A DNA stretch of 64,000 nucleotides from an uncultured delta proteobacterium (GTDB taxonomy: Bacteria; Desulfobacterota; Binatia; UBA9968): positions 96,001-160,000 of the forward strand of contig CAVXEP010000002.1 in assembly GCA_963760795.1 (NCBI GenBank). The letters run 5' to 3'. A program made the position numbers and the translations under genes. The notes beneath the pieces are model-generated. The model had not been told where the DNA came from and ran no database searches. It worked only from the letters and a program-made list of their open reading frames with translations. Positions 1 to 64,000 of the stretch are shown here, piece by piece; positions within the stretch are counted from its first letter, which is position 1; each line of letters opens with the position of its first letter.

Positions 1-2
1 GC

Positions 3-182
3 GCCAAAAACTTGGGCATGACGGTCGAAGCCCATGAGGCGCAAATCCTCGCCCTCACGCCGCTGCGCAAGTACGCCAAACATGAGGAAGTCGCCAACGC
101 GGCACTGTTCTTGGCCTCGAGCGATTCGTCGCACACGACGGGAGAGTCATTGAATGTGTCGGGCGGCAGATTGATGAGCTGA
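3..182 (+). CDS. SDR family oxidoreductase, C-terminal end (partial at window edge)
   Basis: Manual translation ...TPLRKYAKHEEVANAALFLASSDSSHTTGESLNVSGGRLMS* is a typical SDR C-terminus. Confidence 0.85.
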   Translation, partial: AKNLGMTVEAHEAQILALTPLRKYAKHEEVANAALFLASSDSSHTTGESLNVSGGRLMS

Positions 183-199
183 GCGTCCGCGGTTTTAGT

Positions 200-1411
200 T
201 TACGACGGACTAGCCGCGGAGGCCGCGCCGACCGGCACGGCGTCGGTATTCTTCTCAAGAAACAGCGCCAGCCCGGAAGCCAGCAGCACCAGGCTCATCA
301 CCACCAGGAAACCATCGTAGCTGCCGGTGCGGTCGTAAGTGATGCTCGCGATCATCGGTCCCGCGGCCGAGCCGATCTGGTGCACGATGAAACTCATGCC
401 GAGGATCATCCCGGCCATACGCGGTCCGACCAGCTCGTAGAACAAAACATTGCCCACCGCCACCGTGCCGAACGTCGGCCCGATGGCCAGCGCGACTACG
501 GCGTAGTAAACATAAACATTGCTGATATCGAGCGCCATAAGCAGCGTGCCGACGCCGCGCGTGAGATAGCTCAGGCCCAACATCGGCGCTCTTCCGTAGC
601 GATCCGAGAGCCAGCCGAAGAGCAACGCCGACACCACCGCGCCGGCGCCAAAGACGCTCACCGCCTTGGCGCCGGTGGCGGCGTCAAAGCCTTTGCTCAT
701 GGTCAATGCGACCAGATGGGCGATTTGAAAAAATGCCACGCCGCAGGAGAATCTTACGGCAAAGAGCACCAGCATCGAGCGATTGCGCAGATAAGGCACG
801 CACGCGCTCCACGGAACACGCGGGCCACGGCCTGCCTGCGACCCAGCGGGGTCGCGCGCGCCGAACCAGGCTAGCGGGAGCGCGACGAAGAATAATATCG
901 CGCCGGAAGCGAGCGCCGCCATGCGCCAATCGTAGGCGCGAATCAAAAAATAAATCACCGGCGCGAACAGCAAAGGACTCAAGGGCGATGCGATCTGAAC
1001 CACACTGACCGCGAGGCCGCGATTGGTCGCGGCAAAATGTTTGGAAACGATCAACGACAAGATTGCTTGACTGCACGCGCCCATCGCTAGACCCACCATC
1101 AAGCCGTAGGTCAGCGACAACTGCCAAAGGTTTCGCGACCAGCCCATGCCGACGTAGCCGCTGGCCATTAACAGGATACCGCCAATGATCACGGGCCGCG
1201 GCCCCAGATCGTCGGCCAACTTGCCGAACAGCAGCGCTCCCGCGCCCCACCCCAACATCGCCACCATGTAAGGCACCGTCGCCAACGAGCGCGATACGGC
1301 AAATTCGTGCTCAATCGGCGGTAGGAACAGACTGAATGTGTTCATGCTGATTGACGTTATCGTTCCAGCGGCCGTGCAGAGCAGCAAAATCGAAGTGCGC
1401 GAAAGTTTCAT
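200..1411 (-). CDS. MFS transporter (OFA/MCT-like)
   Basis: Many hydrophobic segments; motif A GKLADDLGPR and GWLSDRYGR; start placed at MKLSRTS. Confidence 0.9.
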   Translation of the reverse strand: MKLSRTSILLLCTAAGTITSISMNTFSLFLPPIEHEFAVSRSLATVPYMVAMLGWGAGALLFGKLADDLGPRPVIIGGILLMASGYVGMGWSRNLWQLSLTYGLMVGLAMGACSQAILSLIVSKHFAATNRGLAVSVVQIASPLSPLLFAPVIYFLIRAYDWRMAALASGAILFFVALPLAWFGARDPAGSQAGRGPRVPWSACVPYLRNRSMLVLFAVRFSCGVAFFQIAHLVALTMSKGFDAATGAKAVSVFGAGAVVSALLFGWLSDRYGRAPMLGLSYLTRGVGTLLMALDISNVYVYYAVVALAIGPTFGTVAVGNVLFYELVGPRMAGMILGMSFIVHQIGSAAGPMIASITYDRTGSYDGFLVVMSLVLLASGLALFLEKNTDAVPVGAASAASPS

Positions 1412-1486
1412 AGCCCCGACTATGCCAGCGCCGCGGCGCGCTGGCAACGCGATTCGCAACTCAATTGCCATCCTAGCAAGTCAGAC

Positions 1487-1558
1487 GTAGGATGGGTGGA
1501 GCGCAGCCATACCCATCGTTTCTAACCATAGGCATCGACGCGTTGTGCCTCCACCTAC
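1487..1558. repeat. GTAG-type REP palindrome with degenerate inverted partner
   Basis: GTAG-GATGGGT...ACCCATC hairpin at 1487-1517; CTAC end at 1555-1558; intergenic between divergent genes. Confidence 0.6.
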
Positions 1559-1662
1559 CGTGCAATTATTTACCGATCGTCGCTGCTTCGATTGGGATCG
1601 TTTCGCTTGGTTGCATGAGTCATTATCTTCGTAATACTTCTTGATCCACAGGAGCATCCAAT

Positions 1663-2691
1663 ATGAGCAACCAGAACAAAATCACCTTCGGCGTCCGCCT
1701 TCCCAACTCCGGCCCGCTGGCATCGCCGCAGTCGATGCTGCAGGTGGCCCGGGAAGCCGAGGCCCTCGGTTTCGACTCGGTCTGGGTGCACGATCATCTG
1801 ACCTGGTCCGACGAGATTCATCGCACGCATATTTCTTCAGGCTCCGACGACTCGCACACCGGCAATGCGAGCCCGGACTTTTTTGAAGCGATGACGTCGC
1901 TGGCCTTCATCGCCGGGCAAGTTGACAAAGTTCGCCTCGGCATCGCCTGCGTCGTCGTCCCTTGCCGCAATCCGCTTTTGGCCGCCAAACAGATCGCCAC
2001 CCTCGACGTGCTATGCAACGGCCGCCTCGACATCGGCGTCGGCATCGGCTCGCCGTCGACGATCAAGTCGCGCGAGTATGAAGTGCTCGGCGTGGATCGA
2101 AAACAGCGCGGCAAGATCGCCGACGATCACCTGCGCGCGATGAAAACCATCTGGACCGATCACCCGGCAAGCTACGACGGCCGGTTCGTCAAATTCGAAA
2201 ACGCCGAGATCTGTCCCAAACCGTTACAGAAACCCAACCCGCCACTGTGGGTCGGCGGCTGGACCGAAGCCGCGATGAAAAGAACAGCAGCCCTGGGCGA
2301 CGGTTGGCTGCCGGCATGGCTGCTGCCGCAAGACATCGGCAAACGCTTCGGCGAAGTAAAAGCAATGGCGGAAACCCACGGCAGAGATTCCGAAAAAATC
2401 CATCTCGGCATCGAGGTTTACGGCTGCATCGACCAAGACGGCGCCAAAGCCCGCCAAGACGGCTACGGCACGCTCGCCATCGGTCAGAGCACATTCGAAA
2501 GAATGATGAGCGTGGAACAGCTCGCCGCCGTCAGTCTGATCGGCTCACCGGAAGAAATCCGCCGCCAGGTCAAAGCCTACAGCGACGCCGGCGTGTCTCA
2601 CTTTGAAATCAAGTTTATTTATCCGAGTCTCGAACGGCACTCGGAAATGCTGCAACTATTCGCGCGGGAAGTTTTAGCGGAGTTTCGGTAA
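1663..2691 (+). CDS. LLM-class (luciferase-like) flavin/F420-dependent oxidoreductase
   Basis: AEALGFDSVWVHDH, AKQIATLDVLCNGRLDIGVGIG, PKPLQKPNPPLWVGG motifs. Confidence 0.9.
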   Translation: MSNQNKITFGVRLPNSGPLASPQSMLQVAREAEALGFDSVWVHDHLTWSDEIHRTHISSGSDDSHTGNASPDFFEAMTSLAFIAGQVDKVRLGIACVVVPCRNPLLAAKQIATLDVLCNGRLDIGVGIGSPSTIKSREYEVLGVDRKQRGKIADDHLRAMKTIWTDHPASYDGRFVKFENAEICPKPLQKPNPPLWVGGWTEAAMKRTAALGDGWLPAWLLPQDIGKRFGEVKAMAETHGRDSEKIHLGIEVYGCIDQDGAKARQDGYGTLAIGQSTFERMMSVEQLAAVSLIGSPEEIRRQVKAYSDAGVSHFEIKFIYPSLERHSEMLQLFAREVLAEFR

Positions 2692-2795
2692 CGGAAGAAT
2701 GTACGCAGGTTAGGCAAGTTTGGTTTTCGTTCATCGATCGGTGCTCATGGACCAGATGCTCCTTGCAAACTAATTTATTAGAGGAGTTTCGCCGC

Positions 2796-3473
2796 TTACT
2801 TCACTGCGAAGCAATAAAAACGTCCCGCCCCTCCGCGCGGAGAGGTATCGGCGCAACTTTGATTTTCATGGGCGGAGTTCCACGAGGCCGAGGCTCCAGC
2901 CGTATTGCCGCCAAGTCCGATCCCGTCCAGGTGACCTATTTGCGCCTGCATGTCGGGAGATTCCGACGTCCAACTGTTGCAAGTTTTCCCAGCCATGACC
3001 GTCCCTTCGGCTGTCGAGCCAGTTAGAACGTCGTGCTCGGTGGGCTTGGGTGAGTTTGGCCAGTTACCCGGGACCATCTGGCCACGCTCGTCGACAAGGA
3101 GGATAGAATTCCCCCGGCGTGCATGAAGGTCGGCGAGATCGTTGCCGACCATTAGGCCGTTGGCGTTGAACCAGGGGCCGTTGCCGATCCGGTCGCGGGC
3201 ATTGGTCGGATTATTGTTGTTGGCAGGGTCCCGCTCCGCGCTCAAGTAGGCTCGCCACGTTTTATCTCCCTGCCCGGCAGCGGCGGCCAAGGTTTGACAG
3301 ATGCGGTCGGCGCCAACCAGGCCCCCAAGGTTTCCGGTCTTGCTCTTCGCGCTCGTGACAAAGAAGCCCATGCTAGGTGGCGGGGCGCTGGCGGCACCCA
3401 CGCTGCTGTCTTTGCGCCCAACGGCGACGATAATGAGCGCCCCAATCACGAGCAGAGATAGCCAAAGCTTCAT
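2796..3473 (-). CDS. Secreted endostatin/collagen-NC10 (C-type lectin-like) domain protein
   Basis: Signal peptide; GNLGGLVGADRICQ, WRAYLS, NARDRIGNGPW, GRFYCFA motifs. Confidence 0.75.
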   Translation of the reverse strand: MKLWLSLLVIGALIIVAVGRKDSSVGAASAPPPSMGFFVTSAKSKTGNLGGLVGADRICQTLAAAAGQGDKTWRAYLSAERDPANNNNPTNARDRIGNGPWFNANGLMVGNDLADLHARRGNSILLVDERGQMVPGNWPNSPKPTEHDVLTGSTAEGTVMAGKTCNSWTSESPDMQAQIGHLDGIGLGGNTAGASASWNSAHENQSCADTSPRGGAGRFYCFAVK

Positions 3474-3703
3474 AACTATCCTCCTGATTTTTATCGGTTC
3501 CATGCGTCACTTGCGGCGCGTCGAGCTAACGAATCGCTTTTTATTCGCCAAACCGTGAATGCAATCAAGGTGGAAAAATACCTGTCGTAGCGATGGCGGT
3601 AGAACGAGATGAATTGAACCGTAAATGATCGATCCGAATCGTTTCGGACGGCGACTGAATGAGTCGACATGGCGTGGTGCGTATCGAAAATATTTTTCAC
3701 CTG

Positions 3704-6075
3704 CTACGGCGCCGGTCGGACACGGCACAGAAACGATCGATGCGGCAGCGAGCCGCTGATCGGATCGGCGATATCTGAACCGATCAGCAGACTCGGATTG
3801 GCCGAACCGGCGCCGTAGGAATCGTAACCCGGCAGCTCCAACGCCTTGCACTCTTGCCACCAGCCATGCTGGCAGCACACTACGCCCGGCGCGATCGCGT
3901 CGGTGACGCGCGCTTTGGCGCGAATCGAATCGCGCGGGCTTTCGATGACCATCCAGCTTTTGTCCGTGATACCAAAACGCGCCGCGGTCTCGGGATGAAT
4001 GTCGGCGCTGGGATGGGGCGACACTTTGCGCAGACTCGGTCAAGCCGCGCAACTGGCTGTGAATGTAAGTGGTAAACTTGGCGTTGGTCAGCACCAGCGG
4101 ATATTCCTTGGCAACGTCGGGACGGCTGACGGGGCTGACCATCGGTTCGACATATTCGGGCAGCGCGCGCAAATCCATGCGCCGCGAAGGTGTGCGAGTA
4201 AACCGCGACTTTTTTATCCGGCGTGTTGAAACCGCGCGGCGTGGCGGATTTGTCCGGCGTGGCAAATTTCTGATAGCGCGGCGTGGCCGGAATCGGTAAT
4301 ACCGCCGGGCGAAGCCTTGAGTTGATTTAACGTGATACCGGCGGCAGCCAATTCCTGTTCATACGCCGCGTCGATGTCGCCCTGCCAAAAATCATCGGCG
4401 AACCCCAGTCGTTTCGCCAACTCGAAAACCATCCAAGTATCGGAACGCCGTTCGGCCAGCGGCGCGACGACCGCCGGCCGATATTGCACGTGGCGCCTTC
4501 CCTGCTCTCGATGCTTGAAATCATTCGACACCGTGGCCATCTCGAGAAAGCTCGTCGCCGGCAGAACGTAATCGCACAGCTCCGCGGTCGGCGTCATGAA
4601 TAGTTCCGCGGCGACGGCGAAATCCACCGCGCAAAATGCTTCGCGCGCTCTTTGCGAGTCGCCGGTGGACATGATCGTGTTCGAACCGAAATTGAGCAGT
4701 GCTTTCACCGGATAGGGCCGGCCTTCGAGCACCGCGGTGAAAATATCGTAGGCCGCGCAGTTGCCGGGTTTGGCCGGCGGGCCGAGCGGTTTGCGCTCGC
4801 GGCCAATCCGTTGCTGCGCCATTTCTTTGGGAAGAAACTCTTTTCCCGACATCGCATTGAGCGGCGCTTTAGGAAAAACCACGTTGCCGCCCTGCCGATC
4901 GATGTCGCCGAAGAGCGCATAGAACGTCGCGATCGCCCGGCTCGTTTGCGTCGCGTTGGTGTGCTGGCCGACACCGTTGTGCATGAACATACTGACCGGC
5001 CGATTCGCCGCCAGCAGGCGCACCGCTTGGCGAACTTTGTCGGGCGCTACCCAGGTAATCGACTGATGATTTCTCGGCAGTGAACTCCGCCGCCAGTGCG
5101 GCCAGGCGGGCAAACGCCGGCTCGCAGGCAAGCGCACCGCCATCTTTGCCCATAACCTTGCGCGCACCGGCAATTGACAGGCGGCCGGGCTGGCGTTCAA
5201 AGCCTCCGGTCAACGAATCGTAGAGAATCGGCGCATTGGCGATTTCATCCCAGGCAACAAATCGATTTACAGATCCGCTCTCGGTCAAATCGGCTTCGGT
5301 CAACGCCGCGCCGGTATCCAAACGAATCAAAAAAGATCCGTTGGTCCATTGGCGCACGAAGCCGTCATCGAAAAGCTTTTCTGTGATCGCCACGTCGATC
5401 ATCGCCAACGCCAGCGCGCCGTCGGTGCCCGGCCGCACTTGCAAGAGCACGTCCGCCTGCGCCGCGATGCCGACGCGCCGCGGGTCCACCGCGACGATTT
5501 TCATGCCGCGCTTTGCGCGCCGCGACGATGTCGTGGGCCAGGATCAACGAGGTCGAGCTCGGATTGTGGCCCCAGAGTAAAAAGGCGCCGCTGTGCGCGA
5601 CATCCGGCGTCGGGATTTCCACACCGAACGTGTAGGTGAAGCCGGTATCCTTGTGCCAATTGCAGACGTGAGTCGTCGACGTCCAGTTGGGACTGCCGAA
5701 GCGATTGAGCAAGCGCGCCAGCCAGCGCTCGGCATCGGAAACCGAAGTGCCGCCGCCGGTGCCTTTGGCGAGGGCGACCGCGCGCGCGCCGTCGCGTTCG
5801 CGAATGGCATTCAAACGCTGCGCGATGTCATCGAGCGCTTCGTCCCAGCTAACCCGTTGCCAGCCCGGATCGCTGTCGCCTTTCGGCCGGGTTCGTTTGA
5901 GCGGGTAATTGAGCCGATCTGGATGGTAAACTAGTTCCGGCGCGGCTTTACCCTTGAGGCAGAACACCCCGCCGTTGGGATGATCGGCATCGGCTTCGAG
6001 CCGGACGACTTTGCCATCGGTCACAGTCGCAATCGTCGCGCAGTGGGCCGTGCACAGGGCACAGAAACCGCGCAC
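3704..6075 (-). CDS. Molybdopterin (DMSO reductase/MopB family) oxidoreductase, split by about 4 frameshifts
   Basis: N-terminal CALCTAHC...CLKG Fe-S motif, HPDRLNYPLKR, VVDPRR, FMTPTAELCDYVLPA and the C-terminal molybdopterin-dinucleotide-binding domain are spread over consecutive ORFs 5365-6075, 4869-5504, 4214-5200, 3507-4265 and 3704-4024; start uncertain. Confidence 0.85.
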
Positions 6076-6117
6076 GGTGTGCGTGGACTCAGTAACATTC
6101 CATAAAAGATTTCCCGT

Positions 6118-7122
6118 TTAGCCCAGATAACCCTGCCCGCGCCAAAATTTTTCCGCCGCCGGGTGAAGCGGAATCACCAACGGCCCGTCAGCGGTGTCAC
6201 GGCAGCCTCTTTCCAGCGGCAGCGGTCCCGGTTCCTGCCAGCCGATGCGCTCCTTGCGCGCTTCCAACGCAGCGCAGATCGACGTGATCACTTCGTCCGG
6301 CACATCGGCATGGGTGTAGACGGCGAAGCCGCTGAAATCCAATGTCGGCAGATCCTTGCCCAACTTGGGATAGCGCGCAACCGGCATGACCGCGCGTCGC
6401 AAGCCGAGCGTCTCCATCTTGGTTAGAATCTCTTCATCGAGCGGCAGCATGCGCATGCCGGCGTCGAGGGCCTGGTTGGCCCAGCCGCGCACCGCTTCGT
6501 CGACGATCATGTCGACCTCGCCGCGCTGCATGGCGCCGAAGCGGTTGCTCTTCATCGGCAGGCCGTCGTCATAGCGCACCTGCCCGCCCCAAGAAACGAT
6601 ATCGTCGAGGGTGAAACCTACCGCCTTCAAGACTTCGTCGGTGATCGGATGCAGCGCATGATCGCGCTGGCCGCGCACCGACACGCGCAAAGGCATGCGC
6701 CGCTCGCGAATCTCGTGCAGCGACTTCACGCCGGTCTTTTCGGTCACGGCGAAGGCGAGCTGGTCCGGCGAAGGAATGATCGTAATCGCGCGCAGCGGAA
6801 TCGGCTTTTTATACGGCCCAGTGCCGCGCACCGCCAGCGCCAGATACATCGCCGGATTGCTGATCGCCAGTTGCATCTCGCCGCGCGCCACCAACTCGAG
6901 CGCTGCCGGCCCATCGCTGGCGATCATGTTAACGGCCCATTCTGCCGCGCCCTGGGGCCGCAAGCTCACCCGCGCCTGGCGATTGGGCCAGTCCTCTTGC
7001 TCGATCATTTCGGATGCCACTTCGAGCACCAGACGCGAACGAATGGTATCGCGGGCAACCGAACGGGCGGCATTGTTATCAGCAGCTTTTGTCGTCATTT
7101 GTCGTTCCATTTTCGCCATCAA
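6118..7122 (-). CDS. TAXI-family TRAP-type solute-binding protein
   Basis: ELVARGEMQLAI, GEVDMIVDE and C-terminal IPLHPAAEKFWRGQGYL motifs. Confidence 0.8.
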   Translation of the reverse strand: MMAKMERQMTTKAADNNAARSVARDTIRSRLVLEVASEMIEQEDWPNRQARVSLRPQGAAEWAVNMIASDGPAALELVARGEMQLAISNPAMYLALAVRGTGPYKKPIPLRAITIIPSPDQLAFAVTEKTGVKSLHEIRERRMPLRVSVRGQRDHALHPITDEVLKAVGFTLDDIVSWGGQVRYDDGLPMKSNRFGAMQRGEVDMIVDEAVRGWANQALDAGMRMLPLDEEILTKMETLGLRRAVMPVARYPKLGKDLPTLDFSGFAVYTHADVPDEVITSICAALEARKERIGWQEPGPLPLERGCRDTADGPLVIPLHPAAEKFWRGQGYLG

Positions 7123-7214
7123 TCAGTAGGCGAAATATTTTCACCCTAGATGCGAAATTTCCCCTGAGAATTTTTTGTCGCAGTTTGCGTTCTTTGCGGC
7201 CAACTCTTCTTCGA

Positions 7215-8309
7215 TCAATCGAACGTCAAAATGGCTCGCCCTAATATTCGACCATGTTCCAGGTCGTCGACCGCTTGGTTGATCTGCTCCAGTTTGTAAC
7301 GGTTGGTAATCAGCTCGTTCAGCTTCAGCTTGCCGTCGCGAAACCAGCGCAGGAAGATCGGAAAATCGCGCTCCGGTTTGCAATCGCCGCCGCTGGTGCG
7401 TTTGAACGAGCGATTGCCGATGAACAAGCTGGTGTCGATGAGCGCCTTCGCATCGGGCGGCGTGATGCCGACGAGCAGCGCGATACCGCCTTGATTGAGC
7501 CCGGAAAATCCTGGCCGGACCGAGCGCAGGATTTGCTCCTGCGTCAATGGCAAGCCGATGGCGTCGATCGCATAGTCGGCGCCGCCGCCGGTTATATCCT
7601 TGATCGCTTGCACCGCGTCGCCTTCCTTCGCGTTGACGCCATGGGTCGCGCCCATGCGCTGAGCGAAGGCTAACTTTTGTGAATCGATGTCGACGGCGAT
7701 AATCGGATAGGCATCGACCACCGCCGCCGCCGAGATTGCGCACAGGCCGATGCCGCCGGCGCCGAATACGGCGACCGATTGCCCGGGCCGCGTTTGCAGG
7801 GTGTTAATGATCGCGCCGGCGCCGGTCATGACGGCGCAACCGACGATCGAGGTAACATCGGTGGGCAGATCCTTTGGCATCGGTAGCACAACCCGCTCCT
7901 GGGCGATGGCGTACTCGGCCCAGGTGGCCGCCGAATGCATCACATTCTTGCCTTTCCAGTTGGCGTTGTACTGCGTGCGGTCGTTGAGCGCGTGCGACAC
8001 CATCGGCTGGTTGGTAGTCGCACTGTCGCGATCGACCCAGGTGGTGATCACATGATCGCCTTCCTTAACATGGGTAACATCCCGCCCCTTGGCGATGACG
8101 ACGCCAGTGGACTCATGGCCCAGCAAGGCCGGCAGACTTTGCCCCTTGCGCGCCGGCCGCTGCATGGTGTGCAGCTGTGAGTGGCAGACGCCGCTGGCAA
8201 AGAGCTTTACTAAAACCTGATCCGCTCCGGGATCGGCAAATTCAACCTCATCGACCACCAATGGTTTTTTCGCCTCTACATAAATCGCCGCCCGCCCCTT
8301 AGTGCTCAT
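7215..8309 (-). CDS. Zinc-binding (MDR) alcohol dehydrogenase
   Basis: GVCHSQ, LLGHESTG, GCAVMTGAGA and Rossmann GAGGIG motifs. Confidence 0.9.
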   Translation of the reverse strand: MSTKGRAAIYVEAKKPLVVDEVEFADPGADQVLVKLFASGVCHSQLHTMQRPARKGQSLPALLGHESTGVVIAKGRDVTHVKEGDHVITTWVDRDSATTNQPMVSHALNDRTQYNANWKGKNVMHSAATWAEYAIAQERVVLPMPKDLPTDVTSIVGCAVMTGAGAIINTLQTRPGQSVAVFGAGGIGLCAISAAAVVDAYPIIAVDIDSQKLAFAQRMGATHGVNAKEGDAVQAIKDITGGGADYAIDAIGLPLTQEQILRSVRPGFSGLNQGGIALLVGITPPDAKALIDTSLFIGNRSFKRTSGGDCKPERDFPIFLRWFRDGKLKLNELITNRYKLEQINQAVDDLEHGRILGRAILTFD

Positions 8310-8427
8310 GCTCCCTCCGATCCGACAAACGAAATCCGCTGCGTTGAAAGAAATTTGCGGCGGCCATTCTCGTTCCTTGAACGGATATCTATGGTGAATG
8401 ACTGAGATTGTCTAGAGCTTTTGATTT

Positions 8428-8718
8428 AGCCTGGCGAGCCGCAACCGAGAAAGGCCGGAAAGGTTCACCACAGAGGGCTCAGAGATCACAGAGAAAAAAG
8501 ATTGATTCGGACAAATAGCCGCAGAGAAGGCAAAAGGTCGCAAAAAAGACCCGAAATTGTCGGGGCAATTCCCTTTGGTTGCCGATCCGAATCAGTCATG
8601 GTCACCGGCGACGATCACCAGGAGAATTTGTCGATGCTACGAAGATTCTCAACGGTAGTAGCTCACGCAAAATAGATCCAAGCAGAATTCCGATCGTAGG
8701 GGCGCATGGCATACGCCC
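8428..8718. repeat. Intergenic mosaic of repeat modules ending in a GTAG-type REP
   Basis: CCTGGCGAGCCGCAACC, CACCACAGAG..CAGAG and CCGCAGAGAAGGCAAAAG modules; GTAGGGGCGCATGGCATACGCCC at 8696-8718. Confidence 0.55.
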
Positions 8719-8846
8719 GGTGGCGGCGGCGCGGCGTATCGACATCGCACCGAGAAGCGCTGCTCGCGCTGGCGTGATTATGGCTGAATTGCTACGAAAT
8801 CGACGCGGTACCTATTCGGCGCACCCATCACTTTATCTAGGCGCAC

Positions 8847-9182
8847 TCAAAGCAGCATTTTGAACGGCCGCAACCAAGAATTGCCCTTCTCGAGTTCGCG
8901 CAGTTCATCGGCCTGGAGCTTGCTCATTACCAGTTTCATCTCCAACAGCTCCGCAGTGAGGATCTGCTTATCCGCGGTTAACTTTTGGTTTTCGGCGCGA
9001 AGATTATCCAGGTCCGCGGTTAAATTGGCCAGCTGTGCTTTAAGGCGCTCGATCTCGGCCTCTGGACCCATCCTACGATCATCCAACGCTATGACCGGCC
9101 CCGGCGCGGCCCCGGCTCCATTGGCGTTGGCATCCTGCTGCTGCCGCAGTCGCTCCAGTATCTGGGTTTTTCGATCCATCAT
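8847..9182 (-). CDS. Hypothetical coiled-coil protein
   Basis: Heptad pattern EIERLKAQLANLTADLDNLRAENQKL; start placed at MMDRK. Confidence 0.65.
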   Translation of the reverse strand: MMDRKTQILERLRQQQDANANGAGAAPGPVIALDDRRMGPEAEIERLKAQLANLTADLDNLRAENQKLTADKQILTAELLEMKLVMSKLQADELRELEKGNSWLRPFKMLL

Positions 9183-9482
9183 AGCGCGATAATTCCTTTC
9201 CCTTTCGCTATCAGCAAGCCGCCGGCCAATGGCGCCGCCGAGTCTTGTCCATCGCGTCAAGCCATTTTGCGGTGGGTTTCCGAAACAATCAAGCAGCCGC
9301 GGCGCGCGGTCCGACCCCATCAGCGCAGAGATTGTAATGCTCCGGTCGACTTTGACAGTCGTACTAAAATGTCCGGGCGACGATCACAGCCCCTAAACGA
9401 CATTGTTTGCGCGATATCTGCTGGTGCCGGATTTCACGAAAGTTCCTCGGCTTTTGTTCAAAATTGGGTTAAGAAGTTAACC

Positions 9483-10241
9483 ATGATTCCCTATCGCGAT
9501 GAAAATGAAACCCAGCACCCCGCCCTAGTCACCGGCGCCATCGTCGTCTTGAACATCGCCAGTTGGTTGTTCGTGCAAGGCGCCGGCGCCGACTTATCTT
9601 TGGCCAGATCGGTCTGCAACCTCGGCCTGATTCCCGGTGAACTGACCGGGTTACTGCCACCGGGCCAGGCCTTTCCAATGGGGCCGGGCACTGTCTGTCT
9701 GACCGATCCCGGCCGTCAAGTATCTCATCTGATCACGTCGATGTTTCTCCATGGCGGCTGGATGCACCTGATCGGCAACATGTGGTTCCTGTGGCTATTC
9801 GGCAACAATGTCGAGGACTCCATGGGACATCTGCGCTTCATCGCATTTTATCTGCTCACAGGCTTGGCGGCGGCACTTGGCCAAGTGATTGTCAGTCCCG
9901 ACTCGATCATCCCCATGGTTGGCGCCTCGGGCGCGATCAGCGGAGTCATGGGCGCCTATCTGGTGCTCTATCCGCGTGTGAAAGTCTACACGCTGGTGCC
10001 GATCTTTATTTTCTTCACATCGATCGCCCTGCCCGCCTGGGCCATGCTCGGCTACTGGTTCGTCCTCCAGCTCTTGAGCGGCTTCTTCTCACCGGGCGAC
10101 ATGGGTGGCGTCGCCTTTTGGGCGCATATCGGCGGCTTCATCGCCGGCGTCGTGCTGATCAAACTATTCGCCCGCGCGGATTACATCGCAGCCCACCGCG
10201 CCCATCACTGGCGCCCGCAGCGGCTCATGCGGGACTATTGA
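9483..10241 (+). CDS. Rhomboid family intramembrane serine protease
   Basis: SMFLHGGWMHLIGNM, catalytic GASG, AFWAHIGGF; start MIPYRD. Confidence 0.95.
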   Translation: MIPYRDENETQHPALVTGAIVVLNIASWLFVQGAGADLSLARSVCNLGLIPGELTGLLPPGQAFPMGPGTVCLTDPGRQVSHLITSMFLHGGWMHLIGNMWFLWLFGNNVEDSMGHLRFIAFYLLTGLAAALGQVIVSPDSIIPMVGASGAISGVMGAYLVLYPRVKVYTLVPIFIFFTSIALPAWAMLGYWFVLQLLSGFFSPGDMGGVAFWAHIGGFIAGVVLIKLFARADYIAAHRAHHWRPQRLMRDY

Positions 10242-10322
10242 CGATCCGGTTTACAGTGCCGTTCGCGGCGACTGGAGCGCAGATGACTTCAAGCGGTAGA
10301 GTCGGCGTTAGAGTCGGCGGCG

Positions 10323-11324
10323 TCATCTCTTATAGACTTTGTCGATGAATCCGCTCTTGTCCAACTCACGGACGATGCTTTCGTCGACCATGTCTTCGAA
10401 GCGCAGTGGCGCGCCGGACTTGCGGCGGTCGCTTCGCCTCGCGGATCTGAATTTCGACCCCGGGCCGGGTCACCAGAGGCACAACATCGTAAAGTTTCGC
10501 GCTCGCCTGTAGGCGGACTCCAAGTAGTCCTCGTTGTTGGTCCTGGCGTACTTGGCCATGATTTTCTTGCTCTCGTCTTTACGGGTTTTGACAAAATGCA
10601 CCGCCTCGATATGCGCCATGATAACTTTCTTAACGGTTTCTCGGTTCTTCTGCAAATAAGCTTTCGTTGTCGCCGCGCAAATATACGGAAACTCGAAGCG
10701 CTGCTTGAAGTCCGCCGTGCTGATCAATATTCGATGCGGCATCCCTTTGGTCAGGTGAATGACTCCCGGCGGCGACGGGAATCCGGCGATGCGTCCCGCG
10801 CGAAAGGCCGCGGCCCGTTCCGACGATCCGCCGACTTGCATGATCGGCACCTGCTTGTCCGGTTCCAGGTTCAAACCGCGCAGTAGCGCCCGCGCCGCCA
10901 CGTCCGAAGCGCTGCCGAGGCGGCTGATGCCGAGACTTTTGCCCTTGAGTTCCTCCGCCGATCTTATCGACTCATTGACCACCAACTCGTATGGCAGTGA
11001 ATTGAGATAACACGCGACAATGGCGATCTGCGCGCCAGCCAAGACCGCGCTCGCCACCGCCCCTCCCGACACATTGGCGACATGCACATCCCCCGCCAGC
11101 AGACTCGTCAAACTGGTCGTGGTGCTGGGGATGAAAAGTAGTTCAGAGTCCAAGCCTTGTTTCTTGTAGAAGCCCAGCTCCTGGGCGATAAACCACACGG
11201 CATTGCTGGTTTCCAAGGCGCTATGGGATAGCCGAATCTTTTCCTGAGCTGAAGCAGCACCGACAATACTAGTGGCGACAAACAATAACCCGACGACAAC
11301 ATTGACCGCCCGTGAAACTTTCAT
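10323..11324 (-). CDS. NMT1/SsuA-like ABC substrate-binding protein (two frameshifts near the 3' end)
   Basis: AQELGFYKKQGLD and LKGKSLGISRLGS; the C-terminus KLYDVVPLVTRPGVE...FEDMVDESIVRELDKSGFIDKVYKR* is read in shifted frames to a stop at 10323. Confidence 0.8.
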
Positions 11325-11409
11325 ACGATCCTCCGGTTGGACTTTCCGCTGTGAAACCGGAACTAAGTTAGGTTTAAATATTTCTATGTGACACGCAGAT
11401 GCAAATCCA

Positions 11410-11721
11410 CTAACGCCATGCCGCGTCAGCTGGAATCAGATTCTTGCCGAAGCGGCGCTCCGGCGGCGCGGCCAGCCAAGGCTGAGTCTTCTCGGCGTAA
11501 TACTTGAAGTGCGGCGTCTCGCGGTGGGCCGCCAACGCCGCCTCATCGCGATAGATTTCATAGAAATAGAAACGATTGGCATCGTCGCGGTCTTGAATCA
11601 CGTCGAAGCGCAGGCAGCCGGCCTCATCCTTTTCCGAATGCTCGGCATCGTAGCGGACCACTTCCAAGAACTCCGCAACATGCTCCGGCTTCACTTGAAT
11701 CGTCACATGCAAAATAATCAT
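11410..11721 (-). CDS. ABM-domain (LsrG/quinol monooxygenase-like) protein
   Basis: EAGCLRFDVIQD, FYFYEIYRDEAALAAHRETPHF. Confidence 0.85.
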   Translation of the reverse strand: MIILHVTIQVKPEHVAEFLEVVRYDAEHSEKDEAGCLRFDVIQDRDDANRFYFYEIYRDEAALAAHRETPHFKYYAEKTQPWLAAPPERRFGKNLIPADAAWR

Positions 11722-11891
11722 CGCAACCTCCCGCTAGAATCGATCAAGGAGTTAGGAATAAAGAATAGTAAACATTTCTGACATCTGACTGCCGAATGCC
11801 GCTTGCCCCCTTGCTATCTCAGCTACTCGATCTTGTCCAGTATCGCGCCGTTTGTTAAACCGACTGGACAACCACCCGCGACATGGAGTAA

Positions 11892-12226
11892 ATGACAAGC
11901 GAAAGCGGGTTTCTCATGATGATCGTACTGCTGATAATCCAGGGGCTTCTCGCCGTCGCTCTGCTCGGCGCTATCACGCACCAGGCCATCGGCGTCTGGC
12001 TGCCGGTTCGCCCAGGTCCCGAGTTTTTCAAATCCAAAGACGGTCGAAGCCATGAACTGGTACGGTTGGTCGCCAGCGCCGCCCTCGGCGCATGGGTCAT
12101 CGCGGCGGTGACTTCGTGACTACCGGGCGCTGTCAGCGCGCGCATCGGGCCGCTGTGGTCGTGGTTGATCCCGTCGCTCGTCATGATAAATTTCGCCTAT
12201 CTACTCAGGAGCTTTTTCTTGCGATA
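11892..12226 (+). pseudogene. Probable degenerate small membrane-protein gene
   Basis: Hydrophobic ORF MMIVLLIIQGLLAVALLGAITHQ is interrupted by TGA at 12117-12119; hydrophobic reading continues in frame (…PLWSWLIPSLVMINFAYLLRSFFLR*). Confidence 0.35.
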
Positions 12227-12258
12227 AGAACTTCGGGAGCTGCCAATAGAAAACGGGG

Positions 12259-12675
12259 ATGTTTATGAAATCACCTACCGCCCGCGCCAATCTTGCCGCC
12301 ACTCTTTTCGCCTATTTGCTTTTGGCTCTTTCCAGCGCGGCGTTCGCCGGCGGCGAAGCCGGCGCGGACGATCACGACCATGACGACGGGCCCAATTACT
12401 TTGGCTTCGTCAAGGATACCGCGGGCAAGACCATCCGTGACGCCAAAGTCACCGCCGATATCAAAGGCCGGCCTTCCATCGTCGCCCGTACCAACGCCGC
12501 CGGCGCCTATCGCATCCCCGGCTTCGGCAAAGATATCTCGCCCACCAACGTAACCATCTCCTGCGTCAAAGAAGGTTACAAACAAGCCAAGACGCTGCTC
12601 AAGACGCGCCCGAGCAAAACCCCGCCCACCGCCGTCGAGATCGAATGCACCATGCAGCGGATCGGCGCGAAGTAG
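12259..12675 (+). CDS. Secreted carboxypeptidase-regulatory-like (beta-sandwich) domain protein
   Basis: Signal peptide, acidic/His linker DDHDHDDG, GFVKDTAGKTIRDAKVT and TNAAGAYRIPG. Confidence 0.7.
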   Translation: MFMKSPTARANLAATLFAYLLLALSSAAFAGGEAGADDHDHDDGPNYFGFVKDTAGKTIRDAKVTADIKGRPSIVARTNAAGAYRIPGFGKDISPTNVTISCVKEGYKQAKTLLKTRPSKTPPTAVEIECTMQRIGAK

Positions 12676-12730
12676 CCGCGATCACGATCAGACGCCGCGC
12701 TGAAACTCCGCCATGCCACGGTTGCCATCC

Positions 12731-12757
12731 GTCATTCCCACGCTCGCGGGAATCCAG
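12731..12757. repeat. GTCATTCCC...GGGAATCCA-type REP palindrome
   Basis: GTCATTCCCACGCTCGCGGGAATCCAG hairpin. Confidence 0.6.
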
Positions 12758-12768
12758 CTTCGCCGTGA

Positions 12769-13761
12769 TTGGCAGTACGGGTTCATTGTCTCGCTCGTCT
12801 TACTTCTACGCTCAGTGTTCAAGCCGAAGCTGCCGCGCAATCCATTCCACTGCGCTACGGCCAGGCGATTTCCGCGGCTAAGAGCATCTTCTCGCTGCCG
12901 ATCTTCGTCGGCGAACGGGAAGGTTTCTTTCGCCGCGCAGGTTTGAACTTCAAAATTATCATTCCGCTCCCCGGCGGTTCGGACAAGATGATCGACGCGC
13001 TGCATGACGACACCGTCGATGTCACCCATGTCGCCGTGCCGTTTTTGATCCGCGCCGCGCTCAATGGCTCCGACGCGGTCGCCATCGCTGCCGAGTTCAC
13101 CAATCCGATCTACAGTCTGGTGGTCAAACCGGAAATCAAAAACTTCGCCGATCTCAAAGGCAAATTGATCGGCCTGGCCGACGAGGCTGGGACGATTTCA
13201 ATCTCGACACGCAGATTGCTGGCGTTGCATGGCGTGAACAACGGCGACTTTCGCGTCAAAATCATCGAAGGCACACCGACGCGCTGGAACTGTCTCAAAC
13301 GCGGCGAGTGTGACGCCGTGCCGCTCGGCCAGCCGCAGGACTTGATCGCCGAGAAAGAAGGATTTCGCGTCCTGGGAATTTCCAACGACGCCGTGCCCGA
13401 CTTTCTCTACACCGTGACGGCCGTGCGCCGCTCCTGGGCGGAGAAAAATCGCGACGCCGTGGTGCGCTACATCCGCGCGCTCGGCGCTACGTTCAAGTTC
13501 ATCCGCGATCCGGCCAACCGTAAATCGGTCGTGAAAACCATCGTCGAAACCACCGACACCCCAGCCGACATCGCCCAGCAAACCCTCGCGCTGTTTTTCG
13601 AACCTGAACGACATGTCCTGCCCGTGCAAGGCGAGATCAACGTCAATGGCCTCGGCCAAGTGATCGCATTCATGGCTGAAGCCGGGTTGTTGAAACAGCC
13701 CTTGCCCACTGCCGACCGTTTCGTCGAACTCAAGTATCTTCAAGCCGCTGGCGTAAAATAA
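12769..13761 (+). CDS. NMT1/SsuA-like ABC substrate-binding protein (paralog of 50499-51494)
   Basis: LRYGQ, EREGFF, NPIYSLVVKPEIKNFADLKGKLIGL; signal peptide may lie in a shifted frame. Confidence 0.85.
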   Translation: MAVRVHCLARLTSTLSVQAEAAAQSIPLRYGQAISAAKSIFSLPIFVGEREGFFRRAGLNFKIIIPLPGGSDKMIDALHDDTVDVTHVAVPFLIRAALNGSDAVAIAAEFTNPIYSLVVKPEIKNFADLKGKLIGLADEAGTISISTRRLLALHGVNNGDFRVKIIEGTPTRWNCLKRGECDAVPLGQPQDLIAEKEGFRVLGISNDAVPDFLYTVTAVRRSWAEKNRDAVVRYIRALGATFKFIRDPANRKSVVKTIVETTDTPADIAQQTLALFFEPERHVLPVQGEINVNGLGQVIAFMAEAGLLKQPLPTADRFVELKYLQAAGVK

Positions 13762-13810
13762 TTTCTGCTCGCCAGACTTTGCGTGCTTTACGTCTTGACG
13801 CGGATAATTC

Positions 13811-14968
13811 GTGTCGAACCTTGCAGCGTTGCCAGAATACGCGACTCCAGTTCGACAATTTTCGGTTGCACGACGCGAAGCAGCTGTAGTAGACCTACGG
13901 CCAATCAAGATCGCCATGATCATGCGGGAAATCTCCAAAAAGCAATCGTCGTCGCACTGCGGAGAGCGCGGTATTCGAAGTATCGTCCGATTGTTACCTC
14001 TAAGAAACCGCTGGCCTATCCACCTGATGGTTTGCGCCGCAATGATCGGCGCTACCTGGCCGAAAGTCGTGACGGCGGCGGTAAGCCGCCCGCTGCGCAT
14101 CACCTACTTGAGCAATTCGGTAACCATGGCGCCGCTCTGGATGGCCAAGGAAACCGGCGCCATCGCTAAAGAAGGTCTCGATGTCGAGATCTTGTCGATG
14201 ACCGCCAGCGTGGCGGTACCGGCGCTGCTCGCCAACGAACTCGATGCCGTGCAGATGTCCGCCGCGCCGGTGCTGACGGCAGCGCTGCGCGGCCATGATC
14301 TGGTGTTCATCTGTGGCCTGCTCAATACCATGATTTGGAATTTTTACGGCCGTCCCGGCATCGCCAACGCCGAGGCGCTGCGCGGCAAAATTGTCGGCAC
14401 CGACAGACCGGCAACGCCTGGCGGTTATGCCACTCTGGTTTCCCTGAAGAAGATCGGCCTTGGCGCCAAAGATGTTCAGCTGTTTCCGGTGGGCAGCAGC
14501 GTGTATGTGATCGCCGCGCTCCATGCCGGCCAGGTCATGGCCGGTATCGCCAGCCCGCCGGCGAGTTTCCAATTGGAAAAAATGGGCTATCACCAGCTGA
14601 CCAGCCTATTGGATGTGCCCTATCAAAACGTCGGCATCGTCATCCGCCGCAGTCGCTTCGACGAGTTGAGGGGCCGGCTACTGCCACTGTTGCGCAGCTT
14701 GCGCAGCGGTATCGATCGCTACAATGGCGACAAAAACTTCAGCCTCAAAGTGATCGCCAAATACAACAAGGAAACCGATCCCGATGCGCTGGACCGGTCC
14801 TATGAATTTTACCGCCGCGCCGGCTTTCGCCGCGAGCTGACGATCTCCGAGCCCGGCGTCCAGGGCATGCTCGACTTTTTATCCGAGACGATTCCCGAAG
14901 CGAAGAAAGCCAAACCGGCGCAGTTTTTCGACGACCGTTTGGTCAAGCAGCTGGACGCGGGCAAATGA
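13811..14968 (+). CDS. NMT1/SsuA-like ABC substrate-binding protein
   Basis: APLWMAKETG..KEGLDVE, LRGKIVGT, C-terminal QFFDDRLVKQLD; true start probably downstream. Confidence 0.8.
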   Translation: MSNLAALPEYATPVRQFSVARREAAVVDLRPIKIAMIMREISKKQSSSHCGERGIRSIVRLLPLRNRWPIHLMVCAAMIGATWPKVVTAAVSRPLRITYLSNSVTMAPLWMAKETGAIAKEGLDVEILSMTASVAVPALLANELDAVQMSAAPVLTAALRGHDLVFICGLLNTMIWNFYGRPGIANAEALRGKIVGTDRPATPGGYATLVSLKKIGLGAKDVQLFPVGSSVYVIAALHAGQVMAGIASPPASFQLEKMGYHQLTSLLDVPYQNVGIVIRRSRFDELRGRLLPLLRSLRSGIDRYNGDKNFSLKVIAKYNKETDPDALDRSYEFYRRAGFRRELTISEPGVQGMLDFLSETIPEAKKAKPAQFFDDRLVKQLDAGK

Positions 14969-15114
14969 GAAAGAATCCCTTCACCACGAAGAGCCCGAAG
15001 GCTTCGGCTATTAAGTATTCCGACCTTCGTGACCTTCGTGGTGAGCTCGGAATTTTGTTGCCTGTACCGCGCAACTATCGGCTATGGTAAGGCAAATCAT
15101 CGGAGGGAAAAGCC

Positions 15115-16320
15115 ATGGACAATTTCGACAATGTGCTGGTGATCGACGCCGACGGCCATGTGTCTGAGGGCGAGATCGATTTCGCCAAACGATTGCCCGA
15201 CAAGTGGCGTTCTCAAGCGCCGATCAGAGTCAAAGACAACCTCGGCTACACGCGTAATCTCATCGAAGGGCGGATCTGGTCGCCCTCCCAGGGACCGGCG
15301 CCGGGAGTCACCGGGCCATTCACCGAGAAAGCCCGCAAGTCGCGCCCCGGCATGACGGACCCGCTCGCCCGGTTGAAAGACATGGACTTGGAAGGCATCG
15401 ACGTGGCGATTTTATTCGGCACACCGATCGCGCTCACCGTCAACGGACTGATGAACGGCGAGTTCGCCGCGGCGTTGTGCCGAGTGGTGAACGATTGGTT
15501 GCTGGAGTATTGCTCGGCGAACCCCCAACGGCTGCGCGCCGTCGGCTTGATTCCTTGCCAAGCACCGGAGCTGGCGGTTAAGGAATTGGACTATCTCGCC
15601 AGGGGCGGCGCCATCTCCGCCATGTTGCCGACCAACGTTTATGGTTGGAACCTGGGGGATCCGATGTTCATGCCGATCTATGAAGCAGCGGAAACACTCG
15701 GCATGACTCTGAGCGTCCATCCGCAGACGGGCCATGAAGGCATACCGGGTGTCTCCGGCGTGATGGCCGCCGGCAGCCCGCGCTTTTTCAAGTACCCTTA
15801 CGTGCACATGACCGCGTTCGTTTTCGAGCTGATGATCGCCATGATGCATATGATCGGTGAAGGGGTTTTCGATCGCTTCCCTAAACTCAGAGTCGGCTTC
15901 ATGGAAGGCGGCGCCGGCTGGCTGCCGTTCTGGATGGAGCGTTTCGACGAACATCTGGAAAAGCTCGCGCCGCAGATGCCCGACTTGAAGCGCCGGCCGA
16001 GCGAGATCATCAAGTGCGAGCAGTTAATCGTTACCTGTGAATCGGAAGAGAGCGGCCTCGACCGCGTGCTCCAAGCGCGCGGCGCCGGCACGGTGTGCTA
16101 CGCTTCCGATTATTGCCATTGGGATTGCAACTTCCCCGACTCGGTGAAGGATATCGTTGAAGCGCGCGATTTGAGCTTTGAACAGAAAGAAAGCATTCTC
16201 GGCGGCAACGCCAGCGTTTTTTTTCAAATGAAAAACCTCCCCCAACCGAGCGCCATAAAGATCGCCCGGCGGACTTGGGAGACGGCAACCGACAAAAGCG
16301 CGGCCTACGGCGGACGTTAG
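15115..16320 (+). CDS. Amidohydrolase_2 family metallo-hydrolase/decarboxylase
   Basis: IDADGH, RLKDMDLEGID, GVFDRFPKLRVGFMEGGAGW, YASDYCHWD; SD GGAGG. Confidence 0.9.
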   Translation: MDNFDNVLVIDADGHVSEGEIDFAKRLPDKWRSQAPIRVKDNLGYTRNLIEGRIWSPSQGPAPGVTGPFTEKARKSRPGMTDPLARLKDMDLEGIDVAILFGTPIALTVNGLMNGEFAAALCRVVNDWLLEYCSANPQRLRAVGLIPCQAPELAVKELDYLARGGAISAMLPTNVYGWNLGDPMFMPIYEAAETLGMTLSVHPQTGHEGIPGVSGVMAAGSPRFFKYPYVHMTAFVFELMIAMMHMIGEGVFDRFPKLRVGFMEGGAGWLPFWMERFDEHLEKLAPQMPDLKRRPSEIIKCEQLIVTCESEESGLDRVLQARGAGTVCYASDYCHWDCNFPDSVKDIVEARDLSFEQKESILGGNASVFFQMKNLPQPSAIKIARRTWETATDKSAAYGGR

Positions 16321-16415
16321 GGCCTGTGCCCTAGCGCGGCAAGCCGCCGAACTTCGCGTCTTTGCGACTTTGCGGGAGAAATATCCGAATCCGAAATTCC
16401 CAAAGGAGTGAAACC

Positions 16416-17459
16416 ATGAGCAAGATAACCGCCATCGATGCCGACGGCCATGTCATCGAGAGAGAAAGCGAAATCCGCAAACACTTAAAAGCGCCGTGGA
16501 ATCTGCGCACGACGGCGCTGCGGCCGGGCGACCAGCCCTGGGATAATTATATGTTCGGCCGCTTCGTCACCGAGCTGACCTGGAGCAAGCTGTCGGCGCG
16601 CGAGCAGGTCGGTAAGTGGCACGACATTCTCGACGAGCATGGCATCGAGACCGCGGTCTGTTTTCCCACCGGCTCGGGCAGCGTCGTCCGTCTTCAGGAG
16701 CTCCAGTTCCAGATCGCCGTGGCGCGCGCCTGCAACGATCACTTCGCCGCCGACTACAATGCGCTGTCCAAGCGCGTCAAATGCGTCGGCGTGTTACCGC
16801 TGCGCTCGCCCCAGGCGGCGGCGGAAGAATTAGAACGCGCGGTAAAAGTATTGGGCATCACCGCCTTCGAGATTCTCCCGGTCGGTTTACCGCTCGCACT
16901 CGGTGATTCCTTCTACGACCCGGTTTACGCGGCGGCGGAACGCTGCGGCGCGGTGCTCGGCATTCACGGCACCCGCAGTTGGTCGCGCGAGCTCGGCGCC
17001 GAGGGGTTGAACACGTTCGCCGAAGTGCATGCCTACGCGTTTACCGCCGGCATCCTGCTCCAGTTCACCAGCATGATCTGCCAAGGCGTGCCGGTGCGTT
17101 TTCCCAAGCTGCGCTTCGCCTTCCTGGAGATCGGCGCCACCTGGCTGCCCTACTATTTGGACCGTCTCGACGAGCACTGGGAGAAACGCGCCGAAGTCGA
17201 GATGCCGCTGCTGAAAGAAAAACCCAGCGACTTGGTGCGCAAGTCGGAAGTCTATTTCAGCATCGAGCCCGGCGAGTCGCAATTGCCCCAGACCATCGAC
17301 TACGTCGGCGCAGATCATTTTGTCTGGGCGTCGGATATTCCCCACTGGGACTGCGAGTTCCCCGGCAACTTAGAACATCTGCGCAACCACGCGGTGCTGT
17401 CCGAAGACGTGAAGGAGAAGATCCTGTACAAAAACGCCAAGCGGCTGTTCAATCTGTGA
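16416..17459 (+). CDS. Amidohydrolase_2 family metallo-hydrolase/decarboxylase (tandem paralog)
   Basis: IDADGH, RFPKLRFAFLEIGATW, WASDIPHWD; SD AGGAG. Confidence 0.9.
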   Translation: MSKITAIDADGHVIERESEIRKHLKAPWNLRTTALRPGDQPWDNYMFGRFVTELTWSKLSAREQVGKWHDILDEHGIETAVCFPTGSGSVVRLQELQFQIAVARACNDHFAADYNALSKRVKCVGVLPLRSPQAAAEELERAVKVLGITAFEILPVGLPLALGDSFYDPVYAAAERCGAVLGIHGTRSWSRELGAEGLNTFAEVHAYAFTAGILLQFTSMICQGVPVRFPKLRFAFLEIGATWLPYYLDRLDEHWEKRAEVEMPLLKEKPSDLVRKSEVYFSIEPGESQLPQTIDYVGADHFVWASDIPHWDCEFPGNLEHLRNHAVLSEDVKEKILYKNAKRLFNL

Positions 17460-17631
17460 CTTTTTAACCGCCCACGCCAATGTCAACAGTTTTTCGCTGT
17501 GGTAGACGACATCAGCGTATTTAAAATTTCTTGGATCACCGGGCGGCGATCGAAAGGGCGTGAAATAATTGTCGGCCCCCGATTTCTTGTGACATCTATC
17601 CTTTTGGGCTCCACTGCCAGGGGAGGCTGTA

Positions 17632-19794
17632 ATGTCCGAAAGATTATTTGAACGCTTGCGCAAATCGTTAACCACCGCGTTTGCAGTCGCAGCGGGGATT
17701 CTGGTTTGTGCTGCGCCGCTGACTGCGCGCATTACCAAAATCGTCATTGACGAAAAAATCTCGCCGGCTTTTTGCAAAGGCGCGGCGTGCGCCGCTTACG
17801 GCGACGCAGGTCAATACGAGCAAATCGCCGGCCGCGCATTCGGCGAGCTCGATCCCGGCGATCCGCTCAACAAAATTATTCAGGATATCGCGCTCGGCAA
17901 AGACCCGGACGGCAAGGTCCGCTACGTCGCAAGTTTTGTCATCACCAAGCCCGTTGACATGTCCAAAGCGAGCGGCCTGATGTGGCACGACGTGCCCAAT
18001 CGCGGCCGCCCGCTCACCATCACGCCGATGGAGCGCGGCTTCGGCGATGTCGGGCTCGCGAGCGCGTGGCAGGGCGACAACGCCAGCATGCGCGAAGGAC
18101 TCGGCACCGCCGTGCGCCCCACGATGAGCACGGAAGGCAATCACTGGTTGCAGGTTCCGGTCGCAAAAAATCCGGACGGCTCCCCCATTACTGGTCCGGT
18201 CATGGGCCGCATCGTCAACCGTTCCGGCCCCGGCGCGCAGCCGTTGATCATACAAACCAACCCCCTGCCCTATATGCCGGCGAGCCTCGATACGTCGAAA
18301 GCGACGCTCGTCACACGCGATCACGAATCGATGGAAGGCGTCGTCACCGGTGAAACATCGATCGCGGGCGCGGACTGGAAATTCTGCGGCGGCGGCACGT
18401 TCGATGCGCCGCTGCCGCTGACGAAACTGCCGGTGCAGATTTGTCTCAAGGGCGGCTTCAATCCGGCAAAGCTCTATCAAGTGGTGTACACCGCGAAAGA
18501 TCCGTACGTTCTCGGCATCGGTTTCGCTGCGTGGCGCGATGTCGCTTCGTTCTTCAAATTCGCGGAAAAGGACGATGCCGGCACCGTGAATCCGCTCGCA
18601 GGTCGCATCACGAAGAGCATCACGCGCGGCCGCTCGCAGTCCGGCAATTACCTGAGGGGCTGGCTGCATCTCGGTTTCAATCAGGACGAAGCGAAGCGTC
18701 AGGTGCACGACGGCATGTGGCCCATCATCGCGGGCCGCCGGATCGCGCTCAACTTCCGCTGGGCGCAGCCGGATGGCGCGCTCGCGCTCTATATGGCCGG
18801 CAGCGAAGGGCCGCAATGGTGGGTGCCCTACCCCGACGAGACGCGCGGCCTGCCGACGCGCAGCATCCTTGACCGCTGCAACGCGACCAAGACCTGCCCG
18901 AAAATTATCGAGCATTTCGGCGCTGCAGAAATCTGGGGCCTGAAGCTCAGCCCCGAATGGGTGGGCACGAATCCGAAGGAAGACATACCGCTGCCCGACA
19001 ACGTGCGCCGCTATTACATCGGCAGCACCATGCACGGTGGCGGCGTGGGCGGGTTCGACACCAGCCTGCCCGCCGTCGCGCTCGCGGCGAAGCCCGTCGA
19101 ATGCGAAGGCAACAACGCCGGCGTCGGCGCGCTGCCCACCAATCCGATGCCGCACACCGAGACGGTCAATGCGCTGACGGTGCATTTTCGCGACTGGGTC
19201 ATACGCAACATGCCGCCGCCCGCGAGCCGCTATCCGACACTACGCGAGCGCCAACTCGTGGACGGCAATAAAACCGCGATGGGTTTCCCGACGCTTCCGG
19301 GGTTGCGCGCGAGCATGCCCGAGCCGGGCTTCATCAATCCGGTGCTGGACTACGACTGGGGCCCCAGCTTCGATCCGAACGACGGATCGGGCGTGCCGAG
19401 CAATGCTGTGCCGCCCATTAAGCAGGTCATCAAATCGTTGGTGCCGAAAGTCGACGCCGACGGCAATGAAATCGGCGGCGTGCCGGTCGTGCTGCGCGAG
19501 GCGCCGCTCGGCACCTATCTCGGATGGAACATCATCGCCGACGGCACACGGCCGTTCCACAAGGGCAAGCTTTGCGGGAACGCCGGCAGCATTATCCCTT
19601 TCGCAAAAACCAAAGCCGAGCGCTTGGCCAACAGCGACCCGCGCTTGTCGCTCGAAGAGCGTTATATCGACCACGCGGGTTACGTCACCGCAGTCAGAAA
19701 AGCCGCGGCCAACGCGGTTGCGCAGAAGTTCCTGCTGCAGAAGGATGCCGATGCGCTGATCGCCGCGGCGGATGGGAGTAATGTTTTGAAGTAG
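17632..19794 (+). CDS. Secreted alpha/beta-hydrolase domain protein
   Basis: Signal peptide; nucleophile elbow GRSQSG; DVPNRG, PKVDADGNE, DPRLSLEERY motifs. Confidence 0.8.
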   Translation: MSERLFERLRKSLTTAFAVAAGILVCAAPLTARITKIVIDEKISPAFCKGAACAAYGDAGQYEQIAGRAFGELDPGDPLNKIIQDIALGKDPDGKVRYVASFVITKPVDMSKASGLMWHDVPNRGRPLTITPMERGFGDVGLASAWQGDNASMREGLGTAVRPTMSTEGNHWLQVPVAKNPDGSPITGPVMGRIVNRSGPGAQPLIIQTNPLPYMPASLDTSKATLVTRDHESMEGVVTGETSIAGADWKFCGGGTFDAPLPLTKLPVQICLKGGFNPAKLYQVVYTAKDPYVLGIGFAAWRDVASFFKFAEKDDAGTVNPLAGRITKSITRGRSQSGNYLRGWLHLGFNQDEAKRQVHDGMWPIIAGRRIALNFRWAQPDGALALYMAGSEGPQWWVPYPDETRGLPTRSILDRCNATKTCPKIIEHFGAAEIWGLKLSPEWVGTNPKEDIPLPDNVRRYYIGSTMHGGGVGGFDTSLPAVALAAKPVECEGNNAGVGALPTNPMPHTETVNALTVHFRDWVIRNMPPPASRYPTLRERQLVDGNKTAMGFPTLPGLRASMPEPGFINPVLDYDWGPSFDPNDGSGVPSNAVPPIKQVIKSLVPKVDADGNEIGGVPVVLREAPLGTYLGWNIIADGTRPFHKGKLCGNAGSIIPFAKTKAERLANSDPRLSLEERYIDHAGYVTAVRKAAANAVAQKFLLQKDADALIAAADGSNVLK

Positions 19795-20045
19795 GCATCA
19801 GCTGGAAAGCCGCATGGGGGTTTCAGGCTTCGGGTCAGAGTACATTTTTATCGCCGGCGACCAACAAGGCTCGAAAGGATATCCCTGACGAAGATTTATT
19901 TGACCAGCCGGTGACCCAGTCGGCCGACAGTTTGTTGACGTCGGAACGGAGGAAAGCGAGCAGCGCCAAGAAAATAAATTTCATAGGTGAAGGGTGAAAT
20001 CGATTTAAATTCCCATCACTCGTCACCGCAAGGGAGGTAAATCCA

Positions 20046-21035
20046 ATGCGCCATTTATGTCGGATGATATTCCCTCTCGTGGCATTGATCGTCGCGATGC
20101 CAGGCGCGGGCGCCCACGCGCAGGACAATCCGTACCGTATCGAAGAGGGTTGGGCGAAATTCCCCGATGGCAGAAAGTGGGGATCCACGTCCGCGGTCGA
20201 CGTCGATCGGGACGGCAACATCTGGGTTTTTGAGAGATGCGGCGAGCGCACCTGTGCCGGTTCGAACCTTGCGCCGATATTCATGTTTGATCGGTCCGGC
20301 AAGCCGGTGAAATCGTTTGGCGCAGGATTGTTCGTGTTCCCTCACGGCATGCATGTCGACAAAGACGGCAACGTGTGGGTGACTGACGCAGAGGGAAAAG
20401 ACGGCAAGGGCCACCAGGTTGTCAAATTCAGCCCGGATGGAAAGGTCTTGCTGGCCCTCGGAAAAGCGGGTGTTACAGGAGACGGCCCGGACACCTTCAA
20501 TCGGCCCTCGGCTGTCGTCACCGCTCCGAATGGCGACATTTTCGTCGCCGACGGACATGGCGGTGATTCCAATGCGCGCATCGTTAAGTTCTCGAAGGAC
20601 GGAAAGTTCATCAAGGCGTGGGGAAGAAAAGGGTCGGCCCCGGGCGAGTTCGCCGATCTCCACGCCATTGCTCTCGATTCCACAGGGAGGGTGTTTGTCG
20701 GCGACCGCGGCAACGGCCGCATCCAGATTTTCGACCAGGACGGCAAATTTCTCGGGGAGTGGAAGCAATTCGGCCGGCCGAGCGGGATCTTTATAGACCG
20801 GAACGACATAATTTATGTGGCCGATTCCCAGTCGGATGCGAAGCGAAACCCCGGGTTCAAGCGGGGCATTAGGATCGGCAGCGCCAAAGACGGTTCAGTG
20901 CACGCGCTGATTCCAGGCGTCGGAACGGAGCCGGACAAAGAGTCCGTGCCGGAAGGCGTGGCGGCGGATACCATGGGCAACGTATACGGCGCGGAAACCA
21001 GCGCCAACGATTTGAGGAAGTACGTCAAGAAGTAG
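20046..21035 (+). CDS. NHL-repeat peptidyl-alpha-hydroxyglycine alpha-amidating lyase-like protein
   Basis: Signal peptide; repeated PHGMHVDKDGNVWVTD, IFVADGH, VFVGDRGNGRIQIFD NHL blades. Confidence 0.85.
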   Translation: MRHLCRMIFPLVALIVAMPGAGAHAQDNPYRIEEGWAKFPDGRKWGSTSAVDVDRDGNIWVFERCGERTCAGSNLAPIFMFDRSGKPVKSFGAGLFVFPHGMHVDKDGNVWVTDAEGKDGKGHQVVKFSPDGKVLLALGKAGVTGDGPDTFNRPSAVVTAPNGDIFVADGHGGDSNARIVKFSKDGKFIKAWGRKGSAPGEFADLHAIALDSTGRVFVGDRGNGRIQIFDQDGKFLGEWKQFGRPSGIFIDRNDIIYVADSQSDAKRNPGFKRGIRIGSAKDGSVHALIPGVGTEPDKESVPEGVAADTMGNVYGAETSANDLRKYVKK

Positions 21036-21132
21036 GCGGGGAACTCCTTACTATTTGCTCCTGACCTTCGTAGTGAAATCTTTCATTCTCAAGTTTTTGC
21101 GGCTTCGCCGCGATGGGATCTTCCGGCTATTT

Positions 21133-21308
21133 CTATTGTGCCAGCATTTTTTCTGGGCTCGATGACCTCCGGCGGAGAATCGAAGATTTCTTTGACCAGC
21201 GCTTCAAGCTCTTCGCCGGAGGTCACCTTGACCTCCATCCGGCCTTTTTTCGCTTCGGCCAACGCCTCAGGGTCGCTCATGGTCTTGAGAAAGGCGTCCC
21301 GTAAGATT
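21133..21308 (-). pseudogene. Displaced 3' fragment of a tctC/Bug-type gene (diverged direct repeat of 36659-36836)
   Basis: Encodes ILRDAFLKTMSDPEALAEAKKGRMEVKVTSGEELEALVKEIFDSPPEVIE, nearly identical to the C-terminus of 36659-37711; no 5' part; similarity extends about 35 bp past the stop. Confidence 0.9.
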
Positions 21309-21512
21309 CATGCCACGACCGACTTGTCCAGCGTAACCTCCTTTGACGGCAGCGACTGGCGGGATTCCCTCTATCAGTTTACGCGATCTCTTGGCTTTGA
21401 GCCGCCCGGCCTGTTCCGTTGCGAGCATCCACCCATTCGGAAGGAAGGCGAGGTCCCACGGGTTGTTCGTGCTCGTAGTTTAGACACACCGATTTTTCCG
21501 ATTATTTAAATA

Positions 21513-21525
21513 AATCAAAAGCTTG
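21513..21525 (+). promoter_or_regulatory. IHF-binding consensus match
   Basis: AATCAA-AAGC-TTG matches WATCAANNNNTTR; preceded by AT tract ATTATTTAAATA. Confidence 0.5.
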
Positions 21526-21545
21526 CGTACCCAGATTTCTACTTT

Positions 21546-21687
21546 ACAGCTCTTGAGGTTTGGGTAGACAGCTGTTTTTGCAGGCCTGGGTAAGCTGTAT
21601 TAAATTCATAAATCAGCTCTACATCTATTGCGACCCAGCTGAATCGCTGATAGAAAGACAGCTCTAACGCAGGATGTTTAGAGCTGA
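21546..21687. repeat. Phased array of seven 8-bp AGCT-core palindromic boxes (period 22-23 bp)
   Basis: Boxes at 21546 ACAGCTCT, 21568 ACAGCTGT, 21591 TAAGCTGT, 21613 TCAGCTCT, 21635 CCAGCTGA, 21658 ACAGCTCT, 21680 AGAGCTGA; unrelated 14-15 bp spacers. Confidence 0.85.
21578..21606 (+). promoter_or_regulatory. Possible sigma70 promoter of the DndB-like gene, inside the box array
   Basis: TTGCAG-N17-TAAATT. Confidence 0.35.
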
Positions 21688-21703
21688 CGAGTAAAGAAGG
21701 ATC

Positions 21704-22812
21704 ATGAAACTTACTTTTCCTGTCATAAGAGGAAGCATGGGTAGGCGACAGTATTATTCGCTCCTGGTTCCGCTTTCAGAGATTCCTCATTTATTCAAAT
21801 TTAACGATTGGGCAGGCTGTACTCCGGAATTGCAGGCGCAAAGGATTCTGAATAAGGCAAGGGTTCCGGATATCACGAGCTACATACTCGAAAATGATGA
21901 TGGGTTCCTGTTTTCATCTATCACCGCATCCTACTCTTGTCCGGTAAAGTTCACTTCTTCAGCAGAGAACGCTGACGTTGGCACTTTAGAGATGGAGCTC
22001 GAAAACCTGGAGTTTATTATCAACGATGGCCAGCATCGGTGCGCGGCGATTGCTGCGGCACTCAAAGAAAATCCTGCGCTTGGGAAGGAAAAAATCTCGG
22101 TGCTTCTCTTTGAGACGGAAAGTATGGAACGGCTTCAGCAGATGTTCTCAGATTTAAATCGATTCGTGCAGCAGACGTCAAAATCGCTAGGGATGCTCTA
22201 TGATCGTCGAGATAACCTTTCCGCGCTCACAATGGAGCTGGCCGAGCAGGTCGACGTATTCCGACACATGGTGGAGAAAGAGAAAGTAACGATTCCGCGG
22301 AGGTCCCCAAGCTTTTTACCATCTCGGCTTTATACGAAGCGAACGAAGAATTGCTGGGTAAAAAAATCGCTGAACAGGGATCACCGGTGTACGGAGAGAT
22401 TCTCAAGACGGCTGTCGAATACTGGACAGAGCTTTCGCAGATCATTGGTGACTGGCAAAAAGTCAAAAATGGCGAACTTAGCGCTTCCGAACTCCGCCAA
22501 GAGAAGATCAATACCCATGCGGTTGTTTTGCGTGCGCTGGGAGGCGTTGGCAAAACGTTACTCGAAAAATATCCTGGGGACTGGCGGGGAAAACTCAAAC
22601 TTCTCGAAAGGCTTGATTGGCGGAAAACCGTAGATAGTAGCGCGAATCCTCTGTGGGATGCGGTATGTATCACCGCGGGCTCAGTCGTCTCCAACAGACA
22701 GGCACGAGCAGCTACTTTGGCGGTCTTGTTACGAGAAATCGGCGAATCGCCAAACGGAAAAATGACACACAAAGAATCTGCGGAGGTGACTAGTGCGCAG
22801 GCGACTGAATAA
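21704..22812 (+). CDS. dndB: DndB-family (DGQHR domain) DNA-binding protein; one frameshift near 22305-22310
   Basis: FPVIRGSMGRRQYY, AQRILNKARVPDITSYI, LFSSITAS, INDGQHRCAAI, QQMFSDLNR; continues as KLFTISALYEA...LDWRK...W in the next frame; about 369 aa if one base is restored in CCCCAA. Confidence 0.85.
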
Positions 22813-24711
22813 TCGAAACCACCGTAAAAATCCTACCGTTGCCGATCGGCAGGGAGCTGCCGGGGGCGCTCTCAGCGTGGTTAGTGCCGATGCTGCGGAG
22901 GATCGATCTACAACTCGCCTGTGGCAGTTACTTCCAACTGCATGGAACATAATCCGGCCCTACTGGTCCTCGGAGGACCGCTGGGCGGCGTGGGGGCTGC
23001 TCGTTGTCGTGGTCGCGCTCACCCTCGGGATGGTTCATATCAATGTGCTCTTTAGTTATTGGAATAACGACTTCTTTAGCGCTCTTCAGAATAAAGACCA
23101 ATCATCCTTTCTCCACCAGTTGCTTCGCGTTTCGTGGCTAGTAGGTCTGTATATCTTCGTCGCCGTCTACCAGCTTTACCTTAACCAGATGCTCGACATC
23201 CGCTGGCGGCGCTGGCTTACCGAGCGATACCTCCGCGCTTGGATGGCCGATGGCGCTTATTATCGAATGCAGCTCGAGGCGCGTGAGACCGACAATCCCG
23301 ACCAGCGCATCGCCGAAGACGTTCACCTGCTTGTTTCCCATACCCTCACCCTCCTACTGGGAGGGTTGCGGGCGGTGGTGACGATGATTGCCTTTGTGGG
23401 GATTCTCTGGGCGCTCTCCGGAACGCTCACGGTCCCGCTTGGCTGGTTCTCTCTCACTTTGCCCGGCTACTTGGTATGGGCGGCCATCTTGTACGCTGTC
23501 GGCGGCACGTGGCTCACCGACCGGATCGGCCGCCCGCTCGTGCGGCTGAACTTCGACAAGCAACGTTGTGAAGCCGACTTCCGGTTCGGCCTGGTGCGCT
23601 TTCGCGAGAACACCGAGGGGGTAGCGCTCTACCGCGGCGAGGCGGACGAGTTACGTTCTTTCCGCGAACGGTTCGAAGCGGTAGTGGCCAATTGGTGGAA
23701 CATCATGCGCCGACAGAAGCGATTGACCTACTTCACCGCTGGCTACGGCCAAGGGGCGTGGATTTTCCCGTCCGTCATGGCGGCGCCGCGCTACTTCCGA
23801 GGCGAGATTGCACTCGGAGGGCTCATGCAGACGATCGGGGCTTTCGGCCAGCTACAGGCTTCGCTTAGCTTTTTTATCGACTCGTATAAGACGATTGCTG
23901 AATGGTGCTCGGTAGTCGAGAGGCTCTCCGGGTTCGAGCGCGCGCTAGAACGCGTGCGCATCCAGGCGGCGACTGAAGGAGGCGTCCGGCGTGTCGATGG
24001 CGGCACTGCTCACATAACAGTGGAGGGGGTGGATCTCCATCGCCCCGATGGTCAGCCGCTCATCGCGAATGTGAATCTCTCGCTCCAGCGCGGCGACACA
24101 GTTCTTCTGGGGGGCTCTTCCGGGTCGGGCAAGAGTACGCTCGTTCGTGCCATCGCGGGAATCTGGCCTTTTGGCCAAGGTGAGATCCGCCGATCGCGCG
24201 ACGCTCGGGTTCTCTTTCTTCCGCAGAAGCCTTACCTGCCGATCGGTACGCTCCGGGAAGTGGTGAGTTACCCGATGCCAACGGGTGGGTTTGATGACGC
24301 GACACTGCGCGAGGCGCTGGACTGGCAGTCGGGCTCCCTGGGTTCGCCGAACGGCTCAGCGAGGCTGGCCATTGGGCGCTCCAACTTTCCCCCGGCGAAC
24401 AGCAGCGCATCGCCTTTGCCCGCGCGCTGGTGCAGAAGCCCGAGTGGCTCTTCCTTGATGAGGCGACCTCGGCAGTGGACGAGGCTACGGAGGCGCGTCT
24501 GTATCGACTGCTGCGCGAGCGGCTTGCCGACACGACTGTGTTCAGCATCGGTCATCGAGCGACCCTGCGCGCCTTCCACGCTCGCCAACTTTTGGTGCGG
24601 GCCAATGGGACGGGACCTTCCTCTATCGTAGAGGTGACCGCGGTACCGGAATCGGCTCGAGGCAATGTGGCCATTCCACTGCATGCGAAAGTCGCTGCAC
24701 TGGCTGGGTAA
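22793..24711 (+). CDS. Fused ABC transporter permease/ATPase (YddA/ABCD-like); frameshift near 24320
   Basis: DNPDQRIAED, EADFRFGLVRFREN, Walker A GSSGSGKS, LFLPQKPYLP; Walker B WLFLDEATSA in ORF 24430-24711; start uncertain. Confidence 0.85.
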
Positions 24712-24834
24712 TCGTACGTTCCACTGGCCTAGCGGCGCAAAATGTGCTTTCCAAATCGCTCCGGCCAGGCGACACCACACCGCCGCGTCGAGCAAGAAAA
24801 ATTGCATCAAACAACCAGCGCGAACCGAGACAAA

Positions 24835-26478
24835 TTAGAGCGGACGCTCGATCCCTGCCTTGGCGTAAGTTTCTTCTAATTGCACTAATCCCTCAGGATC
24901 GTCGGTAAGATCGAAGACAAAGATAGAGTAGCCGATCTTCGCTATGGGTTGTCGTAGCCTTAGCCAGCCGAAGAGCGGAATGTGTGGGATCGAAGCGTCT
25001 TGCAGATTACGGACGCTGATTGCGAGAATTTTGCGCGGGGCTGTGGCCGGAACTCTGTCCGCCGGCGGCGGCCATTCTAAAGGCCAGCTTCCCGGCACAT
25101 ATTGGTAACGGATATTGTAGTACGAGGGCGGAGCGGTGCCGAAGTAAGATAAGTAAATAATCGGCAGTTTTTCTTTTTCCATGTATGCCTTGACGCCTTC
25201 CAGGTCCTGGCCCCAGTCAATATTCGAATCGCTTAAGTAACGATAACCTTCTTCGGGTCCCCCAACGAGTTCGTTAAAATAAGCAAGTTGATGTGGGGCA
25301 ACCCGGAGCGAAGAGACAGCGGTAAACGCGAGTGGCGCGCCGATAACCAAGTATTTTAACCACCGGCGGCGCGGTTCAAGAGTTGCCAAACGCGCGGCGA
25401 GAACGAATAACAAAGGGTAGACGGACAATATATGGCGCAGGCCGATATTCACCTTCGACTGGCTTATGGCCAGGAAAAAAACCCCGACGGGTAAGAGCAA
25501 CAACAGTCCTTCGCGGGGTCCGAGAGGTTTGCCGAAGCGATACAAAAGAAGGGTGGCCGAGATCAGAAACAGAGTCCCAATTGGTGTTTTAACAAGAAAT
25601 ACAAACACGAAATAGTTCCACCAGCCGTGATAGGAAATTTGACCTAAGAAGAAAGCCCGCTGCCCTTCTTGCGCCAGCGTGATAAATCGTCGTAACCCGA
25701 AAAGCCAGGGTTCAAATCCTTGAAAGAAGTAGAAGATAGGTATTGTCGCTACGGCAAAGAGAAATATGACGACGAGCAACACGATGGCTTCAAAAACTTT
25801 GCGCCGATTTGGATTTGGAGGCTTTCTTAACGGAAGGAGGGCACATTCCGCACGGTCGATGAAAAGGTAAACTGTAACGATGAGCCCGATTATTGGGAAG
25901 AGAAGAACCGTCGAAAATTTTGAGACCAGGGCCATGCCTGCGGCAATACCCGTGGCGGACAATAGCCACCATCTAGGGAATCGGAGATATTCCCAAAGAA
26001 GATAGACGGTGAGAAAGATGAACAGAGTGGCCCCGGTATCAGTCGTGACGAGCGAGGAGTGTGCGACCAAGTTCGGCTCAAAGCATGCAAGAGCGCTAGC
26101 CAACAGCGCTGCATAGTTTCCCCACAAGCGATAAGCCCACCAACCGACAAGCGCGACCAACAACGTCCCGAGAAATAAGTTGACGACGCGGCTTAAAAGT
26201 AGCATTTGATCGGCGCGAAGAGCCGATTGGTAGAGGAAGTCTTGGCCGACATAAAAATCATCTCCATCGCGCCAGCGTTTTGGATCAGGATCGAATGGGA
26301 GGCGATGAAGCAAAAATAGGGGCAGCGCCAACAGTTCTTTGACGAGTGGCGGATTTTGCGGCTCGAGCCGGAAATCTCTCGTGGCAAGATAGGAATAACC
26401 TGCGGCGAGATGCTGCGCTTCATCATACGTCGGCGCGTTGGCGCGGATAAAAAAAGACGCCCTGCGCGACAAACACAA
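24835..26478 (-). CDS. GT-C membrane glycosyltransferase (ArnT/PMT-like, GT39/GT83)
   Basis: PTYDEAQHL, NPPLVK, HSSLVTTD, ALVSKFS, LSDSNIDWGQD; many TM segments; N-terminus probably frameshifted. Confidence 0.8.
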   Translation of the reverse strand: MCLSRRASFFIRANAPTYDEAQHLAAGYSYLATRDFRLEPQNPPLVKELLALPLFLLHRLPFDPDPKRWRDGDDFYVGQDFLYQSALRADQMLLLSRVVNLFLGTLLVALVGWWAYRLWGNYAALLASALACFEPNLVAHSSLVTTDTGATLFIFLTVYLLWEYLRFPRWWLLSATGIAAGMALVSKFSTVLLFPIIGLIVTVYLFIDRAECALLPLRKPPNPNRRKVFEAIVLLVVIFLFAVATIPIFYFFQGFEPWLFGLRRFITLAQEGQRAFFLGQISYHGWWNYFVFVFLVKTPIGTLFLISATLLLYRFGKPLGPREGLLLLLPVGVFFLAISQSKVNIGLRHILSVYPLLFVLAARLATLEPRRRWLKYLVIGAPLAFTAVSSLRVAPHQLAYFNELVGGPEEGYRYLSDSNIDWGQDLEGVKAYMEKEKLPIIYLSYFGTAPPSYYNIRYQYVPGSWPLEWPPPADRVPATAPRKILAISVRNLQDASIPHIPLFGWLRLRQPIAKIGYSIFVFDLTDDPEGLVQLEETYAKAGIERPL

Positions 26479-26529
26479 GGACCAAGAAAAGTCCAGCAGA
26501 GAGAGTCGTGCCGGCTCGAATGGTTGCGC

Positions 26530-27700
26530 TTACCAGCCGCATGCGGTGAGCATGGCCGGCAGTGATTTTTCGGCGTTGAGATATTCTTCGGCCAGTTCAC
26601 GGGCGGCGCGCGCGTGCCGCGGATAATTGCCATCGATCTCGGCCACCCCTGCCTGGGCCTCGTCCAAATCGTCAAAAGATAATCAAACCACTGCCCGTGG
26701 GCAGATGGTCTTTGAAGCCTGTGTTTTCAGCAAGGACCGGCCTTCCGCTTGCGAGATACGCAGCGCTTCGGTCGCTGAACCAACCGGTCTTAAGCTCCCG
26801 GTAAATTGGCTTGGAGCAGGCAAACTCCGCGCGCGATTGCTGGATATATTGCTTGATAGATCGAGGGTGACCTCGCGACTAGATGCGGATTTACCAGTTT
26901 CCAACCCATGCTTAGCAGTAGTTCGCGATCGCCGGTCGTATCTTTAGGATGAATGTTGGCTGCAAGCTCAAAGGTTCGGCCTGTTCTTCGAGGCATCTCA
27001 AGATAGCGAAGAAAAGCGTCGCGCTTGGACGTGCTGAGCACTCGCTTGCCATGCCAAATTTCATCCCAGGTCCATTGGGTGATGGAAGCTGAAAGCCGCC
27101 GATTCTCCTGGATCGGGTGCCGTTTTCCAAAGTGGAAGATAGATAAACGGCATAAAGCGATGCCATGTACCGGCCCAAGTGTAGGAACTTGGCAATCCGG
27201 TTCGCCCATTTTGCTGCCAACCGTTAAGAGGATCTCATGATCGGACAGTCCGAGATCGGTGTCTAATGCGGGAATCTGGAGCATCCCCGGATCAAGATCG
27301 ATCAGAGCACGCCGTCTGAACAGAGACAAAAAGGGCTGTCTTAGCGTGCCGCAGAAATTCCATAAGAGATCCGCCCGACGAATTTTTTCTTGAATTTGAC
27401 ACTTGCTCGCGCCGTAGGTCTCGGCTCATATCCAAGGTAGCGTCGGCATAATCAGTGTGAACCAAGAGCAAAGCGCAGCGCGCGCCAAAGCCGTAGTGTA
27501 GAAAACGAGTGAGAAATATTCTGATCAGTTTTTGATCGCGCGAGTTATCGCCGGTGGTTTTGAGTAACTCCAGCCAGAACACGTCGTGTCCCAGGGCATT
27601 GAGGCCGAGACAAATATTGCAGAAAGACCGACCAGTGTCCGCCGCCTTGGGGATATTTGGCAAGCGAACCGTTCGCCAATACGATGCGAAGTTTAGACAT
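26530..27700 (-). pseudogene. Glycosyltransferase-like protein (paralog family of 28927-30114), heavily frameshifted
   Basis: Fragments MSKLRIVLANGSLAKY..., GLNALGHDVFWLE, IDLDPG, SKRDAFLRYL, ...LNAEKSLPAMLTACGW* in several frames; decay versus sequencing error cannot be resolved. Confidence 0.7.
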
Positions 27701-27846
27701 CGATTTGAAGTCTCAATGGACAACGTAATTTCAGTTGCGGGCCAGACGGAACATAATCTCACGTGTTGCACACAGTCATGGCTGTCGCGGCGACAAAACA
27801 GCTCTCCCCGATCCCTTGCAGTCACGTTAAAAGAGAGCGATATGGC

Positions 27847-28701
27847 TCAGGATTTCTGAAAGAGCTGGTGTCCCCACAGCCACTTATCCGCCCATATTTC
27901 GACCAACCCTAGCTCGTCCATCCGCTCAAATGTTGGGCGAAAGTCCGTAACAATATGTTGAGGACGATCGGGGTCATTTTCCGCGTGTATACGGGCAAAG
28001 AGAAGGCCGCCGGGTTTCAATGCTGTCGACAAATGATCCACTGTGTCAACGGGATTGCTCATGTGCTCGAACACGTCCATTGCCAGGATCATGTCAAACT
28101 CACCGTCGGGTAATGATTCGTGCTTCAAGTCTACGAAATGAGCCTGCACTCCACGCGTGGCAACCCGCCAGCGGGCAAAAGAAAGAAGAGTGGTGGAAAT
28201 GTCAGCGAGAGTCATTTCAATCCCGGCGCGAATGAAAAGCAGGGCGCCAGCGCCGACTCCGGAGCCGAAATCCAGGCAGTGCTGCACACCGTGCGATCTT
28301 GCTATATCGAGACCGAGAACATAGGCGAGCGGTCCTGTGTCGTCTCGGAGAGAATGCCATTCCATTAGCTCATATACAGTCGCCGGGCTCTCGTAAAAAT
28401 TCTCTATGCTGGCGCGATAATTAGCATTAACGTTGGCCTGCCATTCTCTTTGGAGCGTCATGACTGCATTGCTGAAGTAACGTTCGACGGCGGCCAGGTC
28501 CGAAATCTCATAGTAGGAGGCTGCCTCACGCACGAGACTGCTTCGTAAATCGGTCACGCCATCACTGAGAACGGCGTTGCACCACTCTGAGCGGTAAATT
28601 TCCAATAATCGCGCTTGCTCGCGAGCGAAATTTTCCTGGCTTAGGTGCCCTGATTTAACCTTTTCCCATAATTCTTGTATATGGTCGGGAAGGAGTACCA
28701 T
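27847..28701 (-). CDS. Class I SAM-dependent methyltransferase
   Basis: CLDFGSGVG, LADIS, FDMILAMDVFEH, LKPGG. Confidence 0.85.
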   Translation of the reverse strand: MVLLPDHIQELWEKVKSGHLSQENFAREQARLLEIYRSEWCNAVLSDGVTDLRSSLVREAASYYEISDLAAVERYFSNAVMTLQREWQANVNANYRASIENFYESPATVYELMEWHSLRDDTGPLAYVLGLDIARSHGVQHCLDFGSGVGAGALLFIRAGIEMTLADISTTLLSFARWRVATRGVQAHFVDLKHESLPDGEFDMILAMDVFEHMSNPVDTVDHLSTALKPGGLLFARIHAENDPDRPQHIVTDFRPTFERMDELGLVEIWADKWLWGHQLFQKS

Positions 28702-28926
28702 GGAACCTCCGTCAAATTCGCCAGCGCATCTCGATGAACAAGTGCCAATTTACCGATCAGTGTTCGGTCGCTTTCGACGCTCATATTTTTGTACGCTCAG
28801 TACCATCGGTCTTTCTTTTCGCCCCTCGCCCTGGAAAGTTGAACGGCATCTAAGGAAGCAAACGCTAGTCACCCGTTACGGTTCAATAATGTATCGAGAA
28901 GAAGATCGATAGCGCACGACGCCATG

Positions 28927-30114
28927 TTACGCGGTACCGTCATGACTAAGCCCAGCGTCCCTGAGTAAACGGCCTAATACCATTTCGGAATTGAATTGTT
29001 TTTCGGCAATCGCGCGCGCAGCTTCGCAGTGCCGACGATAGTCTGCTTCAATGCTTTCGATAGCTGAAACCGCTTCATCGAGCGTAGTGAATGCGATAAG
29101 TCCTTCGCCCATAGGATAATACGGGCGAAAACCAGTATCTTGAACCACCACCGGTTTTCCCAAGGCAAGATAGACGGCACTGCGTGTGCTGAACCAGCCG
29201 CTCATTGGAGCCACATAGGCATTTTTGGCGATACTCCACTCCCCGCGCGAGCCACCGACATAGCTTCGATAAGCGTCCATCGTCGAAGACTTCTCGTAAC
29301 CGTCGACAACTTCCCAACCATTTTGCCGCAGCTGATCGAAAGGAGCGGCTCCTGATAAAGCAATCTCCATGACTGCAGAAACTCGCGAGGGAAGGTTCAT
29401 AAACTTCATGAACTCGACATCCTTACCGCCGTAGCTTTTGCCCGCAATTGATGGGAGTGTGACATCGTTTTTCCATGACATCACCGTGGTGAAAGCCTTG
29501 GCCTTCGGGCTAAAGATGAAGGGCCAATCTTCTAGAACAATCGGCTGGCGTGTCGTGTGCCAGGTTAGCCCGCAAGATGGAATGCAGCACGAAGGGTCGG
29601 CAATGTTCTCAGCAAAGGTAAAAAAAAGATCATGCTTCAGTATTAAATCTACTGAATAGGTTTGATCTGTGGTAGCTATCCCTCGCCTCATTGCCTCAAG
29701 CTTATACTGCGTGTAAAGCGGATCGGTGTCCATATATAGCTTCCTGGCACAGCCTTGGTAACGCTCTCTTAACCAGCAACAGCCGGAAACGTTGATGAAG
29801 AGATCAGCTTCGTTACAAACTCTTTCTATTTCATGCTCGGCAAGTCCGAAATATTCTCCTCGCGGGCTGCGGAAGGACCAACGAGTCGTCGCTATGGGTT
29901 CTAGAAAGGCGAGTACCTTTTCCAAGTAACGCAAGTTAAATGAGCAGTCTTCAGTGAAACTCTTCAGGTCGGGGTTGTACACCCACTGTCCTGTATCCTC
30001 CAGGTAGATTACGTCGTGTCCGAGCAGCTGCAGGCCCTGAATGTATTGAACATAATCCCAACTCACTCCGCCCAGCGGGTAGGAAGCAATCAGTCCCGTC
30101 ACGACAATTCGCAT
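28927..30114 (-). CDS. Uncharacterised GT-B-like glycosyltransferase-family protein
   Basis: PLGGVSWDYVQY..GL..LGHDVIYLED, MDTDP, GWFSTRSAVYLALGKPVVVQDTGF, GEGLIAF. Confidence 0.75.
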   Translation of the reverse strand: MRIVVTGLIASYPLGGVSWDYVQYIQGLQLLGHDVIYLEDTGQWVYNPDLKSFTEDCSFNLRYLEKVLAFLEPIATTRWSFRSPRGEYFGLAEHEIERVCNEADLFINVSGCCWLRERYQGCARKLYMDTDPLYTQYKLEAMRRGIATTDQTYSVDLILKHDLFFTFAENIADPSCCIPSCGLTWHTTRQPIVLEDWPFIFSPKAKAFTTVMSWKNDVTLPSIAGKSYGGKDVEFMKFMNLPSRVSAVMEIALSGAAPFDQLRQNGWEVVDGYEKSSTMDAYRSYVGGSRGEWSIAKNAYVAPMSGWFSTRSAVYLALGKPVVVQDTGFRPYYPMGEGLIAFTTLDEAVSAIESIEADYRRHCEAARAIAEKQFNSEMVLGRLLRDAGLSHDGTA

Positions 30115-30123
30115 ATCTCATCC

Positions 30124-30186
30124 ATTTTACTAGCCGAAACTTTCGCTCTTCTTCGCGAAGCCCGAACTGAGTCCGATAAAGTGAGG
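30124..30186 (-). repeat. 63-bp diverged direct repeat of the ABC transporter 3' end (copy of 31069-31131)
   Basis: 5 mismatches in 63 bp by manual alignment; encodes SLYRTQFGLREEERKFRLVK versus SLYQTQFGLHEEERKFRLVK. Confidence 0.9.
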
Positions 30187-30274
30187 ACGACCAGTCGCGG
30201 CCGTCCATCCACTTTGGCTTTGCTTCTTGGCTGGTTTATAGCTTCGGTTTCCATTGACCCAGCTGCATTCATGG

Positions 30275-31018
30275 TCACGCACTTTTGCGTGATTGGTCCG
30301 TCTCTTCGGTTAAGGTGGCTTCGTAGGCATGCAGAATGTTCGTCTTATTAATTCGTTGACGCGCTCGCGGCCTTTTTCGCGCCAGAGCTCTCAAACTGCA
30401 GACCCGGCCGACGCTATGCGGCGGGTAATTGTCGTCGAGTCTAACGATTTTGAACTCCTGTTCCAGCAGTGGGCGAAGACTATCCACTGAGAATACGGTT
30501 GGCTCGTCCGGAGTGGGAAATCCGCCGATATCGACGCTGACGAACAAGGCGCCGTCATCAATGAGAATCCTCGACATTTCTTTCAATGCGACTTGCGGAT
30601 CCGGCATATGATCGAGAGCGTTGCGGCAGATAACCAGATCCGCGCAGTCGTCCAACAAAGGGAGACTCTCGGCCGCGAGAGACAGATAGACGGTTCGACT
30701 GCCCGCTTCATCCGCGACTAACATTTCGAGTTGTTGGTAAATGTAGAGAAGCGGGTCGATGGCGATCTTGACACCAGCAGGAAAGGCGGCAAGGTCCCCT
30801 GTGCAGCCACAGCCGATGCTCACGACGGTCTTGCGCTCCAACCAGCTTGCGTCCGTATCTAAATAACCGGCGACCTCGTCGCGTAAGAGACGGGAGTATG
30901 CAAGGCGTTCGGCATTGTACGAGCCGCCAAATTGACCGCGGCGATATTTTTCGTGGTAAAGAAACCAGCCAATCTCGTCTAAATAACGCGGATCGGTCAA
31001 ATCTGGGATTTGTGGCAT
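30275..31018 (-). CDS. Class I SAM-dependent methyltransferase
   Basis: VVSIGCGCTG, IAIDPL, AESLPL..ADLVICRNALDH. Confidence 0.8.
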   Translation of the reverse strand: MPQIPDLTDPRYLDEIGWFLYHEKYRRGQFGGSYNAERLAYSRLLRDEVAGYLDTDASWLERKTVVSIGCGCTGDLAAFPAGVKIAIDPLLYIYQQLEMLVADEAGSRTVYLSLAAESLPLLDDCADLVICRNALDHMPDPQVALKEMSRILIDDGALFVSVDIGGFPTPDEPTVFSVDSLRPLLEQEFKIVRLDDNYPPHSVGRVCSLRALARKRPRARQRINKTNILHAYEATLTEETDQSRKSA

Positions 31019-31066
31019 ATGATGATCCTTGCTTTGCTTGTTCAGAGCGTCAGGGTTGTCACCATG

Positions 31067-32857
31067 TTATTTTACTAGCCGAAACTTTCGCTCTTCTTCG
31101 TGAAGTCCGAACTGAGTTTGATAAAGCGAGGCGAACGGGCCACGCTTGCGCAGCAACTCGGTAAAACTTCCTTGTTCAACAATCTGGCCGTCACGGATAA
31201 CCAGGATCAGGTCGGCTTGCCGTACGGTGGAGAGACGGTGGGCGATAATGAAGGTCGTCCGGCCAGCCATTAAATGCTCCAGACCCTCCATTATGAGCGC
31301 CTCGGTCTCCGAATCGACGGACGATGTGGGCTCGTCGAGAATTAGGATCGGAGCATTGAGCAAGATCCCGCGCGCGATAGTGAGGCGTAATTTCTGTCCC
31401 TCCGACAAAGTGGTTCCTTGCTCGCTCACCACAGTGTCATATTTGTCGGGGAGTTGTTGGACAAAGTCGTGAACCTGAGCCACCTGTGCTGCAGAGACGA
31501 TTTCTTCGAAAGAAGCGTCGGGCCGACCATAGGCGATGTTTTCGCGAATGGTGAGAGGAAACACGACAGGTGGCTGAAGAATCATAGCGATTTCGCGTCG
31601 TAGGGACTTCAGCTGGAACTCGCGAATATCGACGCCGTCGATCTTCACGCGGCCCGATTGCGGGTCGTAGAAGCGCGGCAGGAGACCCACTAACGTCGAC
31701 TTTCCCGCACCGGTCGGACCGACGATTGCAATCTTCTTTCCCGCCGCTACGCGAAGGTTAATCTTCTTTAGAACGGGCCGTGATCCGTCATAACCAAATG
31801 AAACGTCTTCGAACGAAATCTGTCCTCGTGCTCCTAGCGGCCGGAAGACTCTAGAACCGTCCGGCAAGCTCTCCTCGGACTCTAAAATCTCAAATGCCCT
31901 GCGCACGCCCACCTTTGCGCTCTGAACCAAACCGTAAGTTTGGAAGATACTGTTGAGCGGGCCATAGAGGGAGGCAAGATAGGAAGTGAAGATGACGATT
32001 TCGCCTATCGAAAGATCGCCCGTCAAAACGCGCCGAGCACCCAGCCACAAAATGGTGGCAGTTCCAGCAGCGATCGTTAAGTTTACCACCGCATAATAGA
32101 AATTTTGTAGGTTATATAAGCGCAATTCGGCTGCCAGGCTCTCCGTGCTGGCCTGGAGAAAGCGCCGCTCCTCGTCTTCTTCCTTTGTAAAAGCCTGGAT
32201 CACGCGGATTCCCGATAGGGTTCGCTGAACCACAGAATAAACCGTGCTTCCCTTCTGACGAGCATCAGTTGCGGCCGAAGAGATTTTTTTATTCAAAAGC
32301 GCTATTGCACAGAAGAGCGCTGGACACACGGCCATAGCCAGAAGTGTCAGATACCAATCGACCCAAAGCATGACTAGCAACATTCCGGTCAAGAGAACTG
32401 AAGCAGAGAGGATGGCAAAAAGTCCGTTCATCGTGAGCGTCTGGATTCCCATTGTATCGGCGGTAATGCGATACATAAGATCGCCGATTTGCTGTCGGCG
32501 GTGGAAAGACAGGGAGAGGCGTTGAATATGGCTATAGAGGTCGCGACGAAGATCGTTGACCATGCTTTGGCCAATTCGGATAGTCGTGAAATCGTTGAGC
32601 AGTCGCAGCCCTCCTAAAAGCAGATAAACAACAACCAAGCCAATGCAAGCCCCCACGAGAAGGCTCTCGGAAGACCAGCCAGGAGCCAATCCCCAGGGCA
32701 CAGGACTGCCGCTCAGGACATTGTCAATAATGATTTTAAGCGGCCAGGGCTTTAGCAGCTCCAGCGCGCTGATGAAGAAAAGCTGACCCAGAGCGACACT
32801 GAAGGTTAGCCAATAAGGTTTCAGATAAGAACGAACGGTGCGTTTCATCAGCGGCAT
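31067..32857 (-). CDS. ABC exporter, fused permease/ATPase (MsbA-like)
   Basis: Walker A GPTGAGKS, signature LSEGQKLR, ILILDEPTSS, AHRLST. Confidence 0.92.
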   Translation of the reverse strand: MPLMKRTVRSYLKPYWLTFSVALGQLFFISALELLKPWPLKIIIDNVLSGSPVPWGLAPGWSSESLLVGACIGLVVVYLLLGGLRLLNDFTTIRIGQSMVNDLRRDLYSHIQRLSLSFHRRQQIGDLMYRITADTMGIQTLTMNGLFAILSASVLLTGMLLVMLWVDWYLTLLAMAVCPALFCAIALLNKKISSAATDARQKGSTVYSVVQRTLSGIRVIQAFTKEEDEERRFLQASTESLAAELRLYNLQNFYYAVVNLTIAAGTATILWLGARRVLTGDLSIGEIVIFTSYLASLYGPLNSIFQTYGLVQSAKVGVRRAFEILESEESLPDGSRVFRPLGARGQISFEDVSFGYDGSRPVLKKINLRVAAGKKIAIVGPTGAGKSTLVGLLPRFYDPQSGRVKIDGVDIREFQLKSLRREIAMILQPPVVFPLTIRENIAYGRPDASFEEIVSAAQVAQVHDFVQQLPDKYDTVVSEQGTTLSEGQKLRLTIARGILLNAPILILDEPTSSVDSETEALIMEGLEHLMAGRTTFIIAHRLSTVRQADLILVIRDGQIVEQGSFTELLRKRGPFASLYQTQFGLHEEERKFRLVK

Positions 32858-32861
32858 CTCC

Positions 32862-35456
32862 TCACGACGCTTCTTCCGGTGATTTTTCGACCGGCACGAA
32901 GTCCAACTTGTGCGCAACGGATTCGAGAACGTGATAGAGGATGTGTCCGAGGCGAAACTTCTGATAGATTATGGCGCTGGCGTGAGCCCACCCGATAAAA
33001 GCGGTCGCGGCGGCGATCTTCGGCAATGCCAGAGCGACGGCGATACCGGCTACGACTAGATAGAAGTAAAGAAACGTAATCGAGATTCGCGACATCCGAA
33101 GCGCGCAGCGGACTCTGAGGACTCGTTTACTGCCACCGTGGTTTTCCGTCGCTGTTTTGATTTGGGCTTTGGCCCAAGGCCCCTGGCAAATTTCCAAATC
33201 CCACTGGCTCCAGCCCTGGTCCATGGCAATGAGATATTTGCGCGGCAAGAGGAACTCCATCATGGAATGGAGCAAACTCTCTTTTTCCTGTCCTTCCTCG
33301 TTCCAGTAGGACAAATAGAACGCGCGCTCATGCCATTGAATTCGCGGATCCTGCGTCGGCCCGTTAAGGTCGACCGGCTTGACTTCACGCAACCTGCGCA
33401 GGCGCCAGCGGTAGCGCTCGAATGTTCGGATCGGCGGTCCCAAGTAGATCAGAGAAGCGATCAGAAGAGTGGCCGGCAAGCCACGGAATTGCGGAGTGAT
33501 GCGGGCCTTGATCGCGCTTGCCAGGCAGCGACTGACCGTGAGGAGGAACGGAATCGCTCCGAGCACGAACCATCCGCCAAAAAGAAACGCGCACGCCAGC
33601 AGCACAATGGAAAGCACGTTCCATTCGAGCGTGAGTGGCAGGCAGGAAAGCACAGAGGGAGGGGGTTGATAGAGGGTTTGAAAAAGGCCACGGCCGAAAA
33701 CTCCCGAATAGATTCTCGGTTGACGGCTGGACAGATAAGAAGACAGGTCGCCATAAATTCTGCCGAACCAGCGCGATTGCCCGAGCACATTAAACCGGCA
33801 CGGATGTTTAAAGAAGAGGAGAGTTTCAGCTTTGCCGTAGCCGCGCTGCTGCTTTAAGTAATCGCGAACCGTGTTGCGGCGAAAGTGCCAGACTACTGCG
33901 GCCGGACTAAAGCCGATCTTGTAACCCTTGTTCTGAAGCCGCCAGCACAGATCGACATCATCGCCGGCGGCGCGAAAAATCGGATCAAATCCGTTGATCG
34001 CATCCAAGGCTTCGCGGCGAAACGCCATATTGCAGCCCGGGATATGCTCGGCCTCTTCATCGTCCAACAAAACGTGAGCCGGAGCCCCCGGCGAGACCGC
34101 GACGCAAGATGCGACGAATGAATCGTCAGGCGGCGACAGATTCGGCCCACCGACGGCGGCAAACTCAGATGCCTGGAACCGGGCCACGAGATGGGTGAGC
34201 CAATCCTCATCGGCAACGCAATCGGCGTCCGTAAATGCGATAATTTCGCCGCGCGCGGCGTCGATACCGACGTTGCGCGCAGCGCTCAAACCCTGATTTT
34301 CTTGGTTAATAAGGCGAATGTGGTCGTAGCTCTCGGCAACTTGCAGCGTACCATCGGTTGAGCCGTCATTGACGACAACAACTTCGTAATTGGGGTAATT
34401 GAGTTTCTCCAGCGAAGCGAGACAATCATTGATCGTTCGCTCGCCATTATACACGCAAACGATAACCGAGACCTTGGGATAGGCGCGAAGAGGCGGCGGC
34501 AGCACACCGCCATAGAATTGTTTCACCGAAAAAAACGCGGGCTTCTTGCGACGGCTGCGATCGACCAAGCCAAAGGCCCAGTCGTTGACCTGAAACCCGC
34601 CATCTCCTGAGGCGTACCAATCGTCAGTCCAAGAAAAGATCACCGTGCCGGCTACGCCGGTCTCAAAACAGGCGCGAACTTGCCAACCAAGAGTTTCCGC
34701 TTGAAACGCGTTTCCTTGGCGAATCGAATCGATACCAATCTCGGTAAGAATGAGCGGCCGATCGCCCGCCAAGTTGTGAAGGTGCGACAGGTAACGACGG
34801 AAGTCGCTCTCCCGGTGTAGATAAACGTTGAAGGCCAGAAAGTCGGCAAAATCCGTTTGGAGGTATTCAGTGGAAGGAAAATTAGCGTAGCTTACGAAGG
34901 CTTCAGGATCGACGCTTTTGACGCAATCCATCAATTCACCAAGAAAGGTGCGTACCTTGTTGCCGCCGTACCAACGGACGATTTCCGGTGGAATTTCGTT
35001 GCCGACCAAATAAGCGAAGACCGCGGCGTGACGAGCGCATGAGGCCACGTCGCGTGCGACGCTTGCGCGAATGTCCGCTTGAGTTCGACGAGAATCGAGG
35101 AAAGATATGTGCTGAGCCCACGGAATGCCGACGATGACCCTGAGATCGTACAAGTAGGCCAGATCGAGGAGCCAATTTGGCGGTGGTGTGAAGGTTCGAA
35201 TGCAATTGACGCCAAGCTCGCTCATCGCCGCAAAATCTGTTTCGACAAGATCAGAATCCGGGAACGGTACCCCCGCCTGAGTGGGCGCAAAGGGCCCGTA
35301 TGTAACTCCCTTCAAGAAAAACTTTTGATTATTTTGAAAGAAATACCGGCCCCGCAGGGAAAGTCTCTCTCTTGAAGTCTTGCGTGGGCGAGAAAATTTT
35401 GCGACTGAAGGAATCGACCTGTTTTGGGTGAATTCCCCTTCTGTCAAATACATCAC
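32862..35456 (-). CDS. GH2-like TIM barrel + GT2 glycosyltransferase + membrane/C-terminal domain fusion
   Basis: KGVTYGPF, LVGNEIP, ILTEIG (clan GH-A pattern); VSVIVCVYN, VVNDGSTD, FTDADC, GDDVDLCWR, QQRGY (GT2). Confidence 0.85.
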   Translation of the reverse strand: MMYLTEGEFTQNRSIPSVAKFSRPRKTSRERLSLRGRYFFQNNQKFFLKGVTYGPFAPTQAGVPFPDSDLVETDFAAMSELGVNCIRTFTPPPNWLLDLAYLYDLRVIVGIPWAQHISFLDSRRTQADIRASVARDVASCARHAAVFAYLVGNEIPPEIVRWYGGNKVRTFLGELMDCVKSVDPEAFVSYANFPSTEYLQTDFADFLAFNVYLHRESDFRRYLSHLHNLAGDRPLILTEIGIDSIRQGNAFQAETLGWQVRACFETGVAGTVIFSWTDDWYASGDGGFQVNDWAFGLVDRSRRKKPAFFSVKQFYGGVLPPPLRAYPKVSVIVCVYNGERTINDCLASLEKLNYPNYEVVVVNDGSTDGTLQVAESYDHIRLINQENQGLSAARNVGIDAARGEIIAFTDADCVADEDWLTHLVARFQASEFAAVGGPNLSPPDDSFVASCVAVSPGAPAHVLLDDEEAEHIPGCNMAFRREALDAINGFDPIFRAAGDDVDLCWRLQNKGYKIGFSPAAVVWHFRRNTVRDYLKQQRGYGKAETLLFFKHPCRFNVLGQSRWFGRIYGDLSSYLSSRQPRIYSGVFGRGLFQTLYQPPPSVLSCLPLTLEWNVLSIVLLACAFLFGGWFVLGAIPFLLTVSRCLASAIKARITPQFRGLPATLLIASLIYLGPPIRTFERYRWRLRRLREVKPVDLNGPTQDPRIQWHERAFYLSYWNEEGQEKESLLHSMMEFLLPRKYLIAMDQGWSQWDLEICQGPWAKAQIKTATENHGGSKRVLRVRCALRMSRISITFLYFYLVVAGIAVALALPKIAAATAFIGWAHASAIIYQKFRLGHILYHVLESVAHKLDFVPVEKSPEEAS

Positions 35457-35496
35457 ATCCCCCAGTCTAAAATGGCTTGAATGTCGCTAGGACTCC

Positions 35497-35511
35497 GCAA
35501 CAATGGTGCCA
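35497..35511 (-). promoter_or_regulatory. Sigma54 (-24/-12) promoter of the glycosylation operon
   Basis: Minus strand TGGCAC-CATTG-TTGC, an exact consensus about 40 bp upstream of the GT2 fusion start. Confidence 0.65.
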
Positions 35512-35985
35512 TGCTCCCTAGAATCTATTTTATCGTGATATTACGGGCGTTTGATTCGATCGAGATAGTAGACAATGTGTTTTCTGAAGGCTTTATCCTG
35601 CTCTGAGTGTGGAGGAATTCCTGCTCGCTGGCGGCATGAATAACGTCGGGCTGATCGGCTCACCTTCACAAAGAGCCGATCGCCGTAGCAAGCAATGGAA
35701 TAATGAAAACAGATTAAAAGAAAAAAGCGCGGGGGTTTATTGTTGCGGCTCGGAATTGAATCGGGAACAGGCTAGTGCCTCATAGTGATGCAATCTTATC
35801 CAACAACGCCGTAACTTATGTTTTACGTCGAACAAGCAGGCAAGGAACGTCAACCAACACCGGGTGGTCTTTTGCTACACGAGCGGAGCCTATTTGTCCA
35901 GAATCAATTGCGCAACGTGACCGCCACGGACAGCGAAGAATGAGGCGACTCAATAGTCATGGGTGACGCCAATCGCCGTCCCCAC

Positions 35986-36450
35986 CTACCGCGCCTTCAC
36001 CGCCCGTTTCCCATGACTATCCTGGGGCACGCCGCGCGCCAGCGACATATGTGAATGCACGCCGAGCCAGCGCCCGTCCGATTGCCGCACCAGCACGATT
36101 GTCGCGCGTCCCGGCCGTTCAAAAGACGCTCCGTTCGCATGGAAGCCGGTGCTAGTCCAGGGCGCGATCGCGACCGCTAGCACGCCGTCTGGGGAAATCA
36201 TGACCATGGTGCTTGCCAGATCGAAGCGGAACTCCGCAGTGCGCGGCCAAACGTTAGCCCACTGCTTCTCGGTCCAGCCTGACAGGCTTTTCACCAGCTC
36301 TTGGTAAGTGCCAAAGATGACGATGTCGGGGTGCCAAAAGGGGCGGGCCGCCGCGTAATCCACCTCCCGGACACAGACAGCGAAGCGATCAAGCCAATCG
36401 CGGACCTCTACCGCGGTCGCGGCATCGGCCTCTGGTAGCGGAAAGTTCAT
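35986..36450 (-). CDS. NTF2/SnoaL-like protein
   Basis: RPGRATIVL..DGRWLGVHSHMS; small alpha/beta protein. Confidence 0.8.
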   Translation of the reverse strand: MNFPLPEADAATAVEVRDWLDRFAVCVREVDYAAARPFWHPDIVIFGTYQELVKSLSGWTEKQWANVWPRTAEFRFDLASTMVMISPDGVLAVAIAPWTSTGFHANGASFERPGRATIVLVRQSDGRWLGVHSHMSLARGVPQDSHGKRAVKAR

Positions 36451-36547
36451 CTTACGCCGTGCAAATAATACGTCCTGTCACAATTCTGTATAAATTTATT
36501 GCCGCGATCCCATTGTCTTTTCAGCACGAAGAAAACGAGAGCCAAGA

Positions 36548-36645
36548 GGCGAGTTTCAAACCCGCCTACAACTTCGATTCTTTTGCGCTCTTTGCGTTCT
36601 ATGCGGCCATTCTCCTTTTCGCTTGCCGCTTCACCGCGCGGGATC
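36548..36645. repeat. Composite intergenic repeat (REP + TTTGCG module + GCCGC module)
   Basis: GGCGAGTTTCAAACCCGCCTAC then TTTGCGCTCTTTGCGTTCTATGCGGCCATTCT; same layout at 38382 and 54421. Confidence 0.75.
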
Positions 36646-36658
36646 TTTCCGGCGAATA

Positions 36659-37711
36659 CTATTGTGCAAGCATTTTCTTCGCGCGCTCGATGACCTCCGG
36701 CGGGGAATCGAAGATTTCTTTGACCAGCGCTTCAAGATCTTCTCCGGAGGTCGTCTCGACGTCCATCCGGCCCTTTTTCGCTTCGGCCAACGCCTCGGGA
36801 TCGCTCATGGTCTTGAGAAAGGCCTCGCGCAAAATTTTCACTCGGTCGGCTGGCGTTCCCGGCGTCACCATGATCGGCCGGCCAAAATCTCCCGAGGCCA
36901 GTAGAATTTGCGCGACACGGCGGCTATTGGCCGGGACTTTATACTGCTCGAAGATCTCGTTAAGTGTCGGCGTGTCCGCTGCGCTTGAATCGCGCTTGCG
37001 CGCAGTCTGGACGAGATGGCGGTCAAAATTCTTCTTATGCCACGAGTCGAAGGGCTCGCGGCCGAAATGCGCCGATAAACTATGGGCGCGGCAAATCACC
37101 TCGCCCTTTTCCACCGCGATATCGATCTCGCTGCCGCCGGCGTATCCCAACACGCTGTTGAACTTCGCGCCGACCGTGTCTTCGAGAATTTTCGATAGAA
37201 TGTAATCTGTGCTGGCCGTCCCTGTGCTGCCGCATTTGGGCGCTTCCTTAGCCTTGATCACATCCGCGATGGATTTGTAGGGCGCATCGGCGCGCATGTA
37301 GAAGATATTCGATTCGATCGCCGGAGAGCCGATGAAATGAAACTTGCGCAAATCATATTGCGCCTCGGCGCGGCCGACGAACTGGTCGACGTAGATACCG
37401 TTGAGAGGCATACCCAGGGTGAGACCGTCCGGCTTGGCCACTTTGTACACGTGGTTGGCGGCGATCACCGAGCCGGCACCCGCCATGATCTGCACGATCA
37501 TCTCCGGCTGTCCGGGAATATGCTTGACCATATGTCGGGCAAGGAGGCGAGCCCAACGGTCGTAGAACCCGCCGGCCGTCGAGCCGACGACGATGCGAAT
37601 CGTTTTGCCCTTGTAGAACGGTTCGGCTTGGGAGCGGAGTTCCGGCACGACGCCGGCAAGAAAACTGGTCAGGGAGAGAATCGACACCAACCCAATGTTG
37701 AGTTTTTTCAT
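36659..37711 (-). CDS. Tripartite tricarboxylate transporter substrate-binding protein (TctC/Bug family)
   Basis: FYKGKTIRIVVGSTAGGFYD, MAGAGSVIAAN, AKPDGLT, GYAGG, PGTPADRVKILREAF. Confidence 0.9.
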   Translation of the reverse strand: MKKLNIGLVSILSLTSFLAGVVPELRSQAEPFYKGKTIRIVVGSTAGGFYDRWARLLARHMVKHIPGQPEMIVQIMAGAGSVIAANHVYKVAKPDGLTLGMPLNGIYVDQFVGRAEAQYDLRKFHFIGSPAIESNIFYMRADAPYKSIADVIKAKEAPKCGSTGTASTDYILSKILEDTVGAKFNSVLGYAGGSEIDIAVEKGEVICRAHSLSAHFGREPFDSWHKKNFDRHLVQTARKRDSSAADTPTLNEIFEQYKVPANSRRVAQILLASGDFGRPIMVTPGTPADRVKILREAFLKTMSDPEALAEAKKGRMDVETTSGEDLEALVKEIFDSPPEVIERAKKMLAQ

Positions 37712-37841
37712 GACGGTCTCCTTTCGCTGGCCCGATCATTAAAGTGGTTAACGTCAGCCGACCCCGAGAGCAATCGTCAATCGAATTGGCCCCTTAGTAT
37801 CGCAGCCAATCTGGTTTGTCCATGATCAAGTCTTGCGCAAA

Positions 37842-38297
37842 TCAGGACTCCCCATTGAACGCGATAGTCGTCGCGCCGGTGGGATCAGAAAGACTGGCGA
37901 TGATTTCCGCCGGCACGGCTTGGGCTTTGATCTCTCCCGCACGCTCGGGATGGGGCGCGACCCAAACGCGCTTCTCAAAGCCATCGAGCGCGAGCTCGCC
38001 TGCTTTGACAATCCGATGGCGCACCGTGAAGCTCGAACGGCCCCACTCGCCCACTTCGCTTTCGACGACGATCTCGTCGTCGAAGCGGCAAGGCATGAGG
38101 AAACGCGCTCCAACCTCGACCACCGGCATGCCGACGATGCGGTATTTCTTGCGCATTGCCGAAGGCGTCAAGCCGGTGCGCTCGAAGAGCCAGCCCGTGC
38201 TGCTGTCGAAGATGATCAAATACTGCGGATAAAATACGATGCCGGCTGGATCGCACTGGCCCCACTCGATGCGCAGGGTGCGGCGGTTCACTAGCAT
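37842..38297 (-). CDS. 4-hydroxybenzoyl-CoA-type (hotdog) thioesterase
   Basis: IEWGQCDPAGIVFYPQY. Confidence 0.9.
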   Translation of the reverse strand: MLVNRRTLRIEWGQCDPAGIVFYPQYLIIFDSSTGWLFERTGLTPSAMRKKYRIVGMPVVEVGARFLMPCRFDDEIVVESEVGEWGRSSFTVRHRIVKAGELALDGFEKRVWVAPHPERAGEIKAQAVPAEIIASLSDPTGATTIAFNGES

Positions 38298-38381
38298 TGC
38301 CTAGCCCATTTCATATCAGTGAAGCGAACTTTCATTCTCGCGCCTAGCCTGGCCAAGTCCTGAATTCCCAACGAACCACGA

Positions 38382-38455
38382 GGGCGGTTTTCAAACCCGC
38401 CTTTACAAGTCCCAATCCTTATTTTTCGAACTTTGCGTTCTTTGCGGCCATTCTT
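38382..38455. repeat. Composite intergenic repeat copy
   Basis: GGGCGGTTTTCAAACCCGCCTTTAC...TTTGCGTTCTTTGCGGCCATTCT. Confidence 0.75.
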
Positions 38456-38466
38456 TGTTTCAGCGC

Positions 38467-40182
38467 TTACGCCGAACAAATAATATTGATAACGGCCTGG
38501 CGTTTTTCGACATTCACCGCTTTGAGGCCGCGCTCGAGGGCCGGTATCACGTCACTCGCCTCGGTGACTTTTTCGCCGTAACCGTCGGCGACCTCCACCG
38601 CTTTTTGGTAATTCGAGATACTGTCTAGGAAAGTGATCGGCTGCTTTTGGCTCTTGGCGGCGTAGCCCTCCTTGGTCATGTCGACGGTGGCGCGGCGCAC
38701 CGCTTGCCAGCGCTGGTTGTTGAACAGCACGGTCAACACCGGCAGTTCCTGCTCGGCGCCGACATAGTGGGCCGAGATCGGATTGCCGAACATGTAGGAG
38801 CCGTCGCCGTGGGTGCCGATCACCAACCGGTCGCGGGCGGCGAGCTTGGCGCCGAGCGCGCAGCCCAAGCCGTGGCCGAGCCCGGAGGCGGCGCCGGCGT
38901 TGAACATGGTCCCCGGTTGGGAGAAGTCAATATACTCCGGCGCCAGGGGCGACTCTTTGATGACGATGGTGTCTTTGGTTTTGATCTCATCGATGCAGTG
39001 GGTGATCCAGGCGGGGTGGATCGGCGACTGGCCTTTGACCTCGGCGAGTTTTTTGCTCCAGCCGTCGCGCAGCGCTTGCCAGCTCAGCGCCAGCGCCGCC
39101 CGGCGCTTGTCGATGCGCAGCTTCGCCCGCGCTTCATGCTCGGCCATGGATTCGTTGAGCACGCGCAATCCCTCGGCGGTGGCGCAGGCGAGCGCGATGT
39201 CGCAGGGATGGCCGCGCACCGGCACGTAGCCGTGCAGCGGATCGGCGCCCATGTGAATGACTTTCGCGTCGTCGCGCACTTTGTCGGTGGCCGGCAACCA
39301 GGGCACGGCGATATCGATGGCGAGGATTACGTCGGCGCTTTGCAACAGCGGTTTTAGCTCGTAGCCCAAATTCATCGGATGGTTGCTGGCTATCGACATG
39401 TAACGGTTGCGATACTGGATCACCGGGATCGCGTAACGTTCGGCGAACTCGCCGAGCGCGGTCCACGCCTTGGGATCCCGGCCGGCGCAATTGGTGATGA
39501 TCAGGGGATTTTCCGCGGCGGCCAAGAGCGCCGCCACTTCTTCGACGGCATCGCCATTGGGAGAAGCCGGCGCAGCGGCATGTTGGCGCGACGGCGTCGT
39601 GTAAGTGAACTCGCTCATCTTATGCGCCAGCACCTCGCGCGGCAGCGATAGATAGACCGGCCCCATGGGCTCGCTCTTGGCGATGCTCAGCGCCCGGTCG
39701 ACCACGGTTTCCAATTGCTGGCCGTTGCGCAGCTCATAGTCCCACTTCACCGACTCGCGCAGCATGCCGGCCTGATCGAACATCTCCTGGGTCCAGTGGA
39801 TGTCCAGGCTGCGGTGTCCGTCCAAGCCGTCTTCGTTGGTCGGCGTGCGCCCGGCGGTAAACAGCATCGGCACATGGCCGCGGGCGGCGTTGAGCAAGCC
39901 GTTCATGCCGTTGGCGGTGCCGACGTTGACGTGGACCATGACCGCCTGCGGTTTACCGGTGACGAGATAGTAACCGATGGCCATGTGCATGGCGGTATTC
40001 TCGTGGGGACAGGTGATCGCCGTCGGCACCCGGGTTTCCAACACCTGCGCCTTGGCCAGCGATTCGACCACCGGCGCGAAATCGGTTCCGGCGTTGGCGA
40101 ACCAGTAATCGATGCCGCGATCGGCGAGCAACGCCAAGTAGGCATCGGAGACGGTAACGTTGTTCAGCGTAATCTTTGCCAT
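38467..40182 (-). CDS. Thiamine-diphosphate-dependent enzyme (benzoylformate decarboxylase/ALS-like family)
   Basis: FANAGTDF, PHE, VHVNVGTAN and TPP-binding GDGSYMF...NN motifs. Confidence 0.9.
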   Translation of the reverse strand: MAKITLNNVTVSDAYLALLADRGIDYWFANAGTDFAPVVESLAKAQVLETRVPTAITCPHENTAMHMAIGYYLVTGKPQAVMVHVNVGTANGMNGLLNAARGHVPMLFTAGRTPTNEDGLDGHRSLDIHWTQEMFDQAGMLRESVKWDYELRNGQQLETVVDRALSIAKSEPMGPVYLSLPREVLAHKMSEFTYTTPSRQHAAAPASPNGDAVEEVAALLAAAENPLIITNCAGRDPKAWTALGEFAERYAIPVIQYRNRYMSIASNHPMNLGYELKPLLQSADVILAIDIAVPWLPATDKVRDDAKVIHMGADPLHGYVPVRGHPCDIALACATAEGLRVLNESMAEHEARAKLRIDKRRAALALSWQALRDGWSKKLAEVKGQSPIHPAWITHCIDEIKTKDTIVIKESPLAPEYIDFSQPGTMFNAGAASGLGHGLGCALGAKLAARDRLVIGTHGDGSYMFGNPISAHYVGAEQELPVLTVLFNNQRWQAVRRATVDMTKEGYAAKSQKQPITFLDSISNYQKAVEVADGYGEKVTEASDVIPALERGLKAVNVEKRQAVINIICSA

Positions 40183-40387
40183 GAGCTAAGCCCCTTTCCG
40201 GAAATCCTGCTAATTCTTACGGCAGGTGGTGGTCGATTTGCAAAGCTTTTTTTGACGCAAGCAGATTTTTTGGCGAAAACGATAGCGTTGATGGAAGACC
40301 ATGAAAAAGCGACGGAGCCTTCACCGCGTAAAGACTCCGTCGCTCAGCTGTCCGCGGTCTAATTCGCGGAGATTCAATGCCGCCTGG

Positions 40388-42553
40388 TTATTTCGCCAGC
40401 GGATTGGGCCGCAACTGAAATTGCACGGCCATCGGCTTGGCCCCTTTGCCGGTCTCTTTGAACCATGGCACGCGGTCGCCGGTTGCGCTCCACAGTCCGC
40501 GTCCCTTCCAGCCGGCTTTGGGATCGTCGATGCGGCCATCGAATCCTTTGGCGTAAAATCCCAGCGGATAGGGCACGCGCAAGGTGATCATCTTGCCGTC
40601 TTTATAGGCGATCAGGCCGTCGTTTAGATTTCCTGTAGACATCGGCACATCGTCGCCGAGTCCGAAAGTATTATGCTGGTCGACCCAGGTGTAATAACTC
40701 GACTCGGCGCTATTGTCGCCGAGACCCTTGAAGCCAGGACCGGGATATTGATGGAAAGCCCAGCCTTCGGGACAATGATCGCCGGTGGCCTTCGGCCCGT
40801 TGAGCGGACCTTTGCACTTGCGCCGATCGAAGCTACCAAGTGACCGCTCGCCAGCGACACCCAGACGACGCCTTGCTTGTCGATGTCGCCGCCGCGCGGC
40901 CCGAATCCGGGCAGCGGAACGTTGTAGATTTCCGTCAGCGCGGTCTCGTTGGGATTGCTGCCGGGCATCGAGCCGCACCACCGCACCGGGATTGGTGCGC
41001 CAAGTACCCCAGACGGAACCGTCCACCGGATTCGGCATCACAGCGTAAAAACCGGCGACGATGCGCTTATCTTTCTTCGGATCGACCGGCTGCGTCGGCT
41101 CGACATATTCGTCGCGCTTGCCGTTGCCGTTGGTATCGAGAACCATCGGCGTCCAACCCTGCGACTTCACATGATCGCCGGTCTCTTCCCAGATCTTAGT
41201 GTTGATCCAACCAATCACCGAACCACCGCCGCTGGTCCAGAGCGTTTCATTGGCGTCGTAACCGAACTGCAAATGGTGCGTCTGAAAACAGGTGTCGAAG
41301 TAGGTGTACTGCCCGGTCTTGGGATCGAGCATCGTCACATGGCGGTTGGTGCGCTCGATTGGAAAGACCTTCGCCGACGGATGGTCCGAGCCTTTCTTGC
41401 AATAGTCCGGATTGGGCGCACCGCGCACCGTCGCCGCGAACCACACCCGTCCTTTGCGATCGAACATGGCGTTGTGATTGTTCGCCTTGGTGTCCCACAG
41501 CTTCTCGTTACCCCAATAGGGCGACGGCTGCATGGGTCTTTCGCTCGCCGCATGTCCCGGCCCCAGCGCCTCCGGCGTGTTGGCGTCCCGTACTGGCAAC
41601 ACTAGAGTCGTCGCCGTATGGGTTTTCGGATCTAGGACCGGAATCAGGTCGGTGCTGTACTCGGCGGAGCCGTACAGCGGACCATAAGCGTTGACCGTCG
41701 GATAACGGCGGTCGGAAGCGATCAGATCATGGAGATATTTTTTCTCGTTGAGCCAGTCCCATGTCGTCACGACGATGTTGCGCTCCACCCCTTGCGGCCG
41801 CAGCGGTTTAGTATGGGGCAGCTCGCCCTTGGCGACCCGATCGGTCCAGTCCGCGAAATATTCCATCGGCGCGGCGCCAAGCTGAGTGACCAGGGTGTTG
41901 AACATTGACTCGCCCGATTGGCCGGATTGGATGCGGCGGAACCAAGCTTCCACGGAGTTGCTGAACTTGCCCATCGGGTAAGGAACGTTGCTCGGGAAGG
42001 TGCGCGTCGCGATCTGGCCCATCTGGTGACAGCCGACGCAGCCGTTGCTCTTCATCGAGTTGAGCCATTCGGTCTGGGTGATCTTGGCGGGAATGTTACT
42101 CTTGCCGCCGAATTCGCTCTTGTCCGGAATCTTCATCATCGCATACCAATGGATCGCCGGATAAATCTGCGCCGCGGCCGCTTCGTTGGGCGCCACGACA
42201 GCTTTCAAATTAAGAAGCTTGCCAGGCGCGCTTTTCACTTTGGGCGAATCAACCAAGCCGTAACCGCGCACCCAAATGCTGTAACTGGCCTTGGGCAAAT
42301 CCGGCAGCACATAGCGCCCGCCATCGTCGGTCACGACCATTCGGGCGAATCGTGTCGGCAAATCGTTGGTTTCCGCGATCACCCACACTCCCGCTTCCGG
42401 CCCTTTGGCGCTCGTCACCACGCCGCCGATGTCGTCATTATCGATTTGTACGGTGACGCTTTGTTGGCTGCTCAGCTGCACCGGATAGGCACACAGCAAT
42501 GCCGCCAGACCTACCGCCAGAAAACTAAAGTTCGATAACTTCTTTGCTATCAT
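40388..42553 (-). CDS. Secreted CxxCH-containing protein with carboxypeptidase-regulatory-like N-domain and probable beta-propeller region (paralog 1)
   Basis: Signal peptide, DDIGGVV..GPEAGVWVIAET, CVGCH, YLHD, THHL; two compensating frameshifts near 40970 and 40845. Confidence 0.8.
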   Translation of the reverse strand: MIAKKLSNFSFLAVGLAALLCAYPVQLSSQQSVTVQIDNDDIGGVVTSAKGPEAGVWVIAETNDLPTRFARMVVTDDGGRYVLPDLPKASYSIWVRGYGLVDSPKVKSAPGKLLNLKAVVAPNEAAAAQIYPAIHWYAMMKIPDKSEFGGKSNIPAKITQTEWLNSMKSNGCVGCHQMGQIATRTFPSNVPYPMGKFSNSVEAWFRRIQSGQSGESMFNTLVTQLGAAPMEYFADWTDRVAKGELPHTKPLRPQGVERNIVVTTWDWLNEKKYLHDLIASDRRYPTVNAYGPLYGSAEYSTDLIPVLDPKTHTATTLVLPVRDANTPEALGPGHAASERPMQPSPYWGNEKLWDTKANNHNAMFDRKGRVWFAATVRGAPNPDYCKKGSDHPSAKVFPIERTNRHVTMLDPKTGQYTYFDTCFQTHHLQFGYDANETLWTSGGGSVIGWINTKIWEETGDHVKSQGWTPMVLDTNGNGKRDEYVEPTQPVDPKKDKRIVAGFYAVMPNPVDGSVWGTWRTNPGAVVRLDARQQSQRDRADGNLQRSAARIRAARRRHRQARRRLGVAGERSLGSFDRRKCKGPLNGPKATGDHCPEGWAFHQYPGPGFKGLGDNSAESSYYTWVDQHNTFGLGDDVPMSTGNLNDGLIAYKDGKMITLRVPYPLGFYAKGFDGRIDDPKAGWKGRGLWSATGDRVPWFKETGKGAKPMAVQFQLRPNPLAK

Positions 42554-42660
42554 GTCGTTCTCCTTAGACTCCTATGACTCCATTCGTCTACCTGCGACTC
42601 TTTTTACCTCGAAGCATATCGATTCGCCAGAGAATCGTGCGCGAATTGTAACATCCTACA

Positions 42661-42942
42661 TCAGGGGCTGTACTCGTAAAGCGGCACCTTCGGTAGTGCT
42701 GTTGCCAGGGCTCGAAGAATTCTTTTGCGCACAGCGCTATCGAAATCCCGGCCATAGAAACGGAGGAACAGAGCCTTTAACGCGGCAGCCGATGCCGTTC
42801 GCTCGTCAGCCAGCGCCGATGCTCGAACCATCGCTCGTTCCGATGCGGACATGGAACACCCCATCTTGAGGCGTTCCTCGCCAGAAAGTTTCAGGAGCAT
42901 GTCACAATATTTGCGCTCCATCGGATCCGATGTGACTTTCAT
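42661..42942 (-). CDS. Small hypothetical protein (SGEERLKMGCSM type)
   Basis: LSGEERLKMGCSM and LFLRFYGRDF; resembles small proteins found beside nucleotidyltransferase genes (from memory, not searched). Confidence 0.5.
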   Translation of the reverse strand: MKVTSDPMERKYCDMLLKLSGEERLKMGCSMSASERAMVRASALADERTASAAALKALFLRFYGRDFDSAVRKRILRALATALPKVPLYEYSP

Positions 42943-43081
42943 TGCGCGGCCTCACGGATAGCGAGACTCAACACCCAACCGTTTGACCACCACATATCAC
43001 AGCCGACTTACATTTGCGGACTGCGCCCATTGTACTGCGCGTAGCACTCGACACAGACCGCCGAGTTCCGGCATGCGAACT

Positions 43082-45263
43082 CTATTTCGCCAGCGGGTCG
43101 GGACGCATTTGCCACTTCACGACTTTCGGCCTAGTGCCTTTACCGGTTTCCATGTGGAACGGCACTCTGCTGCCCTGGGTCGACCATAGTCCGCGGCCCT
43201 TCCAGCCCGCCTTGGGATCGTCGATGCGGCCGTCCAACCCCTTGGCGAAAAATCCCATGGGATAAGCAACGCGCAGGGTGACGAACTGGCCGTCGACCAG
43301 CGCCAGCATGGCGTCGTTGGCGTTGCCGGTGGCCACCGGCACATTCTCGCCCAAGCCCAGCGTGTTGAACTGATCCACCCAGACGTAATAGGCGGACTCG
43401 GCGCTGCCGGCATCCGTGCAGGTTTTGAAACTGCGGACCGGGAAACGGATACATCGCCCAGCCTTCAGGACAATGTTGCCCCGTCGCCGTCGGCCCGTTG
43501 AGTGGACCTGTGCACTTGCGGCGGTCGAAGCTCGCCAGATGGCCGCTCGACAGCACCGTCCAGACCACACCGTGACGATCGATATCCATGCCGCGCGGGC
43601 CATAGCCCTGCGCGAGTGGTTTGCCATCCTTCCAAGGTATCTCGTAAACCTCGGCCAGAGCCGTGTGCGGCGGGTTAGACCCGGGACTGAGGCGAACCAC
43701 CTGTCCGGGAAACACCCGGATCGATCCCCACACCGAACCATCGACCGGACTCCAGGCAATACCGTAAAAGCTCGCCTGGAGTTGTTTGTCCTTCGCCGGA
43801 TCGATCAGATCCTTCGGTCCGACATAGTCATCGCGCTTGCCGTTGCCGTTGGTATCGAGGATGAGCGCCGTCCATCCCTGTGACTTCTCCTCGTCATCAG
43901 TCTCTTCCAACATCTTAGTGTTAAGCCAACCGACCACCCCGGCACCGCCGCCGCCACTGGTCCAAAGTGTATTGTTGGCATCCTCGGCGAAGACCAGATG
44001 GTGCGTGCCGTAGCAGGTATTGATGAGTTTAAATTTAGCGCTCTTGGGATCGTACAGAGCCAGCTGGCGTCCGGAATTGTTGACCGCTGTCAGCTTCGCC
44101 GATGGATGCTCCGAGCCCTTCTTGCAGAAGGCTGGATTATCCGACGGGCGGATTCTCGACGTGAACCACACTCGCCCCTTGTCGTCGAGCATCGGGTTGT
44201 GCACCGTGGCCTGACTGTCCCACAGCCGTTCCTCGCCCCAAATCAGCGAGGGCCGATAAATCGGATCTTCCTTCGAGCTTGGCGTCTTGGGATCGCGCAC
44301 CGGCATTTTCATCTCGGTCGCCGTGTTGCGGACGGGATCGAGGACAGGAATCATATCCGTGCTGTACTCGGGCGCGCCGTAGAGCTTGCCGTAGCCGTTG
44401 ATCGTCGGATTGCGCTTGTCGGTGGCGATCTCGTCATGGAGGTAAGCCTTGGCGCTGCTCCATTCCCAGATGCTGACCACCGCGTTGCGCTCGACACCTT
44501 GGGGCCGGGAGGGTTTTGCAGCAGGCAGCTCGCCGGCGGCGATGCGATCGCTCCAGTCGGCAAACAGCAGCAAAGCCCGTTCGCTGTCGAGCCGATTCAT
44601 CTGATTCAGCATGCTCTCGCCGCCCTGTCCGACCATCATGCGTTGCGCCCACACACTCACTGAGGCGCCGGCCTTGTCCCATGCCTTGGAGACGGTGCGC
44701 GTCGCTTTGTTGCCGATTTGGTGGCAGCCGTGACAACCGTTCGATTTAATGTTGTTCAACCATTCGTACTGCGACCGCTGCGTCGTCGCCATGCCGTTGC
44801 CTTGAGGACCGGTGCCGGGGAACAAACTCTTGTCGGGGATCTTGAGCATGGAAAACCAATAGATCGACGGATAGTACTCCGCCGCCGCGGCTGGGCTAGG
44901 CGCCAGCACCGCCCTCAAGTTGAGAATTTTGCCGGGCGCGCTGCGCACCTTGCGCGAATCGACCAGACCGTAGCCGCGCACCCAGACGTTGTAGTTGGCT
45001 TTCGGCAGATCGGGCAGCAGGTAGCGTCCTTGATCGTCGGTCACCACCATCTTGGCGAATCTCGTCGGCAGATCGGTGGTTTCGGCAACCACCCACACTC
45101 CAGCTTCCGGTCCGTGCGAACTGCTGACTACGCCGCCGATATCGTCGTTGTCGATGCGTACGGCGGCGCTTTGTTGGCTGCTCAACTCAACCGGCAACGC
45201 AGCCAGCAAGGCGGCGATAGCGATCGCCAATCCACCGAGGTACACGAAGCATTTAGTCCCCAT
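43082..45263 (-). CDS. Secreted CxxCH/probable beta-propeller protein (paralog 2); frameshift near 43420
   Basis: CHGCH; C-terminus SAESAYYVWVDQ...QMRPDPLAK in ORF 43082-43759. Confidence 0.8.
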
Positions 45264-45487
45264 GATCTGGTTTCCCCCTGGCTAGCCGTATAGGTCTGGA
45301 GCGCCTAAACAGTAACGAATGGCACCGCGATGTGTCAACTAACAATCGCCATACTGTAGTAGCAACGTGATTCTGTCTGGGGTTAACGGCAACGTAATTA
45401 TGTCAGGGTGGAATGATTAAAACCCCGACGATGAAAAACGAATCTATTTCGCTTAGCAGCGCAACCTGGAAGCCGGGATTTTGCCTT

Positions 45488-47687
45488 CTACTTCGCCAGC
45501 GGACCGGGTCGCAGTTGGAACTTCACGACCTTGGGTTTGGTACCCTTGCCGCCTTCGATATGGTTGGTCGCTCTGCCGGCGTAAGCGGACCACAGCCCTT
45601 TGCCTTTCCATCCCGCCTTGGGATTGTCGATACGGCCGTCCATGCCCTTGGCGTGAAAGCCCATCGGGTACGGCACGCGCAGGCTGACGAACTTTCCATC
45701 CACTAATACTTCTAGGGAGTCGGTCGAATTACCCGTTGCAAAGGGCACGTTGCGGCCAAAGCCAAAAGTGTCGTGCTGATCCACCCATGTGTAATAACTC
45801 GCCTGTGCGCTGCCCGAATCGGTGAGGCTTTGAAATTGCGGGCCGGGAAATGGGTAGAGCGTCCAACCCTCGGGACAATGCTTTCCAGTCGCGCTCGGAC
45901 CGTTGAGCGGACCTTTGCATTTGCGGCGGTCGAAGCTCGCCAAATGGCCGCTCGCCAGCGGCACCCAGACGACGCCGTTACGATCGATGTCCATACCGCG
46001 TGGCCCATAGCCATTGACCGGCGCTCTCGGCTCGTCCCACGGCACCTCGAAGATTTCCGTCAGAGCGGTAGTCGATGGATTCTCACCGGGGCTGAGACGC
46101 ACCACGGCGCCGGGAAAGCTCAGCACCGAGCCCCAGATAGAACCGTCGTTGGGATTAAAGCCGATGCCGTAGTAGCCCGCCACGATGCGCTTGTCTTTGG
46201 CCGGATCGACCGGTTGAGTGGGCTCGACATAGTCATCGCGTTTGCCGTTACCGTTAGTGTCCAAGACAAACGGCGTCCAGCCCTGCGATTTCTGCTCGTC
46301 GCCGGTTTCCAGGAACATCTTGGTATTGAGCCAGCCGATGATGCCGCTCGCCGCGCCCCCGCTGGAGAGCCATAACGTATTGTTCGCATCCTCGGCAAAA
46401 ATCAGATGGTGCGTGCTAAAGCAGGTATCGATCAGAGTGAAGTTCTTGGTTCCGCGGATCGTACATGGAAAGATGGCGTCCGGCTCGCTCCATCGGAAAC
46501 ATTTTCGCCGAAGGATGCTCCGAACCTTTTTTGCAGAATGCGGGATTGGCCGGCGGGCGGATTCTCGATGTGAGCCAGACTCTTCCCTTGTCGTCGAACA
46601 TCGGATTGTGCACGGTGGCTTGGCTTTGCCAGATGCGCTCGGTGCCCCAGAACGGTGACGGCGCGAGCATCAGCGCTTCGGTTGTCGAGATGAACATCCG
46701 GTCCGAAGTGTTTGGCTCGCGCACCGGCACTTTGACTTCCGTCGCCACATGACGCACCGGGTCGAGGATCGGCATGAAATCGGTGCTGTCCTCGGGCGAG
46801 CCGTAGATCAAGCCATTGGCGTTGACCGCCGGATTGCGTTTGTCGCTGGCGATCTCATCATGCAAGTAAGCTGTCGGCGTCGCCCAGTCCCACAAAGTGA
46901 TGACAACGTTTCTCTCGACACCCCGCGGCCGCGCCGGTTTCGACGCCGGCAATTCGCCGGCGGCAATCCTATCGGTCCATTCGGCGAACAACTCCAGAGC
47001 CCGCTTGGGTTCGAGATCGTTTAAGTTGCGCATCATCACTTCGCTGGCTTGGCCGGAGAGCACGCGGCGCTGCCACGCGTCCAACGAAGTTTTGAAATCA
47101 CCAAGCTCTTTGCCAATCGTGCGCGTCGACTTGTTGCCCAGTTGGTGGCACGACATGCAACCGTGGCTTTTTACTCCCGCCACCCATTGGCCATGGCTTT
47201 TCAATTTCTCCGGCAAGCCGTTGCCCTTGTCCCCGGTGCCGGGGAACTGGCTCTTGTCGGGAATCTTGAGCATGGAAAACCAATAGATCGCCGGATAGTA
47301 TTCCGCGGCGGCGGCCGGACTCGGTGCGACCAGCGCTTTCAAATTGAGAATTTTCCCCGGCGAAGACTTAACTTTTGGCGCATCGACCAGACCGTAACCG
47401 CGCACCCAAACATCGTAGTTAGCCTTAGGCAAATCGGGAATGACATAGCGGCCGCGGTCGTCGGTGACCACGATCTTGGCGAACTTGGTGGGCAGATCGG
47501 TGGTCTCGGCGATCACCCACACGCCGGCTTCCGGCCCGTTCGCGCTGGTGACCACACCGCCGATGTCGTCGCTGTCGATGCTCAGGGTCGGACCCTGTTG
47601 GCTGCTCAGCCGGTCAGCGGATACTGTCAAAACGACAATGACGACTACGGCGAGCAAGTTCGAACTGGACAGCGTTCTCGCGTTCAT
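45488..47687 (-). CDS. Secreted CxxCH/probable beta-propeller protein (paralog 3); frameshift near 46450
   Basis: SD GGAGG before MNARTLS; CMSCH; C-terminal part is ORF 45488-46318. Confidence 0.8.
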
Positions 47688-47704
47688 ATCGCCCTCCTGT
47701 CCAC

Positions 47705-48006
47705 CGCCGGCGGTCGATAAGCCGATCAGCTTTCCTTTGAGATCGGCGAACCTTTTAATCTCGGGCCGGACAATCAAGCTGTAAACTGGATTGGTCGTCT
47801 GCGCGACGATGGCGACGGCGTCGGAACCCTTGAGCACGGCTTGAATCAAATAAGGCGTGGCGTTCTTGCCGGCGTCGATCTCGCCCTTGTCGAGCGCCGC
47901 AACGATCCGGTCCGTGCCGCCGGGAATCGGCACCACTTCCAGAGTTAAGCCTTCGCGAACGAAGAACCCCTTGCGCTCAGCAACCGCTAGCGGCAGCAGC
48001 GACAAG
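47705..48006 (-). pseudogene. Internal fragment of an NMT1-like SBP gene (diverged copy of 51071-51372)
   Basis: 302 colinear bp encoding LPLAVAERKGFF...LKGKLIGLSTAG, constant offset 3366 bp. Confidence 0.9.
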
Positions 48007-48099
48007 GTTCGCTCCCGCCGCAGCGAAAGCTTCGGCGATTGCCGCCCCAATCCCGCGGCCGGCACCGGTTACTACGGCGACCTGACCGCTTAAAGCCAT
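48007..48099 (-). pseudogene. 5' fragment of an SDR oxidoreductase gene
   Basis: MALSGQVAVVTGAGRGIGAAIAEAFAAAGANLV, then an abrupt join to the SBP fragment. Confidence 0.85.
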
Positions 48100-48130
48100 C
48101 CCCTTTTCGCTCGCCACGATTTCGTAGTGT

Positions 48131-48976
48131 TCAAGTGACGACGAGTGAATCCGCGGGTTGTCCGATCGCGGCAAGTGCGATGCGCCGCTGCTCTCGAACC
48201 GTAATCACACGGAACGAGCGGGCCGTTTTAACCGCCCAAAAGGCAAGCTCCTGGTTCTCCCGCGTCGTAGAGTATTTCTTGAGGACGTTGATACAATCCA
48301 TCCCATGCGTGAGATCTTTGCTCGCGTGCAACCGCCAGAGCCGGATTGAGCCTTCCGGAACGTCGCAAAGCTGTTCCACAGTGCGCGGTAGCGCCGTCAC
48401 TGAATCTTCTTCCTTTTTCATGTAACCGCGCGCCACAGCGACCCGCGCGGCTTCCAATCCCCCCATGGCCGCGTAGCCGCCTTGCCACGGAAGCGTCCGG
48501 GTCAGGTTGTCGAGCGCATGCATGCAGGCCATTAATACAGGAGTCGGCTGAAAATTCTCCACTTCCTCTCTCGATATGCCAACGACTTCCACATCGCGAT
48601 ACAATACTTCGATATGCGACAATCCTTGGGCATCAGGATCGGCCACTTCTTCATCCATGCAGTCTTTGAGAATCTCTTGGCGCACATCCTGATATGGACA
48701 GCTTGCCGCCACGTTCATCAAGTAACTAGGAAACAGCTTCGCGAAAATCGAATGGAGCATGCGCTCGGTCCCGAAAAAGCGCCGCGCCACCTTAGGATCC
48801 TTGAGCACCACCTCAGGCAACGGCGTATGGTCGCTGCGAAACGCCCGAAACGAGTCCGCGATCGCCTCGAGAAATTTATGTTCAAACTCTTCAGGGGAAA
48901 GCGCGTCTGGAGATCTCTCCAGGGGGTAGAGAAAATAGGTTCTCGTGACCTTGGTGTTACCGGCTGCCAGGCTCAT
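48131..48976 (-). CDS. Heme-oxygenase-like (PqqC/TenA/CADD-like) iron-containing redox enzyme
   Basis: DEE...SHIE, GGLE, HASKDLTH candidate metal ligands; helical. Confidence 0.7.
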   Translation of the reverse strand: MSLAAGNTKVTRTYFLYPLERSPDALSPEEFEHKFLEAIADSFRAFRSDHTPLPEVVLKDPKVARRFFGTERMLHSIFAKLFPSYLMNVAASCPYQDVRQEILKDCMDEEVADPDAQGLSHIEVLYRDVEVVGISREEVENFQPTPVLMACMHALDNLTRTLPWQGGYAAMGGLEAARVAVARGYMKKEEDSVTALPRTVEQLCDVPEGSIRLWRLHASKDLTHGMDCINVLKKYSTTRENQELAFWAVKTARSFRVITVREQRRIALAAIGQPADSLVVT

Positions 48977-49067
48977 AGGGGCCTCCTTTGATTCTTATGT
49001 TGTAGGTATCCACTGCGCAAACATCGTCATTCCTCAACGATACGCGGTAGTACAATCCAGCAAAACG

Positions 49068-50102
49068 TTACTCGGCCAGTGCCATTTTTCTAAATTTCTC
49101 TTGCAGCTCTGCGGCAATGCCGAGCTGTGGCTTTACGAATTTGTCGAGAATTTCATCTGCAGTCATAAAGTCGCCGCCAAGTTGCAACTTGTCCATCGCC
49201 GATTCGTACTCTGGCGATGTCATCGCCCGTTTCACCACGTCTCGGAGCATCTGCAGGACGCCCTTCGGCGTCTCTTCTCTGACCAGCCAGCAAGTCTGCA
49301 AATGCCAAGGCGCCTCGGCAACGCCGTAGAGGATCTTTTGCTCATCGGTGAAATTAAACGCCCTCAACACATAAGGAGCGTCAGGATAGCCTGGAATTTG
49401 GCCCGGAATCAATTTGCCGACAACTTTTAACTTGCCCGCGTCGAGATGCTGCTTTGCCGTCGACAGCAGTTCCGGAGTGGCGTCCGCCTCCCCACGGAGA
49501 ACCGCCAACAGGCGCGCCGTCCCTCCTGGATATCCGCTCACAAGCTTCATCCTTATTCCGATCATGCGCATGATCCGCGCGGGGTTTTCCACAGTACTGC
49601 CCAACGTATCTGCGGACCAAACGATCGGGTTTTTGGCTTGAGACCATTCACTGATGCTCGCGTAAGGAAGCTCCGCGCGCTGCATGATTGGCATGTAATC
49701 GCGCTTGGCTCCGCCAAGAAAATGCCAGCGGCGCACGTCATATTTGATCTCGAGACCCAGGAGCTGATAGAGGGGATAGCCGATGTGGCATTGCAGTATG
49801 GTCAGGTCCGGCCCGGTTTCGCGCATGAACAGATTACCGGCGACTATTCCACCCGCGCCTGCCACGTTTTGGACCGCGATGGTCGGGTTGCCAGGTATAT
49901 ACTTTTGCAACAAAGGAGCCAAAGCGCGGCTCTGCAGATCCACGCCGCCACCAGGAGCAACAGGAACGATGACCCGAACAGTTTTCCCGGCAAACGAGAC
50001 TTGCGCATCAGCAGCCAGCCCGATGCCTGCGAGCAAGGATAAGTAGACCAGAGCAGCAGTGACTCCGATAATCCCGACAAACATTTCTCGTCCGGCTCTC
50101 AT
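49068..50102 (-). CDS. TctC/Bug family substrate-binding protein
   Basis: FAGKTVRVIVPVAPGGGVD, NVAGAGG, GYPGG, RGEAD. Confidence 0.85.
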   Translation of the reverse strand: MRAGREMFVGIIGVTAALVYLSLLAGIGLAADAQVSFAGKTVRVIVPVAPGGGVDLQSRALAPLLQKYIPGNPTIAVQNVAGAGGIVAGNLFMRETGPDLTILQCHIGYPLYQLLGLEIKYDVRRWHFLGGAKRDYMPIMQRAELPYASISEWSQAKNPIVWSADTLGSTVENPARIMRMIGIRMKLVSGYPGGTARLLAVLRGEADATPELLSTAKQHLDAGKLKVVGKLIPGQIPGYPDAPYVLRAFNFTDEQKILYGVAEAPWHLQTCWLVREETPKGVLQMLRDVVKRAMTSPEYESAMDKLQLGGDFMTADEILDKFVKPQLGIAAELQEKFRKMALAE

Positions 50103-50498
50103 GGCGACCTCCATTGTCAAGATTGCATCCGTGGAATGTCCAATCGCCTTGATCGACTCGTATCTCAAGCGTCGCCTCGATGTCAATGTTAATGTTGGTT
50201 CACTGTTAATGATGCGTCACACCAATCCGCGCGCTGGAATTTGCCCTGCGAGTCGCAATTTTTTGCTCAACTCTCAGCTCCCCGCTGATTCACCCCGGCC
50301 TTCTTTACTTCGATCAGGAACAACTATTTCGAGCCTTCCACGCTGAAATGAGCTTGGTCAACAACAAATAAACAATAGACTTTGTATCCCACGGGAACTC
50401 CAATGAATGGACTTCCAGCGATCAGGTTTTAGCAGGTCGCGCCCCCTCAGTCGCTGTTAAACACTTGAGCAGCAGCGCTCGCCGCGACGATGGAGTAA

Positions 50499-51494
50499 TT
50501 ACTGAATCCCGGCAGACTTTAGAAATTGCAGATCGACGAAGCGGCTCGCTGGCGCAACGGGTGAAGGTATGACCGCGGCCTCGCCCATGAGCGAAAGCAC
50601 CCGATCGAATGCACGCAAATCCAACTCACCGCGCCGAGGCAGCACGTTGTTATCGGTCTGCGTGTAAGGCGCGAAGATTTGCCGCGCGGTGTCGTCAGAA
50701 ATTTTTAGCGTATCTTTGACGATGTTCAAAACCTCGTCGTGATTCTTTCCATCGTTGATATATCGGTACGCCGCCGCGAAGCCACGCACCATGCGCACGA
50801 GCACGTCTTTGTTTTTCTCACCCCACGCGCGCCGCGCCATATCGACGTTGAAGATCAGATCCGCCCCCGCTTCATAGGTAAACGCCAAGCGTGGATAGCC
50901 TTGCCGAATCGCTTCCAAATCCTCCGGCTGGCCCATCGGCACGGCGGCGCACTCGCCGGACTTCAAACATTCAAAACGCGCCGACGTGCCGACCACCGGC
51001 TTGGCGCGAAAGTCAGCGGCTTTTAGCCCTTTGCTTGCGAGCAGGCGCACCGCTGACAGCGTAATCGTGTCGCCGGCGGTCGACAATCCGATCAGCTTTC
51101 CTTTGAGATCGGCGAAGCTTTTGATCTCGGGCCTGACGATCAAGCTGTAAACTGGATTGGTCGTCTGCGCGACAATGGCGACGGCGTCGGAACCCTTGAG
51201 CACCGCTTGAATCAGATAAGGCGTGGCGTTCTTGCCGGCGTCGATTTCGCCCTTATCGAGCGCCGCGACGATCCGGTCCGTGCCGCCGGGAATCGGCACC
51301 ACTTCCAAGTTAAGCCCTTCTCGGGTGAAGAAACCCTTGCGCTCGGCGACGGCTAGCGGAAACGACGACAAGCTGCCGGCGGACGTGGCGTTCTGACCGT
51401 AGCGCAGCGTGATTAGTTCGGCAGCGGTTGCGCCATTCGCAAGCCAAGCGCAGAGCAGTGCGCCGGCGATAAAGAACATTCGATCATTCATCAC
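50499..51494 (-). CDS. NMT1/SsuA-like ABC substrate-binding protein
   Basis: Signal peptide; LRYGQ, AERKGFF, FADLKGKLIGL. Confidence 0.88.
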   Translation of the reverse strand: MMNDRMFFIAGALLCAWLANGATAAELITLRYGQNATSAGSLSSFPLAVAERKGFFTREGLNLEVVPIPGGTDRIVAALDKGEIDAGKNATPYLIQAVLKGSDAVAIVAQTTNPVYSLIVRPEIKSFADLKGKLIGLSTAGDTITLSAVRLLASKGLKAADFRAKPVVGTSARFECLKSGECAAVPMGQPEDLEAIRQGYPRLAFTYEAGADLIFNVDMARRAWGEKNKDVLVRMVRGFAAAYRYINDGKNHDEVLNIVKDTLKISDDTARQIFAPYTQTDNNVLPRRGELDLRAFDRVLSLMGEAAVIPSPVAPASRFVDLQFLKSAGIQ

Positions 51495-51501
51495 GCCTCA
51501 A

Positions 51502-53674
51502 TCACTTCGCCAAAGGATCGGGCCGGAGCTGAAACTTCACCACCTTGGGCTTTGTGCCTTTGCCGCCCTCCATGTGGAACGGCGTGCGCGTTCCTGTCGT
51601 CGCCCACAGCCCCTTGCCCTTCCAGCCGGTCTTTGGATTATCGATCCGTCCGTCCATCCATTTGGCGTAGAAGCCGAGCGGATAGGGCACGCGCAGATTG
51701 ACCATCTTGCCGTCCACCAACGCGATCAGCGAATCGTTCAAGTTGCCGGTGGCGATCGGCACGTCCTTGCCCAAGCCGAAGGTGTCGAACTGATCGACCC
51801 AAGTATAGTAACTCGACTCGGCGCTGCCAGTTGGTTCGTTCAAGCTCTCGAAGTTCGGTCCCGGCAGTGTGTGCAGCGTCCAGCCTTCGGCGCAGTGCTT
51901 ACCGGTGGCGTTGGGGCCATTAAGCGGGCCTTTGCACTTGCGCCGGTCGAAGCTCGCCAGATGGCCGCTCGATAGCGACGACCAGACCACGCCGCTGCGA
52001 TCGATATCCATGCCGCGGATACCGTAGGCGCCTTGGGTGTCGAACGGAACTTCAAAGTACTCCGCGAGCGCGGTCTCTGACGGATTAGGACCCGGATCGA
52101 GCCGGACGATGGCGCTGGGAAATCCCTGCGTCGATCCCCACACCGTACCGTCGACGGGACTGACGGCGATACCGTAGAAAGCCGCCGCCATGCGCTTGTC
52201 TTTGGCCGGATCGACCGCTTGATTGGGTTCGACCCATTCGTCGCGCTTGCCGTTGCCGTTGGTATCGAGCACGATCGGCGTCCAGCCTTGCGACTTCTGT
52301 TCGTCGCCGGTGGCTTCGAACATTTTTCGGTTCAACCAGCCGACCACGCCGCTAGCCGGACCGCCGGCGCTGGTCCACAGCGTATGATTGGCGTCCTCGG
52401 CGAAAACCAAATGATGCGTCGAAAAGCAGGTGCTGATCAGCGTGAACTTTTTGCTCTTGGGATCGTACATCGACAGATGGCGGTTAGCGCTGTTGATCGG
52501 AAAGACTTTCGCCGAGGGGTGGTCCGAACCTTTTTTGCAAAAGTCCGGATTGGCCGGCGGACGCACTCGCGCGGTGAACCAAACACGCCCCTGTTCATCC
52601 ATCATCGGATTATGCTGGTTCGATTGGCTGTCCCAGATCGCCTCCGCGCCCCAGTAAGGCGACGGCGTGAGCGGATCGGTCTTGGCCGACGGCGTATTGG
52701 GATCGCGCACCGGATGTTTGATTTCGTATGCGCGATGGCGCACCGGGTCCAATACCGGCACGAGATCGGTGCTTAGCTCCGTCGAACCATAGAGCGGACC
52801 GTTGGCATTGACCGTCGGCTTGCGCTTGTCGGTGGCAATTTCGTCGTGCAGATAAGCCTTGGCATTGCTCCAATCCCACACCGTAACGACGATGTTACGC
52901 TCTGCCCCTTGCGGCCGCGGCGGCTTAGCCTTGGGCAGTTGGCCGGCGGCGATTCGATCGGTCCAGTCAGCGAAAAGCGCGAGGGCGCGTTTGGAATCTA
53001 ATCTATCGATCGCATTGAGCATGCTGGTCATCGCCTGACCGGAGACGATGCGCCGCTGCCAGGCCTCGGTGGAATTTTTGAATTCGCCCAAATTTTTTGG
53101 GATGGTCTGGGTCGCCTTGTTGCCCATCTGGTGGCAAGTGTTGCAACCGTTGGTTTTAACCACGTCCAACCACTGCGCTTGATGCTGCAGCTTTTCCGGC
53201 ATGCCGTTACCTTTTTCACCGGTGCCGGGAAACTCGCTCTTGTCGGGAATTTTCAACATCGAGTACCAGTAGATCGCCGGATAGTACTGCGCCGCGGCGC
53301 CATCGCTCGGCGCCGTCACCGCTTTTAGATTTAGCGTCTTGCCCGCCGTAGCGCGCACCTTGGCGGAATCGATCAAGCCATAGCCGCGCACCCAGATGTC
53401 ATAGTTTGCCTTGGGCAGATCGGGAATCAGATAGCGCCCTTGATCGTCGGTGACGACGATCTTGGCGAACTTGGTCGGCAGGTTAGTCGTCTCGGCGATC
53501 ACCCACACACCAGCCTCCGGCCCGTTAGCGCCGTTGACCACGCCGCCGATGTCATCGCCATCGATGCGCACCACCGCGCCTTGTTGACTGCTCAGTTGAT
53601 CCGGGCAGCAGCCCAATCAAGCCACTGAGCGCGGTCACCAACACGCCAAAGCCAAGCAACTTTGAACGCTTCAT
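51502..53674 (-). CDS. Secreted CxxCH/probable beta-propeller protein (paralog 4); frameshift in the signal-peptide region
   Basis: CNTCH; SD AGGAG and ATG (MKRSKLLG) at 53674 in a shifted frame. Confidence 0.82.
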
Positions 53675-53799
53675 AAATGACTCCTTTTAAATGAACCAGT
53701 ACGGCAAGCGAATGGAGAGTAACCGAAATCGAAATCGCACGTCAATCGAAACTGAACAACATTGAACATTGGAGCAACAGCAACTAGCCCAGTCCGGTC

Positions 53800-53885
53800 C
53801 CTCCCTTTCGTAAAGGGAGGTTAGGAGGGATTTTTCAAACTACGAAAAACAAGATCTCCATTAGTCCCCGTTTTTTAAAGGGGAA
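53800..53885. repeat. CCCTTT..AAAGGG-type REP-like palindrome pair
   Basis: CCTCCCTTT-CGT-AAAGGGAGG plus degenerate TCCCCGTTTTTTAAAGGGGA. Confidence 0.6.
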
Positions 53886-53950
53886 TGAATGCGTGGCCTC
53901 AGTCGCTGTTCGGACATGACCTGCGACGTGCAACAGCAGTATCACGTCGA

Positions 53951-54238
53951 TCAGATCGTCTCCGCGACATAAAGCCCGCCGTGGCTCTTCTTGGTTTGCA
54001 GTCCCTCCACCGCGGCGCGAAAGGATTTGTAAGAGTCGGTGCCGCGCCAGCGTGCCAGATGCTCCTTGCTTTCCCATAACAAAATGACGATCACCGCCGA
54101 CGGATCGTCTTCGCTGCATAGGATATGTCCGCCGGTCGAACCCGCCGATTTACAGCCCTGGACCGCTTCGCGATAAATCTTGACGTACTCGGCCCGCTTG
54201 GCCGGGTCCACCGTCTGAAAGCGCATTTCGTAAACCAT
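53951..54238 (-). CDS. ABM-domain (antibiotic biosynthesis monooxygenase-like) protein
   Basis: EDDPSAVIVILLWESKEH; about 95 aa. Confidence 0.75.
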   Translation of the reverse strand: MVYEMRFQTVDPAKRAEYVKIYREAVQGCKSAGSTGGHILCSEDDPSAVIVILLWESKEHLARWRGTDSYKSFRAAVEGLQTKKSHGGLYVAETI

Positions 54239-54295
54239 AGTTTGCCACCTTTTTGCCGTCTGTGAGTTTTTCACCAAATGAGAAACAACTTCCTG

Positions 54296-54532
54296 ACCAC
54301 GAAGAACACGAAGCGCACGAAGTTCGGAGTTTTAATTATCCGAAACCTTCCTGTCCATCTGATTACTATCCTTTATAATTTGCGCGGCCTGCGCAAATTG
54401 TCTGAGCGCCATACCCAAGAGGGCGGGTTTCAAACCCGCCCCTACCAATCCCAATTTTGCGTCCCTTGCGTTCTTTGCGGCCATTCTTCCATTCGGTTGC
54501 AGCGGTGCCGCGCTAGGATCTTCGTGGTGAAA
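54296..54532. repeat. Large mosaic intergenic repeat (CACGAAG iterations, palindromes, REP, TTTGCG and GCCGCGCT modules)
   Basis: ACCACGAAGAACACGAAGCGCACGAAG ... AATTTGCGCGGCCTGCGCAAATT ... GGGCGGGTTTCAAACCCGCCCCTAC (54421-54445) ... CTTCGTGGTGA inverted end. Confidence 0.75.
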
Positions 54533-54538
54533 CAAATG

Positions 54539-56014
54539 TTACTTGGTCGGTTCCGTAGCGCCAGCTTTCTCCAACCGCAGCGTCAAGCCATTTTTCTCTA
54601 TGTAAACCTGGCGGTATTGTTTGCGCTTGGCGAGTTCGGAGATCAGCAGCGCCAGCGGCTGCGAGATCACGCTATAGTCCTTCGGCGCGCCGGCGGCGAG
54701 CATGGCATCGACGGCGGGATCGCCGGCGATGACGCGCAGGACCAGTTCTTCGTCAGAAACATTCGAGCCGCCGACTTTGCGCCGCACTTCTGCCAGCGAC
54801 ATTTCCGGCACCGACCAGTTCGCCCACTCTTTGGCGCGCGGCCGGCTGAGAATCTTGTCCTTGACGCCGGCGTCCATCACCGTCGGCGCTTCCTTGCCCC
54901 AGTAACCGAGGGCGTACTGAATCGCCTGGTCGGTGACCTCTTTGTAGCGCTCGCCGGTGATCACGTTGATCGCCGCCTGACTGCCAACGAATTGCGCCAG
55001 CGGCGTCACCATGATCGGATAACCGAACTCGGCTCGCACCCTGCCGCATTCCTCGAGCGTTTCCTCGATCCGGTTCGCCATTCCCATCTTGCCCAACTGA
55101 AAACGCAAGTTAGAAATCATGCCGCCGGGCACTTGGTGCAGGTACTGCGCATGATCGTATTCGCGCTGCGCGCCCACCGGATGGCCCTCCAGTTTGGCGA
55201 TTGAAGTGAAATGCCTCTCCACCGGCTTGACCGCTTCCAAGTCAACTTGCGGTTTGTAGCCCAACGCTTGAGCGTTGCGTGCGACGTTGAAGATCGATGG
55301 CTGTCCCGAACCGTTGGCCAATGGCGGAATACCGGTGTGAAACGTCTCGACACCGAGCTTCATCGCCTCTAAATAATTGAACGGCGCCATGCCGTTGTTG
55401 CAGTGGGCGTGAAACTCCAACGGGACATCGCCGATGTTTTGCTGGATCAATGGAATCAGCGTGCGCGTCCGATCCGGTGTCAGCAAGCCGGCGACGTCCT
55501 TGAAACAGATCCGGTAAGGCTTGATCGCCGCCGCCTGGCGCGCCCGCGTGGCGAAATATTCATCGGTGTGGCGCGGGGACACGGAATAGATGATATTGAC
55601 GATCACCTCCATGCCGAGTTTTTGCAGAGCAGCGATCTCGATGGCAGCGGCATCGTAATCGTTCCACGGATCGGACGTGCGCGTCAGTGTGATTCCATGC
55701 GCCGCCACTCGCTCGATCATCAACAGCCGAACCGAACGTGGGATTTTTTCGAACCCCGACGCCAGTCCGCCGTGGTAACGCAGCCGCGTGCGGTGAAACT
55801 TTTTGGCCCCCTCGCCCATCCATACCCACGGATTTTCTTTGTGCTCTTTGACGTACTTGATGTAACCGGCAAAGCCGAAGAACTCCATCGACTCAAAACC
55901 GCACTGGTCCATCTGTTCGGCGATCGCCAGCATGGCGCCGGTACGCATGCCCAACGCCCACAAGCTCAACGACCCGTCGCGCACGGTGGTATCGACAAAT
56001 TTGATTTGCTTCAT
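54539..56014 (-). CDS. Pyruvate/oxaloacetate carboxyltransferase-family protein (PycB/OadA-like, no biotin-carrier domain)
   Basis: FVDTTVRDG, ICFKDVAGLL, FHAHCNNG, HQVPGGMISN, GYPIMVTP. Confidence 0.85.
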   Translation of the reverse strand: MKQIKFVDTTVRDGSLSLWALGMRTGAMLAIAEQMDQCGFESMEFFGFAGYIKYVKEHKENPWVWMGEGAKKFHRTRLRYHGGLASGFEKIPRSVRLLMIERVAAHGITLTRTSDPWNDYDAAAIEIAALQKLGMEVIVNIIYSVSPRHTDEYFATRARQAAAIKPYRICFKDVAGLLTPDRTRTLIPLIQQNIGDVPLEFHAHCNNGMAPFNYLEAMKLGVETFHTGIPPLANGSGQPSIFNVARNAQALGYKPQVDLEAVKPVERHFTSIAKLEGHPVGAQREYDHAQYLHQVPGGMISNLRFQLGKMGMANRIEETLEECGRVRAEFGYPIMVTPLAQFVGSQAAINVITGERYKEVTDQAIQYALGYWGKEAPTVMDAGVKDKILSRPRAKEWANWSVPEMSLAEVRRKVGGSNVSDEELVLRVIAGDPAVDAMLAAGAPKDYSVISQPLALLISELAKRKQYRQVYIEKNGLTLRLEKAGATEPTK

Positions 56015-56237
56015 CTTGTTATCGCTTCGTTCCAATCGGTGAGTATCGTTTAGAACCGGCGAAATTCTAACTCGACGCTATAACGGTATATCGATTAGCA
56101 CAGGTGTAACTTTTTAGTCGAGCATGTTTTGCCGATTGCGAATGTCTACCCGTCGGCTTCTGTCTAGGGATTGCGAATAATTTTCCTGAGACTGTCCCGC
56201 CTGTGGGACTTTAACCTCACCAGCGCCACCGACAGGA

Positions 56238-56253
56238 TGGCATAGTCGTTGCT
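56238..56253 (+). promoter_or_regulatory. Sigma54 promoter
   Basis: TGGCAT-AGTCG-TTGCT about 60 bp upstream of the 56312 ORF. Confidence 0.55.
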
Positions 56254-56311
56254 CCTCAAGTGATCATGAGGAATTTCTTGTTATTTTATTAACGTTAAAA
56301 GGAGAGACTGT

Positions 56312-56878
56312 ATGAAGAAAACTATCATGGCGGCAATCGTCGTATCAGGGTCGTTGATCGGCGGCGCTTTATCGGCGCAGCAAACCGCGCCCAATAATAA
56401 GAATATGCCCAATGCCAATCCAGCCACCGAGGTGCCACGTGAAATAAATCCCAGCAACCCCGGCCAAGTCGCCCCCAAAGGACCAGGTCTGGACCAAAAA
56501 ATTCCCGGCCAAGAGGGCACCATTCCGGAAATTATCCAGCGCCCCGGCGGCGTGACTCCGCAAGCGCAGACTCCCCAACAGCAAGCTCCGCAAGCGCAAA
56601 TGACCGTTTCCCCCGAAGAAATTCGCCGGGCGCAAGAAGCTCTCAAGACAAAAGGTTACGATCCGGGAGCGGCCAGTGGCAATTTGCACGCGGGCACTCA
56701 AGAAGCCTTGCGTAAGTATCAAAAAGCTAACAATTTGCCGGTCACCGGAGTTCTGGATGAACGGACGGCGGAGACACTCGGAGTAGAAATTCGCAAAAGC
56801 GATAGCAAGCCTTCTGATACTAAATCTTTTGATAGTAATTCGTCTAGAGAACCGAACAAATCGGTACCCGCGAAGTAA
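56312..56878 (+). CDS. Secreted peptidoglycan-binding (PG_binding_1) protein with low-complexity P/Q linker
   Basis: Signal peptide; IRRAQEALKTKGYDPG...TQEALRKYQKANNLPVTGVLD. Confidence 0.85.
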   Translation: MKKTIMAAIVVSGSLIGGALSAQQTAPNNKNMPNANPATEVPREINPSNPGQVAPKGPGLDQKIPGQEGTIPEIIQRPGGVTPQAQTPQQQAPQAQMTVSPEEIRRAQEALKTKGYDPGAASGNLHAGTQEALRKYQKANNLPVTGVLDERTAETLGVEIRKSDSKPSDTKSFDSNSSREPNKSVPAK

Positions 56879-56897
56879 ACGCGTGTGAAAACTTAAG

Positions 56898-56926
56898 CGG
56901 CGGGTAGCGAAAGTCGCTACCCGCCG
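56898..56926. terminator. Perfect 13-bp hairpin between convergent genes
   Basis: CGGCGGGTAGCGA-AAG-TCGCTACCCGCCG; overlaps the aminotransferase stop codon; weak U-tract. Confidence 0.55.
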
Positions 56927-58209
56927 ACGTGACCGGCGACTATTGATTTTACGATCGCTGTCATCTGTTCGAGATCTTCAAATGCGACGCTGGGTTCACA
57001 GGGCAATTCGATCAGGTCGGGCCAAACCAGATCGGAGTAAGGCAAACGATCCCACACGCATTGCGTGATATGCGTCAATAAGTGAATCGGCATGTAACTG
57101 CCCTGTACTTCGTAACCGGCTTGGCCCAGCGCCGCTATAATCCTTGCCGCAAGGTCCTCGCCGCGCTCTTTCCCCACGATCCGAACGACCTGCGTCAAGC
57201 AGGCCGAGCCGGGGTTGTGGCGAATCAACTCGATACCCGACTCGTTGCCGAGCAGTCGGTGATAGGCGTCGACTCTGGCACGGCGCGCATGAAGATTTTC
57301 CGGCAGCGAATGAATAAGACTGCGCGCCACCGTGGCATTTAAGTTCGCCATTATTTCGCATCGATAAACTTTTGGCGGAGCTTGGGGGCTTTTTTCATGG
57401 GCGCGCGAAAGCACGCGTTGAAACGGTAATGTCCAGCCGCGCCAACGGTGCAACACCAGCGTTGAAGTCAGCCGCGCGAGCGTGTGAGCCGCGCTCGGAT
57501 GGCCAAGGACTACTTCCCGCGCGCTTTCGAGCACTCCACGGCTGCGGGAAACCAGCACGCCGCCGCCAAGACCGAAGCAAACTTTCTCGGCGCCGAAACT
57601 TAATACTCCCATATCGCCGAAGGTACCCGCCCGCCGGCCGTCGATGGTGGCACCAAGCGCTTGCGCGGCATCGTCGATGACGACGATATTGTTCGCGTCA
57701 CCCAGCTCGACAATCTCTTCGATATTGGCCGGATTGCCGAACAAATGGGGCACGAGGACCGCGCGAGTTCTGCGTGTACGCGCAGCGTCAACCGTTTCCG
57801 CCGTGAGATTGAGGTCACTACCAACATCGGCCAACACCGGCGTCGCGCCCACGGCCAAGATCGGCGCCACCACGGTGCTGCAACAAAAACTCGGAATAAT
57901 CACTTCATCGCCTTGGTCGAGGTGACAGGTGCGCAAAGCGAGCTCCAACGCCAAACTGCCAGAGCCGCAAAGTATGGCATCCTCGATGCCAAGAAGATCC
58001 AGTAGCTCTGAGCGCAATGCCACGAGATCCGTGCCGCGAATTATTTGGCCGGAAACCAGACAGCGCAGTAGGTTTCGCTGCGTCTCGTGATTCCAGAATG
58101 GGACTGCGAGGGGAACGCGTGGGAAAGAACGGCGGAGAAAATCGTTCAAGGGTTCAAGGTTCAAAAGTTCAATCGTTTTCGGATCGCGCAGTGTAGATTG
58201 GTGGGCCAC
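56917..58209 (-). CDS. DegT/DnrJ/EryC1/StrS family PLP aminotransferase
   Basis: GSGSLAL, GDEVIIPSF, VPHLFG, IDDAAQALG, SFGAEK; true start probably downstream of the repeat region. Confidence 0.85.
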   Translation of the reverse strand: MAHQSTLRDPKTIELLNLEPLNDFLRRSFPRVPLAVPFWNHETQRNLLRCLVSGQIIRGTDLVALRSELLDLLGIEDAILCGSGSLALELALRTCHLDQGDEVIIPSFCCSTVVAPILAVGATPVLADVGSDLNLTAETVDAARTRRTRAVLVPHLFGNPANIEEIVELGDANNIVVIDDAAQALGATIDGRRAGTFGDMGVLSFGAEKVCFGLGGGVLVSRSRGVLESAREVVLGHPSAAHTLARLTSTLVLHRWRGWTLPFQRVLSRAHEKSPQAPPKVYRCEIMANLNATVARSLIHSLPENLHARRARVDAYHRLLGNESGIELIRHNPGSACLTQVVRIVGKERGEDLAARIIAALGQAGYEVQGSYMPIHLLTHITQCVWDRLPYSDLVWPDLIELPCEPSVAFEDLEQMTAIVKSIVAGHVGG

Positions 58210-58337
58210 AGTGACATCGAATTGTTTGCGCTAGCTTCCCTGCGCCCTTTGCGTTCTTTGCAGCAATTCCCCGATTCCGAAATGGTCCGGGCAAAACCGG
58301 CCCCTACTTTGTGACCTATGTGCCCTTTGTGGTTAAA
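58144..58337. repeat. Intergenic repeat mosaic (GTTCAA iterations, TTTGCG module, CCCCTAC REP, TGTG module)
   Basis: GTTCAAG x4 degenerate; TTTGCGTTCTTTGCAGC; GGTCCGGGCAAAACCGGCCCCTAC; TTTGTGACCTATGTGCCCTTTGTGGTTAA. Confidence 0.6.
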
Positions 58338-58341
58338 TCTC

Positions 58342-59043
58342 TCAATCCAGTCTCTCCATCTCCTCGGCCACACCGAGATGATACAACTTGAATAGCTCCA
58401 GCGCATCGTCAGCGGCCTTGAGCGCGCTGTCGCGATTGGAGATGAATTTGTCGAGCAGCGGCACGAATAGATCGCTGTGTTTTTCATCGGCGACGGCATG
58501 AGCGGCAAAGTTGGCCATCTCTTCCCATTTGTAACCGAAGTCGCGTATCCAGCGCAGACCGTCGCGCCGCGATAGGCCGCCGCCTTGATCGAGCAAGCGG
58601 CGGTCATCGTTCACCCACTCGGTCGCCATCATGGCGATCAAGCCGTCTTGCCAGGCTGCCGCGCGCGTGATCCACTTCCAACCGTAAAACGTCGCCATGC
58701 TGGTGCGCAGCGGCTGTACCTGAGCGAAGTCTTCGGCCGTCAGACCAATCAGCGCGCCCTGGCGAATCAGCAAGTCATAGTGGCCTTTGGAACTGTACTC
58801 GTCTTCCACCAACTCATCATATTCATGGGCCATCAGCCGCTGGCGCATCGCTGGCGCGTCGCAGTTGGCGATCAGATTGGCCCAGCCGTCGCGGCGGCAA
58901 CTGACGAAGAGACTCAATTGCAACAGCGCCACCCGCGCCCGCGCCGTTGTCATCTTGACGGCAAAGTAACGCTCCATCTCCGGCGACGCCATCGCGGCGC
59001 GCACCCGCTCGCCGATCGCATGTTCCCAATTGCCTGCCATCAC
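58342..59043 (-). CDS. Heme-oxygenase-like (PqqC/CADD-like) iron-containing redox enzyme
   Basis: HEYDE...GHYDLL, ATE, HAVADEKH candidate metal ligands. Confidence 0.75.
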   Translation of the reverse strand: MMAGNWEHAIGERVRAAMASPEMERYFAVKMTTARARVALLQLSLFVSCRRDGWANLIANCDAPAMRQRLMAHEYDELVEDEYSSKGHYDLLIRQGALIGLTAEDFAQVQPLRTSMATFYGWKWITRAAAWQDGLIAMMATEWVNDDRRLLDQGGGLSRRDGLRWIRDFGYKWEEMANFAAHAVADEKHSDLFVPLLDKFISNRDSALKAADDALELFKLYHLGVAEEMERLD

Positions 59044-59094
59044 TTTCCTTTCCGCTATGGACTGAATTACGACCCCGTGTATTGAAACCCTAAT

Positions 59095-59121
59095 CCGTTC
59101 GTCCTGAGGGTCTCGAAGGAC
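59095..59121. repeat. CCGTTCGTCCTGAG..CGAAGG-type REP-like element
   Basis: CCGTTCGTCCTGAGGGTCTCGAAGGAC. Confidence 0.5.
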
Positions 59122-59159
59122 TCCGAGTTAGAGTCTTTGATCCGCGGCGCGCGGCAATT

Positions 59160-60303
59160 TTACTTCATCGCCAGATTGCTGACTGTCCCGAGCTCGTCGA
59201 GCTTGAAGCCGCCATTGGAATTAGCCTGCTGAATGCGCCGCCATTCGTCGTGATAGCCAGACGGTATGGCCGCGAAAGTGCGGCATGACGTAGCGCGCAA
59301 ACAGTTCATAGGACCGGCGGACCTTCTCCGTGCCGGTCCACTCATGGGTGGTTAACAACAATCCGCCGAAGCCGCCGGTCTCTTCCTGCATCCTTTCGAT
59401 CTGCTTGATCGCATCGTCCGGCGTGCCGATGATCCAGTCGCGCCGGTCGGCGCCGGAGCGTGGGGTGATTTCGCTGAACGGTTGACCCGGATAGGACTCG
59501 TAGGGCGCTTTCAAGCCGATGGCGGCGAAGTATTCCATGTCGCGGCCGATGCTCGCCTCGACATCGCGCCACGCCTCTTCCTTGCTGTCGGCAAGATAAA
59601 CGCAGGTGGCGATGCGCCAGTTGTCGCGCGAAGTCGCGGTGCCATGTTTGGCCGCGATCGTTTCGACCTTGTTCCACTGCTCGGCTTTGGTCTGGTTGTT
59701 GCGGACGTTTTTTCCCGCCGGCGACAAAAATTGCATGCCGTACTTGCCCGCCAGCTCGAGACTGATCGGATTTCCCGATGACGCGATCGCCATCGGCAGG
59801 CGCGGCTGCTGGTAGGAGCGCAGCTGCAAGCGCATTTGTTTGAACTGCCAAAACTGGCCGTCGTAATCAATCGGTTCCGGCGATTCGAGCAAACGCACGA
59901 TGATATCCACCGACTCGGCCATCATCGGATAGAGCTTTTCGTTGGGCAGGCCGAATAAGACTTTGTCCGTCACTAAAGCGCAAGGTCCGACCCCGAGAAT
60001 CGCGCGACCGCGCGTCAAATGATCGAGAAATGCCATCCGCTCGGCGACATAGTAAGGATGATGAAACGGCACGCTGATCACCGACGTGCCGAGACGAATG
60101 CGCTGGGCCTGCGCCGACGCTTTCGCCAACGCCATCTCCGGCGCCGGCATGGTCTCCCAGCCGCCCGAGTGATGCTCGCCGATGAAGCACTCGTCATAGC
60201 CAAGCTCGTCGGCAAGATGGATCAGCGATATGTCGCGGTCGAAAGCCAGCGACGGGCTCTCCGACGGATGATGCAGCGGCATCATGAAGAGTGAGAATTT
60301 CAT
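59160..60303 (-). CDS. LLM-class flavin monooxygenase (limonene 1,2-monooxygenase-like); frameshift near the C-terminus
   Basis: FMMPLH, ECFIGEHHSGGWE, RSYELFARYVMPHFRG; tail GYHDEWRRIQ... in the next frame. Confidence 0.85.
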
Positions 60304-60608
60304 AATTCGACTCCTTCTCAGTCAATCTCTACTGCGGAAACGGGATCGGGAGCAAGAGCGAAGTGTGTAGGCAGGAGCGAGAAGCACTGGCAAACTAACC
60401 GAGGAAGGCTCCCAACTCTAGCTGAGATAAGCCGCCGATTGTTAGTGAGATAACCTGCCGCGCCGGTCGGCTTTTTCCGGTAAGGCTGAGATTGACAAGA
60501 TAAGGTAGCGGATGGATATTGCCGCTAATTTGAATTTTTGTCATCGAAGCCGCTGAGGGCAGGAAGAAAGAAACAAGCATATTACGGCACTGCCACACGG
60601 AGGGGAAC

Positions 60609-61599
60609 ATGCAAAAACTATCGTCACTTATATTCACGACCCTGATCAACGTCGGTATTATAGCACTAGCGCGCAAAAGCATAGCGCAGAAGAGCGCCAC
60701 GCCATGAAGACAGGCACCCGCCTTATCACGCTTGGGACGTCAGCTGGTCCGCCACCGAGAGCCCATCGAGCGCAATCGTCCAATCTGCTGATTGTCAACG
60801 GCGCGCTGTACGTTGTTGATGCGGGCGACGGCGTCGCACGCCGTCTTGCGAAAGCTGGTATCAACGTTCGAGAGATCGGAACTGTTTTTATCACTCACCA
60901 TCATGACGATCACACGGCCGGTCTTGGTACACTGTTGTCGGTTGCGTGGGATCAAAATCGCACCAAACCGATCAATGTCTATGGCCCGCCCAGGACAGTA
61001 GAGCTGGTCAAGGCCGCTGTGCAGTATTTCACTATTAGTGCTGAGATCAGGATTGCCGACGGAGGCCGCACGCGTACCGATAGCTCAGGTGTTCTTCGGT
61101 CATGATGTCGGCACCGGGATGGTTTACCAGGACGCGAACGTCAAGGTGACGGCCGTCGAAAACAGCCATTTTGATTTCCATGAAGGCCCGGCTTCCGGCA
61201 AGCACAAGTCCTATGCCTATCGTTTTGAAACACCTGATCGCGTGATTGTGTTCACGGGGGATACCGGCCCTAGCGATGCCGTCACTGAACTTGCGAAAGG
61301 CGCCGATCTGCTCGTCTCGGAAACCTCTTCGTGCCAAGGTCGAATGCAAGAGATGGCCGATGATGGTCGCTGGCAAGCCATGAGCCTGGCCGAGCAGGCC
61401 GGCATTGTGCGGCAGATGACCCAGGGACATATGACCCTGGACGAAATCGGGAAGATGGCGGCAACAGCGCAAGGTCAAGACCGTGGTGCTGTCGCACCTG
61501 ACGCACAAGCCCGACGGCGATTATACGCCTTGGGCCGAGGAGGTGAAGAAACACTTTTCCGGCCAGGTGCTCATCGCCAAAGACCTGATGGAGTTTTAA
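60609..61599 (+). CDS. Secreted MBL-fold metallo-hydrolase (RNase Z/arylsulfatase-like); frameshifted
   Basis: TLGTSAGP, VDAGDG, THHHDDH, FTGDTG and VVLSHL across three frames. Confidence 0.8.
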
Positions 61600-61743
61600 C
61601 CACTTCAACGTAAGCAGGAAAACGTCGAGCATAACTTGGCGCTTCAGACCGATCTCTGAAAGCCGCGACGGCTGAGCTATCTCGCCCCAGAACCCCAACT
61701 GCCGTACTCTGACAGATCGCGCAGAGATTCGATTTGCCTCGCG

Positions 61744-61837
61744 TATGGTGACTTTCCCAAGCCAGTTTTTTCTTCGCCAGGGCTAAGCGGACCTTCTGCG
61801 CGCACACCGACATATCGTTGTGATAGAGCTCGATTAT
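61744..61837 (-). pseudogene. Truncated glutathione S-transferase 5' fragment
   Basis: IELYHNDMSVCAQKVRLALAKKKLAWESHH then unrelated sequence; start codon reads ATA. Confidence 0.65.
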
Positions 61838-62052
61838 GAACCGTTCTCCTTGTGCGCGCCTTGTGACCGCTGAACGGCCTTTATCGACAACACATGGCGC
61901 ACCGCTTCGATAATTTCATAGCGATTGCCGGCCCGATCTGGATTGGCGCGCAACAGATCGACGATCTTTTGCGCTTCCGGTAGGGAGTAAAATAAACCGA
62001 CCGTGCTGATCGCGCCATCCGGGCGAATTTCGTTGACGTAAAGTTTTTCCAT
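61834..62052 (-). CDS. Small hypothetical protein
   Basis: ORF MEKLYVNEIRPDG... co-oriented with neighbours. Confidence 0.5.
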   Translation of the reverse strand: MEKLYVNEIRPDGAISTVGLFYSLPEAQKIVDLLRANPDRAGNRYEIIEAVRHVLSIKAVQRSQGAHKENGS

Positions 62053-62121
62053 CGATAATTTTCCGACCTTCGCGCCTTTGCGTCTTTGCGAGAAATATTT
62101 TTCTCCGATCATCCATCTGAA

Positions 62122-62994
62122 CTAATAAGTCTTCGGCGTCTTGTAGCCCACCTGTTTGCGCTCTTTCATGAACGCTTTGTAAGTATCGGGATGCGATTTC
62201 ACGATGTAAGGGCAGACATCGACGCATAGATGGCAGTACTCTTCCCGCAGTCGCGAGTAGGGATAGCATTTCTCCAGATCGATGAGCCAGCGCTTGATCC
62301 CATGGGTCATGACGTGATCCTGCGGAATCGCGTCGCCCGGGCAGTTGCGTTGGCAGACATTGCAGTTCATGCAGAAATCCTGCACGCCAAATTCCCGCGG
62401 TTGGTCCTCCACCAGCGGCAGGTCCGTCGTCACAAACCCAGGGCGAAAGCTCGCGCCGTACTTTTCGTTGATCAAACTGCCATGCCGGCCGAGCTCGCCG
62501 AAACCCACTTGGTAGAAAATCGGAATCGCCTGCACCTCGCTGGCGCCATTGTGGTGCGCGATAGCCGGATAGCCCATCTCCCGGACATAAGCCGCAAGCG
62601 CGGTTGAGATTTCCGTGCACTTCGCATACACCCGCATCGCTTCTTCCTCGACGGCGTCCGGCCCGTGAAGAACCTTTTCATAATCTTCAGCAACGCAGCA
62701 GGCGATCACAAACTCATGCGCTACTTCCGACCCGAGGTCGATCATGTGCGGCTGCAAGCGGCAGATGCCGACCATGTCGGCGCCAAGCTCGGCCGCTCTC
62801 GCCTTGATACGTGCCGTCATCGCGGCCGGATCGTTCACCGTCTCCCGCTGCGAATTCACCGGACCATCGCGTAACGGCGCCAGCTTCACCCAACTGGCGC
62901 GATAAGCTTGAATGGCCGGCTTAACCGCCGCGTAGTGACGCGACTCCGCCGCCCCTGTGGCATGAACCATCTCGGCCAACACCGGGTCAGCCAT
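62122..62994 (-). CDS. Reductive dehalogenase/QueG-like 2x[4Fe-4S] protein
   Basis: ELGADMVGI, MGYPA, GFGELGRHG, VTTDLPL, CMNCNVCQRNCP, C..CHLCVDVCP. Confidence 0.8.
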   Translation of the reverse strand: MADPVLAEMVHATGAAESRHYAAVKPAIQAYRASWVKLAPLRDGPVNSQRETVNDPAAMTARIKARAAELGADMVGICRLQPHMIDLGSEVAHEFVIACCVAEDYEKVLHGPDAVEEEAMRVYAKCTEISTALAAYVREMGYPAIAHHNGASEVQAIPIFYQVGFGELGRHGSLINEKYGASFRPGFVTTDLPLVEDQPREFGVQDFCMNCNVCQRNCPGDAIPQDHVMTHGIKRWLIDLEKCYPYSRLREEYCHLCVDVCPYIVKSHPDTYKAFMKERKQVGYKTPKTY

Positions 62995-63240
62995 GCCTTG
63001 TTCTCGTCTCGGTGTTATTCCGCGCATCACTGCTGTCCCAATTAGCCGGGGTTCAAACTAGCGGCCATTGATTTTACGTCGTCTTTGGACGGGCTTTGCG
63101 TCATTTTGAAACCAGACCTCATTGTGCTGGATTTTGCGTTCTTTGCGCCCTTTGCGGTAAATTATCCGATTCCAAATCTTTCTTTCGCTTGCGGCTGTGC
63201 CGCGCTCAGCCCTTCATAGTAAAAACAATCTTTCTTCTTA

Positions 63241-64000
63241 TCACAGATCCAGTGTATTCGGCGCGAACAACTCTTCCGCGGTAACTTTTTTCTCCGCTAA
63301 TCCCTGTTCGTACAGATAACCCAAAAGGGTTTCGACCACGTGGCGGTTCTTCTCGAAACCGTATGGCCACGGGTCGTCGCCGAGTATCTGCTGCTGTTCC
63401 TCCACCGGGCCGCGGAACCATGCCAAGCTGATCTTGTAGGGCGACAAATCCTTCAACCGCGCGTAGGCGTCTTCCTTGGCGCGCTGAAAGGCTTTGAACA
63501 AGCTGCGCGCGACCCATGGATGGGCCTGCCAGACATCCTGCCTGAGCGCGACCGAGTGCATGATCGGAAAGATACCGGTCTTTTTGTAATACTCGGCCTC
63601 CACTTTGGGCGAGTCTTCAAACAAACGCCGCACATGAGGTGGCGGATTGAAGAGCGAGGGGAACAGGCTGGGAATCATGATCGCATCGAGCTCGCCGTTG
63701 AAAAGCATTTCATCGGGCTTTTTGTCCGGCGTCAGATGGCTGACTTTGTAGCGCTTGGGCAATTCCATCTCCATGCGCGAGCGCGGCACCCAGGTAAACC
63801 ACTCGATGTCATTGAGATTGACGCCGTAGTCATGTTGCAGCGTGCCGCGCATCCACACCGTCGCGGTCTGTTGAAACTCGGCCAAGCCGACACGCTTGCC
63901 CATGAGATCCTTGGGCTCACGTATGCCGCTCTTGGTATTGATGAAAATATACGAATGGCGAAACGCCCGCGCCGGAAACACCGGGATCGCCGTCAGCGGC
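63241..64000 (-). CDS. 4,5-dihydroxyphthalate decarboxylase-like / SBP-fold protein (5' end outside the window)
   Basis: AIPVFPARAFRHS, DLMGKRVG, TGIFPIMH, GDDPWPYG, EQGL. Confidence 0.85.
   Translation of the reverse strand, partial: PLTAIPVFPARAFRHSYIFINTKSGIREPKDLMGKRVGLAEFQQTATVWMRGTLQHDYGVNLNDIEWFTWVPRSRMEMELPKRYKVSHLTPDKKPDEMLFNGELDAIMIPSLFPSLFNPPPHVRRLFEDSPKVEAEYYKKTGIFPIMHSVALRQDVWQAHPWVARSLFKAFQRAKEDAYARLKDLSPYKISLAWFRGPVEEQQQILGDDPWPYGFEKNRHVVETLLGYLYEQGLAEKKVTAEELFAPNTLDL

Follow-up and report, generated by a model that had tools for sequence, protein, structure and literature searches.

The locus lies on the forward strand of the window, by which we mean the whole 64-kb stretch of DNA that was analysed. 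It comprises a DndB-family gene (21704..22812, + strand; PF14072 and TIGR03233 matches), a gene for an SbmA/BacA-like ABC transporter (22793..24711, + strand; ABC_membrane_2, SbmA_BacA and ABC_tran matches) and, upstream of both, an array of short boxes built on the tetranucleotide AGCT. The DndB-family gene is spread over two reading frames and encodes a DGQHR ParB/Srx-fold domain as well as a helical C-domain. The two genes overlap by 20 nt, the transporter gene being the downstream one and the likely second gene of an operon. The genes that neighbour the array in the window encode hydrolases, an NHL propeller and an ABC transporter.

A scan for AGCT identified seven boxes. Box 1 (ACAGCTCT, 21546..21553), box 2 (ACAGCTGT, 21568..21575), box 3 (TAAGCTGT, 21591..21598) and box 4 (TCAGCTCT, 21613..21620) are followed by box 5 (CCAGCTGA, 21635..21642), which falls within the spacer of a putative promoter, box 6 (again ACAGCTCT, 21658..21665), which lies over the predicted transcription start, and box 7 (AGAGCTGA, 21680..21687), which lies in the predicted 5' leader. 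A candidate ribosome-binding site, GAAGGA (21696..21701, + strand), precedes the DndB-family gene.

Geometry of the array

The seven AGCT cores begin at 21548, 21570, 21593, 21615, 21637, 21660 and 21682, with gaps of 22, 23, 22, 22, 23 and 22 bp, and both the positions and the gaps given for these cores in the original prediction were reproduced exactly (21548-21685). An eighth AGCT (21520-21523; "box 0") is out of phase, 28 bp upstream of the first phased core, and lies within a match to the IHF consensus (AATCAAAAGCTTG, 21513..21525, + strand). In the 204 bases from 21500 to 21703, 8 AGCT were observed compared to 0.63 expected from the window's own density, and no other tetranucleotide palindrome is enriched in this interval. 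When the 263 bp upstream were shuffled 2,000 times by mononucleotide, no 4-mer formed a chain of more than 3 (a length reached in 42 shuffles), compared to 7 observed; thus, phasing of this kind is not something that shuffled sequence often yields. Moreover, the genome-wide scan for further arrays that had been proposed (35 contigs, 6,581,560 bases) returned this array as the sole chain of at least four AGCT spaced 21-24 bp, with no second array in the 6.58-Mb assembly. We conclude that the array is a real, strictly spaced feature that is not due to chance. In a related strain, one contig of a public DNA run carries a G>T change at 21683 that breaks box 7.

To describe the boxes themselves, 149 phased boxes from 33 loci were compared. 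Position -1 is C or G in 141 of the 149 and position +4 in 148, and the outer flanks are A at -2 in 80 and T at +5 in 79, giving the consensus A-S-AGCT-S-T. The near-palindrome W-S-AGCT-S-W that had been proposed for this array therefore holds as a consensus over all 149 boxes, but its flanks are mostly asymmetric: CAGCTC (55) and GAGCTG (48) make up 103 boxes, compared to 40 for CAGCTG (20) and GAGCTC (20). The orientations of the boxes often alternate, and in two Thermoanaerobaculia loci all boxes are direct. Within each 22-bp unit, only 6-8 bp are conserved. Tandem Repeats Finder reported no rows at the array, and a repeat search there recovered boxes of ~9 nt and nothing longer; because repeat searches recover the boxes alone, the spacers are mutually unrelated. 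The unrelated spacers of the original prediction thus hold within one array, but not across loci, where two of the spacers contain a conserved -35 and a conserved -10. Similarly, the ATG does lie 22 bp past the last core here, as had been noted, but relatives have anything from 15 to 87 bp at this place, and the match to the period is therefore incidental.

Conservation, promoter register and core switches

Relatives were collected in two scans of species-representative genomes, which gave 33 loci and the best 80 of 481. Two loci in which the match starts at a contig edge were dropped and four from the first scan were added, so that the analysed set consisted of 82 distinct loci with 48-100% identity and ~13 phylum labels. 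A chain of at least four phased AGCT (21-23 bp) was present within 300 bp upstream in 46 of the 82 loci, and a chain of at least three in 52, compared to a chain of at least four in 1 of 2,488 other 303-bp windows of the same 82 loci; these counts are drawn from related, and hence non-independent, sequences. Among the 368 gaps between successive AGCT upstream of relatives, 230 measure 21-23 bp (17, 165 and 48, respectively; mean 22.13), so that 165 of the 230 phased gaps are exactly 22 bp, and a further 17 of the 368 measure 43-46 bp, i.e. one box is skipped. The arrays of relatives contain 4-8 boxes. The comparison of homologues that the original prediction had called for, with a conserved period and variable spacers as its expected outcome, was thus positive. 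A chain of at least four AGCT is absent from 36 of the 82 relatives, and in one subgroup, which has an additional ORF upstream, a search of 600 bp gave no phased motif.

The distribution of the arrays was placed on a FastTree phylogeny of 77 proteins, with seven truncated rows dropped beforehand and, as the outgroup, the canonical dndB of a Rhizobium plasmid that carries dndBCDE. Arrays are present in both major subclades (20/33 and 24/40), and the array-bearing rows carry ~13 phylum labels, including two candidate-phyla-radiation groups. There is no array in the 3 basal rows, and no phased array in the canonical dndBCDE locus of the outgroup (38.6% identity). Gain and loss of the array on this tree require at least 12-16 state changes, and we therefore regard the array as old and often eroded.

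When the best sigma-70 match was taken in each of 51 arrays, the A of AGCT preceded the start of the -35 by 5 nt in 21 arrays and by 13 nt in 7 arrays, all of the latter being Binatia-type; i.e. the boxes flank the -35 and -10 or sit between them, in a fixed register, in 28 of the 51 arrays. In locus L094, the sequence reads AGCTcTTGACA...AGCTcTATAAT. In the Binatia register, 3 bp separate the end of TTGACA from a box, and TGnTAGAAA comes 17 bp on, just before the next box. At the homologous position, the window has a putative -35, TTGCGA (21628..21633, + strand), which ends 3 bp before box 5 and, 17 bp past it, the hexamer TAGAAA (21651-21656) preceded by TG, forming a putative extended -10, TGaTAGAAA (21648..21656, + strand), that is kept in Binatia relatives as TGnTAGAAA or TGnTACAAA. 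A strict scan of 21300-21800 for sigma-70 promoters and terminators gave 0 sites. The sigma70 promoter previously suggested to lie inside the array thus gains from homologous hexamers in the register of its relatives, but the strict scan was empty and the -35 is weak; accordingly, the window's own hexamers are best described as candidates. Of the boxes, two enclose or occupy the promoter spacer, one lies over the expected start, at least one lies in the leader and 2-4 lie upstream; the arrangement is that of an operator.

The core of the boxes is not the same in all loci. L068, L083 and L092 have four ~22-bp boxes with the cores GATGTC, GACTC and GAGCGG in the same TTGACA/-10 register, and two further lineages have AGTT core variants; in the null for alternative cores, a 5-mer chain of at least three arose in 2 of 500 shuffles. 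Core switches at a fixed geometry fit a binder that evolves with the cassette; if specificity changes alongside the cassette, the simplest candidate for the binder is the protein that the cassette itself encodes. When the DndB alignment was searched for columns that follow the alternative cores (L068, L083, L092, L069 and L078), 11 scattered, unclustered columns emerged.

The exact IHF consensus occurs in 6 of 15 Binatia-type loci compared to 2 of 32 other arrays (background, 38 of 13,161 94-bp windows), and near-matches were seen by eye in several more Binatia-type loci. The genome has two HU/IHF-family genes, which score 63.6 and 59.5 bits compared to an IHF-alpha cut-off of 120.25. Thus, the IHF site placed upstream of the boxes in the original prediction does fit the consensus at 21513-21525, but it is restricted to Binatia and the host HU/IHF proteins score below the IHF-alpha cut-off; we regard the match as a lineage-specific addition and a putative site.

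The DndB-family gene and its neighbours

The ORF at 21704-22633 covers positions 1-201 of Pfam DndB, and the ORF at 22351-22812, which is in another frame, covers positions 228-336. The two frames score 224.4 and 82.1 bits with PF14072 (cut-off 29.1) and 218.9 and 81.5 bits with the TIGR03233 equivalog model (cut-off 328). The latter scores are below the cut-off because the gene is split; the intact orthologues in L001 and L024 score 332.5 and 351.7 bits, i.e. above 328. Compared to the 96%-identical gene of L001, the window has a 1-nt deletion at ~22305 in a C-run; this is the sole gap (1069 of 1127 bases identical), and the gene is otherwise undamaged. An extra base at 22304/22305 is present in contigs from all four of four public runs (two DNA and two RNA libraries from different studies). 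In three runs it accounts for all of the depth at the site, and in run X1 it is present in one contig (28.3 of 66.8) and in two clipped contig ends that continue with it. Because all four public runs carry the extra base, we conclude that the frameshift is most likely an assembly error or private to the strain. The public contigs from the two RNA libraries, which may hold DNA, cover the coding region from 21708 and 21808, respectively, and leave the array uncovered. In another run, a contig from DNA likewise ends at 21704, and these contigs are not informative on the transcription start or expression.

The window encodes the sequence EFIINDGQ, and the motif D108-G-Q-H-R112 is invariant in 10 of 10 aligned relatives. 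In the C-domain, R265 and H272 of an HEPN-type Rx6H motif are invariant in the aligned relatives; the HEPN assignment is that of PMC3632139. In a structure model of an orthologue (pLDDT 73.7), the N-domain is predicted to have a ParB/Srx fold, with PadC (Z 8.1, rmsd 3.1, 97 aligned), KorB (Z 7.0) and sulfiredoxin (Z 6.1) among its matches. A Foldseek search of the model against the PDB returned nothing at E <=0.001, the best hit being the ParB structure 7bm8 (E 0.017), and comparison of the C-domain gave no clear match (Z <=5.5 among helical proteins, within noise). The sequence of the orthologue had no meaningful match in the PDB (one de novo design, E 0.12). The N-domain was also predicted to form a symmetric homodimer, with a score of 0.76 compared to 0.00 for the best of 3 controls, contact agreement of at least 70% between runs and a partner pLDDT of at least 77. 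The mark of 0.76 was reached by 20 of 30 proteins solved as one-chain pairs and by 1 of 23 single-chain proteins, counts that hold only roughly for a prediction made with a custom alignment.

The genome (88.9% complete) contains one DndB locus and no match to dndC. Among 55 flanking ORFs of relatives (21 ORFs in 16 loci and the first downstream ORF in 34 further loci), none gave a match to a Dnd family in Pfam. The orphan status that had been claimed for the gene, outside any phosphorothioation context, is thus borne out. The only gene common to all loci is DndB, and the array is associated exclusively with DndB genes; these observations point to an operator that serves the neighbouring protein without a phosphorothioation context. 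By gene context, arrays are present in 12 of 13 loci with an ABC transporter, in 12 of 24 with a ~790-aa protein with or without a methyltransferase and in 17 of 37 with other neighbours. These other neighbours include TIR, Schlafen/AlbA_2, AAA_15, Eco57I-like methylase, integrases, transposases and a Rep3 initiator.

The pair of DndB and the transporter recurs in Binatia loci; the locus lies on the chromosome, and its synteny is kept within the genus. Transporter orthologues of at least 75% identity in the genus always have DndB directly upstream, and the array is present wherever the locus extends upstream (7 of 9); transporter homologues of <=67% identity have neither DndB nor an array within 1.5 kb. 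By tblastn, the transporter gene has a second frame break near 24305-24371 in the assembly.

In the loci in which gene order was read, the methyltransferase is convergent with DndB and the ~790-aa protein. The ~790-aa protein was considered as a relative of the Binatia transporter and BLASTP shows no relation; its sequence had no match in the PDB. PADLOC labelled the DndB genes as DndB only and the methyltransferases as Type II methyltransferase, and gave nothing for the ~790-aa protein.

Interpretation of the array

We consider it probable that the array is a cooperative autoregulatory operator of the DndB-family gene. The DndB-family protein encoded directly downstream would occupy each S-AGCT-S box as a unit with two-fold symmetry. 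The boxes are two helical turns apart and, because they would thus lie on roughly one face of the DNA, neighbouring units could touch and bind cooperatively. The array reaches from ~80 bp upstream of the putative -35 to ~25 bp into the leader and, because it covers the promoter spacer and the start site, RNA polymerase would be excluded and the protein would shut off its own promoter; the many weak boxes could make for a steep switch. In Binatia, the operon so controlled would consist of DndB and the SbmA/BacA-like ABC transporter, and elsewhere of DndB alone or DndB with varied defence-type genes. We infer that DndB is the binder, that it binds cooperatively and that binding is under nucleotide control. 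The palindromic core of 4-6 bp is small for a sequence-specific dimer, which we counted against the operator. By analogy to DndB of Salmonella, nucleotide binding to the ParB/Srx domain would set the occupancy of the boxes; control of DndB by ATP was reportedly described by Xia et al. in 2019. Nucleotide control of DndB is also mentioned in summary sentences of PMC10853773 and PMC12704722.

The closest precedent is DndB/DptB of Salmonella enterica Cerro 87 which, as described in PMC4507180, represses its own dndBCDE promoter via two footprinted TACG-N10-CGTA palindromes. The two systems share the protein family, operator elements that are short (4 bp), symmetric and located in the promoter of the gene itself, and negative autoregulation, which is predicted here. 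By contrast, the Salmonella promoter has two palindromes whereas here 4-8 S-AGCT-S boxes with a 22-bp period are interleaved with the promoter hexamers, and the Salmonella locus contains dndCDE whereas the loci here contain none. The Salmonella TACG-N10-CGTA motif has 0 matches in the 64-kb window.

The geometry itself has parallels among regulators of other folds. ArgR, with its tandem ARG boxes, and PhoB and OmpR, with tandem 20-22-bp sites, bind as cooperative oligomers to units of approximately two helical turns on one face of the DNA that overlap the promoter. The array similarly has operator units every approximately two turns that overlap promoter elements, with binding being predicted here; however, in ArgR, PhoB and OmpR sites the whole 18-22-bp unit is conserved and there are usually 2-4 units, compared to 6-8 bp and up to 8 units in the array. 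A likeness to C proteins and their C-boxes lies in the gene order, in which a regulatory gene leads a restriction-like gene under a shared promoter, as in the loci with DndB, the ~790-aa protein and a methyltransferase. C proteins are HTH dimers that bind two adjacent palindromes, and are not known to have a ParB fold, a nucleotide pocket or a long array.

We found no published description of a phased AGCT array in the full-text literature searched, and a passage of a 2018 review states that no simple repeats were seen in dnd promoters (PMC6435447). To date, DndB has been known for repressing the phosphorothioation operon, for which a single footprinted operator of two palindromes is on record. 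Autoregulation by DndB is already known; what is new relative to the literature searched is the long, phased and promoter-interleaved array with an exchangeable core, its link to a dndCDE-free clade, and its co-option for a transporter operon.

A more speculative proposal, to which we give limited credence, is that the stand-alone DndB clade is a nucleotide-gated sensor and effector, for which the array serves as a parking platform and which acts as a control module for immunity genes. Dimers of the ParB-fold protein might form a filament on one face of ~150 bp of DNA, or wind around it, given that the 22.1 bp from box to box somewhat exceed two turns. Changes in nucleotide pools or in the state of the DNA during phage attack might then release the whole filament at once, which would both free the HEPN-type Rx6H protein and switch on the downstream cargo. 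Among the cargo observed are a GHKL-like ~790-aa protein with a methyltransferase as well as genes of the TIR, Schlafen-like and ATPase kinds; in Binatia, the cargo is a transporter of the peptide-uptake type. If this proposal were true, the array and DndB together would make up a control module for bacterial immunity genes that is portable and can switch its specificity.

Returning to the autoregulatory operator, the identity of the binder has to be weighed. We think it unlikely that the binder is something other than DndB, be it a host nucleoid or regulatory protein or a different protein of the cassette, such as the small KorA-like HTH protein. Such a factor would be consistent with the finding that neither fold comparison nor the search for core-tracking columns identified a DNA-reading element in DndB, and with the small ORFs after DndB in L086, L089 and L110, which have sub-threshold Pfam KORA matches in the same region (E 0.21, 0.065 and 0.0046). 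A relaxed Pfam scan of small ORFs after DndB in 4 loci gave sub-threshold KORA and HTH_Tnp_4 matches only, and no PC4. However, homologues of the small HTH ORF are present in 7 of 92 loci, where they could add to the binding, and absent from 85, including all Binatia loci and all loci with the ~790-aa partner; most of the array-bearing loci lack them. A host factor, for its part, would have to read the same boxes in ~13 phyla and follow core switches in single cassettes, and the genome has no second array to suggest a regulon.

The comparison with KorB and KorA of plasmid RK2 bears on the same question. Common to both systems are the ParB/Srx N-domain, repression of a promoter (predicted here) and, in the 7 loci mentioned, a small KORA-like ORF. 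The operator of KorA, a 12-bp palindrome, is likewise centred on the tetranucleotide of the boxes. By contrast, sequence similarity to KorB is insignificant, the KORA matches here are below the cut-off and CTP dependence is not known here; moreover, KorB sites are single 13-bp palindromes scattered over the plasmid and are not known to form phased arrays.

That the AGCT boxes are targets of a methyltransferase, with the array reading the methylation state to time a restriction-like partner and DndB having a secondary role or none, we consider distinctly improbable. AGCT-containing palindromes are typical methyltransferase targets, and DndB and the ~790-aa protein lie beside an N6_N4-type methyltransferase in 21 of the 82 loci. 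However, 12 of these 21 loci have an array and 9 have none, and arrays are equally frequent without a methyltransferase (12/13 in the ABC transporter context and 17/37 with other neighbours). Moreover, methylation does not call for strict 22-bp phasing or a register with the promoter hexamers, and the genome shows no shortage of AGCT, with 22,495 sites over its 6.58 Mb (~0.9 of the composition-based prediction).

A centromere- or iteron-like nucleoprotein centre for a ParB-fold protein, of the parS type or a replication origin, is highly improbable. The ParB/Srx fold of the N-domain, with KorB and ParB as its nearest structures, and a phased multi-site array with an IHF-like match in one lineage are what would be expected of it, and P1 parS and iterons share with the array multiple short boxes and a possible IHF site in one lineage. 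However, the locus is chromosomal and syntenic, and the window shows no ParA, Rep, partition or replication gene next to the array. Its spacers are free of constraint, and its boxes are arranged about the promoter hexamers of the DndB gene itself. Furthermore, the conserved 6-8 bp per 22-bp unit differ from iterons, in line with the empty Tandem Repeats Finder result, and the array is unique in the genome. Of the loading platform for the adjacent protein that the original prediction envisaged, the part that stands is a phased array tied to the DndB promoter; the parS- or iteron-like version found no support.

Finally, a structured or processed RNA leader, which the original prediction had itself ranked as the less likely reading, is hardly credible because most boxes (5 of 7) are upstream of the inferred start, with the -35 and -10 inside the array; the region 21540-21710 does reach a folding z-score of -2.5, which 3 of 200 shuffles matched, and a perfect 9-nt inverted repeat links box 6 to box 7 (21659-21667/21678-21686), but the fold score follows from the self-complementarity of the boxes, which pair by construction, and repeats of 8-9 nt in mixed orientation differ from the direct repeats of at least 20 nt in CRISPR-like or ToxI-like arrays. 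Searches for known RNAs gave one snoRNA match at E 0.69 in Rfam (21000-22000, E up to 1) and nothing with ARAGORN (20900-21750).

The autoregulatory operator is of interest in several respects. The DndB clade concerned is large, passes the NCBI DndB equivalog score and is never beside dndCDE in the loci examined. The architecture of its arrays provides a testable model for how a ParB/Srx-fold protein without an obvious HTH might read DNA. The array is also a recognisable signature for cassettes and their cargo in defence islands, and the SbmA/BacA-like transporter of Binatia suggests that the DndB/array module was taken over for a non-defence operon. Cultured carriers of the array are Sulfitobacter aestuarii TISTR 2562 and a Neorhizobium with the array on a 15-kb plasmid, both of which make bench work feasible.

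Core, spacer and leader variation among the arrays

At several loci encoding relatives of the DndB gene of the window, we detected arrays in which the AGCT core, i.e. the central tetranucleotide of each box, is replaced by GATGTC, GACTC, GAGCGG and AGTT variants (L068:2460-2680, L083:4850-5000 and L092:4840-5000 as well as L069 and L078). These arrays retain the 22-bp period of the AGCT arrays as well as their promoter register, i.e. the fixed spacing of the boxes relative to the -35 and -10 hexamers. The non-AGCT cores are apparent switches of specificity.

The spacers between the phased boxes were compared over 33 loci. The A/T content was 71-77% in the spacer middle, which was defined as positions -9/-8 and +11/+12 with the A of AGCT as reference and lies a helical turn away from the centre of each box, vs 50-63% in the remaining spacer. 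The A/T-rich spacer middle might represent an additional contact of lower strength or a bend in the DNA; both the promoter hexamers and the relatedness of the loci confound this enrichment.

Moreover, distant relatives repeatedly show a GC-rich short inverted repeat (GAGCG...CGCTC) in the inferred 5' leader. In L077, L081, L084, L092, L109 and L110, it lies 3' of the last core box and ahead of the start codon, and it is also present in L031, L033, L111 and L121; in some loci, its loop contains an AGCT box. This leader repeat is absent from the window.

Genes accompanying DndB

At a number of loci, DndB is part of a conserved trio that also comprises a protein of ~790 aa and a convergent N6_N4 DNA methyltransferase. 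In L024, the latter two are encoded at 7137-9515 and 9536-10834, and the trio is likewise present in L016, L017, L018, L026, L030, L031 and further loci. The ~790-aa protein had no match in Pfam, NCBIfam, PADLOC or PDB (sequence search). In the ESM Atlas, it was placed in clusters of 'hypothetical protein' members of comparable lengths, in a few of which HATPase_c_3 is found on 26-30% of the members. It is possible that the trio is an undescribed GHKL-type restriction-modification-like system.

All three genes of the trio are also present in an Acidobacteriota subgroup (L017, L021, L032; = L062, L064), in which the phased motif is absent within 600 bp. Instead, L017 contains an unannotated ORF of 127 aa that has a 4-nt overlap with the DndB start; the 3' end of this ORF is also present in L021 and L032. 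On the basis of these sequences, the control region of DndB may have been replaced in this subgroup.

At 7 of 92 loci, an ORF of 100-117 aa lies directly 3' of DndB or overlaps its end (L086:6107-6460, L089:6110-6424 and L110:6122-6424 as well as L098, L107, L112 and L118). Sub-threshold matches (E 0.0046-0.21) were obtained for three orthologues of this small ORF, all of them in the HTH segment of Pfam KORA. The combination of DndB with a small KORA-like ORF, sub-threshold as these matches are, is reminiscent of the KorB-KorA pair of RK2.

Two large conjugative plasmids, from Pseudomonas and E. coli (L123 and L124), encode DndB-annotated proteins of ~550 aa with ~30% identity over the DndB part. 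Both plasmids lack dndCDE as well as an AGCT array. The gene of the Pseudomonas plasmid lies in the vicinity of rdgC, HU and SprT-like genes.

Cassette edge and sequence differences in the window

In the SbmA/BacA-like transporter gene (22793..24711, plus strand), the frame shifts at 24305-24371 relative to orthologues and, therefore, the ORF 22793-24631 matches only half of the ABC_tran domain. This break is the second one within 3 kb: either the operon has decayed or the long reads were misassembled.

In a related strain, represented by one 356-nt contig (depth 12) from a public soil DNA run, a G>T change at 21683 destroys box 7 (21680..21687), the last phased box; two further differences in this contig are T>G at 21677 and the loss of 1 nt at 21575.

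The left edge of the cassette is marked by a truncated gene: a glucose/sorbosone dehydrogenase fragment on the minus strand (21270-21479; PF07995 positions 2-47 of 332, 26.8 bits) stops ~20 bp short of the AT-rich start of the cassette. Approximately 65-75 nt of this fragment match, at 75-80%, two genomes that belong to another family within the same order. Finally, a 63-aa minus-strand ORF without a family match (21089-21280) shares 73% DNA identity with the equivalent place in L001 and L035 and, thus, these relatives retain its DNA upstream of the cassette.
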